Assembly: GCA_049515535.1 (NCBI GenBank)
Contig: JBEKTZ010000001.1
Span: forward strand, 144,599 to 208,598
DNA length: 64,000 bases
Direction: 5' to 3'
Origin: Candidatus Aminicenantales bacterium
GTDB lineage: Bacteria > Acidobacteriota > Aminicenantia > Aminicenantales > UBA4085
Shown here: one piece after another, positions 1 through 64,000 of the stretch
Layout: every line of letters starts with the position of its first letter
How positions within the stretch are numbered: position 1 is the stretch's first letter
Notes under the pieces: generated by a model
Database searches by the model: none
What the model was told of the DNA's origin: nothing
What the model saw: the letters and a program-made list of their open reading frames with translations, nothing else
Made by a program: the position numbers and the translations under genes

Positions 1-943
1 AATTTGCCGGCGCCGCCAAGCGGCCCTGGCGGACCAATCCGTACGCGATCAGGCCGGGCAGAACGAAGAGGAAGACCGGGAGGATCTTGATGAACCCGGC
101 AAACAACGGGCCGAGTCTGGCCTGTCGCTCGTCCCTGGCGCCCAAAACGCGCTGGACGATGGTCTGGTCGGCGCACCAATACCAGAGCCCGATGATCGGA
201 TAGCCTAGAAAAACGGAATACCAGGGCAACGACGGAGTCTCGGCCGCGGTCCGCAGGATGGTCAGCTTCACCGGCTCGACGGAGGCGGCGAGCCCGCTCC
301 ATCCTCCCACGGCGGCCAGGCCGAATCCGAGGACGCAGCCCGAGCCGACGATCAGGATGATCGTCTGGGCGGATTCCGTGAGCACCACCGCCAGCAGCCC
401 GCCGACGATCGTATAGAGCCCCGTCAGAAGCGCGGTGAGGACGATGCTCGTCCCGATATCGATGCCGAACAGCCCTTTCAAGACAACGGCGCCCGTATAG
501 AGGGTGAAGCCGATGTGGATGAAGACGGCCGAGACGATCGAGAGCGCGGCCAGCCAATCGCGGCTGGCCCGGCTGTAGCGCTTTTCGAGGAAATCCGGCA
601 GGGTGGCCACCCTGGAGCGGATATAGAACGGCGCGAAAAAGAGGGACAGGACGATGAGCAGGAAAGCCGCCATCCACTCGAAATTTCCGTAGGCCAGCCC
701 GTTGACATAGCCTTCCTGGGCCAGGCTGACGAGGTGCGTGGTCGAGATGTTGGTCGAGAAAAGGGCCAGGCCGATCACCGGCCAGCGAAGGGCGCTTCCG
801 GCCAGAAAGTACTCGGCACTCGTGTGCTGCTTGCGTTTGCGCTTTCCCCAGGCCCAAAGTCCGAGCCCGACGATCCCGACGAGATAGACCCCGATGACCA
901 GCAGATCGGGCCAGGCCATCGTGAGGAGAGGATGTGGTTCCAT
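1..943 (-). CDS. Sodium:solute symporter (SSS family), runs off the window start
   Basis: Hand translation from ATG at 943: MEPHPLLTMAWPDLLVIGVYLVGIVGLGLW...EYFLAGSALRWPVIGLALFSTNIST, later WYWCADQTIVQRVLGA; these are SSS signature motifs. Not in the ORF track because it has no stop in the window. Confidence 0.92.
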   Translation of the reverse strand, partial: MEPHPLLTMAWPDLLVIGVYLVGIVGLGLWAWGKRKRKQHTSAEYFLAGSALRWPVIGLALFSTNISTTHLVSLAQEGYVNGLAYGNFEWMAAFLLIVLSLFFAPFYIRSRVATLPDFLEKRYSRASRDWLAALSIVSAVFIHIGFTLYTGAVVLKGLFGIDIGTSIVLTALLTGLYTIVGGLLAVVLTESAQTIILIVGSGCVLGFGLAAVGGWSGLAASVEPVKLTILRTAAETPSLPWYSVFLGYPIIGLWYWCADQTIVQRVLGARDERQARLGPLFAGFIKILPVFLFVLPGLIAYGLVRQGRLAAPAN

Positions 944-964
944 GCGCCGCCGGCCGCCCCAACC

Positions 965-1396
965 TCAATCCGTATGGAAGACTTCTTCCATCGCGCTCCA
1001 AAACTCCTTGGGACTCCGCAGGGGAACTGGAACCTGGCAGGGATCGGTTTCCTTCCACCATTGCTGCGTCGTCGGATCGGCCGCCATCCTGGCCATGTCG
1101 GCCTGGAAATCCGCGCCCGTGTATTCGAAATACGAAAACAAATAGAATTTGCCTTTCTCGACTTCCTTCAAGTAGATCGAGTAATTGCGAATGTGGCATT
1201 CCTTGATCATCTTGAGGACGCCGGGCCAGCACGCGGCATGGAGCTTTTTATAATAGTCGATCTTATCGGGCTTGATGCCGATGACCATGCCGTAGCGTTG
1301 GACCTTCGGCTGGCTGAAAAGCCGGCCGACCATGAAAGCGGAGCCCAGGGCCCCCGCCATGAAAACGACATACTTGCCGAGTTTGAGTTTGGCCAT
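965..1396 (-). CDS. L-rhamnose/L-fucose mutarotase family protein with N-terminal hydrophobic leader
   Basis: YKKLHAACWPGV, IRNYSIY and QWWKETDPCQ...MEEVFH motifs of the RhaM/DUF718 family. Confidence 0.85.
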   Translation of the reverse strand: MAKLKLGKYVVFMAGALGSAFMVGRLFSQPKVQRYGMVIGIKPDKIDYYKKLHAACWPGVLKMIKECHIRNYSIYLKEVEKGKFYLFSYFEYTGADFQADMARMAADPTTQQWWKETDPCQVPVPLRSPKEFWSAMEEVFHTD

Positions 1397-2863
1397 TCAT
1401 TTTTCCTTTTTTAAGAAATTTTGGACGGGCTGGACGTTCGTGATTTTGAGGGCGACCGGCCAGTCCGGCCCCCAGGCGATGGCGATCGCGTTATCCGCCT
1501 TCTCCGCGCCGGTCCATTTCGATCCGGGCTTCCGGATCATCTGCACGGTCTGCTTCCTTTCGACCTGGATATGGAGCCCCTGGGCATCCTCTTTCCACTC
1601 CAAGTCGCCCGCCTGGCTCAGGAGGGTCACTTTCGTCGTCGGCGTGGCCTTCAACGACCTGAGCGTCAGGAGCCGTCCGGGACGATGGGAAGACGTCGCC
1701 GGCTCCGCGCCATAGTCCAGATCGGCGAAGGCATAGACCGTCTTCTCGTCGCGCCGCTGGGTGAACCAAACGTCGCCCTCGTTCGTCACGACCCACGGCC
1801 GGATGCCGCGCACGGCCTCGCCGTAGAGCATCATCCAGAGGCCGAGGTCGCGGAGGCGGTCGACGTCGGGGTCGGCGATCCTGCCCTCGGGACGCGGCCC
1901 GACGTTGAGCAGCATGTTTCCGCCGCGGGCGCGGATGGCAATAAGGTTTTTGATGATTTCTTTCGGCGTGCGGATATCCGGATCCGGCTGATAGGACCAT
2001 TGAATGCTCGTCGTCATGCAGCTTTCCCAGGCATGGTCGGACGCCTGGCCGGGGATTTCCTGCTCGGGCGTCGGGATCTCGCCCCGGCCGATGAAGACGT
2101 CCTGTTTCACCCGCCAGGCTTGTTTCTTGAGCGGTTCGCATTTTCCATCGAACCAGATCATGAAGACGTCCCCATACCGCGTCAGGAGCTCTTCGACCTG
2201 GCCGCGCTCGTAATCCGCGAAATTTTTTTTCAGCGGGCCGAAAAGCTCGGGGCTCGCGAAATCCGCTTCGTAGAGATGGCTGAAGCGATGGCCGGTTTCG
2301 TATTGATAACGGAAATCCCCCGGCGAATAATAGATCCCGACGAGAAGACCTTCCCGGCGGAAAGCGTCGACGAGCCCGGCCAGGATGTCCCGGCCGTAGG
2401 GCGTCCTGGTGATCTTGAAATCGCTGTAGGCGGTATCGAACATGCAAAAACCGTCGTGGTGCTTGGCCGTGAAAACGACGTATTCCACGCCGGCGAGCTT
2501 GGCCAGCCGCGCCCAGGCCTTCGGGTCGAAATCGACGGGATTGAATGTTTCCGCCAGGCCGTAATATTTTTTGACATAATCGTCCGAGGCGTTGTAGAGC
2601 GGCCAGGAGATCTCGGTCCCCATCTGCGAATTCGGCCCCCAGTGAATGAACAGGCCGAGGCCCGCGTCACGGAACATCTCCGTCTTCGCCGGATCGTTCG
2701 AAAGGCGGACCTTGTCTTCGGCCAGAAGCGTCGGGGGCTTCTGGCCCGGAATCTTATCGTCGGCCGGACGCTTCGCGCAACCCAGGATGCCGAGCGCGAG
2801 AACGCCGCACAAAGAGCCGACCCCGATCCAACGGGCCATGGATTTCGAACGGAATTTTCGCAT
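1397..2863 (-). CDS. Alpha-L-fucosidase (GH29), predicted lipoprotein
   Basis: GLFIHWG, TAKHHDGF, WFDG, WESCMT and GGNMLLNVGP motifs; start placed at MRKFRS after an AAAGGAG RBS; ILGC lipobox. Confidence 0.92.
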   Translation of the reverse strand: MRKFRSKSMARWIGVGSLCGVLALGILGCAKRPADDKIPGQKPPTLLAEDKVRLSNDPAKTEMFRDAGLGLFIHWGPNSQMGTEISWPLYNASDDYVKKYYGLAETFNPVDFDPKAWARLAKLAGVEYVVFTAKHHDGFCMFDTAYSDFKITRTPYGRDILAGLVDAFRREGLLVGIYYSPGDFRYQYETGHRFSHLYEADFASPELFGPLKKNFADYERGQVEELLTRYGDVFMIWFDGKCEPLKKQAWRVKQDVFIGRGEIPTPEQEIPGQASDHAWESCMTTSIQWSYQPDPDIRTPKEIIKNLIAIRARGGNMLLNVGPRPEGRIADPDVDRLRDLGLWMMLYGEAVRGIRPWVVTNEGDVWFTQRRDEKTVYAFADLDYGAEPATSSHRPGRLLTLRSLKATPTTKVTLLSQAGDLEWKEDAQGLHIQVERKQTVQMIRKPGSKWTGAEKADNAIAIAWGPDWPVALKITNVQPVQNFLKKEK

Positions 2864-2876
2864 GCTTCTCTCCTTT

Positions 2877-3947
2877 CTAGGCCTCATATCCGCCGGCTTC
2901 GCGGACGGTCTCATAAAGAGCCAGGACATTGTCCACGGGCGTCTCCGGCAGAAGATAATCATGGCTGGGCGAAGCGATATAGCCTCCCCCCGGCTTCATG
3001 ATCGCCAGGACTTCGCGGGTCCCGGCCCTGACGAGATCGGGGGTCCCCCGAATGAGCAGGTGATGCGTGTCGATGGAGCCGTTGAGGACGATCCGGCCGC
3101 CGTACGCCCTTTTCAACCGGGCCGGATCCATGTCGCGCGCATCGGGCTGGAGGGACTGCAGCGCATCGAGGCCGATTCCGATCATGGCCGGGACGAGCGG
3201 AAAGAAACCGCCGCAGCAATGGAGCATGACTTTGAGGCCGAAATCGTGGCCGAGCCCGACGAGGCGTTTCAAATGCGGAAGAAAGAACCGCCGGAACATG
3301 CTTTCGCCGACGACCGGCCCGTTCTGCGTCCCGAAGTCGTTGCCGATGAAAAAAATATCCAGGCTTCCCGCGGCCGCCTCGAAAATCCTCCGGCTGACCT
3401 CGCTGTAATAGTCCACGACGCGGCCGAGGAGCGCATCCACGAGCGCGGGATTTTCGATCATGGCCGTCATGAATGTTTCCATGCCGAGAAGGTCGACGGC
3501 GTCGTGGTAAAAGGGAGACCAGTCGCCGCCGAGAACGGCATAGCGGCCTTCCCACGCGAGCGCGTCGGCCCTGATCCGCGAAACGTCCATCCACGCGGGA
3601 TCGGGCCAGGGAAAGGCGTCGAGGTCCGCGGGCGTCCGGGCGTCCCGCAAAGGATGTCCGAGCGGTTGGCCATAGCCGTAGCCGTGGCGCTCGACGCCAA
3701 ACGGAGTGCGGCTCGTCGCGATGGGACTGGTGAAACAAGCATCCGGCGAGCGGTCCGCGGGACCGCTATATTTTGCATAGACGCGGCGGAAATCGTCGCC
3801 GATATGGAGCGACAAGTCCTCGTCGTCAGCGAGATTCAGGCGGTTTCTGGCCAGTTCCCGGAATTCGGGCGAGGCGCCCATCCAGCAGGGCACGCGGTCG
3901 GGCATCCGGCGCTCAAAAACCGCGCGCACCCGTTCCCGGGAGGTCAT
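2877..3947 (-). CDS. Uroporphyrinogen decarboxylase-like (MtaA/CmuA-related) family protein
   Basis: MTSRERV...PDRVP start, NDFGTQ, LHCCG and GGGYIASPSH motifs. Confidence 0.85.
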   Translation of the reverse strand: MTSRERVRAVFERRMPDRVPCWMGASPEFRELARNRLNLADDEDLSLHIGDDFRRVYAKYSGPADRSPDACFTSPIATSRTPFGVERHGYGYGQPLGHPLRDARTPADLDAFPWPDPAWMDVSRIRADALAWEGRYAVLGGDWSPFYHDAVDLLGMETFMTAMIENPALVDALLGRVVDYYSEVSRRIFEAAAGSLDIFFIGNDFGTQNGPVVGESMFRRFFLPHLKRLVGLGHDFGLKVMLHCCGGFFPLVPAMIGIGLDALQSLQPDARDMDPARLKRAYGGRIVLNGSIDTHHLLIRGTPDLVRAGTREVLAIMKPGGGYIASPSHDYLLPETPVDNVLALYETVREAGGYEA

Positions 3948-3953
3948 GGCAGC

Positions 3954-3982
3954 ATCATACGGAAGAACGCGCGCATTTTCAA
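3954..3982 (-). promoter_or_regulatory. Sigma70-type promoter, probably leaderless
   Basis: Minus strand TTGAAA-17 nt-TATGAT, then 6 nt to the ATG at 3947; no RBS. Confidence 0.6.
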
Positions 3983-4121
3983 TCGGAGGTCGAAAACCGA
4001 AAATTGCCGACAGAAAACGAGCTGGAATTCCAGACTCGGAAAACCGAAGAGCGTCCGCCCGCGCTTCCTAGTATCCCGTCTCTCAATTTCCCTATCAAAT
4101 ATCTCCTTGAGACGGGATACT

Positions 4122-4206
4122 TCCAGGGGGGAGTCAAGCTCCCCCCTCGGCGCTTCGCTGACCCCCTGAGGGGGAACCAATCCATTCCCCCTCAAACTCC
4201 CCTGGA
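4122..4206. repeat. Nested palindromic (REP-like) intergenic element
   Basis: Outer TCCAGGGG/CCCCTGGA arms enclose the hairpins GGGGGGAG-tcaag-CTCCCCCC and TGAGGGGGAA-8 nt-TTCCCCCTCA. Confidence 0.65.
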
Positions 4207-4260
4207 TGTTGTGCGTCCCCCTCGTCGGCTATTTAGCCAAGGAACTTACGAGACGCACAA

Positions 4261-6321
4261 CTATCGATGTCCGAGCATGGCCCCGGAAACAGGCTGTTTC
4301 GGGAGGCCCGGCATTTGAAAGGAAACCGTCAATCTGTCGCCTCCGGACTTATTGAAATAGCGGACCCGGAAGGGATGCGGGCCGGCGGCCAGGGCGATCA
4401 GGCCGTGTTTTTCCTGCATCCCGTGCAAGCCGCTATTATCGACGACGAGCGTGTCGTCGATATTAAGATCGCTCCCGTCGTCCGATCCGATAAAAAACGC
4501 GTAGACGCCGTCTTTCGGAACCTGGAGATAGCCCGTGAATTCGAATCCGTAATATTCCTTTCTCTTCTTGCCGGACAGATCAACGGCGGAGCTTACCCCG
4601 GTGCCGGCCGGCCGGAGTTTTGCAAAATCGGGGATGTTGTCCCAATCGCCCTCATAATAATTGTAAAGGGCGCCGGGCTTGAGGTCGATGTCGGCCGCAG
4701 CGGGACGCGGCTTGACTTTAGTGAACGCGGCCTGGGCGGTCGCGCTGACCGGCTTGCCCTCGCGGAAACACCTGGCCGAGACGACGGACGTGTCCGTCAC
4801 ATGGATGGGCCCCTTGACCGGAAGCGATGAAAGCGACGGCACGGTTCCGTCCAGCGTAAAACGAATATCGACGTTCGCCCGGCCGGACACCACGGTCACG
4901 TCGAGGGCGTCCAGGAAAATAGCGAATTCGGATTTGATGTCCGGCGGATCGCTGATGTCGGGCCGGCCCTCAACGTCCAGCACGACGACGCTGTCGTAAG
5001 GATTGGGAGCGATGCTTTGAAGGTCGATAACCAGGGCATCCTCGTTCCGGGTCACGGCCAGCGGGGATTTCGCCGGATCGGCCAGAAGAAAGGCTTGCTT
5101 TGTTTTGTTGGAAATCCCGGGCACGACAAGCTTCCCTTCCACCGGCCATTGGAAAACATGGAGGAAGAGGCGCGTCCCGCCGTCGATCGCCTTCTGAGTG
5201 CATCTCCCCCAGACGAGCTTCTTGAATGGGCTGGCCTGCGTTCCGTAGATCGATTCCCCGTTCATCCGCAGCCACGACCCGATATCGGCGAGGAGTGTTG
5301 TGCTCAGCGGCGGAAATTGGCCGTCCGCCCGGGGGCCGTCATTGAGCAGGAAATTTCCGCCTTTCGAGGCGATGTCGACCAGCATCAGGGTGAGATCCTT
5401 GGCCGATTTCCAATTCGAGTCGTGGCTGTTGTAGCCCCAGTTGTCGTTCATGGTCATGCAGGTCTCCCAGTCCAGGCCGGGAAGCCCGGTGGCCGGGATC
5501 TGCTGCTCAGGCGTGCCGAAATCGCCGGCCGATTCCTTTCCCTGGGAAAAGCCCTCCATGCCCGACCGGCTCGCGCCGACGCGGTTGTTGATGATGATGT
5601 CCGGCTGCAGGCTCCTGACATATTGGTAGAGCTCGCGGCCATACTTCTCGTTCCAGGTCGCCTCCCACTCTCCGTCGAACCAGAGGACCCCGATCGGCCC
5701 GTAATTTGTCAGCAGCTCCTTGAGCTCGTTTTTCATGTACTGGACGTACCGGTCGAAATTCGCGCCGGCCGTCGGGCGATCTTTTTCCCAACCGCGGCGC
5801 GGCAAGTAATCGGGATGGTGCCAGTCCATGATCGAGTAATAGAAACCCAGCTTGATCCCTTGCTTGCGGCAAGCCTCGGAAAGCTCCTTCAAGACGTCGC
5901 GTTTGAACGGCGTGGACATGATGTCGAAATCCGTGAATCGGGAATCGAAAAGGCAAAACCCGTCATGATGTTTGGAGGTGATGACGATGTATTTCATGCC
6001 GGCGTCTTTGGCCATGCGGACCCATTCATCGGCGTTGAACTCCTTCGGGTCGAACATTTGGACGAGCTTTTCGTACTCCTCCAGCGGGATCTGGGCGTTG
6101 TTCCTGATCCATTCGCCGTAGTTCGTCTTACCGTTCCACTCGCCGGCCGGGACGGCATACAGGCCCCAGTGGATGAAAAGGCCGAAGCGGGCCTCGCGCC
6201 ACCACTGCAGGCGGGCATCATGTTGGGCCTGCGTTTCGAGCTGAGCGAAAAGCGAAGCGGAGGATAAAACCCCGATGATGACGACAGCGAAAAAAACGCC
6301 TTTCATGAATTTTCCTCTCAT
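4261..6321 (-). CDS. Alpha-L-fucosidase (GH29) with C-terminal Fn3-associated and PA14 domains
   Basis: RFGLFIHWG, KHHDGF, WFDGEW; FTLDGTVP (chitobiase/Fn3-associated); FTGYL...GSDDGS...GLHG (PA14); signal peptide. Confidence 0.93.
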   Translation of the reverse strand: MRGKFMKGVFFAVVIIGVLSSASLFAQLETQAQHDARLQWWREARFGLFIHWGLYAVPAGEWNGKTNYGEWIRNNAQIPLEEYEKLVQMFDPKEFNADEWVRMAKDAGMKYIVITSKHHDGFCLFDSRFTDFDIMSTPFKRDVLKELSEACRKQGIKLGFYYSIMDWHHPDYLPRRGWEKDRPTAGANFDRYVQYMKNELKELLTNYGPIGVLWFDGEWEATWNEKYGRELYQYVRSLQPDIIINNRVGASRSGMEGFSQGKESAGDFGTPEQQIPATGLPGLDWETCMTMNDNWGYNSHDSNWKSAKDLTLMLVDIASKGGNFLLNDGPRADGQFPPLSTTLLADIGSWLRMNGESIYGTQASPFKKLVWGRCTQKAIDGGTRLFLHVFQWPVEGKLVVPGISNKTKQAFLLADPAKSPLAVTRNEDALVIDLQSIAPNPYDSVVVLDVEGRPDISDPPDIKSEFAIFLDALDVTVVSGRANVDIRFTLDGTVPSLSSLPVKGPIHVTDTSVVSARCFREGKPVSATAQAAFTKVKPRPAAADIDLKPGALYNYYEGDWDNIPDFAKLRPAGTGVSSAVDLSGKKRKEYYGFEFTGYLQVPKDGVYAFFIGSDDGSDLNIDDTLVVDNSGLHGMQEKHGLIALAAGPHPFRVRYFNKSGGDRLTVSFQMPGLPKQPVSGAMLGHR

Positions 6322-7241
6322 TTCGCCTCCTTTTTATTTTTCTCGAGCGTCAGACTGTCGGCCTTGCGAAAGCCTCTCACGATCATATCGCCCGACGGAG
6401 CGACATCGACAACGGCATAGCTGTTGTTTTCGGGGCCGAGGCCCTCGATCATCCCTTTCAGCGTGTAGTAATGAATGCCGCCGATCCGGCTGTACGCCCC
6501 CTCGTGGCGGTGGCCCTGGAAAACCGCGAGCACCTTCCCGGATTGTTCGAGCATCGATCTGACTTTTGCGGCATTCTTGACGTAATAATCCCCGGCGCCG
6601 TCCAACTGCTGGTGAATAAAAACGACGACGGGTTTGGACGAAGCGACCAGCTCGCTTCTGAGCCAATCGATCTCATGGGCCGGAATGTTGGTATCGGCCC
6701 AGGCGAACCGGCCATGATCGTAGGGCGCGCCCTTGGCGTCGAAATTGGCGTCGAGCACGAGAAAACGGACGCCCCGGACATCGAAGCCATAGAAGCTCCA
6801 TCCTTTGGGGATGCCGGTGTTTTCGACCGCGTTCAGGAATTGTTCTTTCGACAAACTGTCTTGGTCATGGTTGCCGAGAACATGGTATCGGGGGCCGAGA
6901 AAACGCCCGAACGCGCTTTCGATCCTCCGGAGATAGGCCAGAGTCCTGGCTTCCACCGGAACCTCGTCCTGATCCTTGAAATCGCCGAGTTCGATGAGGA
7001 AATCGACCCGCTCGCGGTTCATGACCGCGACGCACTCCTCCATTTTCGCCAGGGATTCTCGGAAGGGCCGCCCCTCCCTGGCTTGGCAGTCGGCATAATG
7101 CGCGTCCGTGACGATGCCGAAGCGGATCCCAACCGCTTTTCCAACGATGGAGACCGGCTTGGGCGCGCAGGCCGCGAGCAGACCGACGGCCAGGACCGGC
7201 ATCGCGGCCCAGGCGGCCTTCAGGAAATGACGGCGCTTCAT
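6318..7241 (-). CDS. Calcineurin-like metallophosphoesterase, Tat/lipoprotein signal
   Basis: DAH, LGD, GNHD and GHRH motifs; RRHFLK twin-arginine motif and LAAC lipobox. Confidence 0.88.
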   Translation of the reverse strand: MKRRHFLKAAWAAMPVLAVGLLAACAPKPVSIVGKAVGIRFGIVTDAHYADCQAREGRPFRESLAKMEECVAVMNRERVDFLIELGDFKDQDEVPVEARTLAYLRRIESAFGRFLGPRYHVLGNHDQDSLSKEQFLNAVENTGIPKGWSFYGFDVRGVRFLVLDANFDAKGAPYDHGRFAWADTNIPAHEIDWLRSELVASSKPVVVFIHQQLDGAGDYYVKNAAKVRSMLEQSGKVLAVFQGHRHEGAYSRIGGIHYYTLKGMIEGLGPENNSYAVVDVAPSGDMIVRGFRKADSLTLEKNKKEAK

Positions 7242-7309
7242 TCGCGACCTCGGGAACGAATCGTCCTCTAGCTTAGTGCAGAGGCAAAAAGGAAGTCAAC
7301 CGGACACTC

Positions 7310-7347
7310 TTGGAGGAAAACCCTTTTTGGGGTTTCCCTCCAACGGG
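7310..7347. repeat. Hairpin element TTGGAGG...CCAACGGG, with a related copy at 18424-18450
   Basis: TTGGAGGAAAACCC-tttttg-GGGTTTCCCTCCAA followed by CGGG; the same ends occur at 18424. Confidence 0.5.
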
Positions 7348-7453
7348 AGCTTCGCTCTCTGCCACCCTTCCCTGGAGCATCTCGTGAACGCAATTTTGCG
7401 GTTAGGCTATATTTAAAAATGGGGCGCCCCGGTCGAGACGGGGATAGAATTCT

Positions 7454-7960
7454 TCAAGATTTGAAAATCTTCTCGATATCGTTAAACGCTTTTGTAAGGA
7501 TCTCTTTGACCACGGGGATCTTCTCGGCGCCCGCTTTCCGCGCTTGGTGCCCGATCATGCGGCCGAGGTCGCCCAGCGTATGCATGATCCCGTGCATATC
7601 ATCCCGCATTTCCGATCCCCAATTTCCCCACCAGTTCTTCATCTGTCTGTGGATTTCGTCGGTTTCCTTTTCCTTTCCCGCCAAAAAAGATTTTCCTTCT
7701 TCGGTTATGGTATAGACTTTCTTGCCTTCCTGCTGGACGGATGTGACATACCCTGCTTCCTCGAGCCACTGGAGCGTAGGATAGATGGCGCCGGGGCTCG
7801 GCGAGTAGAAACCGTTGCACTGCTCCTCGAGATCCCGGATGATCTCATAACCGTGCCGCGGCTTGTTCTTGAGCAAATCGAGGATCAAATATTTGAAGTC
7901 GCCTTTGTGAAAGAGCCTTTCTCCCCTCGGCCAAAAACCATATCGTTGTCGATAAAACAT
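7454..7960 (-). CDS. PadR-family transcriptional regulator
   Basis: PRHGYEII...YSPSPGAIYPTLQ...KKVYTITEEG. Confidence 0.93.
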   Translation of the reverse strand: MFYRQRYGFWPRGERLFHKGDFKYLILDLLKNKPRHGYEIIRDLEEQCNGFYSPSPGAIYPTLQWLEEAGYVTSVQQEGKKVYTITEEGKSFLAGKEKETDEIHRQMKNWWGNWGSEMRDDMHGIMHTLGDLGRMIGHQARKAGAEKIPVVKEILTKAFNDIEKIFKS

Positions 7961-7990
7961 TTTACCTCCTTAAGGTTAAAAAGATACTCT

Positions 7991-8036
7991 TAGATATATC
8001 TAGATATAATTTAGATGGAAAACATTCATTTGTCAA
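7991..8036 (-). promoter_or_regulatory. padR promoter with overlapping palindromic operator
   Basis: Minus strand TTGACA (8031-8036)-17 nt-TAAATT; palindromes TAGATATATCTA (7991-8002) and TATATCTAGATATA (7995-8008) just downstream. Confidence 0.6.
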
Positions 8037-8130
8037 GTGGCTGAGCACCCTGAGCACCGGCTTGCTTTTTTCAAAAAAAAGCATTAAATATTTTTATATC
8101 GATCCGGGAAGCGGTTCAAGAGGAGAGCGC

Positions 8131-9579
8131 ATGCGAACGAAAATCTTTTTATGCCTTTTTATGATTTGCGCGGGGCTGGCATTTTCCGGTTTTCCGAACG
8201 GCGGGCAGACCCCCAAAAACGAGGAACGGGAAACCGATCTCCTGGTCCTGAAAAAACTCGATTGGTTCCGGGACGTCAAGTTCGGGTTGATGATGCACTG
8301 GGGCCCTTACAGCCAGTGGGGTGTCGTCGAATCCTGGAGCATTTGTTCCGAGGATGAGCCCTGGTGCCGCCGCGACATCCCCGATTACGTCGCCTATAAG
8401 AATAAGTACGAAGACCTCAAAAAGACGTTCAATCCCGTGAAGTTCGATCCCGAGGCGTGGGCGCGGGCGGCCAAATACGCGGGCATGCGCTACGTCGTTC
8501 ACACGACCAAGCATCACGACGGGTTCTGCATGTTCGACACGCGACAGACCGATTACAAGATCACGTCGGCCGAATGCCCGTTTTCCAAGAATCCCAAGGC
8601 CAATATCGTCAAGGAGATCTTCGACGCGTTCCGCCGGGAAGGTTTCGGCATCGGCGCCTATTTTTCCAAGCCCGACTGGCACTCTCCGGACTATTGGGCG
8701 CCGGAGTGGGCGACCCCCGACCGGAACGTCAATTATGATACGGAGAAATATCCCGCGCGCTGGCGGAAATTCCGGGATTATACGTACGCCCAGATCGAAG
8801 AGCTGATGACGGGTTACGGGAATATCGATATCCTGTGGCTCGACGGCGGCTGGGTCCGGCCTTATCCTCCGCTCGAGCCAGATCTTCGCGGCATCCTCAA
8901 AAGGCCGTTCAACCAGGACATCGACATGCCGAAAATCGCCGCCATGGCCCGCGGACGGCAGCCGGGCTTGATCATCGTCGATCGCACGGTGACGGGCAAA
9001 TACGAAAATTACCGAACGCCCGAACAAGAGATCCCCGACAAGCCGCCGGCCTATATCTGGGAAACGTGCATGACCATGGGGAATTCCTGGTCCTATGTGC
9101 CGAACGATCGCTACAAGTCCGCGAACAAATTGATCCATCTTCTGGTCGATATCGTCTCTAAAGGCGGAAATTTCCTCTTGAACATCGGACCGAACGCCGA
9201 GGGCGAACTGCCGGCCGAAGCCTTGAAGCGCCTGAAGGAGATCGGCGATTGGATGAAAATCAACGCCGAGGCCATCTATAAAACCAGGCCCATCGCTCCC
9301 TACAAAGAAGCCAAGACGTGCTTCACTTCGCTGGCGGACGGAACGATTTTCGCGATCTACCTGGCGGACGAGGACGAGACCCGTCCTCCGGCGACGATCC
9401 AGCTCTATTCCCAGGCGCCGGGGCCGGGAGCGAAGATCCGCATGCTCGGCGTCCCGGAGGCCGTCCGATGGGAAAAGGACGGCAAGGGCATCCTCATTCA
9501 CGTCCCGGAGCCGGCCCTCAAGAATCCTCCCTGCCGGCACGCCTGGGTCTTCAGGATATCGAAAGGGACGGACAAATGA
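8131..9579 (+). CDS. Alpha-L-fucosidase (GH29), secreted
   Basis: KFGLMMHWG, TTKHHDGF, WLDGGW, WETCMT, GGNFLLNIGP; start at MRTKIF after AGGAG. Confidence 0.93.
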   Translation: MRTKIFLCLFMICAGLAFSGFPNGGQTPKNEERETDLLVLKKLDWFRDVKFGLMMHWGPYSQWGVVESWSICSEDEPWCRRDIPDYVAYKNKYEDLKKTFNPVKFDPEAWARAAKYAGMRYVVHTTKHHDGFCMFDTRQTDYKITSAECPFSKNPKANIVKEIFDAFRREGFGIGAYFSKPDWHSPDYWAPEWATPDRNVNYDTEKYPARWRKFRDYTYAQIEELMTGYGNIDILWLDGGWVRPYPPLEPDLRGILKRPFNQDIDMPKIAAMARGRQPGLIIVDRTVTGKYENYRTPEQEIPDKPPAYIWETCMTMGNSWSYVPNDRYKSANKLIHLLVDIVSKGGNFLLNIGPNAEGELPAEALKRLKEIGDWMKINAEAIYKTRPIAPYKEAKTCFTSLADGTIFAIYLADEDETRPPATIQLYSQAPGPGAKIRMLGVPEAVRWEKDGKGILIHVPEPALKNPPCRHAWVFRISKGTDK

Positions 9580-12500
9580 GATTCGCCCTTCTGCTCGTTC
9601 TCTGCTCGGCGCCGCTCACGCACGCGGCCGAGAATGCCTGGCTCAAGGGATACGCAAAAACCGTCTCCGGAGAAACGATCGGCTATCACTCGCCTTATCC
9701 CGACGCGACTTCGGCGCTTCTCGTCCGGGCCACGGACGGCCGTATGTCCGCGGCATGGGAAACCGCTCCCGTCCCAGACGATTTCAGCGCGCCGGTCGCC
9801 ACGTTCGTCTGGATGGCCGGCCTGGCGACTCAGAAAGGCGCCCACGCGTTTTTCCTCTCGGTCGACGATGAACCGTTACTCGCGTTCCACACCGGAAAAG
9901 ACGCTTCGGAAAAATCCTGGGAAATCCCCGGAAAAAACGGCGCGACCCTGACGTTCAAAACGACGCTCGTCGATCAGTTTCAGGAACTCTTCGGGTTCAT
10001 GTTCCTGACGCTCCCGAAATCCTCGCTCCGGCCCGGGAAGCCCGTCCGCCTGAAAGTCGCCGGCGAAAACGGCGGGAGCCGGGACTGGTTCATGGTCTTT
10101 CAATACGATCTCGAACCGTGGGTCAGGGCCTCAGCCGAACAAGCCCTGGTCCGCAAGGGCGACAAGCTCTCGCAATCGATCCGGGTGGAAATCAGCCACA
10201 TCGGGCCGCCGGAAGAAGCGGTTATTTCAGCCGGAGGCGGCGAAAAAATGACGGCGCGGATCGAGACCGGCTATAACGTCTTCTATCTTCCCGTCGAGGG
10301 ACGAGCCTTCGCGGCAGAAGCGGCCGCCCGGGAAAAGGACATCGCGGTCAGCGTGGGCTTCGGCGGCCGGCCGGCCGTCATAAAAACCATCAAGCTCCGT
10401 CCCGTTGCGCCGCGCGAGATCTGGCTCCTGCCCCATTCCCACGTGGATATCGGATATTCGGACCCTCAAGCCGTCGTCGAAAAAAACCATTGGAGATATT
10501 TCGAGGAGGCGATCGAACTCGCCCGCCGCACGCAAAATTATCCGCCGGGCGCCCGCTTCAAATGGAACGTCGAAGTCCTGTGGGCCGTGGAAACCTATCT
10601 CCGCCAAGCGACTCCCGGCCAACGCGACGCCTTCCTCGAGGCCGTTAAAAAAGGCTGGATCGGCCTCCAGGCGCTTCTGGCCAACGAACTGACCGGGATC
10701 TGTCACCCCGAAGAGCTCTATCACCTCACGGAATTCGCCCGTCTTCTTTCGCGCCGATATGGTCTCGCCATCGATTCGGCTATGATCACCGACATTCCGA
10801 GTTATACATGGAGCCTCGTCCCGGCCCTCGCTCAGAGCGGCGTCAAATATTTTTCGAGCGGGCCAAACTACATGCCGAACCTGCCGGATTCGGGCGACCG
10901 GATCGGGCACGCCTTCAAAAACTGGCGCGACCGGCCATTTTACTGGGTCTCACCGTCGGAAAAGGAGAAAGTCCTTTTCTGGATGGCGGGCCGCGGATAT
11001 TCCTGGTTCCACGGCCTGAACATGGGCAGCCTCAGCTTCGAAAAAAAACAGCCGATCTACGATTATCTCCGGGAACTCGCCGATTCCGGATATCCTTACG
11101 ACATGGTCCAGGTGCGCTACACGACCGGCGGCGACAACGGCCCCCCGGACCCGAACCTGAGCGATTTCGTCAAAAAATGGAATGAGGAATACGAGTCGCC
11201 GAAGTTCGTGATCGCCACATCGCAGGAAATGTTCGAAGAATTCGAGCGCCGCTACGGAAATCGCCTGCCGTCCGTCCGGGGGGATTTCACGCCCTATTGG
11301 GAAGACGGCGCCGCGTCCACCGCCCTGGAGACGGCCATGAACAGGGCCAGCGCCAACCGCCTCCTCCAAGCCGAGACGTTGTGGGCCATGTTCGATCCCG
11401 CGAACTGCCCGGCCCCGGCGTTCTATGAAGCCTGGCGCCAGGTCGTCTTGTTCGATGAGCATACCTGGGGCGCCGCGGACAGCGTCAGCGATCCCGACGG
11501 AGAAAACGCCAAAAGCCAGTGGGCCTACAAACGGGCCTTCGCTCTCGAAGGCCGACAACGCTCGGAGGACCTCCTCGCCGCCGCGTTGAAAGCCGGAACG
11601 AAGGGAGAGTCTCCGCGCGAAGTCATCCTTGTCGCCAACACCAACTCCTGGGAGATCTCGGACATCGTCATGGTCCCTAGGGAACGGAGCTTGGCCGGAG
11701 ATCTCGTCGAGGATGAGCAGGGCCGGCCCATCCCCTCCCAGCGCCTGTCCAACGGAGAGCTGGCTGTTCAAGCGCTGCGCATTCCGCCGTTCGGCGCGAA
11801 AAAATACACCGTCCTCCCGGGCCGCGCTTTGAGCCGGGGCGATGCTGCGGCCGGGCCGCGCAAACTGGCTAACGGCCGGCTGTCGATCGCCGTCGATCCG
11901 CGAAGCGGCGCCGTCTCCAACCTCACCTGGAAATCCTCTCGCGAAATCGAATTCGCGAACGCGGCCGGCGATCTCGGGCTCAATGCTTATCTTTATGTCC
12001 CCGGACGAGACCCGCAAAAAGCGCAGGGCGTTCATCAGGCAAAGATTTCCGTGAAGGAGCCGGGGCCGCTCGTCGCCTCCCTGCTCGTCGAATCCGGCGC
12101 TCCGGGCTGCGCCGGATTGAAACGCGAGTTGCGGGTTTACAGCGGCCTGGACAGGCTCGACTTGATCGATCAGTTGGACAAAAAAGGCGTCCGGGAAAAA
12201 GAAAGCGTCCACATCGCCTTTTCTTTCGCCGTCGCGGGCGGCACGATCCGCGTGGACCTCGGCTGGGGGACGATCCGGCCCGAGGCCGACCAGATTCCCG
12301 GCTCATGCAAGGATTTCTTCTGCGCCCAGAACGCCGTCGATATTTCCAACGCGGATTACGGCGTGACGTGGGTCAGCCTGGACGCGCCCCTTGCCGAAAT
12401 CGGCCGAATGACGGACGAGACGATCGTGGAAAAGGGCGTGCGCTCCTGGCGGAAGGAACTCGATCCCTCTCAGACGATTTATTCTTACGCGATGAACAAC

Positions 12501-12911
12501 TACTGGCATACCAATTACAAAGCGGATCAGCCGGGTCCGGTCACGCTCCGCTATTCCCTTCGGCCCCATGAAGGAAACGACCCCGCGGAAATCACGAAAT
12601 TCGGAATGGAGCGCGCCCGTCCGCTCATCGTCGCGCCGGCAAAAGAGAATTTCTCGGCGCCCATGGCCCCGCTTGCGCTCAATCCCAGCGTCGTCGTCGT
12701 GACCTCGCTCAAGCCGAGCGCCGACGGCAAAGCCTGGATCGCGCGCGTCTACAATCCGTCCGCGCGGCCCGCGGACGTCGTCCTCTCCGGCGTCCCGGGC
12801 GGCGGAGGGACTGTCTTCCTGAGCGATCCGTTCGAGGACAGATTGGAAAAAATCGAAGGGTCGCTCCGCCTGTCGCCGGCGGAGAGCGTCATGCTCCGGA
12901 TCGAGCGCTAG
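9576..12911 (+). CDS. Glycoside hydrolase family 38-like (alpha-mannosidase-type) protein
   Basis: HSHVDIGY, DIPSYTW, DNGPP, PYWEDG, DEHTWG and NNYWHTNY motifs; the ATG overlaps the upstream stop (ATGA). Confidence 0.85.
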   Translation: MRFALLLVLCSAPLTHAAENAWLKGYAKTVSGETIGYHSPYPDATSALLVRATDGRMSAAWETAPVPDDFSAPVATFVWMAGLATQKGAHAFFLSVDDEPLLAFHTGKDASEKSWEIPGKNGATLTFKTTLVDQFQELFGFMFLTLPKSSLRPGKPVRLKVAGENGGSRDWFMVFQYDLEPWVRASAEQALVRKGDKLSQSIRVEISHIGPPEEAVISAGGGEKMTARIETGYNVFYLPVEGRAFAAEAAAREKDIAVSVGFGGRPAVIKTIKLRPVAPREIWLLPHSHVDIGYSDPQAVVEKNHWRYFEEAIELARRTQNYPPGARFKWNVEVLWAVETYLRQATPGQRDAFLEAVKKGWIGLQALLANELTGICHPEELYHLTEFARLLSRRYGLAIDSAMITDIPSYTWSLVPALAQSGVKYFSSGPNYMPNLPDSGDRIGHAFKNWRDRPFYWVSPSEKEKVLFWMAGRGYSWFHGLNMGSLSFEKKQPIYDYLRELADSGYPYDMVQVRYTTGGDNGPPDPNLSDFVKKWNEEYESPKFVIATSQEMFEEFERRYGNRLPSVRGDFTPYWEDGAASTALETAMNRASANRLLQAETLWAMFDPANCPAPAFYEAWRQVVLFDEHTWGAADSVSDPDGENAKSQWAYKRAFALEGRQRSEDLLAAALKAGTKGESPREVILVANTNSWEISDIVMVPRERSLAGDLVEDEQGRPIPSQRLSNGELAVQALRIPPFGAKKYTVLPGRALSRGDAAAGPRKLANGRLSIAVDPRSGAVSNLTWKSSREIEFANAAGDLGLNAYLYVPGRDPQKAQGVHQAKISVKEPGPLVASLLVESGAPGCAGLKRELRVYSGLDRLDLIDQLDKKGVREKESVHIAFSFAVAGGTIRVDLGWGTIRPEADQIPGSCKDFFCAQNAVDISNADYGVTWVSLDAPLAEIGRMTDETIVEKGVRSWRKELDPSQTIYSYAMNNYWHTNYKADQPGPVTLRYSLRPHEGNDPAEITKFGMERARPLIVAPAKENFSAPMAPLALNPSVVVVTSLKPSADGKAWIARVYNPSARPADVVLSGVPGGGGTVFLSDPFEDRLEKIEGSLRLSPAESVMLRIER
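10291..10337 (+). repeat. Degenerate partial copy of the 63-bp palindromic element, inside the GH38-like CDS
   Basis: CCGTCGAGGGACGAGCCTTCGCGGCAGAAGCGGCCGCCCGGGAAAAG aligns without gaps to consensus CGTCAAGGGACGAGCCTTCGCGGCGGAAGTGGACCCCCGGGCAAAG. Confidence 0.7.
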
Positions 12912-13016
12912 AGGACCGGATCCTTCCGCGCTTGCACTCGGGCTTCGTTCGGGATAGAATGAATTCGGTCATTATCGATAGCGTCGCGCGGAACGCCGCG
13001 ACTGAGGAAAGGGACG

Positions 13017-13463
13017 ATGAAAACAGTCAAAGACATCCTTGAAACCAAGGGCAAAACCGTCTGGTCGATCTCCCCGAAAGCGAAGGTTTTCGACGCGCTC
13101 AAGCTCATGAGCGAAAAAGAGATCGGCGCGCTCATGGTCATGGACGAAAAAAACGAAATCCGGGGAATCATTTCGGAACGGGACTACGCGCGGAAGGTCA
13201 TCCTCCTCGGAAAAACCTCGAAGGAAACGTCGGTCGAAGAGATCATGACCCCCCTCGCCGCCATGTACCATATCAAGCCCGCCAATACGGTCGAAGAGTG
13301 CATGGTCCTGATGACGGGGAAACATGTCCGTCATCTCCCCGTCTGCGACGAAGGCCGTTTCATCGGCCTCGTGTCCATCGGCGACGTCGTCAAATCGATC
13401 ATCTCCGAGAAAGAGGACCTCATCGTCCAACTCAGCAACTATATCGCCGGGAAATACATGTGA
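13017..13463 (+). CDS. CBS-domain protein
   Basis: IGALMV...GIISERDYARKV...RHLPV...VSIGDVVK. Confidence 0.95.
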   Translation: MKTVKDILETKGKTVWSISPKAKVFDALKLMSEKEIGALMVMDEKNEIRGIISERDYARKVILLGKTSKETSVEEIMTPLAAMYHIKPANTVEECMVLMTGKHVRHLPVCDEGRFIGLVSIGDVVKSIISEKEDLIVQLSNYIAGKYM

Positions 13464-13475
13464 GGCCGGAGACGG

Positions 13476-14219
13476 TCAGTCCCACTTGAACGTCTTGGCC
13501 GAGATCGCGACGCCCACGACGAAAACGGCGCCGAGACAAAGAACATCCGACAGGTGAAGCCCCCAGGCGTCCCCTTTCCACAATCCCCGCAGCAAATTGA
13601 CGACCCAGGTCAAGGGCAAAAATTTCGCCACGTTTTGCACCGACGGCGGAAGGACTTCCCGGGGAATCGTCGAGCCCGAAAGGAAGATCATGGGGTAGTA
13701 GAGGGCCATCGCCACGAGCTGGGCCGATCGGGCGGTGGGCATGAGCCCGGCCATGACGAATCCCAAGCCGAAAAAGCTCAGGCAACCCAGGAGAAACCCG
13801 CCGATAATGCTCACCGGGTTTCCGGAAATCCGGAGATGGTAAACGAGGCTTCCGGCGACGATCAAAAAGGCCATGCCGATGAGGGTCATCAGGAAAATCA
13901 TGATCACCTGGGCGCCAAGGATGGCTTGGGGCCGGAGCGGGGTGGCGTTGTAACGCCGGAGAATGCCCTGTTCGCGATTCGAAGCCATGCTGATGGTCAA
14001 TGACATCATGCCGCTCGTGGCGATGATCATGGCCGTATAAGCGGGGACCATCGCATCCACGAAGCCTAGTCCGCCGAAGAACGGACTCGGCGTATTTCCG
14101 TAAATGCTCCCGAAAAGGAAGAGCATCATCATCGGAAAGACGAGAGTGAAAAAGGCGGCAAAGGGCTCCCGGAGCATGAGCTTCAATTCGACCAGCGTCA
14201 GTTTCCAGAAGCCGCGCAT
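13476..14219 (-). CDS. ABC-2 type exporter permease
   Basis: About six hydrophobic segments, REQGILRR...TP and FLSG motifs. Confidence 0.9.
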   Translation of the reverse strand: MRGFWKLTLVELKLMLREPFAAFFTLVFPMMMLFLFGSIYGNTPSPFFGGLGFVDAMVPAYTAMIIATSGMMSLTISMASNREQGILRRYNATPLRPQAILGAQVIMIFLMTLIGMAFLIVAGSLVYHLRISGNPVSIIGGFLLGCLSFFGLGFVMAGLMPTARSAQLVAMALYYPMIFLSGSTIPREVLPPSVQNVAKFLPLTWVVNLLRGLWKGDAWGLHLSDVLCLGAVFVVGVAISAKTFKWD

Positions 14220-14231
14220 GGCATCCTCCCC

Positions 14232-15155
14232 TCAGTCCCTCATCTCCCGGCCGGTCAGGGTCAGAAAGACGTCTTCGAGCGTCGCCTGCTCGGTCCGGAG
14301 ATCGCGGAATTTGATCCGGCTGGAGCTGAGGAAATTGACGACCTCGACCACCACGCGGTCATCCCGACCAAAGACGACCCATCGCTCCCCGATCCGATCG
14401 GCCCGGGTGACGCCGGGAAGCCCCGCCAGCGAATCGGCATCCAGTCCGGTGTCCGAGGTGAACACGACGCGATGCTCGGCGCCGAGGCCGCGGATCAGGT
14501 TTTCCGGAGAGTCCAGGGCGATGATCTTCCCGTGGTCGATGATCGCCACCCTGTCGCAGAGCCTTTCGGCTTCTTCCATGAAATGGGTCGTCAGGACGAT
14601 CGTCTTTCCCCTGTCGCGAATGCCGCGGACGAGGTCCCACATGGCCCGCCGCGCTTGAGGATCGAGCCCGGTGCTCAACTCGTCGAAAAAAACGATCTGG
14701 GGATCATTGATCATGGCCAGGGCGATGAACAAGCGCTGTTTCTGCCCGCCGGAGAGTTTCGCATACGCCGCCTTGCGCTTGTCTCCCAGGCCCAATGTCT
14801 TGAGCAAGCCTTCCCATTCCATGGAACGGGAGTAGAAGGAGGCGAAGAGATCGAGGGCCTCCCAGACCCTGATCCGGCTTTGGAGCGCACTTTCCTGAAG
14901 CTGGACGCCGATCATTTCCCGAAGGGCCCGGCCGTCGTTTCGGGGATCGAGCCCGAGGACGCGGATCTCCCCTCCGTCCGGTCGACGCAGGCCTTCGATG
15001 CATTCGACGGTCGTCGTCTTCCCGGCGCCGTTGGGCCCGACCATGCCGAAGATCTCATTGGCCCGGACTTCGAAGGAAACGCCGTCGACGGCCGTCACGG
15101 AGCCGTAGACCTTTTTCAATCGGGAAACGCGGATGACGGGTTCATTAATCATCAT
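14232..15155 (-). CDS. ABC exporter ATP-binding protein
   Basis: GPNGAGKT, LSGGQ, FFDE, TTH motifs. Confidence 0.95.
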   Translation of the reverse strand: MMINEPVIRVSRLKKVYGSVTAVDGVSFEVRANEIFGMVGPNGAGKTTTVECIEGLRRPDGGEIRVLGLDPRNDGRALREMIGVQLQESALQSRIRVWEALDLFASFYSRSMEWEGLLKTLGLGDKRKAAYAKLSGGQKQRLFIALAMINDPQIVFFDELSTGLDPQARRAMWDLVRGIRDRGKTIVLTTHFMEEAERLCDRVAIIDHGKIIALDSPENLIRGLGAEHRVVFTSDTGLDADSLAGLPGVTRADRIGERWVVFGRDDRVVVEVVNFLSSSRIKFRDLRTEQATLEDVFLTLTGREMRD

Positions 15156-15263
15156 CGATCATCCTGAAATCGCGGCCACTTTAACAAACCGGCGCCATTT
15201 CGTCAAATCGGGTGGGAAAAAAATCGCGGATGGCATAAAATATGTCCGTAAAGGAATGACGCC

Positions 15264-16592
15264 ATGAATCCAAGGATGGTCCTTTCGTTTATCTCCGTCA
15301 CGTTCATGATCGGCGCGGCGGCGTTGTTCTCGACCGGCCCTTCTCGCGCCCTCAAGGGCGAGGATTACAAGAGTCTCTCGACCGACGGAGCCTGGTGCTG
15401 GTTCGCCGACCCCCGCGCCGTCTATTTCAAAGGCGCCGAGGAGAGGATCTACGCGGGATGGGTGGACAGCCGCGGCAGCATCTGGGCGGGAAGCTTGGAT
15501 ATGAAAACAGGCCAGAAGATCGAAGCGAACGTCCATTTCGAATTCGAAAAGGACGACCATGTCAATCCCGCCCTCCTTGTCCTGCGGGACGGGAGACTCG
15601 CGATCTTCTATTCCGGCCACGGCGGCGCCGAAGACCGGGGGATGCGCTGCCGGATCTCGAAAAATCCCGAGGATATCCTGGAATGGGGCGACGAACTGAT
15701 GCTGAAGACGAACACCGGGGGCCCGCGCGGATACTGTTATCCCAACCCCTTCCGGCTGACGAAAGAAAAAGACCGGATCTATCTTTTCTGGCGCGGCGGA
15801 AATTTCAAGCCGGCCGTTTCCTGGACGGACGATCTGAAAAGCTGGTCCCAGGCCCGCACGTTGATCGCGAGCGATGAAAATAACGATGTCCGGCCCTACA
15901 CGAAATTCGATTCCAACGGAAAAGACCGCATCCATATCGCTTTCACGGACGGGCATCCCAGGAACGAGCCGACGAACGGCATCTACTACGCCTGTTACAG
16001 GGACGGGGTTTTTTATCGGGCCGACGGCAGAAAGATCACGGACATGGCGGGCCTGCCGATCAAGCACAAGGACGCCGATTTGGTGTACGACGCGAATAAG
16101 ACGAACGTGCGCTCCTGGATCTGGGACATCGCCGCCGACAGAAAAGACCGGCCGGTGATCGTTTATTCCCGGCTGCCCGAAGAGACCGACCATCGCTATC
16201 ATTATGCGCGCTGGACGGGGAAAAAATGGGAAGACCGCGAAATCTGCGCCGCCGGACCCTGGTTCCCGGAAACGCCGGAAGGGAAAAAAGAGCCCGAGCC
16301 GTATTATTCGGGAGGCGTGACGCTCGATCACGCCGACCCGTCCGTCGTCTATTTATCGCGCAAGATCAAGGGGGTCTTCGAGATCGAAAAATGGACAACC
16401 CGGGACGACGGAAAAACATGGAAATCGGAGGCCCTGACCGCGAACTCGGCGCATCATAACGTCCGGCCGTTCGTCGTCCGCGGCCATCCGAAGAACGCGG
16501 AGCCGCGCGTCCTGTGGATGAACAACGAGAAATACGTCCACTACACGGACTACCGGACGGCGATCAAGACGGATATCCCCGAAATCCGGTGA
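15264..16592 (+). CDS. BNR-4 repeat (beta-propeller) secreted protein
   Basis: GAWCWFADPRA, DDHVNPAL, YCYPNP, IYLFWRG and the Asp-box TRDDGKTW. Confidence 0.75.
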   Translation: MNPRMVLSFISVTFMIGAAALFSTGPSRALKGEDYKSLSTDGAWCWFADPRAVYFKGAEERIYAGWVDSRGSIWAGSLDMKTGQKIEANVHFEFEKDDHVNPALLVLRDGRLAIFYSGHGGAEDRGMRCRISKNPEDILEWGDELMLKTNTGGPRGYCYPNPFRLTKEKDRIYLFWRGGNFKPAVSWTDDLKSWSQARTLIASDENNDVRPYTKFDSNGKDRIHIAFTDGHPRNEPTNGIYYACYRDGVFYRADGRKITDMAGLPIKHKDADLVYDANKTNVRSWIWDIAADRKDRPVIVYSRLPEETDHRYHYARWTGKKWEDREICAAGPWFPETPEGKKEPEPYYSGGVTLDHADPSVVYLSRKIKGVFEIEKWTTRDDGKTWKSEALTANSAHHNVRPFVVRGHPKNAEPRVLWMNNEKYVHYTDYRTAIKTDIPEIR

Positions 16593-16647
16593 CCGGTTCA
16601 GCGGGGGCGGCCGCCTGTCCGGAATGCCGGAGGCCGTCCGGACGTCC

Positions 16648-17337
16648 TTATTTCCTCCCCCGCAAGCGAATATCGTCGAAGGCGCCGGTGTCGTCGAACG
16701 AGCCGACTCCGACGAGTCCGCGGCGCAAGGTGACGTCGCGGGCCGTGAGAACCGGCACGTTCATGTCATCCAGATAAGCTTTGATTTCGCCCGTCCGATC
16801 GTCGCATGTCACCTTGTAATCATGCCAATTCATATCGATCAGCCGGAAAACGGATCGGCCGGCCGGCTCGGCATTGATTTTTTTCCGGTCGGCGCCGTCG
16901 ACCAGGGCGATGACGTTGTGGACATCGTCGCTCGATCCCGCGAAGTGAACGTAATAAAAATGGGTCGGGTCTTGATAATGGAAGATGACGCACATGTCCC
17001 GCTTGGTATTGGCGGGATCGGTGTAACATCGGAGCCGGCCGGTGAAGACGAACGAGGACACCTCCTGGCCGGCGATCAGCGACCAGGACGTCGGCGCGCG
17101 GATTTTTCCCGCTTCCCCCGGCGCCGTCAACTCATAGATCGAGGAACCATCTTTATTGACGACGCGCCAATGGCCGGGTTCCTTCGGCTGCCAGCCGTCG
17201 GCGTTCCCCTTCTCGAAATCGAATTGAGCGAGAAGGGGAAGATCCTGCGGCGTTTGGGCCGAAGTTTGAATAAAAAAAGCGCCGGCAGCGAGAATCATGA
17301 GAGATATCGCGAGCTTCACGGCGTGAGCCTCCTTCAT
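16648..17337 (-). CDS. Secreted ConA-like/DUF1080-type protein
   Basis: Signal peptide; beta-rich sequence with WHDYKV and GLVGVGSFDDTGAFDDIRL C-terminus. Confidence 0.55.
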   Translation of the reverse strand: MKEAHAVKLAISLMILAAGAFFIQTSAQTPQDLPLLAQFDFEKGNADGWQPKEPGHWRVVNKDGSSIYELTAPGEAGKIRAPTSWSLIAGQEVSSFVFTGRLRCYTDPANTKRDMCVIFHYQDPTHFYYVHFAGSSDDVHNVIALVDGADRKKINAEPAGRSVFRLIDMNWHDYKVTCDDRTGEIKAYLDDMNVPVLTARDVTLRRGLVGVGSFDDTGAFDDIRLRGRK

Positions 17338-17340
17338 GCA

Positions 17341-18336
17341 TCAGGCCAACATTCCATCCACATAGCCCGGTTGCATCCAGGGCAGATGCGTCCCCGACAT
17401 AAACGGCTCCAAGGCCGCGCCGAGCTTCTTCATCTCGTCGGGAGACAGCGGCTTGAAATTTTTCAGGAGTCCGGCGTTCTGCCGGACCACATCCACGCTG
17501 TCCATCCCGATCACGGCCGAATGGACATGAGGCAGGCTCAAACCGTAGCGGATCAAATCCGTGACGGGGATCTCCTTGACGGTCTCCCGGGGGCGGATGA
17601 CCTTGATGAGCATGATGCCCATGTTCTTCCCGGCCGCGGCCGGGATGGCGAGATTCTCCATGTCGCCTTTACGCTCGGCGTAATGATTGAGGGCGATGAG
17701 CATGGTGTCGAAATCGTAGCGGCGCGCGGCTTCGGCCATGGCCTCGGCCGACAGGTGACCGGTGAAGCCGATGAACCGCGTCGCCTTCTCGTCCTTTAAC
17801 TTGCGCAGGGCCTTGAGAACGCCGTCTTTCGCCCCAATGGCGTCGAGGTCCGCGCTCGATTGAACGAGATGGATTTGATAAAGGTCCAGATGATCGGTCT
17901 GAAGGCGCTTCAGACTCGTCTCGAACTCCTTCATGGCGGCATCGTAGGTTCGCGATTCGGCTTTGGTGGCTAGGAATACGTCCTTTCGGCGATCCTTCAA
18001 CACCATCCCGATCCGTTCCTCGCTGACGATGTTTTTGTTTCGGTAGCTATAAGCCGTGTCCCAATAAAAAAAGCCGTGGTCGAGCGCCGCATGGAGAATG
18101 GCCAGCGCTTTATTCTCGTCCTCCACGGCGCAAAAACGGCTGCCCAGCCCGACGCCGATCCGCGGCACCCGGACGCCCGTTTTTCCCAGGACGGCCGTGG
18201 GCAGGCCTTTGGCCTCATAGTCCCGCGGCGGCGGGCCCGAAAACAACTTTTGAAAAGGCCCGCTCCCGGCGGCGGCCGCCGCGGCGGTCACGCAGGTCTT
18301 GAGGAATTCCCGGCGGTGAAGGTTTTTAGCGCTCAT
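17341..18336 (-). CDS. Aldo/keto reductase with twin-arginine signal
   Basis: RREFLK; LGKTG, DTAYSY, LATK, SLKRLQTDHLDLYQIH, IGFTGH. Confidence 0.92.
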   Translation of the reverse strand: MSAKNLHRREFLKTCVTAAAAAAGSGPFQKLFSGPPPRDYEAKGLPTAVLGKTGVRVPRIGVGLGSRFCAVEDENKALAILHAALDHGFFYWDTAYSYRNKNIVSEERIGMVLKDRRKDVFLATKAESRTYDAAMKEFETSLKRLQTDHLDLYQIHLVQSSADLDAIGAKDGVLKALRKLKDEKATRFIGFTGHLSAEAMAEAARRYDFDTMLIALNHYAERKGDMENLAIPAAAGKNMGIMLIKVIRPRETVKEIPVTDLIRYGLSLPHVHSAVIGMDSVDVVRQNAGLLKNFKPLSPDEMKKLGAALEPFMSGTHLPWMQPGYVDGMLA

Positions 18337-18393
18337 GATTATCCCCGTTCAAAAAAAATCGCGGTCAGTCCTTTCCTCTTATTCTACTTGTAG

Positions 18394-18496
18394 ATTAAAA
18401 TAGATCAATATGCCGGAGTCAACTTGGAGGGGAAGACCCCTTCCAACGGGCACCGGGAAGTCAAGGTTGACAACCTCTTCCCCGCTCCGATATAAA
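18394..18496. promoter_or_regulatory. Divergent sigma70-type promoters flanking a hairpin
   Basis: Minus strand TTGACT-17-TTTAAT toward the AKR; plus strand TTGACA (18468)-17-TATAAA (18491) toward the POT transporter. Confidence 0.65.
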
Positions 18497-18557
18497 TGAT
18501 GGGTGCATTTTCCAGGCACGGCACCTAATCCATCGTCCCCAAGGAGGGTCCCTCAGC

Positions 18558-20240
18558 ATGTTTAAAGGACATCCCAAAGGTCTGTTCGTCGCCTTCTTCG
18601 CCAACATGGGCGAGCGCTTCGGTTTCTACACCATGGTCAGCGTCTTCGTCCTTTTCCTCCAGGCCAAATACGGCCTGAACGCCGGCGCCGCGGCCGTGAT
18701 CTATTCCGTCTTCGCCGCTTGCGTCTATTTCTTCCCGGTCTTAGGCGGGTTCCTGGCCGACAATGTCTTTGGCTACGGCAAGACAATCGGCCTCGGCCTG
18801 ATCGTCATGTTCATCGGCTATGCCGTCCTCACGCTCCCGACCAAGATGGCCACCGGCTTTCCCCTGATCATCTTCGCCCTCGTGGTCATCGCCGTCGGGA
18901 CGGGGTTTTTCAAGGGCAACCTCCAGGCCCTCGTCGGGAACCTTTATGACGACCCGAAATACAGCCCCCTCCGCGACCGGGCCTTTTCCATCTTCTATAT
19001 GGGCATCAACGTCGGCGCGATGTTCGCCCCGACGGCCTCGGAGAAGGTGATCAACTGGATCCTCTCCGGCGCCCAATTGAGCTACAGGCCGGAGATTCCC
19101 GCGCTCGCCAACGATTTCCTGAAAGGGAAGCTGGCGAACGCGGCCGAATACCTGGCTCTTGCCCAAGGCCAGGACAAAACCGCCACCATGGAGACCCTCA
19201 AGCAGTTCTCCGAAAAATACATCAACGTCCTGAGCAAGTCCTATCATTATGCGTTCGGTCTGGCCTGCGTCAGCTTGATCATTTCCATGCTGATTTTCTG
19301 GGGCTTCAAGAAATATTACAAGCACGCGGACCTCACCGAAAAACAAAAGACGAAGTCCGAAGCCCACAAGGCCCAGGTCGTCGAGCTCACTCCGCGGCAG
19401 ACGAAAGAGCGGATCGTGGCGCTCCTGCTCGTCTTTTTCGTCGTCATTTTCTTCTGGATGGCCTTCCAGGAGAGCGCCGTCACGCTGAATTACTTCGCCA
19501 GGGATTACACCTTATCGAATGTGGGCAAGGTGACCAACCTGTGGTTTGACCTGACCGGGCTTCTGGCCATATTCCTGGCCATCGTGGGACTGGTTTTTCT
19601 GGTCCGCAAGAGTTCGCGCATCGTCGCCCGGCTTTTCGGCGGCGCCGCGTTCCTCGTTTTCGGAGCGCTGGCCTACCTCCGCTTCCACGGCTATGCCCCT
19701 TCCACCGAATTCCAGCCGCAGAGGTTCCAGCATTTCAACCCGTTCTTTATCGTCGCGCTGTCACCGCTCGTCGTCTGGCTTTTCGGCTACCTGAATAAAA
19801 AGGGAAAGGAGCCGTCGTCTCCCCGTAAGATCGGATTCGGCATGCTGCTCACCGCCGCGGCCTTCGCCATCCTTGTCGTCGGCTCGTTCGGGCTTCCCTC
19901 TCCCAAGCAGCTCGGCGGCCTGGTCGCCCCGGCCGCTTCTCAGGTGTCGGTCTACTGGCTGATCTCGACCTACTTCCTGCAGACCGTCGCCGAGTTATTC
20001 CTCAGCCCCATCGGCATTTCGTTCGTTTCGCGCGTCGCCCCGCCCAAATACAAGGGGCTGATGCAGGGCCTATGGTTCGCGGCCACGGGCATCGGGATCC
20101 TCCTCGTCGGTCTTCTCGGCTGGCTGTGGATGGCGCTCCCGCTGTGGCTTTTGTGGTTCATCCTGGTCGTGGCCTGCCTGCTCTCGGCGGGTTTCATGTT
20201 CTCGATCATGAAAAAACTGGAGCGCGCTTCGAACGTCTGA
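18558..20240 (+). CDS. POT/PTR family peptide:H+ symporter (MFS)
   Basis: GHPKGL, ERFGFY, GGFLAD, FYMGINVG and ELFLSPIG motifs. Confidence 0.95.
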   Translation: MFKGHPKGLFVAFFANMGERFGFYTMVSVFVLFLQAKYGLNAGAAAVIYSVFAACVYFFPVLGGFLADNVFGYGKTIGLGLIVMFIGYAVLTLPTKMATGFPLIIFALVVIAVGTGFFKGNLQALVGNLYDDPKYSPLRDRAFSIFYMGINVGAMFAPTASEKVINWILSGAQLSYRPEIPALANDFLKGKLANAAEYLALAQGQDKTATMETLKQFSEKYINVLSKSYHYAFGLACVSLIISMLIFWGFKKYYKHADLTEKQKTKSEAHKAQVVELTPRQTKERIVALLLVFFVVIFFWMAFQESAVTLNYFARDYTLSNVGKVTNLWFDLTGLLAIFLAIVGLVFLVRKSSRIVARLFGGAAFLVFGALAYLRFHGYAPSTEFQPQRFQHFNPFFIVALSPLVVWLFGYLNKKGKEPSSPRKIGFGMLLTAAAFAILVVGSFGLPSPKQLGGLVAPAASQVSVYWLISTYFLQTVAELFLSPIGISFVSRVAPPKYKGLMQGLWFAATGIGILLVGLLGWLWMALPLWLLWFILVVACLLSAGFMFSIMKKLERASNV

Positions 20241-20289
20241 AGCGTGAATGTCCGGACCGATAAATTCAAAACGATCTAAAGGAGGCTCC

Positions 20290-22578
<2,289 letters not shown>

Positions 22579-22591
22579 GAGCCGGCCGGCC

Positions 22592-24757
22592 TCACCACCG
22601 CCAGAGATAACTCACTTTGAAGAAAAACCCGCGCTTCGTTTCCAAGAAGCGATTGCTGTTTTCATAATCGTCGCCGTTCCACCGGATCTTCTCGAAAGCG
22701 GATCCATATCCCACGTAAAAGACCGTGCCGGGAATATACGTGAAAGAGGCAAGCGTGTCCACGGTCATCCGCTTGTAATAGGTGTTGTATTCGACGATGG
22801 CCCGCAGGAACAGAAATTTATTGACCTGATAAGTATTGAAGCTGCGGACGATGGTGTCATCATAGATCTTGGCGTTATCCGAGCGACGATAAAAGTCAGC
22901 GTAAGAAAGATTGAGGGAGAAATCGAGCTGATCCGTCGGCTGGAATTCGATGCTCGCGCTGGCGCGGTTCCCATCGCCCTGGTAAGGGGCGTCGGGATCG
23001 TAGAAGATGGCGCCCGTATGCCGATAGAACAATTGAAGAAACAAATGCTTGGAGATCTGGGAATTGGCCTGCAGGCCGAGTCCGCTTTTTCCAAAACTCC
23101 TTCGCGCATAGACTTCGTTGGCCAGGATGCTATCGAAACGGACCTGGGTGCTCCGGGGAAGCTGAAAGCGCAAGGTCACGAGGTTGAACGTCTCGAGCAT
23201 GTTGGAAAACGTGTCGAAAAGCTGGTACCCCCAATAGAAAGGCTCGATGCGATTGAAAAAATTCGATTTGGGATAAATCATGTATTCAGTGAAAATCGCC
23301 AGGCGTCGCAATCCCGTCCTCTGCAGGAAGCCGGTGTCGACCTGAAAATTCTGCGAAATGTCCTGATAGCCCACATCCAAGTTGAAGGTCCGGGTACTCT
23401 GTGTATATTCCACGGCCAGCGCATGCCCGGCGTTCGTCTCGCCGCCGTCCGGATTTTTGGAGAACGACCCGAAAAGGTGGAAAGCGGCCACGGAAGTCGG
23501 ACTCAGCCGGATCCGGCCATCCCCTCCGACGACGCGATTGTAGCCGTCCCGGACATCCCGGGCCGTATAAAATCCGCCGATATACGAATCTTCCTTCAAG
23601 GCGTGGCGGATGCGGAAGATGGAGAACGTCGGGTGCTCATCATTACTGTCGGGTTCGTAGTCCCGGGCATAAATGGCCGCGATCGTATTCTTGGCCCCCA
23701 ACCGGCCCGACAGCTTGAATCCGTAGTCGGGATCGGCGATCGTCCGTGTATGAACCAGGGCCATCAAAGGGGCCTCTTCCGTGTTTCCGGCAAATTGAAA
23801 ATAGTCATTGCCCTCGAGGAAAAAGGGCCTTTTTTCGGGAAAGTAGAGGGCATAGCGCAAGTTGATATCCACCTGGCCCGCGTCGGATTCGACCTGGCTG
23901 AAATCGGGGTTGACCGCCGCGTCGAGCGTAAGGTTTGAGGTCAGGCCGACCTTGCCGGTCAGGCTGAAGTCCGTATTCCGCTCGTCGCGCTTCAGAACGC
24001 CGTCCTGGATCGCCAGTTTGTTGCTGTAGGTCACCGCCGGAAGGATCTCGACCACTCGCTGATATTTCAATCCGGTGAGGGAAATGGGTTGGGTCTGGGC
24101 GATGATGCTTCCCTTATCCGGAGACAGCGGCGGAGCGCTGGCCGACTCCGAGGTTCTCACGAGTTGGCGGAAAATGCCCAGCCGCATCGTGATCGTCTTT
24201 CCGCCGGGAAACCTGATGCTCTGAAGAGGAACCCGGCATTCCACCGTGTACCCCTGGTCATCGATCTGCCCTTTGCTGTCCCAGATAAAATCCTGATCGT
24301 TGCTGAGGTTGCCCTGGATGTCCATGATGCCGTCCCCTTGGATGCCCAGGGGGTTGACAATAAATCCGTAGCCGCTCTGCATGGTGTTGTAGGTATCGAG
24401 AATGATGCCCACAGCATCGTCGGAGAACATGGCGTCCCGTTTGCAGATGGAGGCTTTGATCTTCGATGGATCGCTGTCAAAACAGCGAAACGCGAAATAG
24501 AGATAATCCGCGTCGTAGAAGAAATAAGCTTCGGTCTTTTGCGAGGGATCTTTGCCGTAATCGGGCTGGAACGTCTTGAAATTCGTCATCTTCAGCGCGC
24601 CGTCCCATTCCCCGGGTGTCAGTTTCCCGTCGATGATCGGCGGTTTCTTGGCCGGAGCGATGTCCTGCGTTTCGAGAGCGAGAAGGGCCGTCGAGAACGA
24701 CATGAGAATCGCCAACAGGATGAACTTTTGCGCCTTTCCCGGCGTCGTCTTCTTCAA
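22592..24757 (-). CDS. DUF5916 / CBM9-like outer-membrane protein
   Basis: PPIIDGKL...W, NPDFSQVESD, FPEKRPFFLEG, C-terminal aromatic (YLWRW). Start is uncertain; TTG at 24757 follows GGAGG. Confidence 0.8.
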   Translation of the reverse strand: MKKTTPGKAQKFILLAILMSFSTALLALETQDIAPAKKPPIIDGKLTPGEWDGALKMTNFKTFQPDYGKDPSQKTEAYFFYDADYLYFAFRCFDSDPSKIKASICKRDAMFSDDAVGIILDTYNTMQSGYGFIVNPLGIQGDGIMDIQGNLSNDQDFIWDSKGQIDDQGYTVECRVPLQSIRFPGGKTITMRLGIFRQLVRTSESASAPPLSPDKGSIIAQTQPISLTGLKYQRVVEILPAVTYSNKLAIQDGVLKRDERNTDFSLTGKVGLTSNLTLDAAVNPDFSQVESDAGQVDINLRYALYFPEKRPFFLEGNDYFQFAGNTEEAPLMALVHTRTIADPDYGFKLSGRLGAKNTIAAIYARDYEPDSNDEHPTFSIFRIRHALKEDSYIGGFYTARDVRDGYNRVVGGDGRIRLSPTSVAAFHLFGSFSKNPDGGETNAGHALAVEYTQSTRTFNLDVGYQDISQNFQVDTGFLQRTGLRRLAIFTEYMIYPKSNFFNRIEPFYWGYQLFDTFSNMLETFNLVTLRFQLPRSTQVRFDSILANEVYARRSFGKSGLGLQANSQISKHLFLQLFYRHTGAIFYDPDAPYQGDGNRASASIEFQPTDQLDFSLNLSYADFYRRSDNAKIYDDTIVRSFNTYQVNKFLFLRAIVEYNTYYKRMTVDTLASFTYIPGTVFYVGYGSAFEKIRWNGDDYENSNRFLETKRGFFFKVSYLWRW

Positions 24758-24915
24758 GGCTTCCTCCGTTCTTCTTTTCTCTTCTTCTCGAGGCAACATG
24801 GTCTTCTTCATGTGTCCGTCTATATAGACGCAAATCCAGGCTAAAAGGTTCATGCGCGGGATGAGATGGAGCCGACTCACCATCTCTCGGATGCGGCGTC
24901 GAGGCTTCGGCCGGA

Positions 24916-26394
24916 TCAGCACGACAAAGATTTTTTGACGGCGCTCAACCAGCCCTTATAGAGCGCGTCGGCCTCGGACTTTTTCATTCGGGGCGCGAAT
25001 GTCTTATCGACCGCCCGGAGCTTTTTGATTTCGGCGGTGTTTTTCCAAATGCCCGCGGCCAGGCCGGCCAGATAAGCGGCGCCGAGGGCCGTGGTCTCGA
25101 CGCTCGCCGGCCGGATGACGGGAAGGCCGAGAATATCCGCCTGGAACCGGCAAAGAAAATCATTGGCGGCCGTCCCGCCATCGACCCTCAATTCCGCGAA
25201 CTTCAAACCGGAATCCTTCGTCATGATCTCCAGGACGTCCCTCGTCGCGTAGCCCATGGCCTCGAGCGCGGCGCGGACAAGGTGATTTTTATTCGCCCCC
25301 CGGGTCAGCCCGACGATCGTGCCGCGCGCTCCAGGATCCCAGTAGGGCGCGCCGAGACCGACGAAGGCGGGAACGAAATAGACGCCGGCATTGTCCTCGA
25401 CGGACGCGGCCATCGCTTCCGATTCGGCGGACGTCTTCAACAAGCCGAGCTGGTCGCGGAGCCACTGGACCGCCGCGCCCGCGACGAAAATGGAGCCCTC
25501 GAGCGCATAGGCGGCCTTCCCTTCCGGGCCGCAGGCCAGGGTGGTGATCAATCCGTGTCTCGATTCCCTCCGTTGGCGGCCTGTGTTCAAAAGAATGAAA
25601 CAGCCCGTCCCGTACGTGTTCTTGATGGATCCCGGCTCGAAGCCGGCCTGGCCGAACAGGGCGGCCTGCTGGTCCCCGACGATGCCCATGATCGGGACGC
25701 CGGCCGGGAGCCGCCCGATCTTCGCCGTCCGCCCAAATTCGCCGGAAGACGGAAGGACCCGGGGGAGGATGGCTTTGGGGACGCCGAACAATCCCAACAG
25801 ATCGTCATCCCAGCGCAGCGTATCGATGTTGAAAAGCATCGTCCGCGAAGCGTTGGTGGGATCGGTGGCGTGGCTTTTGCCGCCGGTCAGTTTCCAGAGG
25901 ATCCAGGCGTCGGCGTTGCCGAAACACAATTCTTTGCCGCCTACCGTCCTTCCGCCCGCCGCATGCTTCAATATCCACTCCGCTTTCGTCGCCGAAAAAT
26001 AGGAATCGATCGGCAGGCCGGTCCTTTTCCGGATGAACGCGCCCATCCCCTTTTCGGCCTTGAGCCGGCGGCATCGCTCCGCGGTCCGGCGACACTGCCA
26101 AACGATCGCGTTGTGGATGGGCCGGCCCGTTTTCCTGTCCCAGATAAAAACGGTCTCCCTTTGATTGGTGATGCCGACAGCAGCGATGGAGGAGCCGGGA
26201 ATGGACCTCAGGGCTTTTTGAATCGTGCGATAGACGCTCCGCCAGATGTCTTCGGGATTGTGCTCGACCCAGCCGGGCTTGGGGAAGTATTGAGGAAATT
26301 CCTCATAAGCGCAGGCGACCTCCCGGCCGCGCCGGTCGTAAACGATCGCCCGGCTTCCCGTCGTCCCCTGGTCGATGGCCAGGATATGGTCCAT
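24916..26394 (-). CDS. glpK: Glycerol kinase
   Basis: AIDQGTTGSRA, GITNQRET, AIVWQCRRT, GDQQAALFG, KNTYGTGCF, LEGSIF. Confidence 0.97.
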   Translation of the reverse strand: MDHILAIDQGTTGSRAIVYDRRGREVACAYEEFPQYFPKPGWVEHNPEDIWRSVYRTIQKALRSIPGSSIAAVGITNQRETVFIWDRKTGRPIHNAIVWQCRRTAERCRRLKAEKGMGAFIRKRTGLPIDSYFSATKAEWILKHAAGGRTVGGKELCFGNADAWILWKLTGGKSHATDPTNASRTMLFNIDTLRWDDDLLGLFGVPKAILPRVLPSSGEFGRTAKIGRLPAGVPIMGIVGDQQAALFGQAGFEPGSIKNTYGTGCFILLNTGRQRRESRHGLITTLACGPEGKAAYALEGSIFVAGAAVQWLRDQLGLLKTSAESEAMAASVEDNAGVYFVPAFVGLGAPYWDPGARGTIVGLTRGANKNHLVRAALEAMGYATRDVLEIMTKDSGLKFAELRVDGGTAANDFLCRFQADILGLPVIRPASVETTALGAAYLAGLAAGIWKNTAEIKKLRAVDKTFAPRMKKSEADALYKGWLSAVKKSLSC

Positions 26395-26395
26395 C

Positions 26396-27208
26396 TCAAA
26401 TCTTCTTTTCGACCCAATGAAGGATGTCCTCGAAGACCCGTTCGCGGCCGGCTTCGATGGAAAGGGCATGGCGCAGGCCGGGGTATTCCAGAAGCGTTTT
26501 GTCTTGAAGCTTCAGCTTCTTAAAGAGCTTTCGGCTTGCCCGGGCATCGACCAAAAGGTCCTCTCCGGCGAGCAAGAAGAGCGCGGGGACGCTCAGATCT
26601 CCGGCCAGCCGCCCGGATTTCCTTTGTTCGCCCATGATATTCAGCAGAAGCTTCAGGCTCGCCGAGCGCACTTCGTCGGGATTTTCATCCATGATTTTTT
26701 GATAGTCGATGTCGGCCGTGCACATGGCCGAAGTGAAAGGCAGGGCGATCGTCTTTTTCGGTTTGACGAGGATCAGGGAGACCAGGGTGAGATAGGCGGA
26801 GACGGGAAACTTCATGGCATTCTTGAAAGCCGGAGAAATCAGAATCTGCCCGGCGAACGCGTCCGGATAGCGGCAGGTCAGGTTGAAGGCGATCAATCCG
26901 CCCATGCTCTCGCCGAGGAGGAAAATCTTTTTGCCCGGATGCTCCCGGGCGATGATCTCCCGCAGGGCCAGGATATCCCGGTCGTAAACGCGGAAGGAAT
27001 CGATATGCCCGCGCGGCCGCTCCTTTGTCCGGCCGAAGCCCTTGAGTTCCACAGCGTACGAGGTGTATCCCCGGCGGGCGAAAAAATTCGCGAGAAAGTC
27101 CCAGCGGCCGGTGTGCGCGCCGAGACCGTGGACAAGAAGAAACACGGCTTTAGCGGACGGCGCGTCCCAGCGGCGATACAAGACATCGGTTCCGAGAAGG
27201 TCCATCAT
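26396..27208 (-). CDS. Alpha/beta hydrolase (monoacylglycerol lipase/lysophospholipase-like)
   Basis: VHGLGAH, GESMGG nucleophile elbow, terminal His; stop 1 nt before the glpK start. Confidence 0.88.
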   Translation of the reverse strand: MMDLLGTDVLYRRWDAPSAKAVFLLVHGLGAHTGRWDFLANFFARRGYTSYAVELKGFGRTKERPRGHIDSFRVYDRDILALREIIAREHPGKKIFLLGESMGGLIAFNLTCRYPDAFAGQILISPAFKNAMKFPVSAYLTLVSLILVKPKKTIALPFTSAMCTADIDYQKIMDENPDEVRSASLKLLLNIMGEQRKSGRLAGDLSVPALFLLAGEDLLVDARASRKLFKKLKLQDKTLLEYPGLRHALSIEAGRERVFEDILHWVEKKI

Positions 27209-27252
27209 GATCGGGATTATAGCACGGCCCAACGCATTTATTGTACTATATC

Positions 27253-27328
27253 ACTCGCCCGTAACTTACGACGGGCGAGTACGGCGGAAATGGATCCCCG
27301 GGCAAAACCCGGGGCCCCGTCCGCCGTC
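27253..27328 (+). repeat. Palindromic element, 5'-truncated long form
   Basis: Hairpin ACTCGCCCGT-8 nt-ACGGGCGAGT followed by ACGGCGGAAATGGATCCCCGGGCAAAACCCGGGGCCCCGTCCGCCGTC. Confidence 0.85.
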
Positions 27329-27352
27329 CAAGCGAGGTCCGACGGGGACGAA

Positions 27353-28489
27353 ATGATCGCGAAAAAAAATGTCCTCCTCATCGGCGGGGCGGCCCGCGAC
27401 GTCGGGAAAACCGCGTTCGCCTGCCGGATCATCAAGCGCTACGCGCCCGATGTCGATGTCGTCGGGATCAAAATCACGGTCTCCGGCGAGGGCGATCGAG
27501 ACGATCGGGACCGCCACGGCGGACCGGCCGCAGGCGAGAATCATTCACCCGGCGGAAGTTATCGAATATTGGAAGATTCGATTCCCTCGGATATCACGGA
27601 TACGGGCCGGATGCTCGAAGCCGGGGCCCGCCGGGCTTATTGGCTCCGCGCCACGCGCGAATATTTGGAGGAAGGAATCGAGGCGCTCTTTCGACTCCTC
27701 CCAGACGACGCCTGCATCGTGGCCGAGGGGACGTCCGCGAGGACGGTCATGGAGCCGGGCGCGTTCATCGTCCTGGGCAAGAAAGACGACCCGGCGATGA
27801 AAGACTCTTGCGCCGCGGTCGTTCATCTCGCCGACAAAACGGCGGTCTTCGACGGCCTCTCCTGGGATTTCCCGCCCGAAGATTGCCTTTTCCTCGACGG
27901 AGAATGGATGGTCCGCCCCGAGGCCGGGGCCATCGTCCTGGCCGGCGGAGACAGCCTCAGGATCGGACAGGACAAGGCCATGCTTCCCGTCGCCGGAAAG
28001 CCCATGATCGAGCATATCGTCGATCAGCTTAAGAGGCTCTTCAACGAGGTCGTCGTCAGCGCCAACAGACCGGAGGCTTATCGATTTTTAAAATTGGAAA
28101 TCATTCCCGACCTCGAACCCGGACAAGGTCCCCTCATGGGCATCGCCTCGAGCCTCCGGCGCATGCGGCATGACCTCAATTTCGTCGTCGCCTGCGACGT
28201 CCCGCGGATCGACTTGGGCTTCGTCAGCCATCTGTTCGCTCTGGCCGACGGTTATGACCTGGTCCTGCCGACCATCGAGGACGGCCGCTACGAGCCGCTG
28301 TTCGCCGTTTACCGGAAGAGCGCGATCGCGCCGGCCGGGCGGATTCTGGAAAGCGGCGGCCGGAGCATTCTCGCTCTCCTGGATCGGGTGAAGGTCCGCC
28401 TCGTGCGGATCCCGGACGCGAGCTGGTATCGGAACATCAATACGGATGCGGATTATGCGCGTTTGATCGCGGAGGATGACCGGACGTAG
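27353..28489 (+). CDS. mobA: MobA-like nucleotidyltransferase fused to an N-terminal P-loop (MobB-like) domain
   Basis: C-terminal half LAGGDSLRIGQDKA, GPLMGI, ACDVP, EPLFAVY, NINT; N-terminal half GGAARDVGKT. Confidence 0.75.
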   Translation: MIAKKNVLLIGGAARDVGKTAFACRIIKRYAPDVDVVGIKITVSGEGDRDDRDRHGGPAAGENHSPGGSYRILEDSIPSDITDTGRMLEAGARRAYWLRATREYLEEGIEALFRLLPDDACIVAEGTSARTVMEPGAFIVLGKKDDPAMKDSCAAVVHLADKTAVFDGLSWDFPPEDCLFLDGEWMVRPEAGAIVLAGGDSLRIGQDKAMLPVAGKPMIEHIVDQLKRLFNEVVVSANRPEAYRFLKLEIIPDLEPGQGPLMGIASSLRRMRHDLNFVVACDVPRIDLGFVSHLFALADGYDLVLPTIEDGRYEPLFAVYRKSAIAPAGRILESGGRSILALLDRVKVRLVRIPDASWYRNINTDADYARLIAEDDRT

Positions 28490-28611
28490 CGCGGAACGAT
28501 GCCCAATCGGCGGAACTTTGATATAATGGAAGACACCCTACCCATTTCCTCATTTCCGAGAAGGTTGGGGTAAGCAGAATCAGGGAAACAGATACGGTCT
28601 CTCCCTATTAT

Positions 28612-29019
28612 CTATTTCTGTTTTATTCCCACAGCGTCCAGGGAGAGGGATTCGGCCACGAGGCGGCATTTCGTGTACTTCCCATCGGCGTCTTTTTGGA
28701 ACGTGATCTTGATCAGTCCATCGTCGGGATCGGTGAACGTGAACTTGTCAGCGGAGTTTTCCACCGCCTTCAGCTCGCCGGGCGAAGTGAAGCCGTATTC
28801 GATCCAGAAAGCCCCGTCCTTGACGTAGAATTCGAAAACTCTTTGACTATCCCCTATGGCGCTGAGATCGAATTCGTATTTGCCCAGGAATTTTTCGTAT
28901 GTCTTGGCCGGGTCCTGGCCCGCCGCCGTTTGGGCCGAAAGCGCGGGCAGGCTCAACAGGATTGCCGCCAAAACCCAAATCAGAATATGGCCTCGCCCCG
29001 CCGGAAATGTCTTGATCAT
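28612..29019 (-). CDS. Secreted hypothetical protein
   Basis: AGGAGG RBS, signal peptide, host-like codon usage. Confidence 0.7.
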   Translation of the reverse strand: MIKTFPAGRGHILIWVLAAILLSLPALSAQTAAGQDPAKTYEKFLGKYEFDLSAIGDSQRVFEFYVKDGAFWIEYGFTSPGELKAVENSADKFTFTDPDDGLIKITFQKDADGKYTKCRLVAESLSLDAVGIKQK

Positions 29020-29171
29020 ATCGTCCTCCTGTTCATCCGGCCACCTGCCGAAGGCCGCAATGTCATTCCACGCTATCAAATACGATCAAGAACGGTAAAA
29101 AGTTGCTCCCATCCGTCCGTTGCTTCGTCCCTTTCCAAATCTGTCACCGAAAAAACCTATCGTCCTTCGCA

Positions 29172-30236
29172 TTAGTGATTCGGCCGATCGGTCCCGGAGG
29201 CGATCGCCTGTTCGATTTCTTCGATGACGCCCGGCTCTTTTTCCGTTGATTTCGCCCGCCGCAGCAGCCGGACGGCCTTCCCTCCTCCGATGCGGCCCAG
29301 CGCCCAAGCGGAATAGGATCTGATTTGCGGCCCACCGTGATCGAGAGCCCAACCGAGAGGCTCTATGGCCGCGGCGTCCGCCGCGTTTCCGAGGGCGATG
29401 ATGGCATTTCCGCGGAGGGCTTCAATTCCCGCCCGCATAGGAAATGAAGGAATGACTCTTTTGAAATACGCTTCGTCCGCCGTTATCAGAGGAATGAGCT
29501 CGGGCCGCTCGGAGACATCCTCCAACAGAACGGGGTAGCTTCGTCGCGGTTCGATCTTCCGGTTCTTCGGGCAGATCCGGACGCAATCGCCGCAACCGAA
29601 AAGCCGGTCCCCCTGTTTTTTCCGTAGCCCGGCCGGAACGAACGCTCCCCAAAGCCAATCCGTGATGCACAACTTGCGGTTCACTTTAAACGGCCCCGTT
29701 ATTGCGTCAGTCGGACACGAGCGAAGACATAAGTCGCAGGCCCCGCAATCGGCTTCATGCATTGGGAATTCCTCAGCGTCCAAAGGAGCGTTCGTGACGA
29801 TCGTGGCAAACATCACGCACGATCCGAACCGTTCCGTCACTACAACGCCGTTTTTTCCATAGCCGCCCAGTCCCGCCCTAACCGCGGCCGGCTTGTCTGG
29901 AATCTGGTAATTCTTGTTGAAGACGGCCTTGTATCCTTCCTTTTTTAAAAAGCCGCTTACGGTTTTGACGTAATATTCCTCCAAACGCGTAAATGCCCTG
30001 ACGTTGTAAGCCCGCGAATACTTACCCGTCGGAGAGCCGGAGGGCGGAGAATCGATCCGGTCGTCTTCTTTCATGCAAAATCCGGCGACGACGACCGCGC
30101 GGGCGTCATTGAGTGTATCCAGCGGATCGACAATCTTTTGGTTTCTGGCCAAAGGCTTCGCCGAGGTAATCCCGATCATGTCGATATCGTTGGCCAGGGC
30201 TCGGGCTCTCAACCGATCGGTCAAATTGTCCGGCAT
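29172..30236 (-). CDS. queG: Epoxyqueuosine reductase-like 4Fe-4S protein with C-terminal HEAT repeat
   Basis: AVRAGLG.YGKN, CGACDLCLRSCPT, GCGDCVRICP, NAIIALGN. Confidence 0.7.
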   Translation of the reverse strand: MPDNLTDRLRARALANDIDMIGITSAKPLARNQKIVDPLDTLNDARAVVVAGFCMKEDDRIDSPPSGSPTGKYSRAYNVRAFTRLEEYYVKTVSGFLKKEGYKAVFNKNYQIPDKPAAVRAGLGGYGKNGVVVTERFGSCVMFATIVTNAPLDAEEFPMHEADCGACDLCLRSCPTDAITGPFKVNRKLCITDWLWGAFVPAGLRKKQGDRLFGCGDCVRICPKNRKIEPRRSYPVLLEDVSERPELIPLITADEAYFKRVIPSFPMRAGIEALRGNAIIALGNAADAAAIEPLGWALDHGGPQIRSYSAWALGRIGGGKAVRLLRRAKSTEKEPGVIEEIEQAIASGTDRPNH

Positions 30237-30355
30237 GTCGTTATTCCTCTTCCACAGAATGATCGCAACCATCGACACCATTGAGAAACGGCGGCGACAG
30301 GCAGAATAGGCTTACTGGGGAATCGCCTCGATCCCGACGATTGTCCGGCCGCCGG

Positions 30356-31090
30356 CTATTTCGATATTTTGAAGAGGGCGTCCTCCAATTTGGAATTGGT
30401 GGAGATCTTCACAAACGTCATGGCCATGGCCGCGGCGCCGCTCTGGAACGTCGATATCTTATGGGCAATGATCAGGCCGCCTTCATTTCTATAATCCTCG
30501 GAGATGGACTCGGTATCGACTTCTCCGCCCGTTCCCGTCGCATCCATGCTCTTGGCCTTCGTCTTATAAATCAGGTAAGTCGCGGGATCGATATAGTCCG
30601 TCGTCTTGAATCCGTCTTTAAAGGACTGCTCCAGGACGAGGTACTCTTTATCGTTGATCTTTTCTTTTCCTTTGTAGGCGTAGCTGATGCCGTACTTTTC
30701 GGGGTCAAGGGCTGCGCGCGCGCCGAAAGCCTGTCGCTTCATGTTCTTGGCCATGAGATCGGGCATCTCTTCGACCGCCCCGCTCTGGGGATTCGTCATC
30801 CAGGCCTTCTCGCCGTCATAGGCCTGGGTGATCATGATTCCCATCACCTCAATGTCGATCCTTATCTTATCCGGATATTTCTGATAGAGAGTGATGTTGC
30901 CGCTCATCCCCATTTGGATCAAATCGAGCGATCCGGAAATCGTGACATCGGCAACGGCTTCCAATGCTTTCCGTCCGCCTTGAGCGTCGATCATTTTGTT
31001 CAGGATGACTTTGACATCCTGGGCGCCGGCATTGACGGCCGCTCCCGACAGCAAAATCAGGGCCACGGAAAAAATCAGGATTTTTTTCAT
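30356..31090 (-). CDS. Outer-membrane lipoprotein-sorting (LolA-like) protein
   Basis: Signal peptide, MIDAQGG, YPDKIR, AYDGEKAW and C-terminal LEDALF. Confidence 0.65.
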   Translation of the reverse strand: MKKILIFSVALILLSGAAVNAGAQDVKVILNKMIDAQGGRKALEAVADVTISGSLDLIQMGMSGNITLYQKYPDKIRIDIEVMGIMITQAYDGEKAWMTNPQSGAVEEMPDLMAKNMKRQAFGARAALDPEKYGISYAYKGKEKINDKEYLVLEQSFKDGFKTTDYIDPATYLIYKTKAKSMDATGTGGEVDTESISEDYRNEGGLIIAHKISTFQSGAAAMAMTFVKISTNSKLEDALFKISK

Positions 31091-31192
31091 TTCACTTCTC
31101 CTTTTTGATCGTATCCGACCATAGCTATTTTTATGTTCATACGGATTTCGATCCATATGGTTTTAAGCCCCTCGATCCTCGTCGTCGTGAAT

Positions 31193-32596
31193 CTACTTTC
31201 TGAGCTGAGAATATCCTAAGGGCGGCGGTTCCAGCGTCGAATTCCAAGTTTGCTGGGTCTGCGAGTTGAAGAAGGGAGGAGTATTGCCTGGGGGAATCGA
31301 ATTGAGAGGAAGATCGACGCGCTGCCCGCTCTCCGTCTGAAAAGTTTCGTAGCCCATGATGCCTTCCTCGCGTTTGCCCGAGAGCTCCGCGTCCACCCTG
31401 TTTTTATACTCCCCTGAGCTCAGGTACGTCGAGGAGTCTAACGGGTTGTTCCGGGGCAGGATTCGACTGGTGCTCCACTCGCTGGCCTTGATGATCTTGA
31501 GATTGTCCTGGATGATGGCAGTCGCCGCGGAGTTCCGATCCCATGCTTCCGGCAGGGAAACTCTCGTCGAGGTGATGACGAACCAGCCATAAAGCCCGGT
31601 GATGTGCCGGCCTCCCATGACCATGCCGGTCAAGACGCCGTGCACTCTCAAATTTTGGGCGTCGGCCATCGTCGCATCGAACTCCTCGGCCCTGGCTTTC
31701 CAGGTCCTCCCCAGGCCGTCTTTAAAGTCCGGCGCGTCGCCGCCCGCGAGCATCGTGTAGCTTTTGTTTTTGCTGAAACAAGGCTGCTGGCCGGGGGAAC
31801 ACGGCTTGGTCACGGCCTCGAAAAGGCGGGGGATCGTCATCGGTTGGGGATCGGAGCCGAAATCGCCATAGCCGACGATAACCCCGGCATCCCCCGTGGA
31901 ATTCCTGAAATCGACTCCATTCGAACCTTCCTCGACAATCTTCCAGCCCGTCGGGGCCATCGTTTCAAAATAGGTTCCGCTCAACTTGACAAGGGGCTGA
32001 CCTGGAGCCTTTTGATAGCTGTCGGCGATGCACTTCAACACGAGCTGTCGGGACGAAAGCTCTTCCGTCGGGGCCCAATAAAGGGTCAAAATATAATCGG
32101 GTCCGGAAGGAAAGGCCGCAGCCTCGCCGATGACGGTCTTCCCGCCTATAAAGCCCGATACTTTTGCCTGGACCTGGCCCCTGCCCTGGGTGACATCCGC
32201 GTAATCGACTCGGGAGGAATCCTTCGATGATTCCTTGAGTATGTTCATGAAACTTGAAAAGAAATTCTCGAGGGTGAACCCCGTTTGCGGTCTGATCGGG
32301 TAGATCAGAACACCCTCCTGCCCTTGGCTGTCCCTGAGGATGGTGATGATACCCGTGGTGTACCTGATAATCCAGCCCGCCGGCTTCTTCACCAGAAAAC
32401 CGACGACGTCTTCCTTGAACGTCTCGAGGGACCGGCAGGGAATGGACGCGTTTTTCTCGCTCTTCGCGGCCGCTTGGGAATTTCCCACATTTCCCGAAGT
32501 CTCTTTTTTGTTTTTGCATCCGGTCATGATCGGCACCCCTCCCGCGATCATGACGATGATCGCCGCCGCAAGAAAACCTCTTTTTTTAAGTTTCAT
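31193..32596 (-). CDS. Hypothetical lipoprotein
   Basis: 467-aa ORF with RBS and an MTGC lipobox after a hydrophobic stretch; no family recognised. Confidence 0.7.
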   Translation of the reverse strand: MKLKKRGFLAAAIIVMIAGGVPIMTGCKNKKETSGNVGNSQAAAKSEKNASIPCRSLETFKEDVVGFLVKKPAGWIIRYTTGIITILRDSQGQEGVLIYPIRPQTGFTLENFFSSFMNILKESSKDSSRVDYADVTQGRGQVQAKVSGFIGGKTVIGEAAAFPSGPDYILTLYWAPTEELSSRQLVLKCIADSYQKAPGQPLVKLSGTYFETMAPTGWKIVEEGSNGVDFRNSTGDAGVIVGYGDFGSDPQPMTIPRLFEAVTKPCSPGQQPCFSKNKSYTMLAGGDAPDFKDGLGRTWKARAEEFDATMADAQNLRVHGVLTGMVMGGRHITGLYGWFVITSTRVSLPEAWDRNSAATAIIQDNLKIIKASEWSTSRILPRNNPLDSSTYLSSGEYKNRVDAELSGKREEGIMGYETFQTESGQRVDLPLNSIPPGNTPPFFNSQTQQTWNSTLEPPPLGYSQLRK

Positions 32597-32654
32597 TTGA
32601 GCTCCTTTATCCTACGCCGGCCCTTCATCCTTTTTTAAAGGAAGCGGACCGATT

Positions 32655-33560
32655 TCATTTTCCCGCGACCATGACCAGATGTCTCGGCAAGAAGAACCGG
32701 GACAGGAACCGTCGCCCCCTCGGCTTGACGGGGAGATGCCGAAGCAAAGTTTCCATGAGCAAAAAATAGCCGAGAGGGACCCGCCGATACCCTTCACCCC
32801 GTCTCATGAATCCGTGCCGGAAAGAATAACCCAACCTCTTCGATATCTTGGCGATTTCCGAATAGGTCCACTCTTTGAAATGCAACCCCTCCGGCGCATC
32901 CGAAAAATAGCCGGAGATATCGTGGGGCCCGAAAAACGCATGGGGCGTGCTCAGGATATAAACGCCGCCATCCCGCAGGATTCTTCGGGCCAGGGCAAAA
33001 TGGAACTCGACGTCCTCGGGAAGAAGATGCTCGATCAACTGGTCGCTGAACACGACGTCGATCGAACCGTCTTTCAAGTCAAGGCGGTATCCGTCATAAA
33101 GGATCAGGCTGAAATTCTCTGCCGTTTTCAGAGCCTTGCTTCTTTGCTCGGAAATGTCCAGGGCATAGGCGTGTTCGACAAAGGGGGCTACCGCCGAGGC
33201 AAAGCGGCAATCTCCGGGTCCGAATTCGGCATAGGCGCCGGATTTCTTCAAATACTTTTTCACCAGCCTGAGCTTGGCTTCGCCGCGCGCGTCAAGGGAC
33301 GAGCCTTCGCGGCGGAAGTGGACCCCCGGGCAAAGCCCGGGGCCCCGGCCGCCGTCGATTTCCGTGGCGCTCTCCCTGGCCTTGAGACGAGGATGATCGG
33401 GGACCTTCTCAAAAATCTCCTCATAGATCCGGGGATACAGGGCCGCCCGTTCTTCCCGCGTGGAATTTTTCACTCTTCGGGCGATCGCCTTTTCGACTTC
33501 GTAATGATTCTTGAGCTGTTCGAGAGTCCTATCTTCGGGGAGTTTTTTCTTCAATCTCAT
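32655..33560 (-). CDS. Class I SAM-dependent methyltransferase carrying an in-frame 21-codon repeat insertion
   Basis: EFGPGD, LDIS, SIDVVFSDQLIEH and ILRDGGVY motifs; the insert encodes GGRGPGLCPGVHFRREGSSLD. Confidence 0.88.
   Translation of the reverse strand: MRLKKKLPEDRTLEQLKNHYEVEKAIARRVKNSTREERAALYPRIYEEIFEKVPDHPRLKARESATEIDGGRGPGLCPGVHFRREGSSLDARGEAKLRLVKKYLKKSGAYAEFGPGDCRFASAVAPFVEHAYALDISEQRSKALKTAENFSLILYDGYRLDLKDGSIDVVFSDQLIEHLLPEDVEFHFALARRILRDGGVYILSTPHAFFGPHDISGYFSDAPEGLHFKEWTYSEIAKISKRLGYSFRHGFMRRGEGYRRVPLGYFLLMETLLRHLPVKPRGRRFLSRFFLPRHLVMVAGK
33290..33356 (+). repeat. 63-bp palindromic element, short form, in frame within the methyltransferase
   Basis: CGTC direct repeats at 33290 and 33353 (63 apart); core CCCCGGGC-AAA-GCCCGGGG. 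Confidence 0.92.
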
Positions 33561-33633
33561 CGCTGATGTTCCGGATTCCGACGAAGCCTACTGCTCTTAT
33601 CTTACCCGGTTTCAGAGAAAGATGCGAATTTTC

Positions 33634-33662
33634 TTGACAATGTTAGCGCTGAGTAATACTAT
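33634..33662 (+). promoter_or_regulatory. higBA promoter, probably leaderless
   Basis: TTGACA-17-TACTAT, 6 nt before the GTG start at 33669. Confidence 0.7.
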
Positions 33663-33668
33663 TGCTAT

Positions 33669-33953
33669 GTGATAGTATCCTTCAAGGATAAGGAAACGGA
33701 AAAAATATGGAATGGGTTTTATTCCAAGCATTTTCCTCCGGACATCCAACGGCCGGCCAAGCGCAAATTGGCTATGCTCCATGCGGCCATTAACCTGCTG
33801 GATTTAAAGATACCTCCCGGAAACAGATTGCATGTGTTATCGGGCGACCGCAAAGGCCAATTCAGCATATCGATCAATGATCAATGGAGAATCTGTTTCG
33901 CATGGAAGGATGGAAATGCCCGGAACGTGGAAATCACCGATTATCACTCATGA
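33669..33953 (+). CDS. higB: HigB (RelE-superfamily) toxin
   Basis: MIVSFKDKETEKIW...LKIPPGNRLH.LSGDRKGQFSISINDQWRICF...DYH. Confidence 0.95.
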   Translation: MIVSFKDKETEKIWNGFYSKHFPPDIQRPAKRKLAMLHAAINLLDLKIPPGNRLHVLSGDRKGQFSISINDQWRICFAWKDGNARNVEITDYHS

Positions 33954-33966
33954 GGAGGAGAAAAAG

Positions 33967-34272
33967 ATGAATAGAATACCGAATATCCATCCGGGTGAAA
34001 TTCTTCTGGAGGAATTTTTAAAGCCGATGGGGATTACGGCTTATCGGCTTTCGAAAGAAACGAAAATCGACCAAACGCGGATTAGTGAAATCATAAGGGG
34101 CAAGCGGAGTATCTCCGTAGATACGGCTTTGCGCTTCGCCAAGTTCTTCGGAAACTCCCCTGAATTCTGGATTAATCTTCAAAACCACTTCGATATCGAA
34201 GAGAAAAAGAGTGAGATGGAGCAGAAACTGAAAAAGATCAAGCCGTTTATCATCCAATCACAAAATGCTTGA
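33967..34272 (+). CDS. higA: HigA antitoxin (HTH)
   Basis: IHPGEILLEEFLKPMGIT...TALRFAKFFGNSPEFWINLQ; GAGGAG RBS. Confidence 0.95.
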   Translation: MNRIPNIHPGEILLEEFLKPMGITAYRLSKETKIDQTRISEIIRGKRSISVDTALRFAKFFGNSPEFWINLQNHFDIEEKKSEMEQKLKKIKPFIIQSQNA

Positions 34273-34414
34273 CGGCTTTTAGCGAAAAATGGCCTAAAGA
34301 CCGCACGGGGATGAAGCATGTATCATTTTTTCGCAACGGGAGGCGTCGTTGTCAGTTCAACATGGATATGATTCGAGACAACATGGAAAAGGAAAAAGGA
34401 AATTGCTATCCCTC

Positions 34415-36055
34415 CTAATTTTCCAGAACGATGACATTGATGAAATATAAGTCTGTCGCCACCTTAAAATCGTCCTTCTTCACTCCCGATTTCATGGTCG
34501 TCCATTCCGTCGTGGGCTGGATGAGCTGCCAATGATCCCTTCTTCCGACTTTCACGGGCATGGCGAACTCCTTGACGTCGGCTTTCCAACGATAGGAAAT
34601 GCTGCCTTCGGTTTCTTGAAAGCGTAATTCGAGCGCCGGAATGTCGGTGTGCCGGAGGTATTGGTCGAACATGGGAGTGAGGTTCTTGCCCGTTCTCTCG
34701 TTGAAGAACTTGACCACATCCTCGGTCGCGATATTCCGGTATTTGAAGCAGTCGTAGAAACCGCGCACGAGCTTCCACCAGCGAGCGTCATTGTCGATGA
34801 CGCTGCGGAGGGTGTTGAGGAAAAGCGCGCCTTTGAAATACATATCCTGAGGCGCATTGGTATTCACGCCGGCCGGCCCGATGATCGGTTCCCGGTTCCT
34901 GACCTTCGTCTTGTAGCCGTTGACGTATTTCAGGGCATCCTCATGGCCGAACATCTCTTCCACATACACGCACTCGGCGTAGGTGCCCCAGCCCTCATGG
35001 ATCCACTCGTCGCAGACGTCGCTGGCCGTGATGCTGTTGCCGAACCATTCGTGCGCGCTTTCGTGAATGATGATGAAATCGAATTTCAGACTGACACCCA
35101 CGCCGGTCCAGTCCCGCTCCAGATATCCATTCGCAAAGTGGTTTCCGTACGCGACGGCGCTTTGGTGCTCCATTCCGGAATAAGGGACTTCGATCAGCTT
35201 ATAGCCGTCCTTCTTGAAGGGGTACTCGCCGAAGTATTTTTGATAGCACTGGAGCATCGGCTTCGCCTGGGCGAATTGCCGCCGGGCCTTTTCAAGGTTT
35301 TCCGGCAGGCAATAGAAATCCAAGGTCAGATCTTTCAGTCTGTCGCTCCAATGGGCATAATGGCCGATATTCAGCGCAACGCAATAGTTGTTGATGGGAT
35401 AGTGGATGAGCCAGTCCCAACGCGTATATCCGTCACCGAGGTCGGTCTTGCTCATGAGCCGCCCGTTCGACACGTCGACAAGGTCGCTGGGGACGGCCAC
35501 ACGGAGGCGCATATTCTCCACTTCGTCGCGTTGCTGTTCCTTGTTCGGCCACCAGACCATGGCCCCGGGTCCCTGACAGGCCGTCGTGATCCAGGGCCGG
35601 CCCGCGGGATCCTTCCTGAAGGTTATGCCGCCGAACCGTCCCGTCTCTGCCGGATTGCCGGAATAATAGAAATCGATCGCGTATTCGGAGTTTTTCTTGA
35701 GCGTCTCGGGAAAATCCACGAACACGGCGTCGAATTCCCGTGTGTATTTCAGCTCGGTCGGACCGAGCAGGATCTTGTCGATGTTCAAATGGGCCGTCAG
35801 ATCGAGCTGGATGCGCGAGTCATCCTTCAGCATCTTGAAACGAATCGTGTTCTTCCCGCCGATGAACTTCTTCTCGGGATCGACACGGATATCGAGGTCA
35901 TACGAAAGGAGGTCGTTGTTGGCCCGATAGGATCCGTAGGCGCCGCGCAGAATGTCGGCCGGCGTGGGCGTCCTTTGCGGCGTTTGAGCGGGGATAAAAC
36001 CTGTGAGACAAAGCAAAGAAATACATACAAGCTTGATCAAGGGCGTTCTTGTCAT
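34415..36055 (-). CDS. M1 family zinc aminopeptidase
   Basis: GMEH, HESAHEWFGN...WIHEG and YFKGA motifs; signal peptide. Confidence 0.92.
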   Translation of the reverse strand: MTRTPLIKLVCISLLCLTGFIPAQTPQRTPTPADILRGAYGSYRANNDLLSYDLDIRVDPEKKFIGGKNTIRFKMLKDDSRIQLDLTAHLNIDKILLGPTELKYTREFDAVFVDFPETLKKNSEYAIDFYYSGNPAETGRFGGITFRKDPAGRPWITTACQGPGAMVWWPNKEQQRDEVENMRLRVAVPSDLVDVSNGRLMSKTDLGDGYTRWDWLIHYPINNYCVALNIGHYAHWSDRLKDLTLDFYCLPENLEKARRQFAQAKPMLQCYQKYFGEYPFKKDGYKLIEVPYSGMEHQSAVAYGNHFANGYLERDWTGVGVSLKFDFIIIHESAHEWFGNSITASDVCDEWIHEGWGTYAECVYVEEMFGHEDALKYVNGYKTKVRNREPIIGPAGVNTNAPQDMYFKGALFLNTLRSVIDNDARWWKLVRGFYDCFKYRNIATEDVVKFFNERTGKNLTPMFDQYLRHTDIPALELRFQETEGSISYRWKADVKEFAMPVKVGRRDHWQLIQPTTEWTTMKSGVKKDDFKVATDLYFINVIVLEN

Positions 36056-36364
36056 TTGTTTCCCTCAGTTCAAGTATAAGAATGTCTATAATTTATGCAA
36101 CATCTCATTTCGGAATTTCTGCGCGGACGGATCCGCCATCGCTAACCGTGACCCTGACCATTGCTGAAGCCGGCTCAGCTCGATTTCCGAAGCGCTTTCT
36201 TGAACCGCATATTCCTGTCAAAGGGAAGAATATCTCAATTAAAAGCGTCAAATAATATGTATGGTGCCGATCCAAAAAACCTCATCTATTTATTTCATAA
36301 ACCGGCCGGGCGAGACCGCTCCGGAAGCGATGTCTCCCTGACAAGGCCAAAAGGAGAAGACGGA

Positions 36365-38554
36365 GTGAGAAATAAATTTTTGGTCATCGCAGGATTGAGT
36401 CTATGGTTGGTCATGGCAGCGTCGGCCCAAGTCGATGTTCAACAGCGCGGCCAACGCGGCGGAGCGGGCGCCCAGGCCACACAGCAGCCCCCCGCCGTTC
36501 CCGCAAACTTGAACGCTCTTCTAACTCCAAAGCAGAGCGAAATGCGCATCGTCACTCAGCGCTATGAGGCCGACCGCGCGGAACTCAGCCGTTTCTATCA
36601 CGTCCTTTCGGCCAATCGCTTTTCCCGCCTGAAGCGATTCGATATGGATTGGGCCGCCGCCCTTGACGAGTTGAAGGCGGACAACTTGAGCGCAGCCGCA
36701 AAAAGCGACCTGCGGACGCTCAAAAATAATGTCATAGTCAACTTGAAGCGACTGGATACCGACGCGGCCTCCTCCGCGCAGCTCGGCCCGCTCATTCCTT
36801 TCGCCGCGGGAATCGCCCAATTGGAAGAGGCTCGCCTGCGGATGGATTCCATGAATCCGGAGAAGGCCGCGATCGTCGTTTCCAAGGTCTCGGAACAGAT
36901 CGGCCGGGCCCGGGCGATCCTGGAGGAGGGGTTGGGAGAAAAAGCCAAGCTGGAGGCCATGAATCTCAGTAAAGATCTTGTCGTTCGCGGCGCCGATAGC
37001 GTCAATGGTTTGCGTACGACGCTGCGGGATTGGTTCAACTTCACCAACGAATTCGATCCGCTCTTCACCTGGTGGATGGCCCAGCCGTATAAGGACGCCG
37101 ATAAAGCGTTGCTGGATTATGGGACGTATCTTCGCGAGAAGGTGGCGCCCGCGGTCAAAGAAGGCTCGGCTCCGGCCGCGCCGCCCAGCGACATTTCCGC
37201 GGCGCCGACGCCCAAGTTCGCGGAGGTCCCGGACCTTCAATCGCTGATCGCGCTTCCCCAAGACGAGATGCGCGGCGTGGCGCAGCAATTCCGGGGCAGT
37301 CGCGGCGGCCGCGGCGGGAACCGAGGCGGCAGCGGAAGCATTGCCGCCCCGGACAAGCGGTACTTCATCGACTGGCTGTCCGCGCTGAAGAAGCTGAACT
37401 TCGCCAAACTCAGCCGCGACGGCCAGATCGATTATCTGTATTTACGTAACAGCCTCGAGGTTCAGATCCGCCGCCTCAATCGCCCGCCTCAGGCCGATAT
37501 TCCGCGCAAGACGGATACCAGCGGCATCAACGGCCAGCCTATCGGCCGCGACGCCCTCATGCTCAATCTGGCCGAGGAGATGATCCCCTATACCCCCGAG
37601 CAACTGATCGAACTGGCCAACCAGCAGTTCGCCTGGTGCGAATCGGAAATGAAGAAAGCCTCGCGAGAGTTGGGGTTCGGCGACGAATGGAAGCAAGCGA
37701 TCGAAAAGATCAAGGACATGCACGCCCCGCCGGGCAAGCAACCCGACGTGGTCCGCGATTTGATGTGGCAGGCCGTCGATTTTCTGCGCGCTCACGAATT
37801 GATCACGATCCCCGAGATCGAGTGGGAAACGCTGCGCATGGAGATGATGTCGCCGCAGCGCCAATTGGTGAATCCCTTTTTCACGGGCGGAGCGCTGATC
37901 AGCGTGTCGTTCCCCGCAAACACCATGACCACTCAACAAAAACTCGAGAGCATGCGCGGCAACAATATTCCCTTCTCCCATGCCACGGCCTTCCACGAAA
38001 TGATCCCCGGCCACAACATGCAGAGCTTTATGAGTCCACGCTATGGAGTCAACCGCGGCAATCTCGCCAACACGGCGTTCTGGACCGAGGGCTGGCCCGT
38101 CTATTGGGAGACATTGCTCTACGACATGGGCTTTGACGCGACGCCGGAAGAGCGCATCGGCGCGTTGTTCTGGCGCATGCACCGCTGCGCGCGCATCGTC
38201 TTTTCGCTCAAGTTCCATCTGGGCGAATGGTCGCCGCAGGAATGCATCGACTACCTTGTCGATAAGGTCGGCCATGAACGGGAAAATGCCACCGCCGAGG
38301 TCCGGCGCTCTTTCGGGGGCGGCTACGGCCCGCTATATCAGGCTGCCTATCTGATCGGCGCTCTGCAGATGCGCGAGCTCCGCAGGGAAATCGTAGACTC
38401 CGGCCAGATGACCATAAAGCAATTTCATGATGCGGTGATTCAAATGGGCAACATCCCCATCGCCCTCCTTCGCTTGGAGCTGGGCAAGCAGAAGCTGGCC
38501 CCGGGCATGTCTCTGGATTGGAAGTTTTATGACTTCGAGGCCCGGACGAATTGA
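36365..38554 (+). CDS. DUF885 family protein
   Basis: HEMIPGH, EGWPVYWE and YQAAYLIG motifs; GTG start inferred before the signal peptide. Confidence 0.85.
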   Translation: MRNKFLVIAGLSLWLVMAASAQVDVQQRGQRGGAGAQATQQPPAVPANLNALLTPKQSEMRIVTQRYEADRAELSRFYHVLSANRFSRLKRFDMDWAAALDELKADNLSAAAKSDLRTLKNNVIVNLKRLDTDAASSAQLGPLIPFAAGIAQLEEARLRMDSMNPEKAAIVVSKVSEQIGRARAILEEGLGEKAKLEAMNLSKDLVVRGADSVNGLRTTLRDWFNFTNEFDPLFTWWMAQPYKDADKALLDYGTYLREKVAPAVKEGSAPAAPPSDISAAPTPKFAEVPDLQSLIALPQDEMRGVAQQFRGSRGGRGGNRGGSGSIAAPDKRYFIDWLSALKKLNFAKLSRDGQIDYLYLRNSLEVQIRRLNRPPQADIPRKTDTSGINGQPIGRDALMLNLAEEMIPYTPEQLIELANQQFAWCESEMKKASRELGFGDEWKQAIEKIKDMHAPPGKQPDVVRDLMWQAVDFLRAHELITIPEIEWETLRMEMMSPQRQLVNPFFTGGALISVSFPANTMTTQQKLESMRGNNIPFSHATAFHEMIPGHNMQSFMSPRYGVNRGNLANTAFWTEGWPVYWETLLYDMGFDATPEERIGALFWRMHRCARIVFSLKFHLGEWSPQECIDYLVDKVGHERENATAEVRRSFGGGYGPLYQAAYLIGALQMRELRREIVDSGQMTIKQFHDAVIQMGNIPIALLRLELGKQKLAPGMSLDWKFYDFEARTN

Positions 38555-38581
38555 AGCGCCGAGCGCGTCGGCGGGCCCGGC

Positions 38582-40057
38582 TTATTTTTTGATCGCGCCG
38601 ATGAGGCGGCGGGCTTTTTTCGCGATATTGACGGCCGCGGGCGGATCGTAGTTACCCAGGACGATGATCGTATAGCCGGTTTCGCGATCCATTTCCAGCG
38701 CCGCGTTGATTCCCGGCGCCCCGCCGGCGACGCCCAGTCCGCCGCGCACTCGAGGGCCGGCCGGGCTTTTCTGCGAAACGGACGGCTCGACTCCGGTCAG
38801 CTGCCATTCCGTATAAGCCGGCGAAAGCAGCTTGCCCGCGACGAGCGCGTTCGTGAAACGCAAAAGGTCTTCGGCCGAGGTATAGCCCCCTCCGGCGGCG
38901 CTGCCCCGCGCCGGACGGGAGTAGATATTCTTGCGGCGGGGACTTCCGGGGTTTTCGTTTCCGTCCCATCTCCGCGTGTATCCCTCGGCGAGGTTCGGCA
39001 CGGACACGTCCGCTTCATAGGAATCGGTGTTCGTCATTCCCGCCGGTTCATAAATATTCTTCCGGACGTAATCGTAATAATCCATGCCTGAGACGCGGCC
39101 GACGATTTCGCCGAGCACGATGTAGCCTCCGTTCGAGTAGCTTTGCTGGGCCCCGGGCTCGAAAGCCAAAGGCTGGTCGGCGAACATGGGCAGGAAATCC
39201 ACGTTGCGCCGGAAGACGTCCTTGGGAGTGGCGACAAACCTGTCTCCAAAAAAATCCCCGACGCCGGATTTCATATCGATCAATTGCCGGATAGTGACCT
39301 TGGCCTTGGCTTCGGCGTTCGGATAGTCGGGAAGAACCGTTCCCAGTTTGTCGTCCGGAAAGAGCTTCCCTTTTTCGATCAGTTGGGCGACGGCCAGCTT
39401 CGTGAAGATCTTATTGATCGAACCCAGGTTGAACTTCGTATCCGTGCGGTTGGGAACGTTGAACTCTTTGTTGGCGAGTCCCCAAGCCTTCAGGAACAAG
39501 GGCCGGCCTTGATGGGCGACAAGGACCACTCCGGAAAACTCGTCGGCCTCCACCGCGGCCGCGATTTCCTTTTCGAGTGCGGCCAGAGCTTCCGGCCCGC
39601 TCATCGGTTGCGGAGATCCGGCCAGGTCCTCCGGGTCCGCCTCGTCCACGGTGATCCCCGTCAGGAAGTATTCCGGCGCCGGTGAAAATTGGAAACCCAC
39701 CCGCATGAGTTGATTTCCTTCGCCGGAAACATATATGACCACGGATTCCGGGGACGGAGAATCCGCTTTCCTGAGTTTCATGACGCCCATTTCACGATGA
39801 AGCTGCATCACGCGCGCGGCGCGGTCGGCCGGAGGCGCCTGCTTCGCGGCTTCCGCGCTGATATGCGCGGCGAAAAATCGCTCCAATTGTCCGACTTCGC
39901 CGCTGTTCAAAGCTTCGATAAAAGCTTGAACGCTCTGTCCGGCCGCGGTCTTGGGCAATTCGACCTTGGCCTCTTCTTTCCTGCTTTGCCCGGCGAACGC
40001 CGTCATCGCGATCAATGAAAATACCAGAGCCGAAACGAGCCTTTTTTTATGCAGCAT
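38582..40057 (-). CDS. Serine hydrolase (beta-lactamase-like family)
   Basis: FNLGSINK (SxxK), YSN, GGAPG; signal peptide. Confidence 0.9.
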   Translation of the reverse strand: MLHKKRLVSALVFSLIAMTAFAGQSRKEEAKVELPKTAAGQSVQAFIEALNSGEVGQLERFFAAHISAEAAKQAPPADRAARVMQLHREMGVMKLRKADSPSPESVVIYVSGEGNQLMRVGFQFSPAPEYFLTGITVDEADPEDLAGSPQPMSGPEALAALEKEIAAAVEADEFSGVVLVAHQGRPLFLKAWGLANKEFNVPNRTDTKFNLGSINKIFTKLAVAQLIEKGKLFPDDKLGTVLPDYPNAEAKAKVTIRQLIDMKSGVGDFFGDRFVATPKDVFRRNVDFLPMFADQPLAFEPGAQQSYSNGGYIVLGEIVGRVSGMDYYDYVRKNIYEPAGMTNTDSYEADVSVPNLAEGYTRRWDGNENPGSPRRKNIYSRPARGSAAGGGYTSAEDLLRFTNALVAGKLLSPAYTEWQLTGVEPSVSQKSPAGPRVRGGLGVAGGAPGINAALEMDRETGYTIIVLGNYDPPAAVNIAKKARRLIGAIKK

Positions 40058-40079
40058 CGTCCATATTCTCCTTTAAAAA

Positions 40080-40185
40080 CCGTCAAGGGACGAGCCTTCG
40101 GCTCGCCACTCGCCCGTGGCTTATATCTACGGGTGAGTACGGTGGAAGTGGACCCTCGGGCAAAGCCCGGGGCCCCGTCCGCCGT
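40080..40185 (+). repeat. Palindromic element, long (102-bp) three-hairpin form
   Basis: CCGT direct repeats at 40080 and 40182; hairpins CGAGCC-TTC-GGCTCG, ACTCGCCCGT/ACGGGTGAGT and the core hairpin. Confidence 0.9.
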
Positions 40186-40286
40186 GGATTATACAACTCC
40201 GGAAGGAGGCTTTTGGTTTCAGCCGTTTATTTTTAGACCTTCAGATTGCTTTTCGCCGAAAACGAGAGCGCGCCCAGGGATCCGAA

Positions 40287-40399
40287 ATCAACCCATTCGA
40301 CTCCCCGGGCTGAAGCCCGGGGTATGCTCAGGGTTAATACTGAGCGGCGCTTTTTACCCCGATTTAAAAATCGGGGTTTGGCGCCGTCGAACGTATCAA
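40287..40399. repeat. Multi-branch palindromic MITE-like element
   Basis: TTCGAC/GTCGAA outer arms enclosing three hairpins; ATCAA direct repeats at 40287 and 40395. Confidence 0.75.
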
Positions 40400-42198
40400 T
40401 CCTTCAGCCAATCTCTGAAAATCGCCGCCTGGAGCGGAGTGGGGTTCGCGATGGGCTTCATGCGAAAGCTCCGCTCCGTCTTCTTCCCCAGGACGACTTC
40501 GACCTCGCGGTTTATGTTGCGGCGCGAGATGAGGACCTTGACCTTGTCCCCCGCTTTTCCGGCGCCGAGGAGTTCGCTGAGCGTCCGGGCTTGGGCGCGC
40601 ACGCCGTCCAGGGCGACGATCTCGTCCTGCGCGCTGAGTCCGGCGCGCGAAGCCGGAGAATCCAGCACGACGCTCGAGATGATCAGGGCCCCGTTTTGGT
40701 CGCGGGCGACCGCCCCGAAATCGGCGCCGGGCGTTTCCCGGGGCTGAACGTCGATATCCAGACCCGCAAAGGCGAGATATTTGCCGTAATCGATGTCTTT
40801 CACCGTCGCGGCGTAATCATCGAAGATCTCGGCCAATGAGCATCCGGCCGCTCCTTCGCAGACCTCGCGAAACTCCAGATCGGTGAAGCCCCGCTTCTTT
40901 TCCTTGTAAAACTTCTGATAGAGCGTCCGCATCACGTCGTCGAGGGACTTCCGGTTCTTCGTCTCGTTCCGGATCTTGAGGTCGAGAAGCAGGCCGAGCG
41001 CGGCGCCCTTGTCGTAATAGGAGATCGTGGTGTTGGCCGCGTTCTCGTTCCGGTTGAAGAACTGGATCCAGGTGTCGAAGCTCGACTGGGTCGCGGATTG
41101 GACCAGATGTCCGGGGGCGTTCTCGAACCTGGCGATGGTCGACCGGAACCGTTCGAGGATTTCGTCCCGGCCGAGAAGCCCGGCCCGATTGAGGATCAGG
41201 TCCTCGTAATAAACGGTGAACCCTTCGGCCACCCAGAGCATGTTCGTATAATTTTCTCGGTCATAATCGAACGGACCCAGCGCGATCGGCCGGATCCTTT
41301 TGACGTTATAAAGGTGGAAGAATTCGTGCGAGACGAAGCTCAAAAAGCTCTTATAGCCCGCCGGGCTGCTCAAGCCGGCGGCGTTGAGCGTGAGCGCCAC
41401 GGAATTCAGGTGCTCGAGGCCCCCCCCGCCCGGGCCGATCCCCAGGAAGACGTAGCGCCGGTACGGGATTTCTCCGATGAGCGCCGCGGCCGCCTCGACC
41501 ATCCTCTTCAGGTCGGAGGAGAATTTCGCCCGGTCGAGGGTCCCCAGATTATCGGCGACGAAAAGATGGGGAATGCCCTGGACCTCGAACGGCAGGATCT
41601 CCTGGTTCCCGGCGAGGATCGGGCTGTCGTAGAGGACGTCGAAATCCGGGGCGGAGAACGTGTTCGGCCGCTCCGGAACGGGATCGAGCCCGGTCGAGAC
41701 CCGGCTCCAATCCTGATACGGTTTGACGGCGACGATCACGGGATGTTGGAGGCGGCCGGCGATATGCATGAAGACGCCGGTCGGCGAAATAAAACCCCGA
41801 CTGTCGTCCAGATAGCTATCGGCCACCGACCGGGCGAAAGCATAGACGTCATAGCTCACCGCAACGAAAGCGCTCTTCCCGGACTTGACCCGCCAGGTAT
41901 TTTTCGCGGTTTTCTGCCACGCTAAAAGGTTCCCCGCGCTGTCCTCGGCGCGGAAATTGATGACGTTTTTGGCATAATCCATGATCAAGTAATATCCCGG
42001 CGTCCAGGCCGGCATTTTGAAATCCTGGGTCTCGCCCTTCAACCCGTCCACGCGGAAAACGACGTGGAAATAATGCGTGTTCGGCCGATCCATGGACACG
42101 GTGAAGGCCATCCCTCCTTCCGGCGCCTGCCCAAGGGCGAAGGACACCGCGAAAAGAAAGACGAGGCAAAAGAGGGCCGCTCGGAATTGGTTCTTCAT
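40396..42198 (-). CDS. M61 family aminopeptidase with C-terminal PDZ domain
   Basis: MPAWTPGYY, GGGLEH, SHEFFHLYNVKRIRP, EGFTVYY, YYDKG; start at MKNQF after GGAGG. Confidence 0.93.
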   Translation of the reverse strand: MKNQFRAALFCLVFLFAVSFALGQAPEGGMAFTVSMDRPNTHYFHVVFRVDGLKGETQDFKMPAWTPGYYLIMDYAKNVINFRAEDSAGNLLAWQKTAKNTWRVKSGKSAFVAVSYDVYAFARSVADSYLDDSRGFISPTGVFMHIAGRLQHPVIVAVKPYQDWSRVSTGLDPVPERPNTFSAPDFDVLYDSPILAGNQEILPFEVQGIPHLFVADNLGTLDRAKFSSDLKRMVEAAAALIGEIPYRRYVFLGIGPGGGGLEHLNSVALTLNAAGLSSPAGYKSFLSFVSHEFFHLYNVKRIRPIALGPFDYDRENYTNMLWVAEGFTVYYEDLILNRAGLLGRDEILERFRSTIARFENAPGHLVQSATQSSFDTWIQFFNRNENAANTTISYYDKGAALGLLLDLKIRNETKNRKSLDDVMRTLYQKFYKEKKRGFTDLEFREVCEGAAGCSLAEIFDDYAATVKDIDYGKYLAFAGLDIDVQPRETPGADFGAVARDQNGALIISSVVLDSPASRAGLSAQDEIVALDGVRAQARTLSELLGAGKAGDKVKVLISRRNINREVEVVLGKKTERSFRMKPIANPTPLQAAIFRDWLKD

Positions 42199-42211
42199 CT
42201 CAAAACCTCCT

Positions 42212-42276
42212 GTCAAGGGACGATCCTTCGCGGCGGAAGTGGACCCCCGGGCAAAGCCCGGGCCCCGTCCGCCGTC
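42212..42276 (+). repeat. Palindromic element, short form with a 1-bp deletion, abutting the M61 RBS
   Basis: GTC repeats at 42212 and 42274 (62 apart); GCCCGGGCCCC in place of GCCCGGGGCCCC. Confidence 0.92.
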
Positions 42277-42318
42277 GACGCGATCCCCGCATGAGACGGG
42301 TATCGCCATCGGATTCCA

Positions 42319-43035
42319 TTAAAGATCCAGCGCCATCCGCGGATTCTGCCGCGTCAGGATTTCGAAGCGCATCCGGCCGCCGCAAAACCGCTGGACCAAG
42401 TCCGTCAGTTCCCGGCCGATGTCCTCCACCTCGGATTTCGGAACGGGAGGAAGCCCGTCGACGTTGAATTCGATGGCTCGCGTGGCCGGCACGGTCAACG
42501 TGTGTGTGGCCTGGCGCCAGCTCCAGCGGCGGGTCAAGACCGTATTCCCTTCGGCGAAAATGATCTCCCCGGAGACAGGATGCTCCGTCTCCTCCGATCC
42601 GAACGGGACAAACACCTCTTCTCCCGTGGCCGGTCTCAGGGCGATATCATGGGAAACGGCGTCGAGCGCGTGAGCGCCGATGGGCAGGATATGCCGCAGC
42701 GAGAGAATATTGCCGATGTCGACCAAAGCGTTGATCGACGGCAGCTCTTGATTATGAAGCACGCGGCGGGCCATCGCCTCGACGGACGACCTGAATTCGC
42801 TCGGCTTGATTCCCGCCGTCCGAAACGCCTCCCGCCACGAAGCGATCCGGGGGTGGGCGGCGATCTCCTCCAGTTTCAGTCGTTCGCGGACCGAGGCTTC
42901 CGCGGCCCGGAGCATCTCGACAAGGGGGGAAGGCGATTCGCTGTTTTGGACGTCAAGAGCGATGAGGACGCCGCGCACATACTCCGGAAACTTGAGGAAC
43001 ACGGCATCGGCGATGGAATAGAATAAACCGTTCAT
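42319..43035 (-). CDS. B3/4 domain (PheRS-beta editing-like) protein
   Basis: WREAF...SSVEAM.RR, LPSINALVD.GN, RRWSWRQ motifs. Confidence 0.88.
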   Translation of the reverse strand: MNGLFYSIADAVFLKFPEYVRGVLIALDVQNSESPSPLVEMLRAAEASVRERLKLEEIAAHPRIASWREAFRTAGIKPSEFRSSVEAMARRVLHNQELPSINALVDIGNILSLRHILPIGAHALDAVSHDIALRPATGEEVFVPFGSEETEHPVSGEIIFAEGNTVLTRRWSWRQATHTLTVPATRAIEFNVDGLPPVPKSEVEDIGRELTDLVQRFCGGRMRFEILTRQNPRMALDL

Positions 43036-43054
43036 GGTTACCTCCTGAAAACGA

Positions 43055-45331
43055 TTACTTCTTCGGCCCGGGCGGCAGATGGTCCAGCAGATAGGACGTC
43101 AAAAGAGCGTAGAGGTGCATCGTCGTGCCTCTCCCCTCCGAAATGCCGTGGGTCCGGTTCGGATAAGCCATCATCGTGAACTTCTTGCCGGCGGCCACGA
43201 GCTCGTTGACGAGCCGCTCGAAGCCTTGATAATGGACGTTGTCGTCGCCCGTGCCGTGGACGATGAGCAAATTCCCCTTCAATCGATCGGCGAACGTGAG
43301 CGGCGAGCCGTTCTTGTAGCCGTCGGGATTATCCTTGGGCAAGCCCATGTAGCGCTCTTGGTAAATCGAATCGTACAATCGCTGGTCGGGCACGGAGGCC
43401 ACGGACATCCCCGTCTTGTAGATCTCGGGATAGCGGAACATCATATTGAGCGTCATCGATCCGCCGCCGCTCCAGCCCCAGATGCCGATCCGGTCCGCGT
43501 CGATAAACGGCCATTTCCGGAGCATGGCTTTCGCCGCGGCCGCCTGGTCTTCGGAAGCGAGGATGCCGATTTGGCGATAGATGCTCTTGCGCCAGGCCCG
43601 GCCACGCGGCTGGGGCGTCCCGCGGTTGTCCACGCTGGCGACCAGATAGCCCTTCTGGGCGAGCATGAGATGCCATAGATACCCGTTTCCGCCCCAGCGG
43701 TCGTTCACCGTGGTCCCGGCCGGCTCGCCGTAGACCTGGAAGAAGAGCGGATATTTTTTTTGCGGATCGAAGTCCGGCGGCTTGATCATCCAGCCGTCCA
43801 GCCGGACGCCGGCGCCGATATCGACGCGGAAGAATTCCACAGGGCTGCGCCCGAGGCCCTTGATCTTGGCCGCAAGATCTTTGTTCTCCGCGAGCGGCCG
43901 GACGACGGCGTGCTGCGGGAGCTTGACAAGATCCACGACCGGCGGAGTATCGAAGTTCGAATACGTGTGGATCGCCCACAGCGACGAAGGCGACATCTGA
44001 TAGCTGTGCGAGCCGGGCTTGTCGGCGGGGCTCAGGCGTTCGGGTTTTCCCTTGCCGTCGAGCCGGATGCGGTAGAGATAGCGCTGAACCGGATTTTCGA
44101 GCGATCCGGTGAAATACAGCCAGCCCGCGTTCTCATCGATGCTATCGATCCCCAGGACGTCGTAATCCCCGGGCGTGACGAGCCGGGCTTCGCCCCGTCG
44201 CGAAACGAAATACACGTGGCGCCAGCCGTCCCGCTCGCTCGTCCAGGTGAACCGCGCTCCCTTCTCGATCCATCGCGGATCGTTGACGACCTCGACCCAG
44301 GCATCATCGCGGTCGGTGAAGATCGTCCGGGCCTCGCCGGTCTTGATGTCGCCGAGCATGACCTCGTTCACGTTCTGGAGGCGGTTGAGGCGCTGGAAAA
44401 TGATCTCGGCCGAATTGCCGGCCCAGTCCATCCGGGGGATGTACGCGTTGCGTTCATCGCCGGGGACGCGGATCCATTTCAGCGGACCGCCGAAGGAGCT
44501 GACGATTCCCACGCGACAGGCGGAGTTCGTCTCCCCCGGTTTGGGATACGGGATCGGGATGAGCCTCGGGTAGAGCGAATCCGTATTATTGATCAGATTG
44601 AAGATTTGGACCTGGGAGGTATCGAACTGCCAGAAGGCGATGTTCGCGCCGTCGGGGCTCCAGCGGAATCCGTCTCTCAAGCCGAATTCCTCTTCGTAAA
44701 CCCAATCGGACGTGCCGTTGATGAGCGTGTCCGATCCGTTCCAGGTCAGGCGGACGATCCGGCCCGAACCGATGTCCTCGGAATAGATGTCGTTCTTGAC
44801 GACGTAGGCGGCGCGGAGGCCGTCGGGTGAGAATTTGGCGAACATGAGCGTGGACGGCTCGAACGTCTCTCCCAGTTTTTTCAGCGCGCCCGCGGCCAGG
44901 TCCAAAACCCAGTAATCGCCGCGCGTGTTCTGCCGCCAGACGCGGCGGGAATTGGTGAAGATCATGAGCTTTCGGCCGTCGTCCGACCATTCGTAATTCT
45001 CGATCGTGAGCGGTTTCGCCTCAGCCGGCGGCGGAGGGATGAGCTTGGACGCGGAAACGAGGACCTCGCGCTTCCCCGTTTCGGCCGAATAGACGACGAT
45101 GTCGCGGCCGCCCCGGCCGTCCTTCGCCTCCTCCAGGGTCGTATAGGACGAGCCGTCCTTGAGCCAGCGGGCCGGGCCGAAACGTTGCGAGGCGAATTCG
45201 CGCGAATTGTAAATGCGCTCTAAATTCAGTAGAGGATCATAGGGTTTGTCCTGAGCGGCAAGGACCGCGACCCGGCAGAGGACGCCGAAAACGACAAGGA
45301 AAAGGCCGGCGTTTTTTTTCATGTTCATCAT
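43055..45331 (-). CDS. S9B dipeptidyl peptidase IV family
   Basis: NGTSDWVYEEE, GWSGG, HGTGDDNVH, RTH. Confidence 0.94.
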   Translation of the reverse strand: MMNMKKNAGLFLVVFGVLCRVAVLAAQDKPYDPLLNLERIYNSREFASQRFGPARWLKDGSSYTTLEEAKDGRGGRDIVVYSAETGKREVLVSASKLIPPPPAEAKPLTIENYEWSDDGRKLMIFTNSRRVWRQNTRGDYWVLDLAAGALKKLGETFEPSTLMFAKFSPDGLRAAYVVKNDIYSEDIGSGRIVRLTWNGSDTLINGTSDWVYEEEFGLRDGFRWSPDGANIAFWQFDTSQVQIFNLINNTDSLYPRLIPIPYPKPGETNSACRVGIVSSFGGPLKWIRVPGDERNAYIPRMDWAGNSAEIIFQRLNRLQNVNEVMLGDIKTGEARTIFTDRDDAWVEVVNDPRWIEKGARFTWTSERDGWRHVYFVSRRGEARLVTPGDYDVLGIDSIDENAGWLYFTGSLENPVQRYLYRIRLDGKGKPERLSPADKPGSHSYQMSPSSLWAIHTYSNFDTPPVVDLVKLPQHAVVRPLAENKDLAAKIKGLGRSPVEFFRVDIGAGVRLDGWMIKPPDFDPQKKYPLFFQVYGEPAGTTVNDRWGGNGYLWHLMLAQKGYLVASVDNRGTPQPRGRAWRKSIYRQIGILASEDQAAAAKAMLRKWPFIDADRIGIWGWSGGGSMTLNMMFRYPEIYKTGMSVASVPDQRLYDSIYQERYMGLPKDNPDGYKNGSPLTFADRLKGNLLIVHGTGDDNVHYQGFERLVNELVAAGKKFTMMAYPNRTHGISEGRGTTMHLYALLTSYLLDHLPPGPKK

Positions 45332-45442
45332 GATGATCTCCTCGCGTATCTAAGTCGTCCCTTGACCTTACCGTAAGATATTCAATCCCGTCTTCAAAGT
45401 AAAGCGGAGCCGTGCTAAAATGGGACCCAAAGGACAAAGGCC

Positions 45443-48286
45443 ATGAACCGACAATCCCCCAAAAAATTCCCGCTTCGGCTATCCTTCGTCTTGTTCGGAA
45501 TGGGCATCGTCGCCCTCGGCCTGGCCTTTGCCATCGAGACCGGCGAGATCAAAGGCAAGGTCGCGGACGAGACCGGCGCCGGCCTCCCCGGTGTGGAGAT
45601 ATCGGCCAGCGGGCCTTCGCTCCAGGGGACAAGGACGGGCCTCTCCTCGAAGGACGGCGATTTCCATTTCCCGCTCCTTCCGGTCGGATTCTATACCCTC
45701 ACATTCAAGCTCCAGGGCTTCAACACCGTCAAACAGGAGAAGGTCGTCGTCCGCCTGGGCATGACGACCAGCCTGAGCGTGGCGATGCCGCAGGCCTCTC
45801 TCCAAAAGGAGATCGTTGTCACCGCGGAATCTCCGCTCATCGACAAAACCGCGACGGACACATCCTACCATTTGAGCGCCGCGGACCTGGACAAGGCCCC
45901 GGTCCAGAACCGGACGGTCGTGGACGCCGTCAAATTCGCTCCCGGCGTGACCGGCGTCCGGATGGATACCCGGCGCGGATCCGCGGCCGAAGGACAGCCG
46001 AGCATCCGCGGCGAGGGCCAGGAAGGCAACACCTGGATCGTGGACGGCCTGTCGATCAGCGGCGTGCGGCTCAAGAATTCCGGAGCGAAGCTCAACCTCG
46101 ACTCGCTCGACGAGATCCAGATCATCTCCGACCCGTTCAGCCCCGAGTTCGGTTCGGCCTACGGCGGCATCATCAACATGGTCACCAAGAGCGGCGGCAA
46201 CGAATTCAAGGGCGAGGCGAGCCTCGTCTTCATGAACAAATACCTGCAGGCCGCGCGGCAGCCCCAGCTCTCCATCGTCAGCGAGCCGAACTATTTCTCC
46301 AACGGCAATTGGTACGCCAACCTGGGCGGCCCGATTCTGAAGGACAAGCTCTGGTTCTTTCTGTCCGAGAACTATTACACGAATACCGAGGAGACCACGG
46401 ACGGCGCGATCGACTATCTCTCCATCCCGGGAGGAAAGAAGACGACGGGCAGCAACAACCTCTTCGGGAAGCTCACCTATTCGTTCAACACCAACCACAA
46501 CATTTCATTCACGGCCATATACGACACGTCGTTCCGGCCCCATGGAGTCACGGGTTTCCCGGAAATGAACGAGGCGAACGACACCCGGGATCTCATCGCC
46601 CGGATGAATTATAAGGGCATTTTGAACGCCTCGACATACATCGAGGCCGGTCTGGGCCTCGTCAGCAGGAAATCCTTCAAGCACCCCGTCTCCGGGGATC
46701 TGGGCCCGGCCCAGTATTACATCGAGGACCTGGCCCAGAACACCCGCAATTCCTACGGCGACGTCACGGACAACGAGGACCGGCTGGACGCGAGCTTCAA
46801 GCTCTCCAAGGTTTTCGAGACCGAGACCATCGGCCGCCATGAGATCAACCTGGGACTGGAATATTACAGGGTCGCCTCCCATTTCGTGACGGACTTCAGC
46901 GGCAAAAACGAAGACATCTTTCCGGGAGACGGCTTCGACAACGGGACGAAATACCAGTTCGACACCCGGAAAAACGGCGGCGGAACGCCGACCCTGCTCC
47001 GCGAATACGGGCTTTTTTCCTTCATCGATTCAGCGCGGGGAATCGGCCTCTATTTCAAGGACAAGATCTCCTGGGACCGGTTCACGCTGATGGCCGGAAT
47101 CCGCAGCCAGACCCAGCTCCTGCTGGACGATAAAGGAAACGAGATCTGGTCCTGGAACCTGAACGATTTTCTCTCTCCCCGCTTCTCTTTGACGGCGGAC
47201 CTGGCCAACGACGGGGCCAATATTTTGAAGATCGCCTGGGGCCTCTTTTCGGATCCGATCACGACCATGCCCCTCGGTTTTTTCAACGCCGGGGGAAGCT
47301 TGACGTATCGCGACTACCGCTGGACGGGGCCGCAGAACCCATCGGAAAGCGAGCTCCACAATCCCTCGAACTGGGCGCTCCAATGGGAACAACCGAACGA
47401 ACGATTCCAAGTGGCCGACGGGCTGTCCCCCAATTTTCAAAGCCGCTTTCTTCTCGAATTCGACCGGAGGATCGCCCGGGACTGGGCGGTCAAGGCGCGC
47501 TATGTCCATTCCAGCGCCGACAAGCTCCTCGAGGCCCTGATGGTCTTGGATCCCGGCTCGGCCCTGGGGTATAAGTTCCTCTATGACAATTTCGAGAACA
47601 AGCGAAGAGATTACGGCGGCTTCGAGGTCGAGCTCATCGGGAAAATCGGACGGTCCTTTTTCCTGAACGCATCCTATTCTCACGCCCTGGCCAGGGGAAC
47701 GAACCCCGGCCAAACGGAGACCGGGTCCTGGTCGCAAGAAGAGGGAGGCACGAATTTCGTCGGGCTCTTCGGGAAACACATGTACGTCCCGAACGCGCCC
47801 GGTTTCGAGGACATCAAGGCCCAGGTCGATTATCTGTTCGGAGGGCTGGGCGGAAGAGGCGTCGGCGACGAAGGCTGGTACGGAAAATTGCCTTATTCGA
47901 TCGATCACGACGTCAAGGTGAACGCGGCGTACAACGGGCCTTTCAACCTTCTCATGTCCGCGGCTTTCGAATATATCTCCGGCTACTACTGGGAAAAGCT
48001 GGGCTATGTGCCGGGTTTCGGCGGCTACTATTCATTCCCCGAAGGCCGCGGTTCGCGGAAGACCCCTCCGCATGCCTATCTCGACGTCTCGCTCGAGAAA
48101 TCGTTCGCGATCCCGGCCGCCGGTCTATTCAAGAACGCCGCGCTCTCGGTCCGGCTGGACGTTTTCAATCTCTTGGACAGCCAGCGCCCGATTTCTTACG
48201 TCAAGGAAGATGTCGCGATTTTCGGGACTATTTGGGCCCGCCAGCAGCCGCGGCAGGCGCGCCTGTCGGCGAAACTGAAATTCTGA
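45443..48286 (+). CDS. TonB-dependent receptor (Oar-like, N-terminal carboxypeptidase-regulatory-like domain)
   Basis: TGEIKGKV.D..G..LPGV, EFG...GGIINMVTKSGGNEFKG, LGGPILKDKLWFF, terminal PRQARLSAKLKF. Confidence 0.9.
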   Translation: MNRQSPKKFPLRLSFVLFGMGIVALGLAFAIETGEIKGKVADETGAGLPGVEISASGPSLQGTRTGLSSKDGDFHFPLLPVGFYTLTFKLQGFNTVKQEKVVVRLGMTTSLSVAMPQASLQKEIVVTAESPLIDKTATDTSYHLSAADLDKAPVQNRTVVDAVKFAPGVTGVRMDTRRGSAAEGQPSIRGEGQEGNTWIVDGLSISGVRLKNSGAKLNLDSLDEIQIISDPFSPEFGSAYGGIINMVTKSGGNEFKGEASLVFMNKYLQAARQPQLSIVSEPNYFSNGNWYANLGGPILKDKLWFFLSENYYTNTEETTDGAIDYLSIPGGKKTTGSNNLFGKLTYSFNTNHNISFTAIYDTSFRPHGVTGFPEMNEANDTRDLIARMNYKGILNASTYIEAGLGLVSRKSFKHPVSGDLGPAQYYIEDLAQNTRNSYGDVTDNEDRLDASFKLSKVFETETIGRHEINLGLEYYRVASHFVTDFSGKNEDIFPGDGFDNGTKYQFDTRKNGGGTPTLLREYGLFSFIDSARGIGLYFKDKISWDRFTLMAGIRSQTQLLLDDKGNEIWSWNLNDFLSPRFSLTADLANDGANILKIAWGLFSDPITTMPLGFFNAGGSLTYRDYRWTGPQNPSESELHNPSNWALQWEQPNERFQVADGLSPNFQSRFLLEFDRRIARDWAVKARYVHSSADKLLEALMVLDPGSALGYKFLYDNFENKRRDYGGFEVELIGKIGRSFFLNASYSHALARGTNPGQTETGSWSQEEGGTNFVGLFGKHMYVPNAPGFEDIKAQVDYLFGGLGGRGVGDEGWYGKLPYSIDHDVKVNAAYNGPFNLLMSAAFEYISGYYWEKLGYVPGFGGYYSFPEGRGSRKTPPHAYLDVSLEKSFAIPAAGLFKNAALSVRLDVFNLLDSQRPISYVKEDVAIFGTIWARQQPRQARLSAKLKF

Positions 48287-50116
<1,830 letters not shown>

Positions 50117-50125
50117 GGGACCCCC

Positions 50126-51529
50126 TTAGGATTTGGGATTTTCTCGCTTTTGCTTTTCTCTTTGCCGCTTCGCCCAGCCCTCTTTTTCGAACTGACGGCC
50201 GCGGGCGACGGCCAGCGCGCCCGGTGAAACGTCCTTGGTGATGACGGATCCCGCGGCGACGTAGGCTCCCCGGCCGATCTTGACGGGCGCCACGAGCTGG
50301 GCGCCGGACCCGATGAAGGCCCCGGCCTCAATGACGGTCTTGTTTTTCCGCACGCCGTCATAGTTGCACGTGATCGTTCCGGCCCCGATGTTGACGCCTT
50401 CTTGGACCTCCGTATCGCCGAGGTAGGAGAGATGCCCGGCTTTGGAGTTCCGGCCGAAATCGGTGTTCTTCATCTCGACGAAATTGCCGACATGGGCGCC
50501 GGCGCGGAGGATGGTCTTCGGCCTCAGGCGGGCGAACGGGCCGACCGTCACATGGTCTTCGATCGCCGAATTTTCGATGACGGTCGAGCTGAAAACCGTG
50601 ACATGGTCCGCGATGCGGGAATCGATAATATGGCAGCCGGGATAGAGGCGGCCGCGAGCGCCGATGACCGTTTGACCTTCGATCACGACCGAGGGATAAA
50701 TGACCGTGTCCCGGCCGATCTCGACCTCGAGATCGATCCAGGTCGAGGCAGGATTCAGGATCGTGACGCCGTTATCGGCGAGATCGCGGATCTTGCGATC
50801 CCGGAGCGCACTTAGAGCCCGGCTCAGGTCGCGGCGGGAGTTGATTTGAATGATATCCTCGGGATTCTTAGTTTTGAAGATGCCCGTCTTTTTCCCGGCC
50901 GCGGCCAGGACGGCGATGACGTCGGTCAAATAATATTCACCCTTCTTCCCGGCTTTTTTCACTTTCGGAAGCGCCCATAACAGATCCCGGACGTCGAAGA
51001 CATAAATCCCCGCGTTCACTTCCTTGATCCTCCGGAGGCGGGAGTCCGCGTCCATCTCCTCGACGATCCGAAGGCCGGCCTCGCCCTCACGAACGATCCG
51101 GCCGAATCCCGACGGATCCTCGAGTTCGGCGCTCAACACCGAAGCCGCGTTTCCGCGTTTCTTATGGAAAGCCAGAAGAGCTTTCAGGGCCGCGGGCCGG
51201 ACCAACGGCAAATCCCCCGGGAGAATGACCACATCGCCGGCCTTAGGCTTCGAGAGAACCGCCCTGGCGGCCGAGACGGCGTGTCCGGTGCCCTTCCGCT
51301 CGGGCTGATGAACGTATTCGATTCCGAGCGGGAGCGTTTCGGCCATGACGGCTTCGCGCTTGTGCCCGACGACCAAATAGATCTTTCGCGGTTTGAGCTC
51401 CCGAACGCTCTCGATCACAAGCCTGATCATGGATTTTCCCAGCAAAGGATGGAGGACTTTGTTCGTTTCGGAGCGAAATCTCGTCCCCTCCCCCGCGGCC
51501 AGGACGAGAGCCGATACAGGTTTTTTCAT
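50126..51529 (-). CDS. glmU: Bifunctional UDP-GlcNAc pyrophosphorylase/acetyltransferase
   Basis: LAAGEGTRF, EYYLTD, GNFVEMK, HLSYLGD, GTITCNYDG. Confidence 0.97.
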   Translation of the reverse strand: MKKPVSALVLAAGEGTRFRSETNKVLHPLLGKSMIRLVIESVRELKPRKIYLVVGHKREAVMAETLPLGIEYVHQPERKGTGHAVSAARAVLSKPKAGDVVILPGDLPLVRPAALKALLAFHKKRGNAASVLSAELEDPSGFGRIVREGEAGLRIVEEMDADSRLRRIKEVNAGIYVFDVRDLLWALPKVKKAGKKGEYYLTDVIAVLAAAGKKTGIFKTKNPEDIIQINSRRDLSRALSALRDRKIRDLADNGVTILNPASTWIDLEVEIGRDTVIYPSVVIEGQTVIGARGRLYPGCHIIDSRIADHVTVFSSTVIENSAIEDHVTVGPFARLRPKTILRAGAHVGNFVEMKNTDFGRNSKAGHLSYLGDTEVQEGVNIGAGTITCNYDGVRKNKTVIEAGAFIGSGAQLVAPVKIGRGAYVAAGSVITKDVSPGALAVARGRQFEKEGWAKRQREKQKRENPKS

Positions 51530-51530
51530 A

Positions 51531-52043
51531 TCAGACGAGGCGGATGATGAGTTTAAACTTTTTGTCCTCCCACAGGGGTTCGAAATCGGTTTCGTTCTGA
51601 GCCAGGACTCTGAAGAATTTATCGATCTGGACGGCTCTTTTCAGATAGTCGAGGCAAACGTCCGGCTGGCCCATCAGGCAGTGAAGATCGGCCAGGGCAT
51701 AATGGACCTTGCCTTCCTCGGGATTCATTTTCAGCGCTTTTTCAAGGAGTTTCTGCGCTTCTTCGAACCGGCCGGCGTTTGTCTGGTATATGCCGTATTG
51801 AAAATAATCGTCCATCGTCTTGAGCGGGACGGTGTCCTTGAGTTCCCCGGCTTTGTCTTCGCAGATCTTGATGTAGATCTTGGCCCGGTCGACGAGCTCT
51901 TTCTCCGCCGCATGCTTCACGATGAAATCCTTGAGCATCTCGACCGCTTTTTCGTATTTCCCTTTACGGAATTCTTTGATGGCCTCGCCATACGCGGTCA
52001 ACGCTTTCTTGTATTCGTCTTTCTTGGCTTTATCGTCTTTCAC
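51531..52043 (-). CDS. TPR-repeat protein
   Basis: Helical repeats (AQKLLEKALKMNP...VHYALA...YLKRAVQID); GTG start. Confidence 0.8.
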   Translation of the reverse strand: MKDDKAKKDEYKKALTAYGEAIKEFRKGKYEKAVEMLKDFIVKHAAEKELVDRAKIYIKICEDKAGELKDTVPLKTMDDYFQYGIYQTNAGRFEEAQKLLEKALKMNPEEGKVHYALADLHCLMGQPDVCLDYLKRAVQIDKFFRVLAQNETDFEPLWEDKKFKLIIRLV

Positions 52044-52087
52044 GTTTTTACTCCCAAAACCGGAATTTTGTTCATTTTACCTGTTTT

Positions 52088-52933
52088 TCAGGTCTCTGTC
52101 CACAACCCGGGGTGCTCAAGAATGAAGCGGACGACCTGGAGGTGGAGGCGATGGCCGGCTTTGCAGGCCGTGAAGCGGCCGATGATCGGGCGGCCGAGAA
52201 GGGCCAGGTCGCCGGCGAGGTCCAGGAGCTTATGCCGGACGAATTCGTCGGGGAAGCGGAGAGGTCCGTTCATGACGCCGGCGTCATCCAGGACCACGGT
52301 ATTCTCGAATGACGCCCCGAGGGCGAGGCTCTGACGCCGGAGCGTTTCGACGTCCCGGACGAAACCGAAGGTGCGCGCGGGCGCGATATCCCGGGCAAAA
52401 GCGGAGAGGGTGAATGGCCGTTCAAAGCGCCGGCGCCCGATGGCCGGGTTCGCAAAATCAATGGCATAGGAAAGCCGAAGGCCCGCTCCGGTCTCCGCGG
52501 GCTCGACGATCACAGATGCGCCCTTGTCCTGGATGGCAAAGGGCTTGAGGATCTTGAGCGAGGGGATTTTTTGAGCGAGACGGCGGGTCCCCGCCTTTTC
52601 GAGGGCCAAGGCGAAAGGAAGCGCGCTCCCGTCCATGATCGGAATTTCATCGGCGTCGATCTCGACATCCAGGCTGTTGATGCCGAAGGCAAAGAGCGAG
52701 GCCAAAAGGTGTTCGACGGTCCGGACATTGAACTTATCCCCGACAAGCGTGGTGCCGTTGAATGACTGGACGCGGCCCGGATCGATCCGCAATTCGAGGT
52801 TTCCGAGATCCGTCCGCCGGAAAATGATCTCGCCGGCCTCGGAAGGCAAAAGGGCCAGCCGGACGGGCTTTCCCGAATGGACTCCGGTTCCCGAGAGTCG
52901 AATATCCTTGAGGATTGTCTTTTTATGGGTCAT
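52088..52933 (-). CDS. lpxC: UDP-3-O-acyl-GlcNAc deacetylase
   Basis: GVHSG, TVEHLL, EIPIMDGSA, APARTFGF, HKLLDLAGD, KAGH. Confidence 0.96.
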   Translation of the reverse strand: MTHKKTILKDIRLSGTGVHSGKPVRLALLPSEAGEIIFRRTDLGNLELRIDPGRVQSFNGTTLVGDKFNVRTVEHLLASLFAFGINSLDVEIDADEIPIMDGSALPFALALEKAGTRRLAQKIPSLKILKPFAIQDKGASVIVEPAETGAGLRLSYAIDFANPAIGRRRFERPFTLSAFARDIAPARTFGFVRDVETLRRQSLALGASFENTVVLDDAGVMNGPLRFPDEFVRHKLLDLAGDLALLGRPIIGRFTACKAGHRLHLQVVRFILEHPGLWTET

Positions 52934-52991
52934 AGCATATCGGCCGCTTGTATTTTACCTCAAATCCGGCTTTTTATGGTAAAATCCCGGC

Positions 52992-53735
52992 ATGAAATCG
53001 CAGCTTGAATCCATTTTGAAAAAAGTCCAGGCCGGGCGGCTCTCGGCCGAAGAGGCCCTCGAGTCCCTGAAAGATTATCCCTATCAAGACCTGGCCTTCG
53101 CCAAGATCGATCATCACCGGGAATTGAGAAAAGGGTTTCCCGAGATCATTTACGGGCTGGGAAAAACGGACGGGCAGATCCTGAATATCGCCAAGGAAAT
53201 CGTCAAAAAGGGCAGCAGCTTGCTGATCACCCGCGTCGAAGCGGCGGCCTACAAAAAGATCAAAAAGGCCATTCCAAAAGCCGGATATAACGCGCAGGCC
53301 AGGACGATTTTCCTCAAACAGCGCCCTCCCCTGCCGGGAAAAGGCAAGATCGTCATCCTGACGGCCGGGACAGCGGACATTCCGGTCGCCGAAGAGGCTT
53401 ATGTGACGTGCGATATGCTCGGAAACGATACCGAGCGCGTCTACGACGTCGGCGTCGCCGGACTCCACCGATTGCTGGGCGAATACGACAAGTTCAAACA
53501 AGCCAGAATCATCATCACCATCGCGGGAATGGAAGGCGCTTTGCCCAGCGTCGTCGCCGGCCTGGTCGCTGTCCCGGTGATCGCCGTGCCGACGAGCATC
53601 GGCTACGGGGCCAGTTTCAAAGGGCTGGCCGCCCTCCTGGCCATGCTCAATTCCTGTCCGGGCGGCGTGGGCGTCGTCAACATCGACAACGGGTTCGGGG
53701 CGGCCTACCTCGCCAGCCTCATCAACCACTCGTAA
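52992..53735 (+). CDS. larB: Nickel-pincer cofactor biosynthesis protein LarB (PurE-like)
   Basis: DHHRELRKGFPE, AGTAD, DVGVAGLHRL, AGMEGALPS, PTSIGYG, VNIDNGFGA. Confidence 0.93.
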   Translation: MKSQLESILKKVQAGRLSAEEALESLKDYPYQDLAFAKIDHHRELRKGFPEIIYGLGKTDGQILNIAKEIVKKGSSLLITRVEAAAYKKIKKAIPKAGYNAQARTIFLKQRPPLPGKGKIVILTAGTADIPVAEEAYVTCDMLGNDTERVYDVGVAGLHRLLGEYDKFKQARIIITIAGMEGALPSVVAGLVAVPVIAVPTSIGYGASFKGLAALLAMLNSCPGGVGVVNIDNGFGAAYLASLINHS

Positions 53736-53770
53736 AGGGAAGAAAACCTCGATATTTTTTCGCGATTTCC

Positions 53771-53799
53771 TTGACAAACCGCCCCACTGACCTTATATT
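53771..53799 (+). promoter_or_regulatory. dnaG-rpoD promoter
   Basis: TTGACA-17-TATATT upstream of dnaG. Confidence 0.7.
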
Positions 53800-53836
53800 T
53801 AATAAAACCTTGCGTTAATCCCAGAAATCCAAAATT

Positions 53837-55561
53837 ATGGAAATTATCGACCAAATTCGGCAAGTTGCCAATATCACGGAGATTGCGTCCCAGTACACAT
53901 CGCTCAGGCAACGGGGCAGGAAACACGTCGGGCTCTGTCCTTTTCACGCCGAAAAGACCCCTTCTTTCACCGTGGATTCGGAAAAGGGGCTCTTCCACTG
54001 TTTCGGCTGCGGTATCGGCGGCGATGTCTTTTCCCTGGTCATGGAAAAGGAGAATATGAGCTTTCCCGAGGCCTTGAAGTATCTCGCCGAGAAATACAAC
54101 ATTCCTCTCCCCGAGCAAAGGAAGATCTCGCCCCAGGCGCTTAAGCTCGAAGAGCAGATCCTGAAAATCAACGAGTCCGCCCTGGCTTTTTTCAAGAAAA
54201 ACCTCTTCAACACCCAGGAAGGCAAGACCGCCCTCGAGTACCTGAAAAAGCGCCAGATCCCGGACCAGATCATCCAGGATTTCAAGATCGGCTATGCCAT
54301 GAACTCCTGGGACTCCCTTTCCGTATTTTTTAACAGCAAGGGCGTCTTGCCCGGACTCCTCGAAAAGGCGGGGCTCGCCGCCCCGGGCCGAAAAGCCGGA
54401 GAATTTTATGACCGCTTCAGGGGCCGCCTCATCTTCCCCATATTCAGCCTCACCGGCAAGGTCGTCGGCTTCGGCGGCCGGACGCTTTTCAACCAGGAAC
54501 CGAAATACCTGAACTCTCCCGACACGCCGATCTACTCCAAAGGACAGCTCCTTTACGGACTCAACTTCAGCAAGGATTCCATCCGCAACGCGGGCGAGGC
54601 CATCCTGGTCGAAGGCTACACAGACTTCATCTCTCTGTTTCAGTCCGGTCTGACAAACGTCGTCGCCTCTTTGGGAACCGCGCTTACCCCCCATCAGATC
54701 GGATTGGCCCAGAGGTTCGCGCCGAAGATTCTCATCAACTACGACGGCGATACGGCTGGCCGGACCGCAGCCTTTCGCGCCGTCCCGCTCTGCCTGGAAA
54801 GGGGCCTGGAGACGCGCGTCGTTGTCTTACCCACGGACCTCGACCCGGATGGATTCATCAAGGAACACGGCAAGGACGAGTACGTCCAGCTCATGAATTC
54901 CGCCGTTCCCGGCCTCAAATTCGCCATCGATTTTTCGGTCGAAGGCAAGCGGATGAACGTCCCGGAGGTCAAAACGAAGGTCCTGCGCGGCATCCTGGCC
55001 ATTATCGACAACATCCCGGATTCCATCGTCCGGAGCGAATACCTCAGGCAGGCGGCCGAGTTTCTCGCCGTCGAAGAGAGCGTTCTTCGCGGACTCGCGG
55101 AACGGAAGCCGGCCGGGACCGAGCCCGAGGCGAAAGATTCCTTCCTCCATGCCGAAAGACGGCTACTCCAGATTCTGATCGAGAACAAGGAGCTCCGCCC
55201 GTATATTTTCGCCGAGGTCCGCGATGAAGATTTTAAGGGCTTGAAAAGTGAGCCGGTTTTTAGGATAATATTAAGTTGTTTTAAAAACGAAAAGGACCTC
55301 AATTTCCACGATTTACAAAAAGAGATCGGCCCCTCTCTCGCCACGCCTCTTTCCCTGGCCCTCCTCGAGAAGGGAGATCCGCCGACCGTCGAGGAAGCGC
55401 TCGACTGTTTGTGCGCCCTTCAGCGGACCTGCAAGGAAGTCGAGCTGAGAAGGATCCAGGCCGAGTTGGCCCGCGAGGAAAAGAAAGGCGACCAGGCGAA
55501 AGTCCAGTCGCTGCTGTCCCTTAAACAGGACCTGACGAAACAGATCATGGCCTTGAAATAA
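53837..55561 (+). CDS. dnaG: DNA primase
   Basis: CPFH...CFGC zinc finger, DRFRGR, KYLNSPDT, VEGY.D, YDGD.AG, DPD. Confidence 0.98.
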   Translation: MEIIDQIRQVANITEIASQYTSLRQRGRKHVGLCPFHAEKTPSFTVDSEKGLFHCFGCGIGGDVFSLVMEKENMSFPEALKYLAEKYNIPLPEQRKISPQALKLEEQILKINESALAFFKKNLFNTQEGKTALEYLKKRQIPDQIIQDFKIGYAMNSWDSLSVFFNSKGVLPGLLEKAGLAAPGRKAGEFYDRFRGRLIFPIFSLTGKVVGFGGRTLFNQEPKYLNSPDTPIYSKGQLLYGLNFSKDSIRNAGEAILVEGYTDFISLFQSGLTNVVASLGTALTPHQIGLAQRFAPKILINYDGDTAGRTAAFRAVPLCLERGLETRVVVLPTDLDPDGFIKEHGKDEYVQLMNSAVPGLKFAIDFSVEGKRMNVPEVKTKVLRGILAIIDNIPDSIVRSEYLRQAAEFLAVEESVLRGLAERKPAGTEPEAKDSFLHAERRLLQILIENKELRPYIFAEVRDEDFKGLKSEPVFRIILSCFKNEKDLNFHDLQKEIGPSLATPLSLALLEKGDPPTVEEALDCLCALQRTCKEVELRRIQAELAREEKKGDQAKVQSLLSLKQDLTKQIMALK

Positions 55562-55635
55562 GAGGGGATGTAACGGAATGCGCCGAAAATACGTATTTAA
55601 GCATAAAGGGAAAATTCATCGGTTAGGAGCACTCG

Positions 55636-57264
<1,629 letters not shown>

Positions 57265-57361
57265 ATTGAAATAGGTAACATGATAGCGAGACGCACCTCC
57301 CTGACGGGTAATGCTGTGATAGATTACTCGTTGGAGAAAAACTTCAAAAGGAGGTGCGCGG

Positions 57362-58396
57362 ATGTATTTTATCGGTGTGGACCATCATAAGCAAGCGTCG
57401 GTCATGACGGTCTTGGACGAGGATGGTCGAGAGTTGAAGAACGGGCGAGTGTTCAATCTGAGGGAGAAGGTCGAGCGATTCTTGGAAGGGTATCATCCGT
57501 TTACGGCCGTTCTCGAGGCTGGGCGATCGTCGTACGTGATGGCGGACCTGCTTCGGGAGCTGGGCGGCGAGGTGAAGATCGCGAATGCGCTTCAAGTGAA
57601 GGCGATTGCCCATGCCCGGATCAAGACCGACAAACGAGACTCGCGGACATTGGCCTACCTCTTGCGGGCGGATCTGATTCCGGAGATTTATCAGCGAGGA
57701 GCGGGGAACCGGCGGGCGCAACGGGTGATGCGGATGAGGACCTATTGGGTCCGCAAGCAAACGGAAGTGAAGAACAAGATCCGGGCGCTTTTGGCTCAAC
57801 AGGACGAGGAGGTCCGGGTGGAGGTTGGGAAACGGGAGGAGGGCCTGTTCAGTTTGAAAGGGCTGGAGTTCCTGACCAAGCTTCCCCTGGAGGATCCGGA
57901 CAAGATGGTCTTGGACGACCTGATCCAGGGCTATCGGGAAGTTCAGGCTCATCTCAAGAAGACAGACGGAATCGTCCGCAATCTGTATGGGGAGATCGAG
58001 GAGGCGGCGCGAATCGACAGTGTGCCGGGCTTTGCCGCGACGTTGTCGGTGTTGGTTGCGGTCGAGATCGCGGACGTCAAGCGATTTACGAGGGCGGCGG
58101 ATCTTCATTCCTATGCCGGGGTGATTCCCTCGACCTACTCATCGGGAGAACGGACGTATCACGGCCATATCACGAAACAAGGGAACGGTTGGCTGAGGTG
58201 GGCGGCTTTGGAAGCAGTTTACCCGGCGATCAAAAAAGACCTCGGGCTGCGGACCTTATACAACCGCTTGGCGCGAAGCAAAGGAGCGAATGTGGCGAAA
58301 ATCGCGGTGGCTCGGCGATTGCTGACGATCATTTATCGCGTGCTCACCGAGAAGAGGGATTATCTTCCCGACCAGATGAAACCATCGGCTGCCTAG
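57362..58396 (+). CDS. IS110-family recombinase/transposase (DEDD)
   Basis: IGVDHHK, LEAG, KTDKRD (D-E-D-D); GVIPSTYSSG serine loop; GHITKQGNGWLRW; AKIAVARRL. Confidence 0.96.
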   Translation: MYFIGVDHHKQASVMTVLDEDGRELKNGRVFNLREKVERFLEGYHPFTAVLEAGRSSYVMADLLRELGGEVKIANALQVKAIAHARIKTDKRDSRTLAYLLRADLIPEIYQRGAGNRRAQRVMRMRTYWVRKQTEVKNKIRALLAQQDEEVRVEVGKREEGLFSLKGLEFLTKLPLEDPDKMVLDDLIQGYREVQAHLKKTDGIVRNLYGEIEEAARIDSVPGFAATLSVLVAVEIADVKRFTRAADLHSYAGVIPSTYSSGERTYHGHITKQGNGWLRWAALEAVYPAIKKDLGLRTLYNRLARSKGANVAKIAVARRLLTIIYRVLTEKRDYLPDQMKPSAA

Positions 58397-58510
58397 AATT
58401 CCCCTTAACGGGCCCGGGAGGGTCGCGTTCAGAAATAGGTTTAGGAGCCGAGATCGAATGTTATGGTGCGCATAAAGGCGCGGATAGAAGGGTGGTTCAA
58501 GAAACCGAGG
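58392..58510 (+). ncRNA. Predicted bridge/seek RNA of the IS1111-type element
   Basis: Two stem-bounded internal loops whose strands match the reconstructed target (ATTCCCCT and GAAATAGG) and the donor junction (ATGTTA and ATAGAAGG). Ends are approximate. Confidence 0.8.
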
Positions 58511-58660
58511 CAGTCATTAAGAAAGATGGAAAGAAAAGAAATGTGTCCGAGGACTTGCGTTTCGCTATCATAGAAGGGGTAATAGGTATTGTGTCTCCAT
58601 ATTTCGATTCCGCGTAATTGTTTGACTTATCAACCGGATATCTGATATAAAATAGCCCAA

Positions 58661-58732
58661 GGGCCTATAGCTCAGCGGTAGAGCTCCCGGCTCATAACCG
58701 GTCGGTCCCAGGTTCGAATCCTGGTAGGCCCA
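58661..58732 (+). tRNA. tRNA with CAT anticodon, most likely tRNA-Ile2 (lysidine); CCA not encoded
   Basis: GGGCCTA/TAGGCCC acceptor stem, CCGG-CTCATAA-CCGG anticodon arm, GGTTCGAATCC T arm. Ile2 over Met is inferred from sequence style and position after rpoD. Promoter TTGACT-18-TATAAA upstream. Confidence 0.93.
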
Positions 58733-58752
58733 TTTGACCAAGAGGAAATGAT

Positions 58753-59526
58753 GTGGAAATCGCATTTGACAAACTGATCAGGTTGCAGCATGTCGACACC
58801 GAAATAAATACGATTTCCTCTATTCTCGACGCCATACCCTCCCAGCTCGATGGGATCGATCAGCAGACCAAATCCACGGTCGAAATCATCGCCCAGGCGA
58901 AGGATAAGCTCGCCGCCAACCAGAAAAAACGAAGGGAAATGGAAGGCGAGGTCAAAGAGATCAAGACTTATATCGCCAAGTTCAAGCGCCAGCTCAACGA
59001 CGTCAAATCGAACAAGGAATACACGGCGCTTCTCAAGGAAATCGCGGAAGCCGAACACAAAACCGACAAGATCGAGGAGGACATCCTCAACGAGATGATC
59101 GGCGCCGACGACGTCGAAAAGGAAATCAAGACGGCCAACGTCAAGAAAGCCGAGGAAGAGAAACGGCTCCAAAAGGAAAAAGAGGCCATCCTCGGGAAGG
59201 AAAAGGAACTCGACGCGCAAAAGGCGGTCCTCGCCAAAGAGCGCCAGGACCTGCTCCCTCAAATCCCCCCCGATCAGCTCAGACTTTATCTCCGTATCGT
59301 ATCGAAATTGAACGGCATCGCCCTGTCAGCCGTCACCGACGATTTCTGCTCGCTCTGCCAGCTGCGCGTCCGGCCCCAGCTCGTGAACGAATTGATCGAG
59401 ATGAAAAAGATCATCATGTGCGAGGCGTGCGGGAGGATCTTGTATTGGCACAAGCCCAAGGACGAGAATATCCCCGAGGAAAAACTCGACAACCCCGATA
59501 AAGCGGACGATTCCAGCGCGGGCTAA
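58753..59526 (+). CDS. Coiled-coil protein with C4 zinc ribbon (DUF164/CT398-like)
   Basis: LIRLQ.VD, long coiled coil, SNKEY.AL.KEI, CSLC...CEACGRILY. Confidence 0.9.
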   Translation: MEIAFDKLIRLQHVDTEINTISSILDAIPSQLDGIDQQTKSTVEIIAQAKDKLAANQKKRREMEGEVKEIKTYIAKFKRQLNDVKSNKEYTALLKEIAEAEHKTDKIEEDILNEMIGADDVEKEIKTANVKKAEEEKRLQKEKEAILGKEKELDAQKAVLAKERQDLLPQIPPDQLRLYLRIVSKLNGIALSAVTDDFCSLCQLRVRPQLVNELIEMKKIIMCEACGRILYWHKPKDENIPEEKLDNPDKADDSSAG

Positions 59527-59676
59527 GCCCTCCCCCGTATTTTGGTGACAGATAACCCATTACCTAAATATGGATCGGCCGAAGAATTCGACAACATCAA
59601 GGAGGGCTGATTATTAATCGGCGTTCTATCCTCTTGAGCTCCACTGCATAGCAGGCTGAACTCCTTCCTTTGATGC

Positions 59677-59838
59677 CTAAAGATCAAGAGCGAATCTGAT
59701 CGCTTCATCGATCAGGTTGAGTTTCTCCGGATCGAGTGACGCGATTCTCGAGACGAGAAGTTCTTTCCTGATGGTAGCGAGCGTATCGAGGTTAGCGACG
59801 CACTTTTTGGGCAGTCCGTCCTCGGGGCCGAGAGGGAC
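59677..59838 (-). pseudogene. mazF: C-terminal fragment of a MazF/PemK toxin
   Basis: VPLGPEDGLPKKCVANLDTLATIRKELL...LIDEAIRFALDL with no start codon and no N-terminal RP motif region. Confidence 0.8.
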
Positions 59839-60089
59839 TAGCCGGAAAAGGAATCGACCGAAGCCTTCTCCCAGGCTTCGCTGTGTCCGGGAGTCTCGGG
59901 CATCCTCTGATAGCCTTCCACGTAGATGCGGGCGTTCTTTTCCTTTCTTTTCGTCTCTTTCCATAGACGCATAGCCTCGAGGATAAACCCGCTCCGGCTT
60001 AGTCCCCTTTTCTTACGGATGGACTCAAGATCCTGGAATTCTCTGGCGGGGAGACTGATCGTGAATTTCGTAGAATGATTCATGGCCAT
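59838..60089 (-). CDS. Ribbon-helix-helix (CopG/MazE-type) antitoxin
   Basis: KFTISLP...GLSRSGFILEA...YVEGYQRMPE; lies directly upstream of the toxin fragment. Confidence 0.8.
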   Translation of the reverse strand: MAMNHSTKFTISLPAREFQDLESIRKKRGLSRSGFILEAMRLWKETKRKEKNARIYVEGYQRMPETPGHSEAWEKASVDSFSG

Positions 60090-60108
60090 GCTCCTGGTAT
60101 TACTATAT

Positions 60109-60146
60109 TCATACTATAGTATGACCAGCAATATTTTTTTTGTCAA
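60109..60146 (-). promoter_or_regulatory. TA promoter with palindromic operator
   Basis: TTGACA (60141-46)-17-CATACT; the -10 lies inside the perfect palindrome TCATACTATAGTATGA (60109-24). Confidence 0.75.
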
Positions 60147-60196
60147 CGAAAATATCGAGATGCTTCTCTTCGCCCAGGATTACATTGATATGACGG

Positions 60197-60424
60197 TTAA
60201 GCGCCTTCAATATTCTCAAGATATCCGGTCAATTCGGTGCCGCGCCAATCGCAGTCCAAGCAGGAATAAAACCTGATGCCGAGGAGCTTTCGCGGGATAA
60301 TTTCAAAACGCCGCGCGTCAAGGGACGAGCCTTCGCGGCGGAAGTGGACCCCCGGGTAAAGCCCGGGGCCCCGGCCGCCGTGAACCCGAAGGATTTCAGA
60401 GCTGCCGCACAGAGGGCATATCAT
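60197..60424 (-). CDS. Small zinc-ribbon protein carrying an in-frame 21-codon repeat insertion
   Basis: CPLC and CLDC pairs; GAGGAGG RBS; the insert encodes GGRGPGLYPGVHFRREGSSLD. Confidence 0.75.
   Translation of the reverse strand: MICPLCGSSEILRVHGGRGPGLYPGVHFRREGSSLDARRFEIIPRKLLGIRFYSCLDCDWRGTELTGYLENIEGA
60316..60381 (+). repeat. 63-bp palindromic element, short form, in frame within the zinc-ribbon gene
   Basis: CGT direct repeats at 60316 and 60379; differs from the 33290 copy at one internal base. Confidence 0.92.
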
Positions 60425-60501
60425 GGCTCCCTCCTCTCCCTTCGAGGGTCGCCTCTATGGGACCCTATAACTGCGAATTAAGGCAATAGGAATTGCGCCT
60501 T

Positions 60502-60616
60502 CCTTCTATGATGGCGAAACGCAAGCCCCTTTTTCTTTCTTTTATTCTTCACCGCTGCCTCGGTCTTTTGAACCACCCTTCTATCCGCGCCTAGAAGCGC
60601 ACCGTAGCATTCGGCT
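60502..60616 (-). mobile_element. Orphan right end of a sibling IS1111-type element (donor loop, IR and core)
   Basis: Minus strand CGAATGCTACGGTGCGC...GGCGCGGATAGAAGGGTGGTTCAA...CCGAGGCAG...CTTGCGTTTCGCCATCATAGAAGG is colinear with 58455-58577. Confidence 0.88.
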
Positions 60617-60812
60617 GAGATGTTAGCGGAAATTAGCCCTCTAAGTGGTTCGAAAAATGGGGGTCATGACCGTGCGGGGAGATATTGGAAGATGGATATT
60701 TCGTCCGGACAGTCGAAGACCGGATGACTCGGGACGTGATCGAAAGATACATCGCTCAGCATCGAGACCTCGAGCAAGGGCCTGTGCAGCTTGTCTTAAA
60801 GCTGCGCTCTTG

Positions 60813-60850
60813 GATGTTACCTTAATTACAAGATGTTACCTTAATTACAA
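60813..60850. repeat. Perfect 19-bp tandem duplication
   Basis: GATGTTACCTTAATTACAA twice. Confidence 0.9.
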
Positions 60851-63670
60851 CATGAGGGGGGGCTGATTATTAATCGGGATAAAAAGTGTATTTAGGTATT
60901 GGCTTATCCGAACTGATTCACTAAAAATAACAGTGTAGTTAATAGTTGAGCTTTTAGTAGGATCAGCTCCAGCTTGGTGAATAGTCACTGTAAGCGGAAT
61001 ATATTCAAAAGCACCAATATCCGGGGCCGCTCTTTGAGGGCGAGTAGTACCGGCAAAATCAGATGCAAATCCAGTGACAGTTGTTCCGGCGTCAATTAAA
61101 GGCGATGAAGCAAGTAAGTGAAAATCTCCGATCCCTGAATTAACAAAAGCCGGGTCAGCTCCCGACCAAGTCGCGCTTCCGGCGTCAGTATAAGTTCCTG
61201 TCCCGCCTTTACATGAATCCTTAAACCAATTATTGCTGCCAGTAAGTGTTGCCCCTAATCCAACAAAAACATCATTTGTTTTTGAGTTATAAATGACATT
61301 ATTTTTTAAAGTCGCACTGCTGGCAGCGTTAATCCCGTATCTCCCAGAACCGAATATTGTATTGTAATAATAGTTTATACTCGCACTACCATTGCTAATA
61401 ATGGCATCGTTTGTTAATCCGTTGAAAACGGAGTCGTGCAAATCAACATTTGTTGTATTACTGGATAAGAGAGCTCCGTTTATTCCCTGGAATTTAAAAT
61501 TACCAATATCTAAATAGTTATTATCATTGGTGTTAATTGCGCCTCTACTGTCAAATGGTAATTTGCTAAATTTGAAATCATCAATGTAAAAAGTAATGGG
61601 ATTTTGGTAAGGATAAAAATATATTGCATTCAATTTTCCACCAGCAGTTATAGTTTTTATTCCGTTGACATTGAGCCATAATTGATTATCTACATACATT
61701 TTGAAGCTACCGCTCGTCGAATGAAGATAATCTTCAATATACATTTTATGCCAACTTCCGCTAGTAAGGCTTTTCCTGCTGGGAATTGCCCAATTGCTAT
61801 TCTGTGGTGCATCTAAGACAATTTCGTTTTGATAAGCTGAGTTAGCAGGGGGTTTAAGCAAAGTTCTAAACTCGTAGCTTGAATTATCCAGAATACTGAA
61901 CATATTTTGATCACTATTATCTGTCTGATCATTAGGGTAATAAAACCAGTAACTAATATACATTGTGTCCCCTTCGTTAATATTAGTCGTCACTACGTTC
62001 TTTAGCCTTAGATAAACTGCACCTGATTTTCCTCGAACAACCTTCGCAGATTGGGCACCTTCATGGACAATTGATGTATCGGCCGTAATTGAGCCCCCGG
62101 TTTCATTTACGGTAAAATTCCACGATCCTTTTTCTGACTCAAATGTTTCAGCTACTGCTGGAACGTTTGCTATATTTCCTCCTGAAAATATTGAGGTTGT
62201 ATTTCCCCGAACCGATATTTTACTTGTGCTGTTTCCGCTCCACCCTGCCATTAGAGGATCAGAATATGTATTAGTGCCAACAAATCTAACTGTGTCTCCA
62301 GGCTGAATATCTAACATCTCCAGGTAGTTAAGTGTTTTAATTGGCCTTGATTGGGAAATGCCAATATTAGTCCAGTCGACACCATTATTGCCATCAACAT
62401 AGAAAGTGCTATTAACTGGTATGACTCTCCCTATAGATCCTCTAAATGATTTTCCGCCCGATCCATTACCTGTTCCATACAGACCACTCCAATTAGTAGC
62501 ATAATAGGATGGAAGTCCAACAGACCCATTCGAACCGGTTACATTGCTAAATGTATTTCCATAATCTTTTACAACCTGCCATGTTGTGCCGTGATCGTCT
62601 GAAGCAAGAATTTTACTGAAATAATTTCCACTTTTACAAGTAAACTCAGTGGTACTATTAGCAAAGAATATTACGACACCATTATCATCAACGTGTGCCC
62701 AGTTCCAAACAGCACAAGTAGGCAAAATATAAACATATTCCATAGACTGAGTAGTGCCATTATCATTTATTCTAGCAATAGAACGCGCATTAATGTTTGG
62801 ACTATGCATATCTAAGCCAACATATATATAAGATGAATCTGAAGTCATAGCTGTTACTTCTACTCCTTTGCCGTTGGGGTCAGTTGGCAGGATAAAACTA
62901 AAATAAATGGCTGAAATATCATCGGCGTTAATCTTATTAGAAGGAAGTTTTAATATTCCATGGTCGTTGTCTCCTATAGCTACGTAAAGTGAGTCACGGT
63001 AGGGATCATAATAAACTTGATGAATATGTCTTTCAGATGGCCAACTCGCAACATTAGTCCAAGTTCCATTGGGCCTTCTCCGCCACAAATAAGCACCTGT
63101 TGATGATGATGTATACTCTCCTGCCCATACGTTTCCGTATTTATCCTCCGTAAAATTCCAAATATACCCATTGCCGCTAGCATCAATAAATTGTTGGACT
63201 GGAGTGAAGTTTAGGCCATCTGTACTCTCGAAAATATATGACTTACTATCATCGGTTTTTACTCCCCCAATATAAACAATTCCACGGCTATCTAAAAACA
63301 TATCTCCTACTGTACGGCTTGGGCTTGGAGTTCCCACATCGTTCCATTTTGTTCCATCAAACATGCAAGTGCCATAAACTTGGTTGATGGCGGTTATCTT
63401 ATCTTTTTGAACCATCATGGAACCAGCCCTATAAGCATGAGAAACTACACCCTTATCAACTTGAATCCATCTCAAAGTGGTGGCATAAACAGAAGAATGA
63501 AAAGATAAGAAGAAAGCTATAGAGCAAAAAAAGGAGAAAAGATATTTTACACCATAGCGAAACCGTTTACTCTTTCTCTTTCTCAATTTTGATCCCAAAG
63601 CTGGAAGCAATGGTGAACTCGCCCTCTGATTAGGTCCATTTTTCAGATTAGAAAAATATTTGTAAATCAT
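60845..63670 (-). CDS. AT-rich secreted multidomain protein (propeller-like, ConA-like and beta-helix/choice-of-anchor Q), probably C-terminally truncated
   Basis: Signal peptide, Asp-boxes (STDG, SDDHGTTW), FYVDG...G.D, DPAFV...GDFHL...SPLIDAG...PDIGAFE. Start is either ATG 63670 or TTG 63586. Confidence 0.75.
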   Translation of the reverse strand: MIYKYFSNLKNGPNQRASSPLLPALGSKLRKRKSKRFRYGVKYLFSFFCSIAFFLSFHSSVYATTLRWIQVDKGVVSHAYRAGSMMVQKDKITAINQVYGTCMFDGTKWNDVGTPSPSRTVGDMFLDSRGIVYIGGVKTDDSKSYIFESTDGLNFTPVQQFIDASGNGYIWNFTEDKYGNVWAGEYTSSSTGAYLWRRRPNGTWTNVASWPSERHIHQVYYDPYRDSLYVAIGDNDHGILKLPSNKINADDISAIYFSFILPTDPNGKGVEVTAMTSDSSYIYVGLDMHSPNINARSIARINDNGTTQSMEYVYILPTCAVWNWAHVDDNGVVIFFANSTTEFTCKSGNYFSKILASDDHGTTWQVVKDYGNTFSNVTGSNGSVGLPSYYATNWSGLYGTGNGSGGKSFRGSIGRVIPVNSTFYVDGNNGVDWTNIGISQSRPIKTLNYLEMLDIQPGDTVRFVGTNTYSDPLMAGWSGNSTSKISVRGNTTSIFSGGNIANVPAVAETFESEKGSWNFTVNETGGSITADTSIVHEGAQSAKVVRGKSGAVYLRLKNVVTTNINEGDTMYISYWFYYPNDQTDNSDQNMFSILDNSSYEFRTLLKPPANSAYQNEIVLDAPQNSNWAIPSRKSLTSGSWHKMYIEDYLHSTSGSFKMYVDNQLWLNVNGIKTITAGGKLNAIYFYPYQNPITFYIDDFKFSKLPFDSRGAINTNDNNYLDIGNFKFQGINGALLSSNTTNVDLHDSVFNGLTNDAIISNGSASINYYYNTIFGSGRYGINAASSATLKNNVIYNSKTNDVFVGLGATLTGSNNWFKDSCKGGTGTYTDAGSATWSGADPAFVNSGIGDFHLLASSPLIDAGTTVTGFASDFAGTTRPQRAAPDIGAFEYIPLTVTIHQAGADPTKSSTINYTVIFSESVRISQYLNTLFIPINNQPPLML

Positions 63671-63765
63671 TTTTGTTCGCCTCCGGAACCGCCTCTGGAA
63701 GAAGTTCGGGATCCGCTTCGCTTTCCGCAAATTCTTCTGAAGTCACATTGCCCAAGGAGCTGTGT
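63614..63765 (-). mobile_element. Probable IS3-family 3' remnant
   Basis: Minus strand encodes HSSLGNVTSEEFA, resembling the IS3 OrfB C-terminal HSSLG..TP.EF motif, followed by an end ...AATGGACCTAATCAGAGGGCGAGTTCA where the AT-rich DNA begins. Confidence 0.55.
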
Positions 63766-63773
63766 CACCTAAA

Positions 63774-64000
63774 TTATAAGAACCGGATGCTTGTTTTCCA
63801 GACGTCCGGGTCCAGGCGCAAGATGTCCCTTAACGCGTTCAAGTCTTTGATGTCCCGCTTCCAGCGCTGGATGAGCGCCGGATAAAACTTTTCCGCGTCG
63901 ACGGGCCAGACCGTCTTGAGCGTCTTGAACACGAACGCCTTTTCTTCCTCGCTCAACCCCGCCCATTGCAGCAGGAAATTATAAACGACGTTCACGTTCA
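63774..64000 (-). CDS. 3' part of a host-like hypothetical gene entering from the right edge
   Basis: Open frame with GC-rich host-type codons up to the window end; stops at the junction with the IS3-like remnant. Confidence 0.55.
   Translation of the reverse strand, partial: NVNVVYNFLLQWAGLSEEEKAFVFKTLKTVWPVDAEKFYPALIQRWKRDIKDLNALRDILRLDPDVWKTSIRFL

Follow-up and report, generated by a model that had tools for sequence, protein, structure and literature searches.

Two genes in the 64-kb stretch of DNA analysed here (the window, G000:C1:144599-208598) carry nearly the same short unit within their reading frames. The window belongs to a 3.45-Mb Aminicenantes assembly (G000; 32 contigs, GC ~57%). 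The first host gene, on the minus strand at 32655..33560, encodes a 301-aa class I SAM methyltransferase-like protein and holds a 63-bp copy of the unit at 33291..33353 (plus strand), which in minus-strand reading gives GGRGPGLCPGVHFRREGSSLD and occupies approximately residues 70-90, upstream of the Methyltransf_11 domain (residues 112-202). Directly 3' of this copy lies the host target motif GTCGA (33354..33358, plus strand), which is retained in an empty allele of the site. The second host, at 60197..60424 on the minus strand, is a 75-aa zinc-ribbon-like ORF with a CxxC...CxxC arrangement and without a Pfam family; its copy (60317..60379, plus strand) reads GGRGPGLYPGVHFRREGSSLD and is followed by host GTGAA. 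The original prediction, that nearly the same unit is present in the methyltransferase gene and the zinc-ribbon ORF, agrees with the sequences and with the family of 123 loci to which both copies belong, and both ORFs do read GGRGPGL(C/Y)PGVHFRREGSSLD. Its extent had been given as 33290..33356; a unit does lie there, but the unit proper spans 33291-33353, the rest being a flanking C and the first three bases of GTCGA.

Other copies are scattered across the window. A copy of the same short form at 42212..42273 (plus strand) is non-coding and abuts the AGGAGG-N7-ATG of a minus-strand gene; it had been described as intergenic with a 1-bp deletion, and its length of 62 bp confirms this. An intergenic copy of a longer, 102-bp form with three hairpins occupies 40082..40183 (plus strand) and is followed by GTGGA, while a truncated intergenic copy of this form at 27280..27328 (plus strand) comprises the right-hand hairpins only. 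At 10294..10337 (plus strand; E 3.5e-6), 44 nt match the left two-thirds of the element in degenerate form and read VEGRAFAAEAAAREK within a GH38-like gene; this may be what is left of an ancient in-frame copy. A 22-nt core pattern has five matches in the window compared with none in 100 shuffles. Of the Rfam families, only tRNA reached its gathering score in the window, and the best Rfam score for a copy of the long form was 20 bits against a cut-off of 55. Both host genes also have small ORF pairs as neighbors, recognized by eye. On the minus strand at 59677-60089, directly downstream of the zinc-ribbon ORF, two overlapping small ORFs resemble a ribbon-helix-helix antitoxin and a MazF/PemK-type toxin, and on the plus strand at 33669-34272, beside the methyltransferase gene, a 94-aa ORF followed by an HTH-type ORF resembles a HigB/HigA-type toxin-antitoxin pair.

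A family profile built from 55 full copies and run over the whole genome with nhmmer detected 123 loci of the 63-bp-element family, to which forms were assigned by local alignment. The short form (S) accounts for 60 copies, 55 of them exactly 63 bp, and the long form (L) for 43, with 39 at exactly 102 bp; L is equivalent to S plus a 39-bp block with two extra hairpins. There are also four copies of a 129-bp kind (two exact) and four nested composites in which L lies within S (three of exactly 165 bp), while 12 of the 123 loci are truncated or diverged. The truncated copies revealed no extension into a longer element common to them. A canonical length of 63, 102, 129, or 165 bp, all of which are multiples of three (3n), was found in 99/111 full copies, with indels in the other 12, only one of which is genic and lies near the 3' end of its gene. 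Tandem or nested copies are in direct orientation and units are otherwise single. The family is also present beyond this genome. Among 76 loci retrieved from other public MAGs with an exact inner-hairpin pattern, the left end lies at 102 bp in 46 and at 63 bp in 26, and is absent in four. The titles of these records are those of Candidatus Aminicenantes/Aminicenantia apart from a few contigs labelled Spirochaetes, Sedimentisphaerales, or "Eubacteriales," for which mis-binning or horizontal spread could be responsible. A 68-mer was found in 19 of the 41 related genomes, which extend to other genera and another family, and copies that are 100% identical occur in three other genomes. The family looks undescribed, with the kind of element being already known elsewhere in the form of Rickettsia palindromic elements (RPE), intragenic REPs, and palindrome-associated transposable elements (PATEs). 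A limited search of the literature on Aminicenantes repeats and transposable elements and on PATEs yielded no description of it, nor is it described in the available part of one Aminicenantes paper (PMC4381525).

Gene calls from a dicodon gene finder (2,534 genes, 84% coding) place 74 of the 123 loci between genes, 37 inside ORFs, and 12 across an ORF end. Because each ORF was extended to its longest start, follow-up was confined to the 25 copies located 100 nt or more from that start; 23 of their 25 hosts have a Pfam family, and ~20 copies lie deep within conserved genes. These hosts include GltX, with the insert in the catalytic domain, an aconitase-family enzyme, aldehyde:ferredoxin oxidoreductase (AFOR), iPGM (L form), an M28 peptidase, a phosphodiesterase, a histidine kinase, GT2, GT9, a PIN protein, and IspG (C-terminal tail), and both halves of each host gene flank its copy. 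Comparison with orthologues, which the original prediction proposed as a way of finding empty sites, showed the segment to be absent at every site tested. All 17 GltX orthologues lack exactly 21 aa, with a clean gap after LGWTPP, and all four close AFOR orthologues are exactly 21 aa shorter; the segment is missing from 5/5 orthologues of the aconitase-family enzyme, and ~34 aa are missing from 5/5 of iPGM. The methyltransferase segment falls in a variable region, where 3/3 orthologues lack 19-21 aa. No orthologue of the zinc-ribbon ORF occurs among the 41 relatives, and one public homologue, a 78-aa protein, lacks exactly 21 residues (RVH/AQHFEIIPRK, MICPLCGSSDIFRVH/AQHFEIIPRK..., with the slash at the junction). 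An apparent paralogue of this ORF on contig C3 was rejected, its match being confined to its own copy of the element. In at least six host genes, therefore, the element was inserted and is not ancestral.

The same behavior is seen elsewhere, with copies in relatives occupying genes for a UvrD-like helicase, GH94, a DPP-IV/S9 peptidase, GT4, and PGI. Among public proteins, the 21-aa segment (0-2 substitutions) occurs in 10 proteins of unrelated families and the L-form segment in at least 12 more. In an AlphaFold2 model of GltX built with the 17 orthologues (mean pLDDT 87.8, pTM 0.82), residues 235-256 have pLDDT below 50 and no secondary structure, and in the same numbering the insert spans approximately 233-255. 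The low score is due in part to the absence of the insert from the alignment, and the model is compatible with a tolerated loop. Some copies also lie at or near gene ends. Four are found in the last 9-18 nt of ORFs (G000 C2:344879, C5:210979, C5:224396, and C7:210521), the hosts being IspG, a polyprenyl synthetase, an epimerase, and CbiM-PDGLE, where the element supplies a C-terminal tail. A 621-aa GWxTD-domain ORF contains, 73 nt before its end, an L copy lengthened to 103 bp by one extra base (G000:C10:87704-87811); the frame shifts within the element, and the C-terminus of this ORF is thus probably element-derived.

An assembly artefact, the first concern with a repeat of this type, was addressed using public metagenome contigs. 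At the window copy in the methyltransferase gene, contigs of two studies (one with the probable source run, the other independent, at a depth of ~110) enter the element from the host gene on both sides. These contigs break inside the element and none bridges it completely in these two runs because it is a repeat, with a word depth ~390 times the flanking value. A 698-nt contig from a third study, ~92% identical to the methyltransferase gene, omits precisely 63 bp (33290-33352, the position being ambiguous by 4 nt) and retains GTCGA. This contig is a natural empty allele of the methyltransferase site. Together with the three methyltransferase orthologues and the 78-aa zinc-ribbon homologue, it also upholds the earlier proposal that removal of 63 bp restores the host frames. 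The view that the unit is immobile, either produced by faulty assembly or representing a shared functional peptide module that recombination has spread, can draw on the metagenome-type assembly and on the breakage of the Logan contigs inside the repeat. However, both host-gene halves flank each copy, two studies contain the junctions, another has an exact 63-bp empty allele, 74/123 copies are intergenic, and the same DNA is read in five different frames, which leaves this view extremely improbable.

Insertion is specific on one side only. The five bases 3' of the element are strongly conserved among 110 full copies (G109 T88 S99 G100 A85), whereas the six bases 5' of the same copies show no preference. 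The element inserts immediately 5' of host GTSGA and without duplication beyond an ambiguous GT. This motif is host sequence: the empty methyltransferase allele retains it, in the zinc-ribbon homologue it codes for the conserved VH, the GltX site agrees with it, and it also matches the S-internal GTGGA where L copies are nested. The CGT(C) direct repeats exactly 63 bp apart which had been noted around both genic copies in the window are real at those copies, but family-wide only GT is common to both junctions (88/110 copies); C precedes the element in 39/110, and CGTC straddles the 3' junction in 64/110. As the target motif is host-owned, the repeats are made up of the element's own GTC start and the target GTSGA and do not represent a target duplication. 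Terminal inverted repeats (TIRs) are absent, with the first 12 nt and the reverse complement of the last 12 matching at 4/12 positions. Read on the other strand, the element is 5'-TCSAC/GGCGGCC...CCCTTGAC-3', with a specific pentamer on its 5' side and a similar five-base sequence closing it. The fold of S is a single long imperfect hairpin, and that of L comprises three hairpins (DNA dG -42 to -44 kcal/mol, z -6 to -7). The hairpins are not supported by covariation across 94 canonical copies, in which single changes kept the pair in 43 cases and broke it in 79, and double changes kept it in nine and broke it in 13. The GT found at both junctions in most copies would also suit a classical cut-and-paste MITE of 61 bp that is mobilized by a DDE transposase and duplicates a 2-bp (GT) target. 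The lack of TIRs and the strongly one-sided conservation of the flank over 5 nt argue against such an element, and we consider it highly unlikely.

The orientation of the element is tied to the replication strand, with GC skew serving as a proxy for replication direction in this 32-contig assembly. Orientation follows the sign of local GC skew (±25 kb) at 95 of 123 loci and is discordant at 28 (Fisher 1e-9); concordance is 49/60 for S, 30/43 for L, and 21/25 for intragenic copies. Same-strand runs are evident along contigs (12/13 on C1, 9/9 on C7). As a control, the target motif itself is 47% concordant with GC skew, and element orientation has no relation to gene orientation (p = 1). A bias of this kind is not expected of a simple double-strand MITE. 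The strand with TCSAC/element is the G-rich strand, which by the usual skew rule is the lagging-strand template. In the part of the IS200/IS605 literature drawn on here (PMC5027513), the elements enter single-stranded DNA at the replication fork with their left end 3' of a tetra- or pentanucleotide and with biased orientation on the lagging-strand template, and the direction of the bias seen here matches that rule.

The length and open frames of the element explain how it is accommodated in genes. The 63-bp form is open in 5/6 frames and L in 3/6 in this genome, and the TGA-bearing frame is never used. Given lengths of 3n and the absence of stops from most frames, insertion in a gene adds a segment of 21 or 34 residues and does not break it. 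The original prediction of a non-autonomous element tolerated in ORFs for these two reasons is therefore in line with the 99/111 canonical lengths and the five open frames. The peptides so added would be passive surface loops and not functional modules. Frames among the 25 followed copies (F1 13, R1 5, R3 4, F2 ~2, F3 1, R2 0) roughly follow those of the target motif in genes (F1 39%, R3 41%, R1 9%, F2 9%, F3 2%, R2 1%), indicating that the frames used stem from target codon context (GAC / xTC-GAC); the frame common to both window copies needs no special explanation. GT[CG]GA is in coding DNA 90% of the time, yet only ~17-20% of copies (about one in six) are deep in genes, which implies that most genic insertions are lost. 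A further expectation, that coding copies would be more frame-preserving than intergenic ones, did not hold, with indels in one of ~20 coding and ~11 of ~90 intergenic copies. A 3n length characterizes the family throughout and not a selected subset.

Comparison with three other repeat families in the genome supports the importance of length. None of their 58 copies is intragenic, compared with 21/123 for the 63-bp family (Fisher 2.6e-4), and their apparent lengths (115, ~208, and 88 bp) are all 3n+1, in a comparison of four families in one genome for which the lengths of the other three come from BLAST boundaries and not from empty sites. One of these 3n+1 families is open in 5/6 frames and yet is never genic, which points to length as the critical property. 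Intergenic copies of the 63-bp family are distributed among tandem, divergent, and convergent spacers in a 45:15:13 ratio against a background of 1277:365:343, a spacer-type spread that gives no hint of a terminator or promoter role.

The one-sided target, the absence of TIRs and of a real target duplication, and the skew-tied orientation fit single-strand transposition by an HUH enzyme. The element would move as single-stranded DNA in a replication-coupled manner, similar to the "peel and paste" of IS200/IS605 and to PATEs, with a Y1 or Y2 HUH transposase supplied in trans and with the active strand, 5'-TCSAC/GGCGGCC...CCCTTGAC-3', on the lagging-strand template. We lean toward HUH single-strand transposition of some kind as the mode of movement, judging by sequence features and with candidate enzymes only. 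The joint reading of the unit as a dispersed, non-autonomous mobile element of Aminicenantes, rich in hairpins and moving in this way, is on balance probable.

No autonomous partner with alignable ends was found. The closest in style is a 607-bp IS200-like element (locus L001, G000:C9:106483-109845, at 1414-2020 of the locus) inserted after TTGAC inside an IS1595-type gene. Its tnpA carries an internal TAA stop, and an intact copy with the same ends is present in a relative (L174). In both copies TTGAC serves as the insertion target and also forms the terminus, the hairpins being CCCCGCGG...CCGCGGGG, and the terminal TTGAC and the CCCCG...CGGGG hairpin style are held in common with the 63-bp family; the ends, however, do not align with the element and hairpin-to-end spacings differ. 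IS200-type tnpA was found in only 2/6 element-bearing genomes examined and is broken in this one, where TnpB (PF07282) was not found (94% completeness). In the window itself, a 46-codon remnant of an IS200-type TnpA C-terminus, similar by eye to the TnpA of L001 and not an intact gene, lies at 60685..60825 (plus strand), ~300 bp from the zinc-ribbon copy.

A 341-aa protein with a Y1_Tnp domain and a C-terminal extension occurs in every element-bearing genome examined. It is the candidate for a different origin, in which the family would belong with the CGTC-tagged REP/REPIN-like elements and owe its formation or movement to a RAYT-like Y1 protein. The CGTC across the 3' junction in 64/110 copies agrees with this origin, as do CGTC-tagged REPs, RPE-4 and RPE-6 among them, that reside inside genes without a dedicated transposase (PMC3733652, in the part available). 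However, the Y1 protein is found in 34 of the 41 relatives, including element-free genomes, and with no phyletic link it was rejected as a partner; its gene is not flanked by copies, the nearest being ~3.3 and 3.6 kb away. The family resembles the GTAG- and CGTC-tagged REPs catalogued by Di Nocera et al. (2013), as far as the consulted part of that study goes, in that these are small GC-rich stem-loops with some intragenic members, including in tRNA synthetase and UvrD-type genes (PMC3733652). In the same source REPs measure 20-40 bp and are mostly inverted dimers downstream of genes, whereas the units here are single and of 63-129 bp (63-102 bp for the main forms), CGTC arises only across the junction, and intergenic copies spread like the spacer background. 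A REP/RAYT origin is accordingly rather unlikely.

Mobilization by an IS91-family transposase (Y2 HUH, rolling-circle) would be another route. IS91-type elements insert beside a short specific sequence without duplication, which agrees with the behavior seen here; the genome contains six Y2_Tnp (IS91-type) matches, and the element's end contains CTTG. Against this, no match to the element was found at or beside the six Y2_Tnp places with nhmmer at E values up to 10, and in other MAGs the element itself resides in IS91 transposase genes, so that we regard IS91 as an unlikely source of mobility.

If HUH single-strand transposition does move the element, its nearest relatives in mechanism would be PATEs, the ends-only derivatives of IS200/IS605. 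To our knowledge, PATEs are not associated with 3n lengths or with systematic in-frame residence in genes. The family resembles them in lacking TIRs, in its strong hairpins, and in insertion beside a specific pentanucleotide without duplication, and, insofar as the cited part of PMC5027513 describes them, in a terminus (TTGAC) that is similar to the target (TCSAC) and in a lagging-strand-template orientation bias. It differs in having no parent IS with alignable ends, and while IS200/IS605 ends typically have two subterminal hairpins, the short form here has one long hairpin only. In terms of behavior the family resembles RPE. In-frame residence of palindromic repeats is the RPE hallmark and is also known for other MITEs, and a large share of RPE are intragenic, with 44 RPE insertions reported in R. 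conorii genes (PMC10969869, from the part of the text at hand). Like RPE, the element adds a peptide in frame to unrelated conserved genes. The likeness lies in this behavior: Aminicenantes are free-living members of another phylum, the units are 63 or 102 bp as opposed to ~100-150 bp, and a target motif and strand bias here point to a transposition mechanism. The original prediction took the family to be unrelated to RPE, but some kinship is conceivable, as RPE-4 and RPE-6 are classed among CGTC-tagged REPs (PMC3733652) and most copies here have CGTC across the 3' junction. ERIC, QMITE1, and BOX are also non-autonomous repeats with open frames that are occasionally read as protein, but in the same partial source they have TIRs and target duplications, and intragenic copies are exceptional (PMC10969869), whereas about one in six copies is intragenic here and all forms are 3n.

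Overall, the 63-bp element is a well-supported case of a familiar type of in-frame repeat, here representing a new family in a phylum new to the type, and what sets it apart is the combination of 3n length in all forms, a one-sided five-base target, and a strong replication-strand bias. Selfish repeats that insert in frame are familiar chiefly from Rickettsia, and their mode of movement has been obscure. The present family, from free-living and uncultured bacteria, offers clear clues in the form of many near-identical copies in several genera, a 5-nt target, strand bias, and filled and empty alleles in public metagenomes. Lagging-strand single-stranded DNA transposition, if true, would provide a mechanism for the spread of in-frame repeats. 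It is a more tentative and rather doubtful possibility that this is a single-stranded DNA HUH transposon lineage adapted, at the level of the element, to living in genes, as every form is 3n and the frames exposed by the target are stop-free. If the 3n length is an adaptation, it would represent selection on a transposon for harmlessness in genes, with parallels in the self-splicing of IStrons and inteins, and a gene-adapted lineage of this type would be the first link of RPE-like "peptide-writing" repeats and orphan CGTC-tagged REPs to lagging-strand transposition. There is also a practical consequence for annotation, as at least 22 public proteins of unrelated families have an element-derived segment, which can mislead domain and homology analyses.

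The three other repeat families have features of their own. A second hairpin repeat of ~115 bp lies in the window at 40285-40399 (G000:C1:184883-184997) and has 19 more copies, all 20 being intergenic; it forms a CCCCGGGC-TGAA-GCCCGGGG hairpin, ends in ...GGCGCCGTCGAACG, and may share the GTCGA target. The third is a multi-hairpin repeat of ~170-210 bp found at G000:C2:227187-227394 and 21 other places, with one end reading ...CCAAATTGACT, and the fourth, also multi-hairpin, measures 88 bp and occurs at G000:C2:302816-302903 and 15 other places. All 38 copies of these last two families are intergenic.

Follow-up and report, generated by a model that had tools for sequence, protein, structure and literature searches.

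An IS1111-group insertion sequence next to rpoD in an Aminicenantales bacterium, with a predicted bispecific guide RNA directly behind its recombinase gene

Bridge or seek RNAs, a kind of RNA described in 2024, tell an associated enzyme where to insert. In the genome of an Aminicenantales bacterium an intact recombinase gene stands between an rpoD-like gene and a tRNA-Met gene, and directly behind it an initial annotation recognized an RNA with four segments that correspond to the flanks and the ends of the element itself. The locus raises the question whether this region encodes a guide RNA of the above kind, which pairing rules such an RNA would follow, and whether the copy in the window (i.e. 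the whole analysed stretch of 64,000 nucleotides) could still move. The explanation that we favor, with a probability of roughly 0.9, is that positions 57275-58576 constitute an element of the IS1111 group that encodes a recombinase of the DEDD/serine type with a bispecific guide RNA directly behind it.

The ends of the element were set by comparison with 16 related copies and with the other copies in the same genome. The insertion sequence covers 57275-58576 on the plus strand, i.e. 1302 bp when the right-hand AG is counted as its own, and has the same direction as rpoD. The left junction, directly after the rpoD stop, reads ATTGAAAT-AG-GTAACATGATAGCGA, and the right junction, about 1.3 kb further on, reads TCGCTATCATAGA-AG-GGGTAAT, after which the tRNA-Met follows. 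In the division of the initial annotation, with a slash at the border, the same junctions are TTGAAAT-AGG/TAACATGAT (57266 onward) and ATCATAGA-AGG/GGTAAT (ending at 58583). The insertion has produced no target duplication beyond a short core that is common to target and donor. The inverted repeats start 5 bases inside each element end, and the non-coding ends measure 87 nt on the left (57275-57361) and 180 nt on the right (58397-58576). The features of the element and its setting are:

55636-57264, plus strand: rpoD-like sigma-70 gene (open reading frame), with its stop codon 10 bases before the element
57266-57272, plus strand: left target half TTGAAAT, of which GAAAT plus AG(G) recurs in the RNA at 58432-58439
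57273-57274, plus strand: left copy of the core AG, the sole duplication in relatives with empty sites
57275-57281, plus strand: right donor half GTAACAT at the left end, complementary to 58458-58464 with one U-G position
57280-57295, plus strand: left subterminal inverted repeat, perfect over 10 bp (57280-57289) and 16 bp long with 1 mismatch
57362-58396, plus strand: recombinase (transposase) gene, 344 aa, reading frame intact
58556-58571, plus strand: right subterminal inverted repeat, of which 58562-58571 pairs with 57280-57289
58568-58576, plus strand: left donor half (CATAGA..) plus the right copy of the core AG (58575-58576)
58577-58583, plus strand: right target half GGGTAAT, as read from the sequence
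58661-58732, plus strand: tRNA-Met (CAT), the downstream neighbour of the element
60502-60613, minus strand: remnant of a related copy, with the donor-loop half of the RNA and the right end only

The genome holds two full copies and two remnants that have lost the left end. The second full copy is split over the ends of two contigs (C16 and C24) that overlap by exactly 127 nt, and the remnant outside the above list is the C10 fragment, a truncated right end whose RNA carries its own guide pair. The copy in the window sits in a unique intergenic site and not in a repeat.

The recombinase contains the Pfam domains PF01548 (E = 2.7e-16) and PF02371 (E = 9.5e-17), and the NCBIfam model NF033542, 'IS110 family RNA-guided transposase', matches it with 192.1 bits (cut-off 140) over residues 3-332 of 344. 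Among solved structures the matches are confined to the bridge recombinases ISCro4 and IS621. The best of them, ISCro4 (PDB 9t56), is a distant match (E = 2.4e-10, in two short stretches) that has the same two domains, and the catalytic motifs can be aligned: residues D7, E52, D90, D93 and S261-G262 fall on identical ISCro4 residues (by motif mapping, which is not a structural alignment). The catalytic residues of IS621 are given as D11, E60, D102, D105 and S241 (PMC11208158). With respect to the group within the family, IS1111 transposases are described as proteins of 330-350 aa with a GL-P----S(t)G motif (Siddiquee et al. 2024, PMC11187229), and the corresponding stretch here is G253-V-I-P-S-T-Y-S-S261-G262; the subterminal inverted repeats of the group are reported to be 7-17 bp long (PMC11208160). 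Since IS1111 is set apart by inverted repeats in a subterminal position and by the greater length of the non-coding end behind the gene, the element is, judged by its anatomy alone, a member of the IS1111 group within the IS110 family. The identity that was first proposed for the element is therefore one on which Pfam, NF033542 and the IS1111 anatomy agree. In the plasmid collection even the closest transposases reach no more than 40% identity, so that the branch appears undescribed, and all of these are annotated just as 'IS110 family transposase'.

According to Durrant et al. (2024, PMC11208160), bridge RNAs are predicted in the right end of 93% of the catalogued IS1111 elements. In the case of the present element, the right end contains the following features:

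58387-58515, plus strand: predicted bridge/seek RNA region of about 130 nt, structured, overlapping the last recombinase codons and the stop
58392-58396, plus strand: CCUAG, the 5' arm that closes the target loop, which includes the TAG stop codon and pairs with 58441-58445
58397-58406, plus strand: right target guide AAUUCCCCUU, the complement of core plus right flank as read on the top strand
58407-58429, plus strand: hairpin capping the target loop, AACGGGCCC-GGGA-GGGTC-G-CGTT (from sequence and alignment)
58431-58439, plus strand: left target guide AGAAAUAGG, identical to the left flank plus core at 9/9 positions including AGG
58441-58445, plus strand: UUAGG, the 3' arm that closes the target loop, pairing with CCUAG
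58458-58464, plus strand: right donor guide AUGUUAU, complementary to the first bases of the element, GTAACAT
58467-58482, plus strand: hairpin capping the donor loop, UGCGC-AUAAAG-GCGCG, 100% paired and invariant
58483-58491, plus strand: left donor guide GAUAGAAGG, identical at 9/9 positions to the last bases of the element and, after them, the first base at its left end

A read-out of the sequence recovered all the letters on which the initial annotation had built, i.e. in loop 1 CCTAGA (58392-58397), ATTCCCCT (58398-58405), GAAATAGG (58432-58439) and TTTAGG (58440-58445), and in loop 2 ATGTTA (58458-58463), the GCGC/GCGC hairpin (58468-58481) and ATAGAAGG (58484-58491). Its central claim, namely that the four segments match the left flank, the right flank, the left end and the right end of their own element, holds. 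For the right target guide the match is that of a near complement only: AGGGGAAT against the flank AGGGGTAAT fits at 5/7 positions after AG, or with a one-base indel. The extent first given for the RNA (58392-58510) does enclose a structured region, and this region proves to be somewhat longer, with an outer stem of 58387-58394 and 58508-58515. Within the target loop, the complement of the top strand (58397-58406) lies 5' of the segment that is identical to the top strand (58431-58439), which is the order reported for the seekRNAs of IS1111 elements (PMC11187229).

Short words that resemble the borders of an element could be present in an ordinary 3' untranslated region by chance, and the segments in question are just 6-9 bases long each, with one of the four imperfect. 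On the plus strand of the 64-kb window, GAAATAGG occurs twice (57268, 58432), as does ATAGAAGG (58484, 58570), and ATGTTA occurs five times. The three exact words together were found in 0/200,000 shuffles of 58385-58520, a result that, together with the comparison between relatives given below, refutes chance likeness; we consider such a coincidence so improbable as to be negligible.

A guide RNA should covary with the site in which its element resides, and the search for covariation had been set beforehand as the decisive test of the initial annotation. A scan of public genomes yielded 31 loci, 16 of which (L006-L021) encode relatives of the recombinase at 65-85% identity, all but one of these in Aminicenantes MAGs. 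The test set consisted of 17 insertions with both ends readable, namely the two full copies of this genome (in the window and on C16+C24) together with 15 of the 16 relatives. Left out were L007 (where the contig ends inside the RNA and the guides are the same as those of L006), two remnants without a left end, and the loci L022-L036, which are at most 45% identical or partial and whose RNA could not be aligned. The 17 insertions carry 12 distinct guide pairs. For every pair, the scores cover 6 variable bases of the left guide and 7 of the right one, and each variant enters the total with a single insertion. Between guides and their own flanks the average match is 4.5/6 (left) and 5.5/7 (right) positions, and the cross pairings (n=187) average 1.7 and 2.5, respectively. 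In total, 114 of 156 positions match, against a mean of 57.6 (sd 7.7) for permuted pairings, and 0/100,000 permutations reach 114. In two relatives (L016 and L021) the left fit is 1/6 unless a one-base indel is allowed.

The same covariation can be followed within a single genome. The two full copies in the genome of the window have the same left guide and both follow (G/C)AAAT-AG. Their right guides differ, that of the window copy being AUUCCCCU and that of the C16+C24 copy GUCUUCCU, and the right flank of the C16+C24 copy differs so as to match its own right guide (AGGAAGAG). In the alignment of 13 distinct RNA regions, the variable columns are those of the guide segments and the hairpin loops, and the stems are almost invariant.

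The matches might in principle be read at the level of the DNA, i.e. as protein-binding sites or as an internal copy of the element's ends that involves no guide RNA. The region is known here from DNA alone, its stems are conserved in sequence and not by compensation, and neither the left donor segment nor the right end varies, all of which such a reading would accommodate. Nevertheless, the segments in the target loop copy host DNA that varies from site to site, which is impossible for a fixed protein-binding site, and the presence of one sense and one antisense segment around a hairpin is the arrangement published for the RNA. Moreover, in four IS1111 members the RNA is reported to co-purify with the transposase and to work in trans (PMC11187229). 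A reading without RNA is thus very improbable, and we continue with the guide RNA.

The fold of this RNA would consist of two internal loops, each capped by a hairpin. An outer stem pairs 58387-58391 with 58511-58515, CCUAG/UUAGG closes the target loop, and AGCC..AUC with GGU-GGUU closes the donor loop. Of 403 cells, 96.0% are paired in this arrangement, and the corresponding figure for the CCUAG/UUAGG stem, which is invariant, is 98.5%. A compensatory change is seen in 1 of 31 pairs, namely a change from C-G to U-A in the hairpin of the target loop in 5 of 13 sequences, and 15 of the 31 pairs never vary; because the stems hardly vary, covariation can say little about the fold in either direction. 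RNAalifold proposes an alternative with an extended outer stem, in which the target guides are the single strands of a three-way junction. The fold of the single sequence is not unusually stable (z = -0.75), and cmscan (E up to 1, 57200-58800) finds no Rfam family but tRNA, i.e. the tRNA and two tRNA look-alikes, in a collection (Rfam 15) that may or may not include bridge RNA families. As far as the sequences go, the guide segments are well supported and the exact fold is not.

The initial annotation divided the junctions around a core AGG. To determine the core, empty paralogous targets were searched in the complete genomes of two relatives. The sequence TCCATGAGTGTCGA (TCCATG-AG-TGTCGA) is present in uninterrupted form at 12 sites without and 10 sites with one mismatch, where the control gives 0; for CATCAAGGGCAAGT (CATCA-AG-GGCAAGT) there is 1 perfect site and there are 7 with one mismatch, and its reversed control gives 1. 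Several of the latter targets have their wider context in common with occupied sites, and the uninterrupted targets of both relatives confirm where the insertion took place. All TCCATG-AG-TGTCGA sites lie in one repeated, REP-like element, occupied members of which read ..TCCATGAG/GTAACAT...ATAGAAG/TGTCGA.. (slashes at the borders). These empty sites show that only AG is common to target and element. The duplicated core is consequently AG, the G that comes next being the first base of the element, and the AGG core has to be given up; the reconstructed empty site and the circle junction are unaffected, as both divisions yield the same sequence. L010, a further variant in the genome with the REP-like targets, is directed to another position within that repeat.

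At the locus itself, an empty site was sought between rpoD and the tRNA gene of relatives. Among 40 related genomes, all of other genera, 19 rpoD loci (L038-L056) were compared, and in 17 of the 19 a tRNA-Met follows rpoD without the 1.3-kb insertion; at the other two (L038, L041) there is no match to a tRNA. The exact sequence GAAATAGGGGTAAT was not seen in the 12 spacers read, because these are too diverged. In the own genome of the element, 0 sites agree with the 16-nt empty site as reconstructed when up to 1 mismatch is allowed, and two guide-derived 13-mers have 0 perfect and 7-8 one-mismatch sites. Among the sequencing runs listed as containing the stretch there is no RNA run. When the contigs of four DNA runs, one of which carries the element exactly and may be that of the source sample, were compared with 57150-58750, no contig joined the flanks or the ends. 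Two contig joints, 57207 to 58679 and 57329 to 58577, had been considered and were rejected: the short sides measure 30 and 22 letters, the intervening letters are unidentified or foreign, and we read the joints as other organisms or as a chance repeat of GGGTAAT.

These results bear on the possibility that the family does possess a guide RNA gene and the copy in the window is stranded, i.e. immobile through an off-target insertion or through later drift that would have left its RNA with too poor a fit to the right flank for excision. Such a state would agree with the right guide, which does not fit its flank without mismatches or an indel, and in ISEc11 the correct target sequence is reported to be needed on both sides for circles to form (PMC11187229). 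It would likewise agree with the small number of copies in the genome (two full copies plus two truncated remnants), with the lack of a perfect vacant target there, and with the absence of a contig with a circle junction from the sample that carries the element. However, the reading frame, catalytic motifs, ends, inverted repeats and conserved RNA stems are all intact, rare circles cannot appear in contigs, and relatives too are found at sites with 1-2 mismatches, which implies that an imperfect fit is normal for the family. We therefore regard a stranded copy as doubtful, without being far-fetched. The description of the element as intact and programmable, with which the initial annotation concluded, would accordingly be apt in so far as the open reading frame, the conserved ends and the natural diversity of the guides are a measure of it. 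That the RNA is produced and bound by the protein, that circles are formed and that the copy in the window is active, we infer from the published biochemistry of the family.

The rules of pairing can be compared most directly in the donor loop. In IS621 the core takes part in all four pairings, as described in PMC11208160 and PMC11208158. Here, three of the guides (left target, right target and left donor) contain the core or its complement, and the right donor guide is followed by UGG, CGG, CAG or CAC and not by CU, i.e. it has no complement of the core. This can be seen as a real departure from the IS621 model, or as a sign that the long inverted repeats help in the recognition of the ends. 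The first bases of the element are GTAACAT or GTAGCAT, depending on the copy, and over the 12 variants the right donor guide fits them at 7/7 positions in 3, at 6/7 in 6 and at 5/7 in 3 cases; the copy in the window has 6/7, through its U-G position. The difference between TAACAT and TAGCAT is tracked by U/C in 8 of the 12 variants, answered by a wobble in 1 and left untracked in 3. For the left donor guide the comparison is uninformative, since guide and right end are both invariant in the relatives. A handshake guide like that of IS621 was looked for as well and rejected: in the right target guide, the U that comes next to the complement of the core could pair with the donor A in 9 of 12 variants, but it would also pair with the target in several, and no consistent rule emerges.

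As to how the RNA would be made, the recombinase stop codon lies inside the conserved CCUAG, and the RNA therefore overlaps the end of the gene. It is probably transcribed together with the recombinase gene and then cut from the longer transcript, a route that has been proposed for ISEc11 (PMC11187229). A scan for promoters and terminators found 0 promoter-like sites in the linear element and 1 terminator-like site, on the wrong strand. Two features are relevant to expression:

57292-57358, plus strand: predicted leader hairpin in which CGCACCUCC pairs with the transposase ribosome-binding site GGAGGUGCG, -31.9 kcal/mol, z = -3.6
58555-58560, plus strand: TTGCGT, a possible -35 box, invariant in 13/13

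Upon joining of the ends, TTGCGT would come to lie 17 bp from TAACAT (57276-57281), and together these form a possible, weak promoter-like pair that agrees with the consensus at 7/12 positions. The analogy for such a putative junction promoter is drawn from PMC11187229; its parts are invariant in all 13 aligned copies, but they are constrained as end sequences too. The RNA could come from this junction promoter, or from read-through out of rpoD, which ends 10 bases upstream. Both arms of the leader hairpin are conserved in the relatives; in the integrated state the ribosome-binding site of the recombinase would be locked in the modelled hairpin, while read-through could supply the RNA.

By analogy with the mechanisms described for IS621 (Durrant et al., Hiraizumi et al.) and for ISEc11, ISPa11 and ISKpn4 (Siddiquee et al.), the element would be excised as a circle. 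The donor loop would then hold the joined ends, ..ATAGA-AG-GTAACAT.., the target loop would hold a site like ..GAAAT-AG-GGGAAT.., and two recombinase dimers would exchange strands at the AG that circle and target have in common.

Of the systems that have been characterized, the seekRNAs of ISEc11, ISPa11, ISKpn4 and ISPst6 (PMC11187229) come close, in that they are described with a DEDD transposase of 330-350 aa that contains G-x-x-P-x4-S-G, with inverted repeats in a subterminal position and an extended non-coding stretch behind the gene, with a pair of short segments whose overlap falls on the insertion point, the top-strand match being 5', and without duplication beyond the core; REP-like repeats as targets of some relatives are a further point in common. 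The present element differs from them in its host, which belongs to an uncultured lineage of the Aminicenantes type, and in that the copy in the window occupies a unique intergenic site and not a repeat. With IS621, as presented in PMC11208160 and PMC11208158, it shares the protein family (the D-E-D-D and Ser motifs can be aligned), a bispecific RNA with two loops and with left and right guides for target and donor, left guides that read the bottom strand and right guides that read the top strand, and a dinucleotide core, which is AG here and CT in IS621. In contrast to IS621, where the RNA is encoded in the left end, the RNA is here encoded downstream of the gene, both loops have their guides in the opposite order, the element has long inverted repeats, and the right donor guide is without a complement of the core. 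A third system, ISPpu9 with Ssr9 of Pseudomonas putida (PMC12288879), likewise belongs to the IS110 family, has its RNA gene downstream of the transposase and is accompanied by extra copies of the RNA gene that lack a transposase; the extra copies in the present genome (the C10 fragment and 60502-60613) look like truncated remnants, unlike those of ISPpu9.

The finding leaves the known working of these elements unchanged and as such provides a clear but ordinary example, which adds a well-documented bridge/seek RNA of the IS1111 type from an uncultured lineage of sediment and peat. Its further interest lies in a single scaffold that occurs naturally with 12 guide pairs, in a core that empty sites show to be AG, in a donor guide from which the core complement is missing, and in the solitary remnants that carry an RNA. 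The 12 guide pairs, with their insertion sites and empty sites, make up a natural data set on the differences between guide and target that are tolerated in nature, and what they indicate about an AG core and about a donor loop in which the core goes unread could help in the mining or engineering of bridge recombinases. As a more speculative and rather unlikely extension, the Aminicenantes clade would represent a natural reprogramming series, in which a scaffold that hardly varies carries 12 guide pairs, with rules that differ from those of IS621 and with solitary RNA genes that might act in trans to retarget the resident recombinase. Two variants in one genome that aim at two positions of the same repeat may be part of such a series. 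The differing rules may comprise the AG core, left guides with an extra G and a right donor guide that ignores the core, end recognition perhaps having been taken over by the long inverted repeats. The extra G of the left guides matches the first base of the donor even where the target has a T (4 of 17 insertions), and it is possibly the bottom-strand counterpart of the handshake pairing. The solitary RNA genes in question are those left by truncated copies, such as that of C10, which has a guide pair of its own.

Finally, among the distant relatives (L022-L031, 28-39% protein identity), the two that were inspected by eye, L023 and L027, each have a match to the left donor guide.

The insertion sequence (IS) lies between rpoD and tRNA-Met. 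Elements in and around it are listed here together with truncated copies of the same genome.

Features of the IS surroundings and of its remnants
57292-57358 (+), long leader hairpin of the transposase gene, fold energy -31.9 kcal/mol, z = -3.6
58614-58650, promoter-like pair upstream of tRNA-Met, TTGACT, 18-base spacer, TATAAA
59677-60089 (-), two small overlapping ORFs of 95 and 83 aa
60502-60613 (-), IS remnant of 112 bp from a related copy, comprising the donor-loop half of the RNA and the right end
1501-1763 of locus L004 (contig C10, own genome), IS remnant of 263 bp without transposase

In the predicted fold of the leader, the ribosome-binding site GGAGGUGCG is paired with CGCACCUCC. 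Sequence comparison shows that relatives keep both arms of this hairpin, and in one of them (L011) a C-G pair of the inner stem is changed to A-U. On this structural model, the leader hairpin probably keeps transcripts that read through from rpoD untranslated. On the other side of the IS, the rpoD-tRNA spacers of relatives retain the same pattern (TTGAC...GATATAAA) as the promoter-like pair. The probable tRNA-Met promoter is undamaged by the insertion.

The 112-bp remnant belongs to the subtype of C16/C24, the second full copy of the IS in this genome, and its right flank (AG-GAAGGCG, i.e. the shared core followed by seven bases) resembles the right guide of that subtype at 5 of 7 positions. 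The small ORFs, the second of which has a start that may resemble a ribbon-helix-helix antitoxin, may constitute a toxin-antitoxin pair adjoining this remnant. The C10 remnant, flanked by one unrelated gene on either side, consists of the final 77 bases of the transposase gene, the complete guide RNA region and the right end; it carries a guide pair of its own (GUUAACCCCU / AAAUUUAGG), and its right flank matches its guide at only 4 of 7 positions. A parallel is offered by the additional copies of ssr9 reported for ISPpu9 (PMC12288879).

Among relatives, one chromosome (loci L010, L013-L015 and L065-L076) carries a REP-like repeated element in at least 22 copies, as counted by a 14-mer. Two distinct variants of the guides of this IS family target the repeat, and they insert at two different positions within it. 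The insertion site of L011 lies inside a long palindrome, in which GGTGACACTAAACTTAATTC recurs as its reverse complement some dozens of bases further on, suggesting that a hairpin-forming repeat is the target. In a distant relative (L025, approximately 2640-2760; 38% protein identity) the right end is present as a tandem duplicate of two copies of about 46 bp, each terminating in ..GCGTTTTCAGGGATA.

Follow-up and report, generated by a model that had tools for sequence, protein, structure and literature searches.

A short inverted copy of the right end of an insertion sequence, standing without a transposase gene of its own, raises the question of whether it is a working part of a mobile element, one boundary of something larger, or debris. 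Such a copy, here called the orphan, lies in the genome of a Candidatus Aminicenantales bacterium, within a 64,000-nt stretch of contig JBEKTZ010000001.1 that we refer to as the window and to which coordinates refer unless another sequence is named. The initial annotation of this DNA described the copy as half of a bridge RNA gene and offered two readings of it: a truncated relic of a naturally re-targeted sibling, or the right end of a cargo-carrying unit that could be mobilised in trans.

The orphan is a truncated right end of an IS1111-type element

The reference for our comparisons is IS-A, an intact element of 1302 bp delimited by end comparison and blastn (57275-58576, plus strand), which lies between rpoD and tRNA-Met. 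It starts with GTAAC after a core AG at 57273-57274 and finishes with a core AG at 58575-58576. Its transposase gene (57362-58396, plus strand) encodes 344 aa with the Pfam domains DEDD_Tnp_IS110 (PF01548, E 2.7e-16) and Transposase_20 (PF02371, E 9.5e-17), and the protein scores 192 bits against the NCBIfam model NF033542, "IS110 family RNA-guided transposase", which has a cut-off of 140. The gene is flanked by non-coding regions of 87 nt on the left and 180 nt on the right. A 16-nt subterminal repeat at 57280-57295 pairs with 58556-58571 at 15 of 16 positions, and is set back by 5 nt both from the left tip (GTAAC, 57275-57279) and from the right tip (AGAAG including the core, 58572-58576). 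In the IS110 family, the IS1111 group is described as having transposases of 330-350 aa with a G(L)-P----S/T-G motif in the C-terminal domain and a seekRNA in which the top-strand target match lies 5' of the bottom-strand match (PMC11187229), together with subterminal inverted repeats of 7-17 bp (PMC11208160). In IS-A the motif reads GVIPSTYSSG, with V replacing L. IS-A and the sibling IS-B described below agree with the IS1111 group in everything that was compared, namely domains, size, subterminal repeats, downstream region, motif and match order.

The orphan is a 111-nt, inverted, transposase-less copy of such a right end, truncated at its 5' side and placed at 60503-60613 on the minus strand by blastn, alignments and a covariance model. 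It lies about 1.9 kb to the right of IS-A, on the opposite strand. In blastn searches against the genome it matched the right end of IS-B on contig C24 at 94.1% over 118 nt (E 6e-46) and that of IS-A at 75.6% over 123 nt; a repeat search of the window found two pairs of arms shared by IS-A and the orphan, 58455-58537 with 60531-60613 (83 nt, 82%) and 58551-58577 with 60502-60528 (27 nt, 93%). Given these repeat arms and blastn matches, the copy that the initial annotation had described is real and not a chance resemblance. Covariance model R1 of the right-end RNA also matches it, at 65.3 bits (E 7.6e-12).

What remains in the orphan is a donor-binding loop, an A-rich spacer, the subterminal inverted repeat and the crossover core. 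In the right-end alignment the core, AG on the minus strand (CT on the plus strand), occupies 60503-60504 as the final bases of the element before the flank. The right subterminal inverted repeat (60508-60523, minus strand; alignment and inverted-repeat search) differs from that of IS-A by the one substitution that had been noted earlier (GCTATCAT versus GCCATCAT). The 3' donor guide, GATAGAAGG (60577-60585, minus strand), has the same sense as the element's right end plus core; it equals the right-end terminus and is invariant in every row of both alignments of the family, A1 and A2. Next to it the alignment places the donor-loop hairpin (60586-60601, minus strand), with a 5-bp stem UGCGC/GCGCG that is paired in 13/13 rows without variation and a 6-nt loop that varies. 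The earlier observation that a GCGC/GCGC stem is kept while its loop changes was therefore accurate: the stem is invariant in 14/14 aligned rows, and the loop is ATAAAG in IS-A and TTCTAG in the orphan. Sequence comparison assigns 60604-60610 (minus strand) to the 5' donor guide, which does read ATGCTAC where IS-A has ATGTTAT and is complementary to the IS-B left end GTAGCAT. In IS-A, alignments place the corresponding loop at 58458-58491 on the plus strand, with the 5' guide ATGTTAT at 58458-58464, the hairpin at 58467-58482 and the 3' guide at 58483-58491.

Neither a target-binding loop nor a transposase gene nor a left end belongs to the orphan, as judged from the locus sequence and the alignments. 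A functional bridge or seek RNA gene is not what we find, as the donor part stands alone and no transposase gene adjoins it, and neither is a MITE-like mini-element, since this requires both ends and one is present. Single-sequence folding was uninformative, with z = -0.4 for the orphan and -1.6 for the IS-A right end. The orphan differs from IS-B by three substitutions and one indel of 3-4 nt, all of which fall in the loop or the spacer, with no change in a guide, the stem or the terminal repeat. That is a pattern which constrained sequence shows as well, at numbers too small to tell.

A sibling in the same genome carries the orphan's guide and the predicted left end

The genome is a metagenome-assembled genome of 3.45 Mb in 32 contigs, 94% complete. 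When IS-A and the orphan were compared with it by blastn, three further pieces were found, on contigs C16, C24 and C10. The C16 copy covers IS-A positions 70-1067 at 86% and runs off the start of its contig, the C24 copy covers positions 946-1378 at 81% and runs off the end of its contig, and the start of C16 and the end of C24 overlap exactly over 127 nt. Between them the two copies encode residues 1-303 of the transposase (89% identity) and residues 262-344 (86%), in alignments that span the full query (303 and 83 aa; stops are not reported in the table). From this overlap and coverage we take the two pieces to be one sibling, IS-B, on which the assembler broke and which is apparently intact.

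IS-B has the same donor guide as the orphan, ATGCTAC, and a right target guide that differs from that of IS-A. From the orphan's guide, the initial annotation had predicted a partner left end AGG-TAGC-ATGAT; this sequence occurs once in the 3.45 Mb (AGGTAGCATGAT), and it is the left end of IS-B on C16, which reads ...AAAT-AGG-TAGC-ATGAT.... The possibility raised at the same time, that siblings with the ATGCTAC guide might keep TAAC left ends, is not what we observe: among elements with this exact guide and a known left end, TGCTACGG goes with GTAGC in 4/4 (IS-B and the related loci L001, L002 and L016), and TGTTATGG pairs with GTAAC in 3/3 (IS-A, L007 and L012). The reading of the orphan as a truncated relic of a naturally re-targeted sibling thus gains support from IS-B, which is present in the assembly with the same guide, the predicted left end and another target guide.

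Within this 94%-complete, 32-contig assembly, blastn-short with both left ends (87-98 nt) found only those of IS-A and C16 and no other left end of their type, and no further transposase fragment of the IS-A/IS-B family was found in the genome. A 12-mer left-end match on contig C32 was set aside: the sequence around it is unrelated, and about 0.4 exact matches to a 12-mer are expected per genome by chance.

Target guides follow the flanks across related insertions

A search for related loci returned 31, of which L001-L016, at 65-85% protein identity and all but one from Candidatus Aminicenantes MAGs, were used, with L002 cut at its right end; L017-L031 were left out as distant (28-45% identity) or partial. 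Across the family the left end reads GTA(A/G)C-ATGAT(A/G)GCG directly after an AG, and the right end reads ...ATCATAGA-AG, such that all right ends finish in ...ATAGA-AG and then diverge. In four related insertions (L005, L008, L009 and L010) the flank after ...ATAGAAG begins with T, which places the core at AG and the element end one base inward of where it was first put. Accordingly, the shared terminus followed by divergent flanks that the initial annotation had used to fix the boundary holds (ATAGAAGG is common to the copies), but the shared core is AG and not AGG.

The RNA region begins within the final codons of the transposase gene. A stem of GGCU.GCCUAG with UUUAGGAGCC closes a first internal loop, which holds an inner hairpin and corresponds to the target-binding loop: its 5' strand is the reverse complement of AG plus the right flank, and its 3' strand is the left flank plus AG plus G(T). 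In IS-A, consensus structure, pair counts and guide-flank matches put this loop at 58387-58449 on the plus strand, with an outer stem (58387-58396 with 58441-58449) that overlaps the transposase stop codon, a 5' guide at 58397-58406, the inner hairpin at 58407-58429 and a 3' guide at 58430-58440. It is the counterpart of this loop that is missing from the orphan. The second internal loop, the donor-binding loop whose counterpart the orphan retains, is built on the invariant UGCGC/GCGCG hairpin; its 5' side is complementary to the left end and its 3' side is a copy of the right end plus core. In alignment A2 (13 rows), 97.4% of the cells form standard pairs, compared with 25-45% when the partners are slid. 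Covariation is thin in this alignment, with two pairs changing on both sides and most stem columns never varying. No outer stem of the donor loop with covariation was found, and a long-range pairing to the terminal repeat proposed by RNAalifold shows one-sided changes only. Rfam holds no family that matches the right-end RNA or the orphan, either at the gathering threshold or at E up to 10.

We compared six guide bases with six flank bases per side in 17 insertions, namely IS-A, IS-B and 15 of L001-L016 (L002 was omitted, its right end being cut). Cognate target guides and flanks agree on average at 9.65 of 12 positions and never at fewer than 6; the non-cognate pairings (n=252) average 3.71 with a maximum of 8, and none reaches 9. 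The weakest cognate matches are those of L011 and L016, where the left halves match at 1/6 unless one base is bulged. The top-strand match lies 5' of the bottom-strand match and overlaps it at the crossover, which is the order of IS1111 seekRNAs. With at least eight different targets in use, natural re-targeting is the rule in the IS-A/IS-B family, and the reading of the right end as a bridge RNA appears sound.

The assignment of the donor guide proves moderately general. Among 12 distinct lineages, counted by hand from the table of guides and ends, the 7-nt 5' donor guide pairs fully with the element's own left end, G-U allowed, in seven, but there are mismatches in the other five: one mismatch in 2/12 (L008-L010; L014/L015) and two in 3/12 (L003/L004/L013; L005; L011). 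The covariation of A/G in the left end with T/C in the guide is seen in 9/12 lineages, and in all seven elements with a guide identical to one of the two in this genome.

The inner edge is fused to fragments of two other insertion sequences

Homology between the orphan and IS-B stops at 60613, 8 nt short of the closing stem of the target loop, and not at 60616 as first proposed; from 60612 onward the sequence is the end of an IS3-family element, with a 2-nt overlap (CG) at 60612/60613. Positions 60612-60666 (plus strand) are the final 55 nt of this element, right terminal inverted repeat included, with ...TCA as the last bases. The match that begins at 60612 is 100% over 56 nt to chromosome G013 and 97% over 61 nt to genome G024. 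At the G024 locus (L047) it starts at the stop codon of a 276-aa ORF with the domains rve_3, rve and HTH_21 and pairs with the opposite end of a 1.3-kb unit as a 35-nt terminal inverted repeat; the three contexts in which we found the tip diverge directly after TCA (...GGGGGTCA). The ORF domains, the terminal repeat and this divergence identify 60612-60666 as the right tip of an IS3-family element. An assembly-wide search found no other pieces of that element in this genome.

Nine bases beyond the IS3 tip, protein alignment identifies the 3' stub of an IS200-like tnpA gene (60676-60810, plus strand), cut by the IS3 end. It encodes the final 45 residues of a Y1 transposase, at 76% identity to residues 103-147 of a 147-aa Y1_Tnp protein (L048; Pfam E 4e-40). 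One full IS200-like copy is present in this genome, on contig C9. The stub sequence is multi-copy in relatives. On the plus strand the order is therefore host flank, inverted IS-B-type right end (111 nt), IS3 tip (55 nt) and IS200 tnpA stub, and the locus reads as a graveyard of insertion sequences. An apparent extension of the homology, AGCCGA, could be taken for the 3' arm of the target-loop stem next to a deletion of 6 nt, but was rejected since these bases are IS3 sequence.

These neighbours change what the inner edge means. That homology ends where the target loop should begin was right as a position, but what sets this position would be a deletion whose break chanced to land in the 8-nt linker, and not the natural edge of a module. 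The "half bridge RNA" as a natural unit dissolves accordingly, because its boundary at 60612/60613 is a fusion to an IS3-family element.

Since the joint lies among repeat fragments, the metagenome-assembled genome is in 32 contigs and its assembly broke at IS-B, we considered whether it might be a chimeric join made through repeats in the metagenome bin. Joins in a de Bruijn graph need overlaps of k-mer length, and here the overlap is 2 nt. Moreover, unitigs of run X1 (Logan assembly) tile 60445-60656 without differences at a depth of 31.7-32.8, matching the single-copy depth of the genome (about 32), and a single unitig spans 60563-60656. The genome was probably derived from the X1 sample, so that this separate assembly is not independent support for the junction, but tiling at single-copy depth with the joint spanned by one unitig makes an assembly error at this point unlikely, and we regard a chimera as scarcely credible.

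The inner edge also bears on the idea that the remaining donor loop is transcribed and, as a half guide acting in trans, helps or regulates excision of IS-B or competes for its transposase. In line with such a role, guides, stem and terminal repeat are all as in IS-B, and recognition of the donor alone is reported to suffice for excision of IS621 (10.64898/2026.08.31.748434). Yet IS-B already encodes the same donor loop, such that nothing would be gained; the DNA upstream of the orphan is the antisense of a dead IS3 gene end, and the fragment was not found at the locus in any of the relatives searched. Nothing points to expression of the fragment, and a search for RNA runs that contain 59800-61400 listed none. 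We consider a role of this kind remote. A crude scan for sigma-70-like sites upstream of the orphan on the minus strand found none; it was not made for this phylum and is not counted as evidence.

The outer edge and the question of cargo

Outside the core, the flank at 60497-60502 reads GAAGGC on the minus strand and, by its guide-flank match, represents the right half of the former target. It agrees at 5/6 positions with GAAGAC, the sequence predicted from the right target guide of IS-B, and at 3/6 or fewer with the right guides of 16 other elements. The outer junction consequently has the appearance of a true guided insertion of an IS-B-type element.

Contigs of three further runs, X2, X3 and X5, share 59841-60291 with the window. 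X2 is a peat metagenome of another study; one of its contigs (2579 nt, depth 107) covers this segment with two differences, skips 60292-60444 and continues for 60 letters beyond that joint, corresponding to about 60445-60504. Judging from this 60-letter side of the joint, its final matching base appears to be 60504, the core end, after which the sequence is unlike. This contig, which seems to carry the uninterrupted site, hints independently at where the element ends. Contigs of all three runs have zero depth over 60880-61400. Among relatives (41 genomes searched, G000 included), none has the orphan's immediate flank, the state before the proposed deletion was not seen, and in the synteny search G008 shares only 59681-60228 of the neighbourhood.

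Strain-specific DNA thus seems to begin at the orphan's outer end, as would be expected if the orphan formed the right boundary of an expanded element with the AT-rich gene beyond it as cargo, mobilisable in trans by IS-B. This gene (60845-63730) is a 961-aa ORF with a choice-of-anchor Q domain, and its region has 34-41% GC versus 50-60% in its neighbours. Cargo flanked by IS1111-type ends is described as movable in trans (PMC11187229), and large natural IS110 loci have been reported. A cargo unit needs a second boundary, however, and none was found in the assembly: the predicted left-end 12-mer is unique to IS-B on C16, blastn-short returned no partner, and no additional transposase fragment turned up. 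The interval from the orphan to the AT-rich gene contains broken pieces of two unrelated insertion sequences, to which the inner edge is joined, which argues for decay, and the AT-rich patch is a single gene, followed by genes of normal GC 43 nt further on. The cargo-carrying unit proposed in the initial annotation is therefore not supported, and we judge it highly improbable. The idea was reasonable given the literature on IS110 cargo loci and movement in trans, but at the orphan it fails its own test.

The orphan is most probably a deletion relic

We think it very probable that the orphan is a dead relic, left by a deletion in an element of the IS-B lineage. In this scenario, an IS3 element would have landed in an IS200-like tnpA gene, and an IS1111-type element of the IS-B lineage would have inserted nearby on the minus strand, led by its own bridge (seek) RNA to a site with the right half GAAG.... 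A later deletion would then have taken about 1.2 kb of the element, comprising the target-binding loop, the transposase gene and the left end, plus neighbouring DNA of unspecified extent. One of its ends would fall inside the IS-B RNA gene, separating the two loops, and the other within the IS3 element, 55 nt short of the right tip; the break would have been joined by illegitimate recombination at the 2-nt overlap, leaving the donor-binding half of the bridge RNA gene and the right subterminal repeat. What we observe is the nature and lineage of the fragment, the sibling whose left end was predicted, the way in which guides follow flanks across relatives, the broken pieces that adjoin the fragment and where the junction lies; from these we infer the deletion itself and the order of events. 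In its present form the orphan has no left end and so is not excisable by the canonical route, and without a target loop it cannot choose an insertion site.

Other truncated copies offer a comparison. Covariance model R1 finds exactly four sites in the genome: IS-A, IS-B, the orphan and the relic on C10. The last is a 263-nt right-end piece (87% by blastn) that keeps the entire RNA region, scoring 149.8 bits where the intact copies score 156 and 151. This relic has a donor guide of the IS-A type, which fits the IS-A left end, and target guides that match no resident element, and its locus is not syntenic in relatives. R1 also has four matches in chromosome G013, one of which is a transposase-less copy (G013:C1:3306148-3306400) consisting of transposase residues 276-344 and the whole right end, and a diverged relic lies at G040:C459. 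The inner ends of the C10 and G040 relics are within about 10 nt of each other. All truncated copies that we found (orphan, C10, G013 and G040) keep the right end and none is left-end-only, although the searches outside this genome used right-end queries and are biased towards such copies. Copies that keep the right end, two of them with nearly coincident inner ends, may hint at a non-random process, for example the formation of partial circles.

Applied to the orphan, such a process would mean that a product of right-end-only, half-match recombination was reinserted here, the fragment having been born truncated. Partial circles of the IS110 family with one canonical donor boundary, recurrent internal end points and reintegration have been reported (10.64898/2026.08.14.744561), donor-only recognition is reported to be sufficient for excision (10.64898/2026.08.31.748434), and the retention of right ends with two nearly coincident inner ends is in keeping with them. 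These preprints treat elements of the IS110 group such as IS621, however, and not IS1111-type elements. At the orphan, IS3 interior lies on the inner side and unrelated host sequence on the outer side, so that its two flanks cannot be halves of one target, and the sequence before the inner junction does not match the left target guide of IS-B. The G013 relic likewise lacks a guide-matching left flank, and the 5-nt match at C10 is not followed by the core AG. A reinserted partial circle is accordingly very unlikely to be the source of the orphan, and we retain the deletion relic as the explanation.

Guide-directed deletion between the left junction and an internal pseudo-site was also considered and rejected, given that the upstream flanks of the orphan, the G013 and the G040 relics do not match left target guides. 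A guide-directed origin of the C10 relic was dismissed as well: a 5-nt guide match is present, but core AG does not follow.

More generally, transposase-less right ends might be products of one-ended (half-match) recombination, those that keep the whole RNA serving as spare guides, although we hold this to be very unlikely. If it were true, a copy of the C10 type could direct circles of the resident transposase to new sites, and the donor-only orphan would be the shortest member of a series of transposase-less right ends. The right-end bias of the relics, which concerns small numbers, is the sole feature that gives either the partial-circle or the spare-guide reading a footing.

Discussion

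The closest known systems are the IS1111 elements ISEc11, ISKpn4 and ISPa11, for which a seekRNA or bridge RNA is described in the right end (Siddiquee et al. 2024, PMC11187229; Durrant et al. 2024, PMC11208160). IS-A and IS-B resemble this group in their 344-aa DEDD transposase, 16-nt subterminal repeats and ends of 87 nt (left) and 180 nt (right), and as in that group, the guides of the family change between siblings along with the targets. In contrast to ISEc11, ISKpn4 and ISPa11, the IS-A/IS-B family comes from Candidatus Aminicenantes MAGs and is known from sequence alone, its first RNA stem overlaps the transposase stop codon, and the orphan comprises the final 111 nt of an element and is no working copy.

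IS621 has the core CT, and the IS-A/IS-B family has the core AG. Both share the logic of two internal loops, one for the target and one for the joined ends, each of which reads one strand on either side of a short core (Durrant 2024; Hiraizumi 2024, 2026). Guides of the IS-A/IS-B family run 1-2 nt past the core, comparable to what are called handshake guides (PMC13626964). Unlike in IS621, the RNA lies in the right end and not the left, the terminal repeats are long, and the donor guide has one or two mismatches to the element's own left end in 5/12 lineages.

ISPpu9 and MITEPpu9 (ssr9) of Pseudomonas putida (Pares-Guillen et al. 2025, PMC12288879) provide a parallel for transposase-less pieces of an IS110-family element elsewhere in the genome, and ISPpu9 is likewise described as having the dinucleotide AG as the crossover at both ends. 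MITEPpu9, however, is reported to have both end boxes (A' and B') and to form its own minicircles (PMC12288879), whereas the orphan is one-ended and adjoins broken foreign insertion sequences. Furthermore, ssr9 is described as not needed for transposition (PMC12288879), while the RNA of the IS-A/IS-B family is the guide itself. With the partial circles reported for expanded IS110 elements (10.64898/2026.08.14.744561, 10.64898/2026.08.31.748434) the orphan has in common that a single canonical donor boundary, the right end, is kept; unlike them, nothing at the orphan shows a circle or a reinsertion, and its flanks are not halves of one target.

Truncated ends of insertion sequences are common debris. 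The orphan itself would be an ordinary decay product of little importance. Two siblings and two relics in one genome, together with 16 related loci, nevertheless form a natural re-targeting series in an undescribed family of IS1111 type, in which the target guides change with the flanks, one donor-guide base changes with the left end, and the core is AG. The misfit of the donor guide in 5/12 lineages and the retention of the right end in every truncated copy found are small observations that touch on the debate about half-match recombination. The series supplies several ready-made pairs of guide and target and, read from the DNA only, confirms that elements of a distant, uncultured phylum follow the bridge/seek-RNA logic established in Proteobacteria.

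Repeats enclosing the orphan right end

The orphan, a right-end fragment of an IS-B-type IS1111-group element (window 60503-60613, minus strand) without transposase or target-binding loop, lies in a 1.26-kb block enclosed by a 31-nt direct repeat (59591-59621 and 60847-60877; 28/31 identical), the 17-nt core of which occurs only at these two sites in the genome. Besides the orphan, the block contains a toxin-antitoxin-like pair, a REP-like copy and two insertion-sequence stubs, namely an IS3-family tip (60612-60666) and the 3' stub of an IS200-like tnpA (60676-60810). Just outside the block we found a 20-nt inverted repeat (59551-59570 and 60889-60908). The direct repeat may be the mark of a duplicated or inserted block. 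Directly after the tnpA stub, a 19-nt unit is exactly duplicated in tandem (60813-60850); in related IS200-like copies, this position is occupied by a GC-rich hairpin instead.

The REP/MITE-like copy beside the orphan occupies 60292-60444 (core 60312-60381), and further sites in the window are at 10288, 27258, 33286, 40116 and 42207. This repeat is present in high copy number, with ~99 matches to its 30-nt core in this genome (≤4 mismatches), and is also carried by many related genera at 85-100% identity; a search against Rfam matched no family. Contigs from the metagenome runs X2, X3 and X5, which share the DNA left of the orphan, join 60291 directly to 60445 and lack the copy, which is a 153-bp insertion polymorphism.

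Neighbouring open reading frames

Two small overlapping ORFs were detected at 59677-60089 on the minus strand, one of which resembles PemK/MazF weakly (E 7.7e-4, short of the cut-off). In another genus (G008:C139), the segment 59681-60228 is present again at 87-89% identity and in a different context. This segment may constitute a mobile toxin-antitoxin cassette. To the right, a 961-aa ORF on the minus strand (60845-63730) has a GC content of 34-41%, compared with ~50-60% for the surrounding genome region, and contains a choice-of-anchor Q domain (E 2.6e-13); a Cip1-like/polysaccharide-lyase-like match stayed below the threshold. In three other peat metagenomes, the contigs sharing the DNA to the left of this ORF do not cover 60880-61400. 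The ORF was probably acquired by horizontal transfer and probably encodes a surface or secreted protein.

Other transposase-less relics and guide matching

A second relic without transposase was found on the minus strand at G000:C10:77966-78278 (L034:266-579) in the same genome. It retains the last 43-48 transposase codons in decayed form and the bridge RNA region in full (149.8 bits). The donor guide of this relic is of the type of IS-A, the intact element at window 57275-58576 (plus strand), and its target guides match neither those of IS-A nor those of the sibling IS-B. The inner ends of the C10 relic and of a diverged relic in a related genome (G040:C459) lie within ~10 nt of each other, and a further relic is located at G013:C1:3306148-3306400. 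Beside the C10 relic lie two adjoining ~85-nt units (L034:75-246, corresponding to G000:C10:77774-77945). Each has single matching sites (74-90% identity) in >15 related genomes, among them one site in G000 itself; ARAGORN detected no tRNA in these units, and nothing in Rfam matched them up to an E-value of 0.01.

A 28-nt near-copy of the IS-A right flank (26/28) at G000:C8:128464-128491 (L035) reads like an unoccupied, half-match site for this element, matching its left but not its right target guide. When 5' donor guides were compared with their own left ends, two mismatches were present in three of 12 lineages (L003/L004/L013, L005 and L011) and one mismatch in two further lineages, all being A-C or C-A oppositions. 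Such mismatches are either tolerated by donor recognition or reflect a different pairing register in the lineages concerned.
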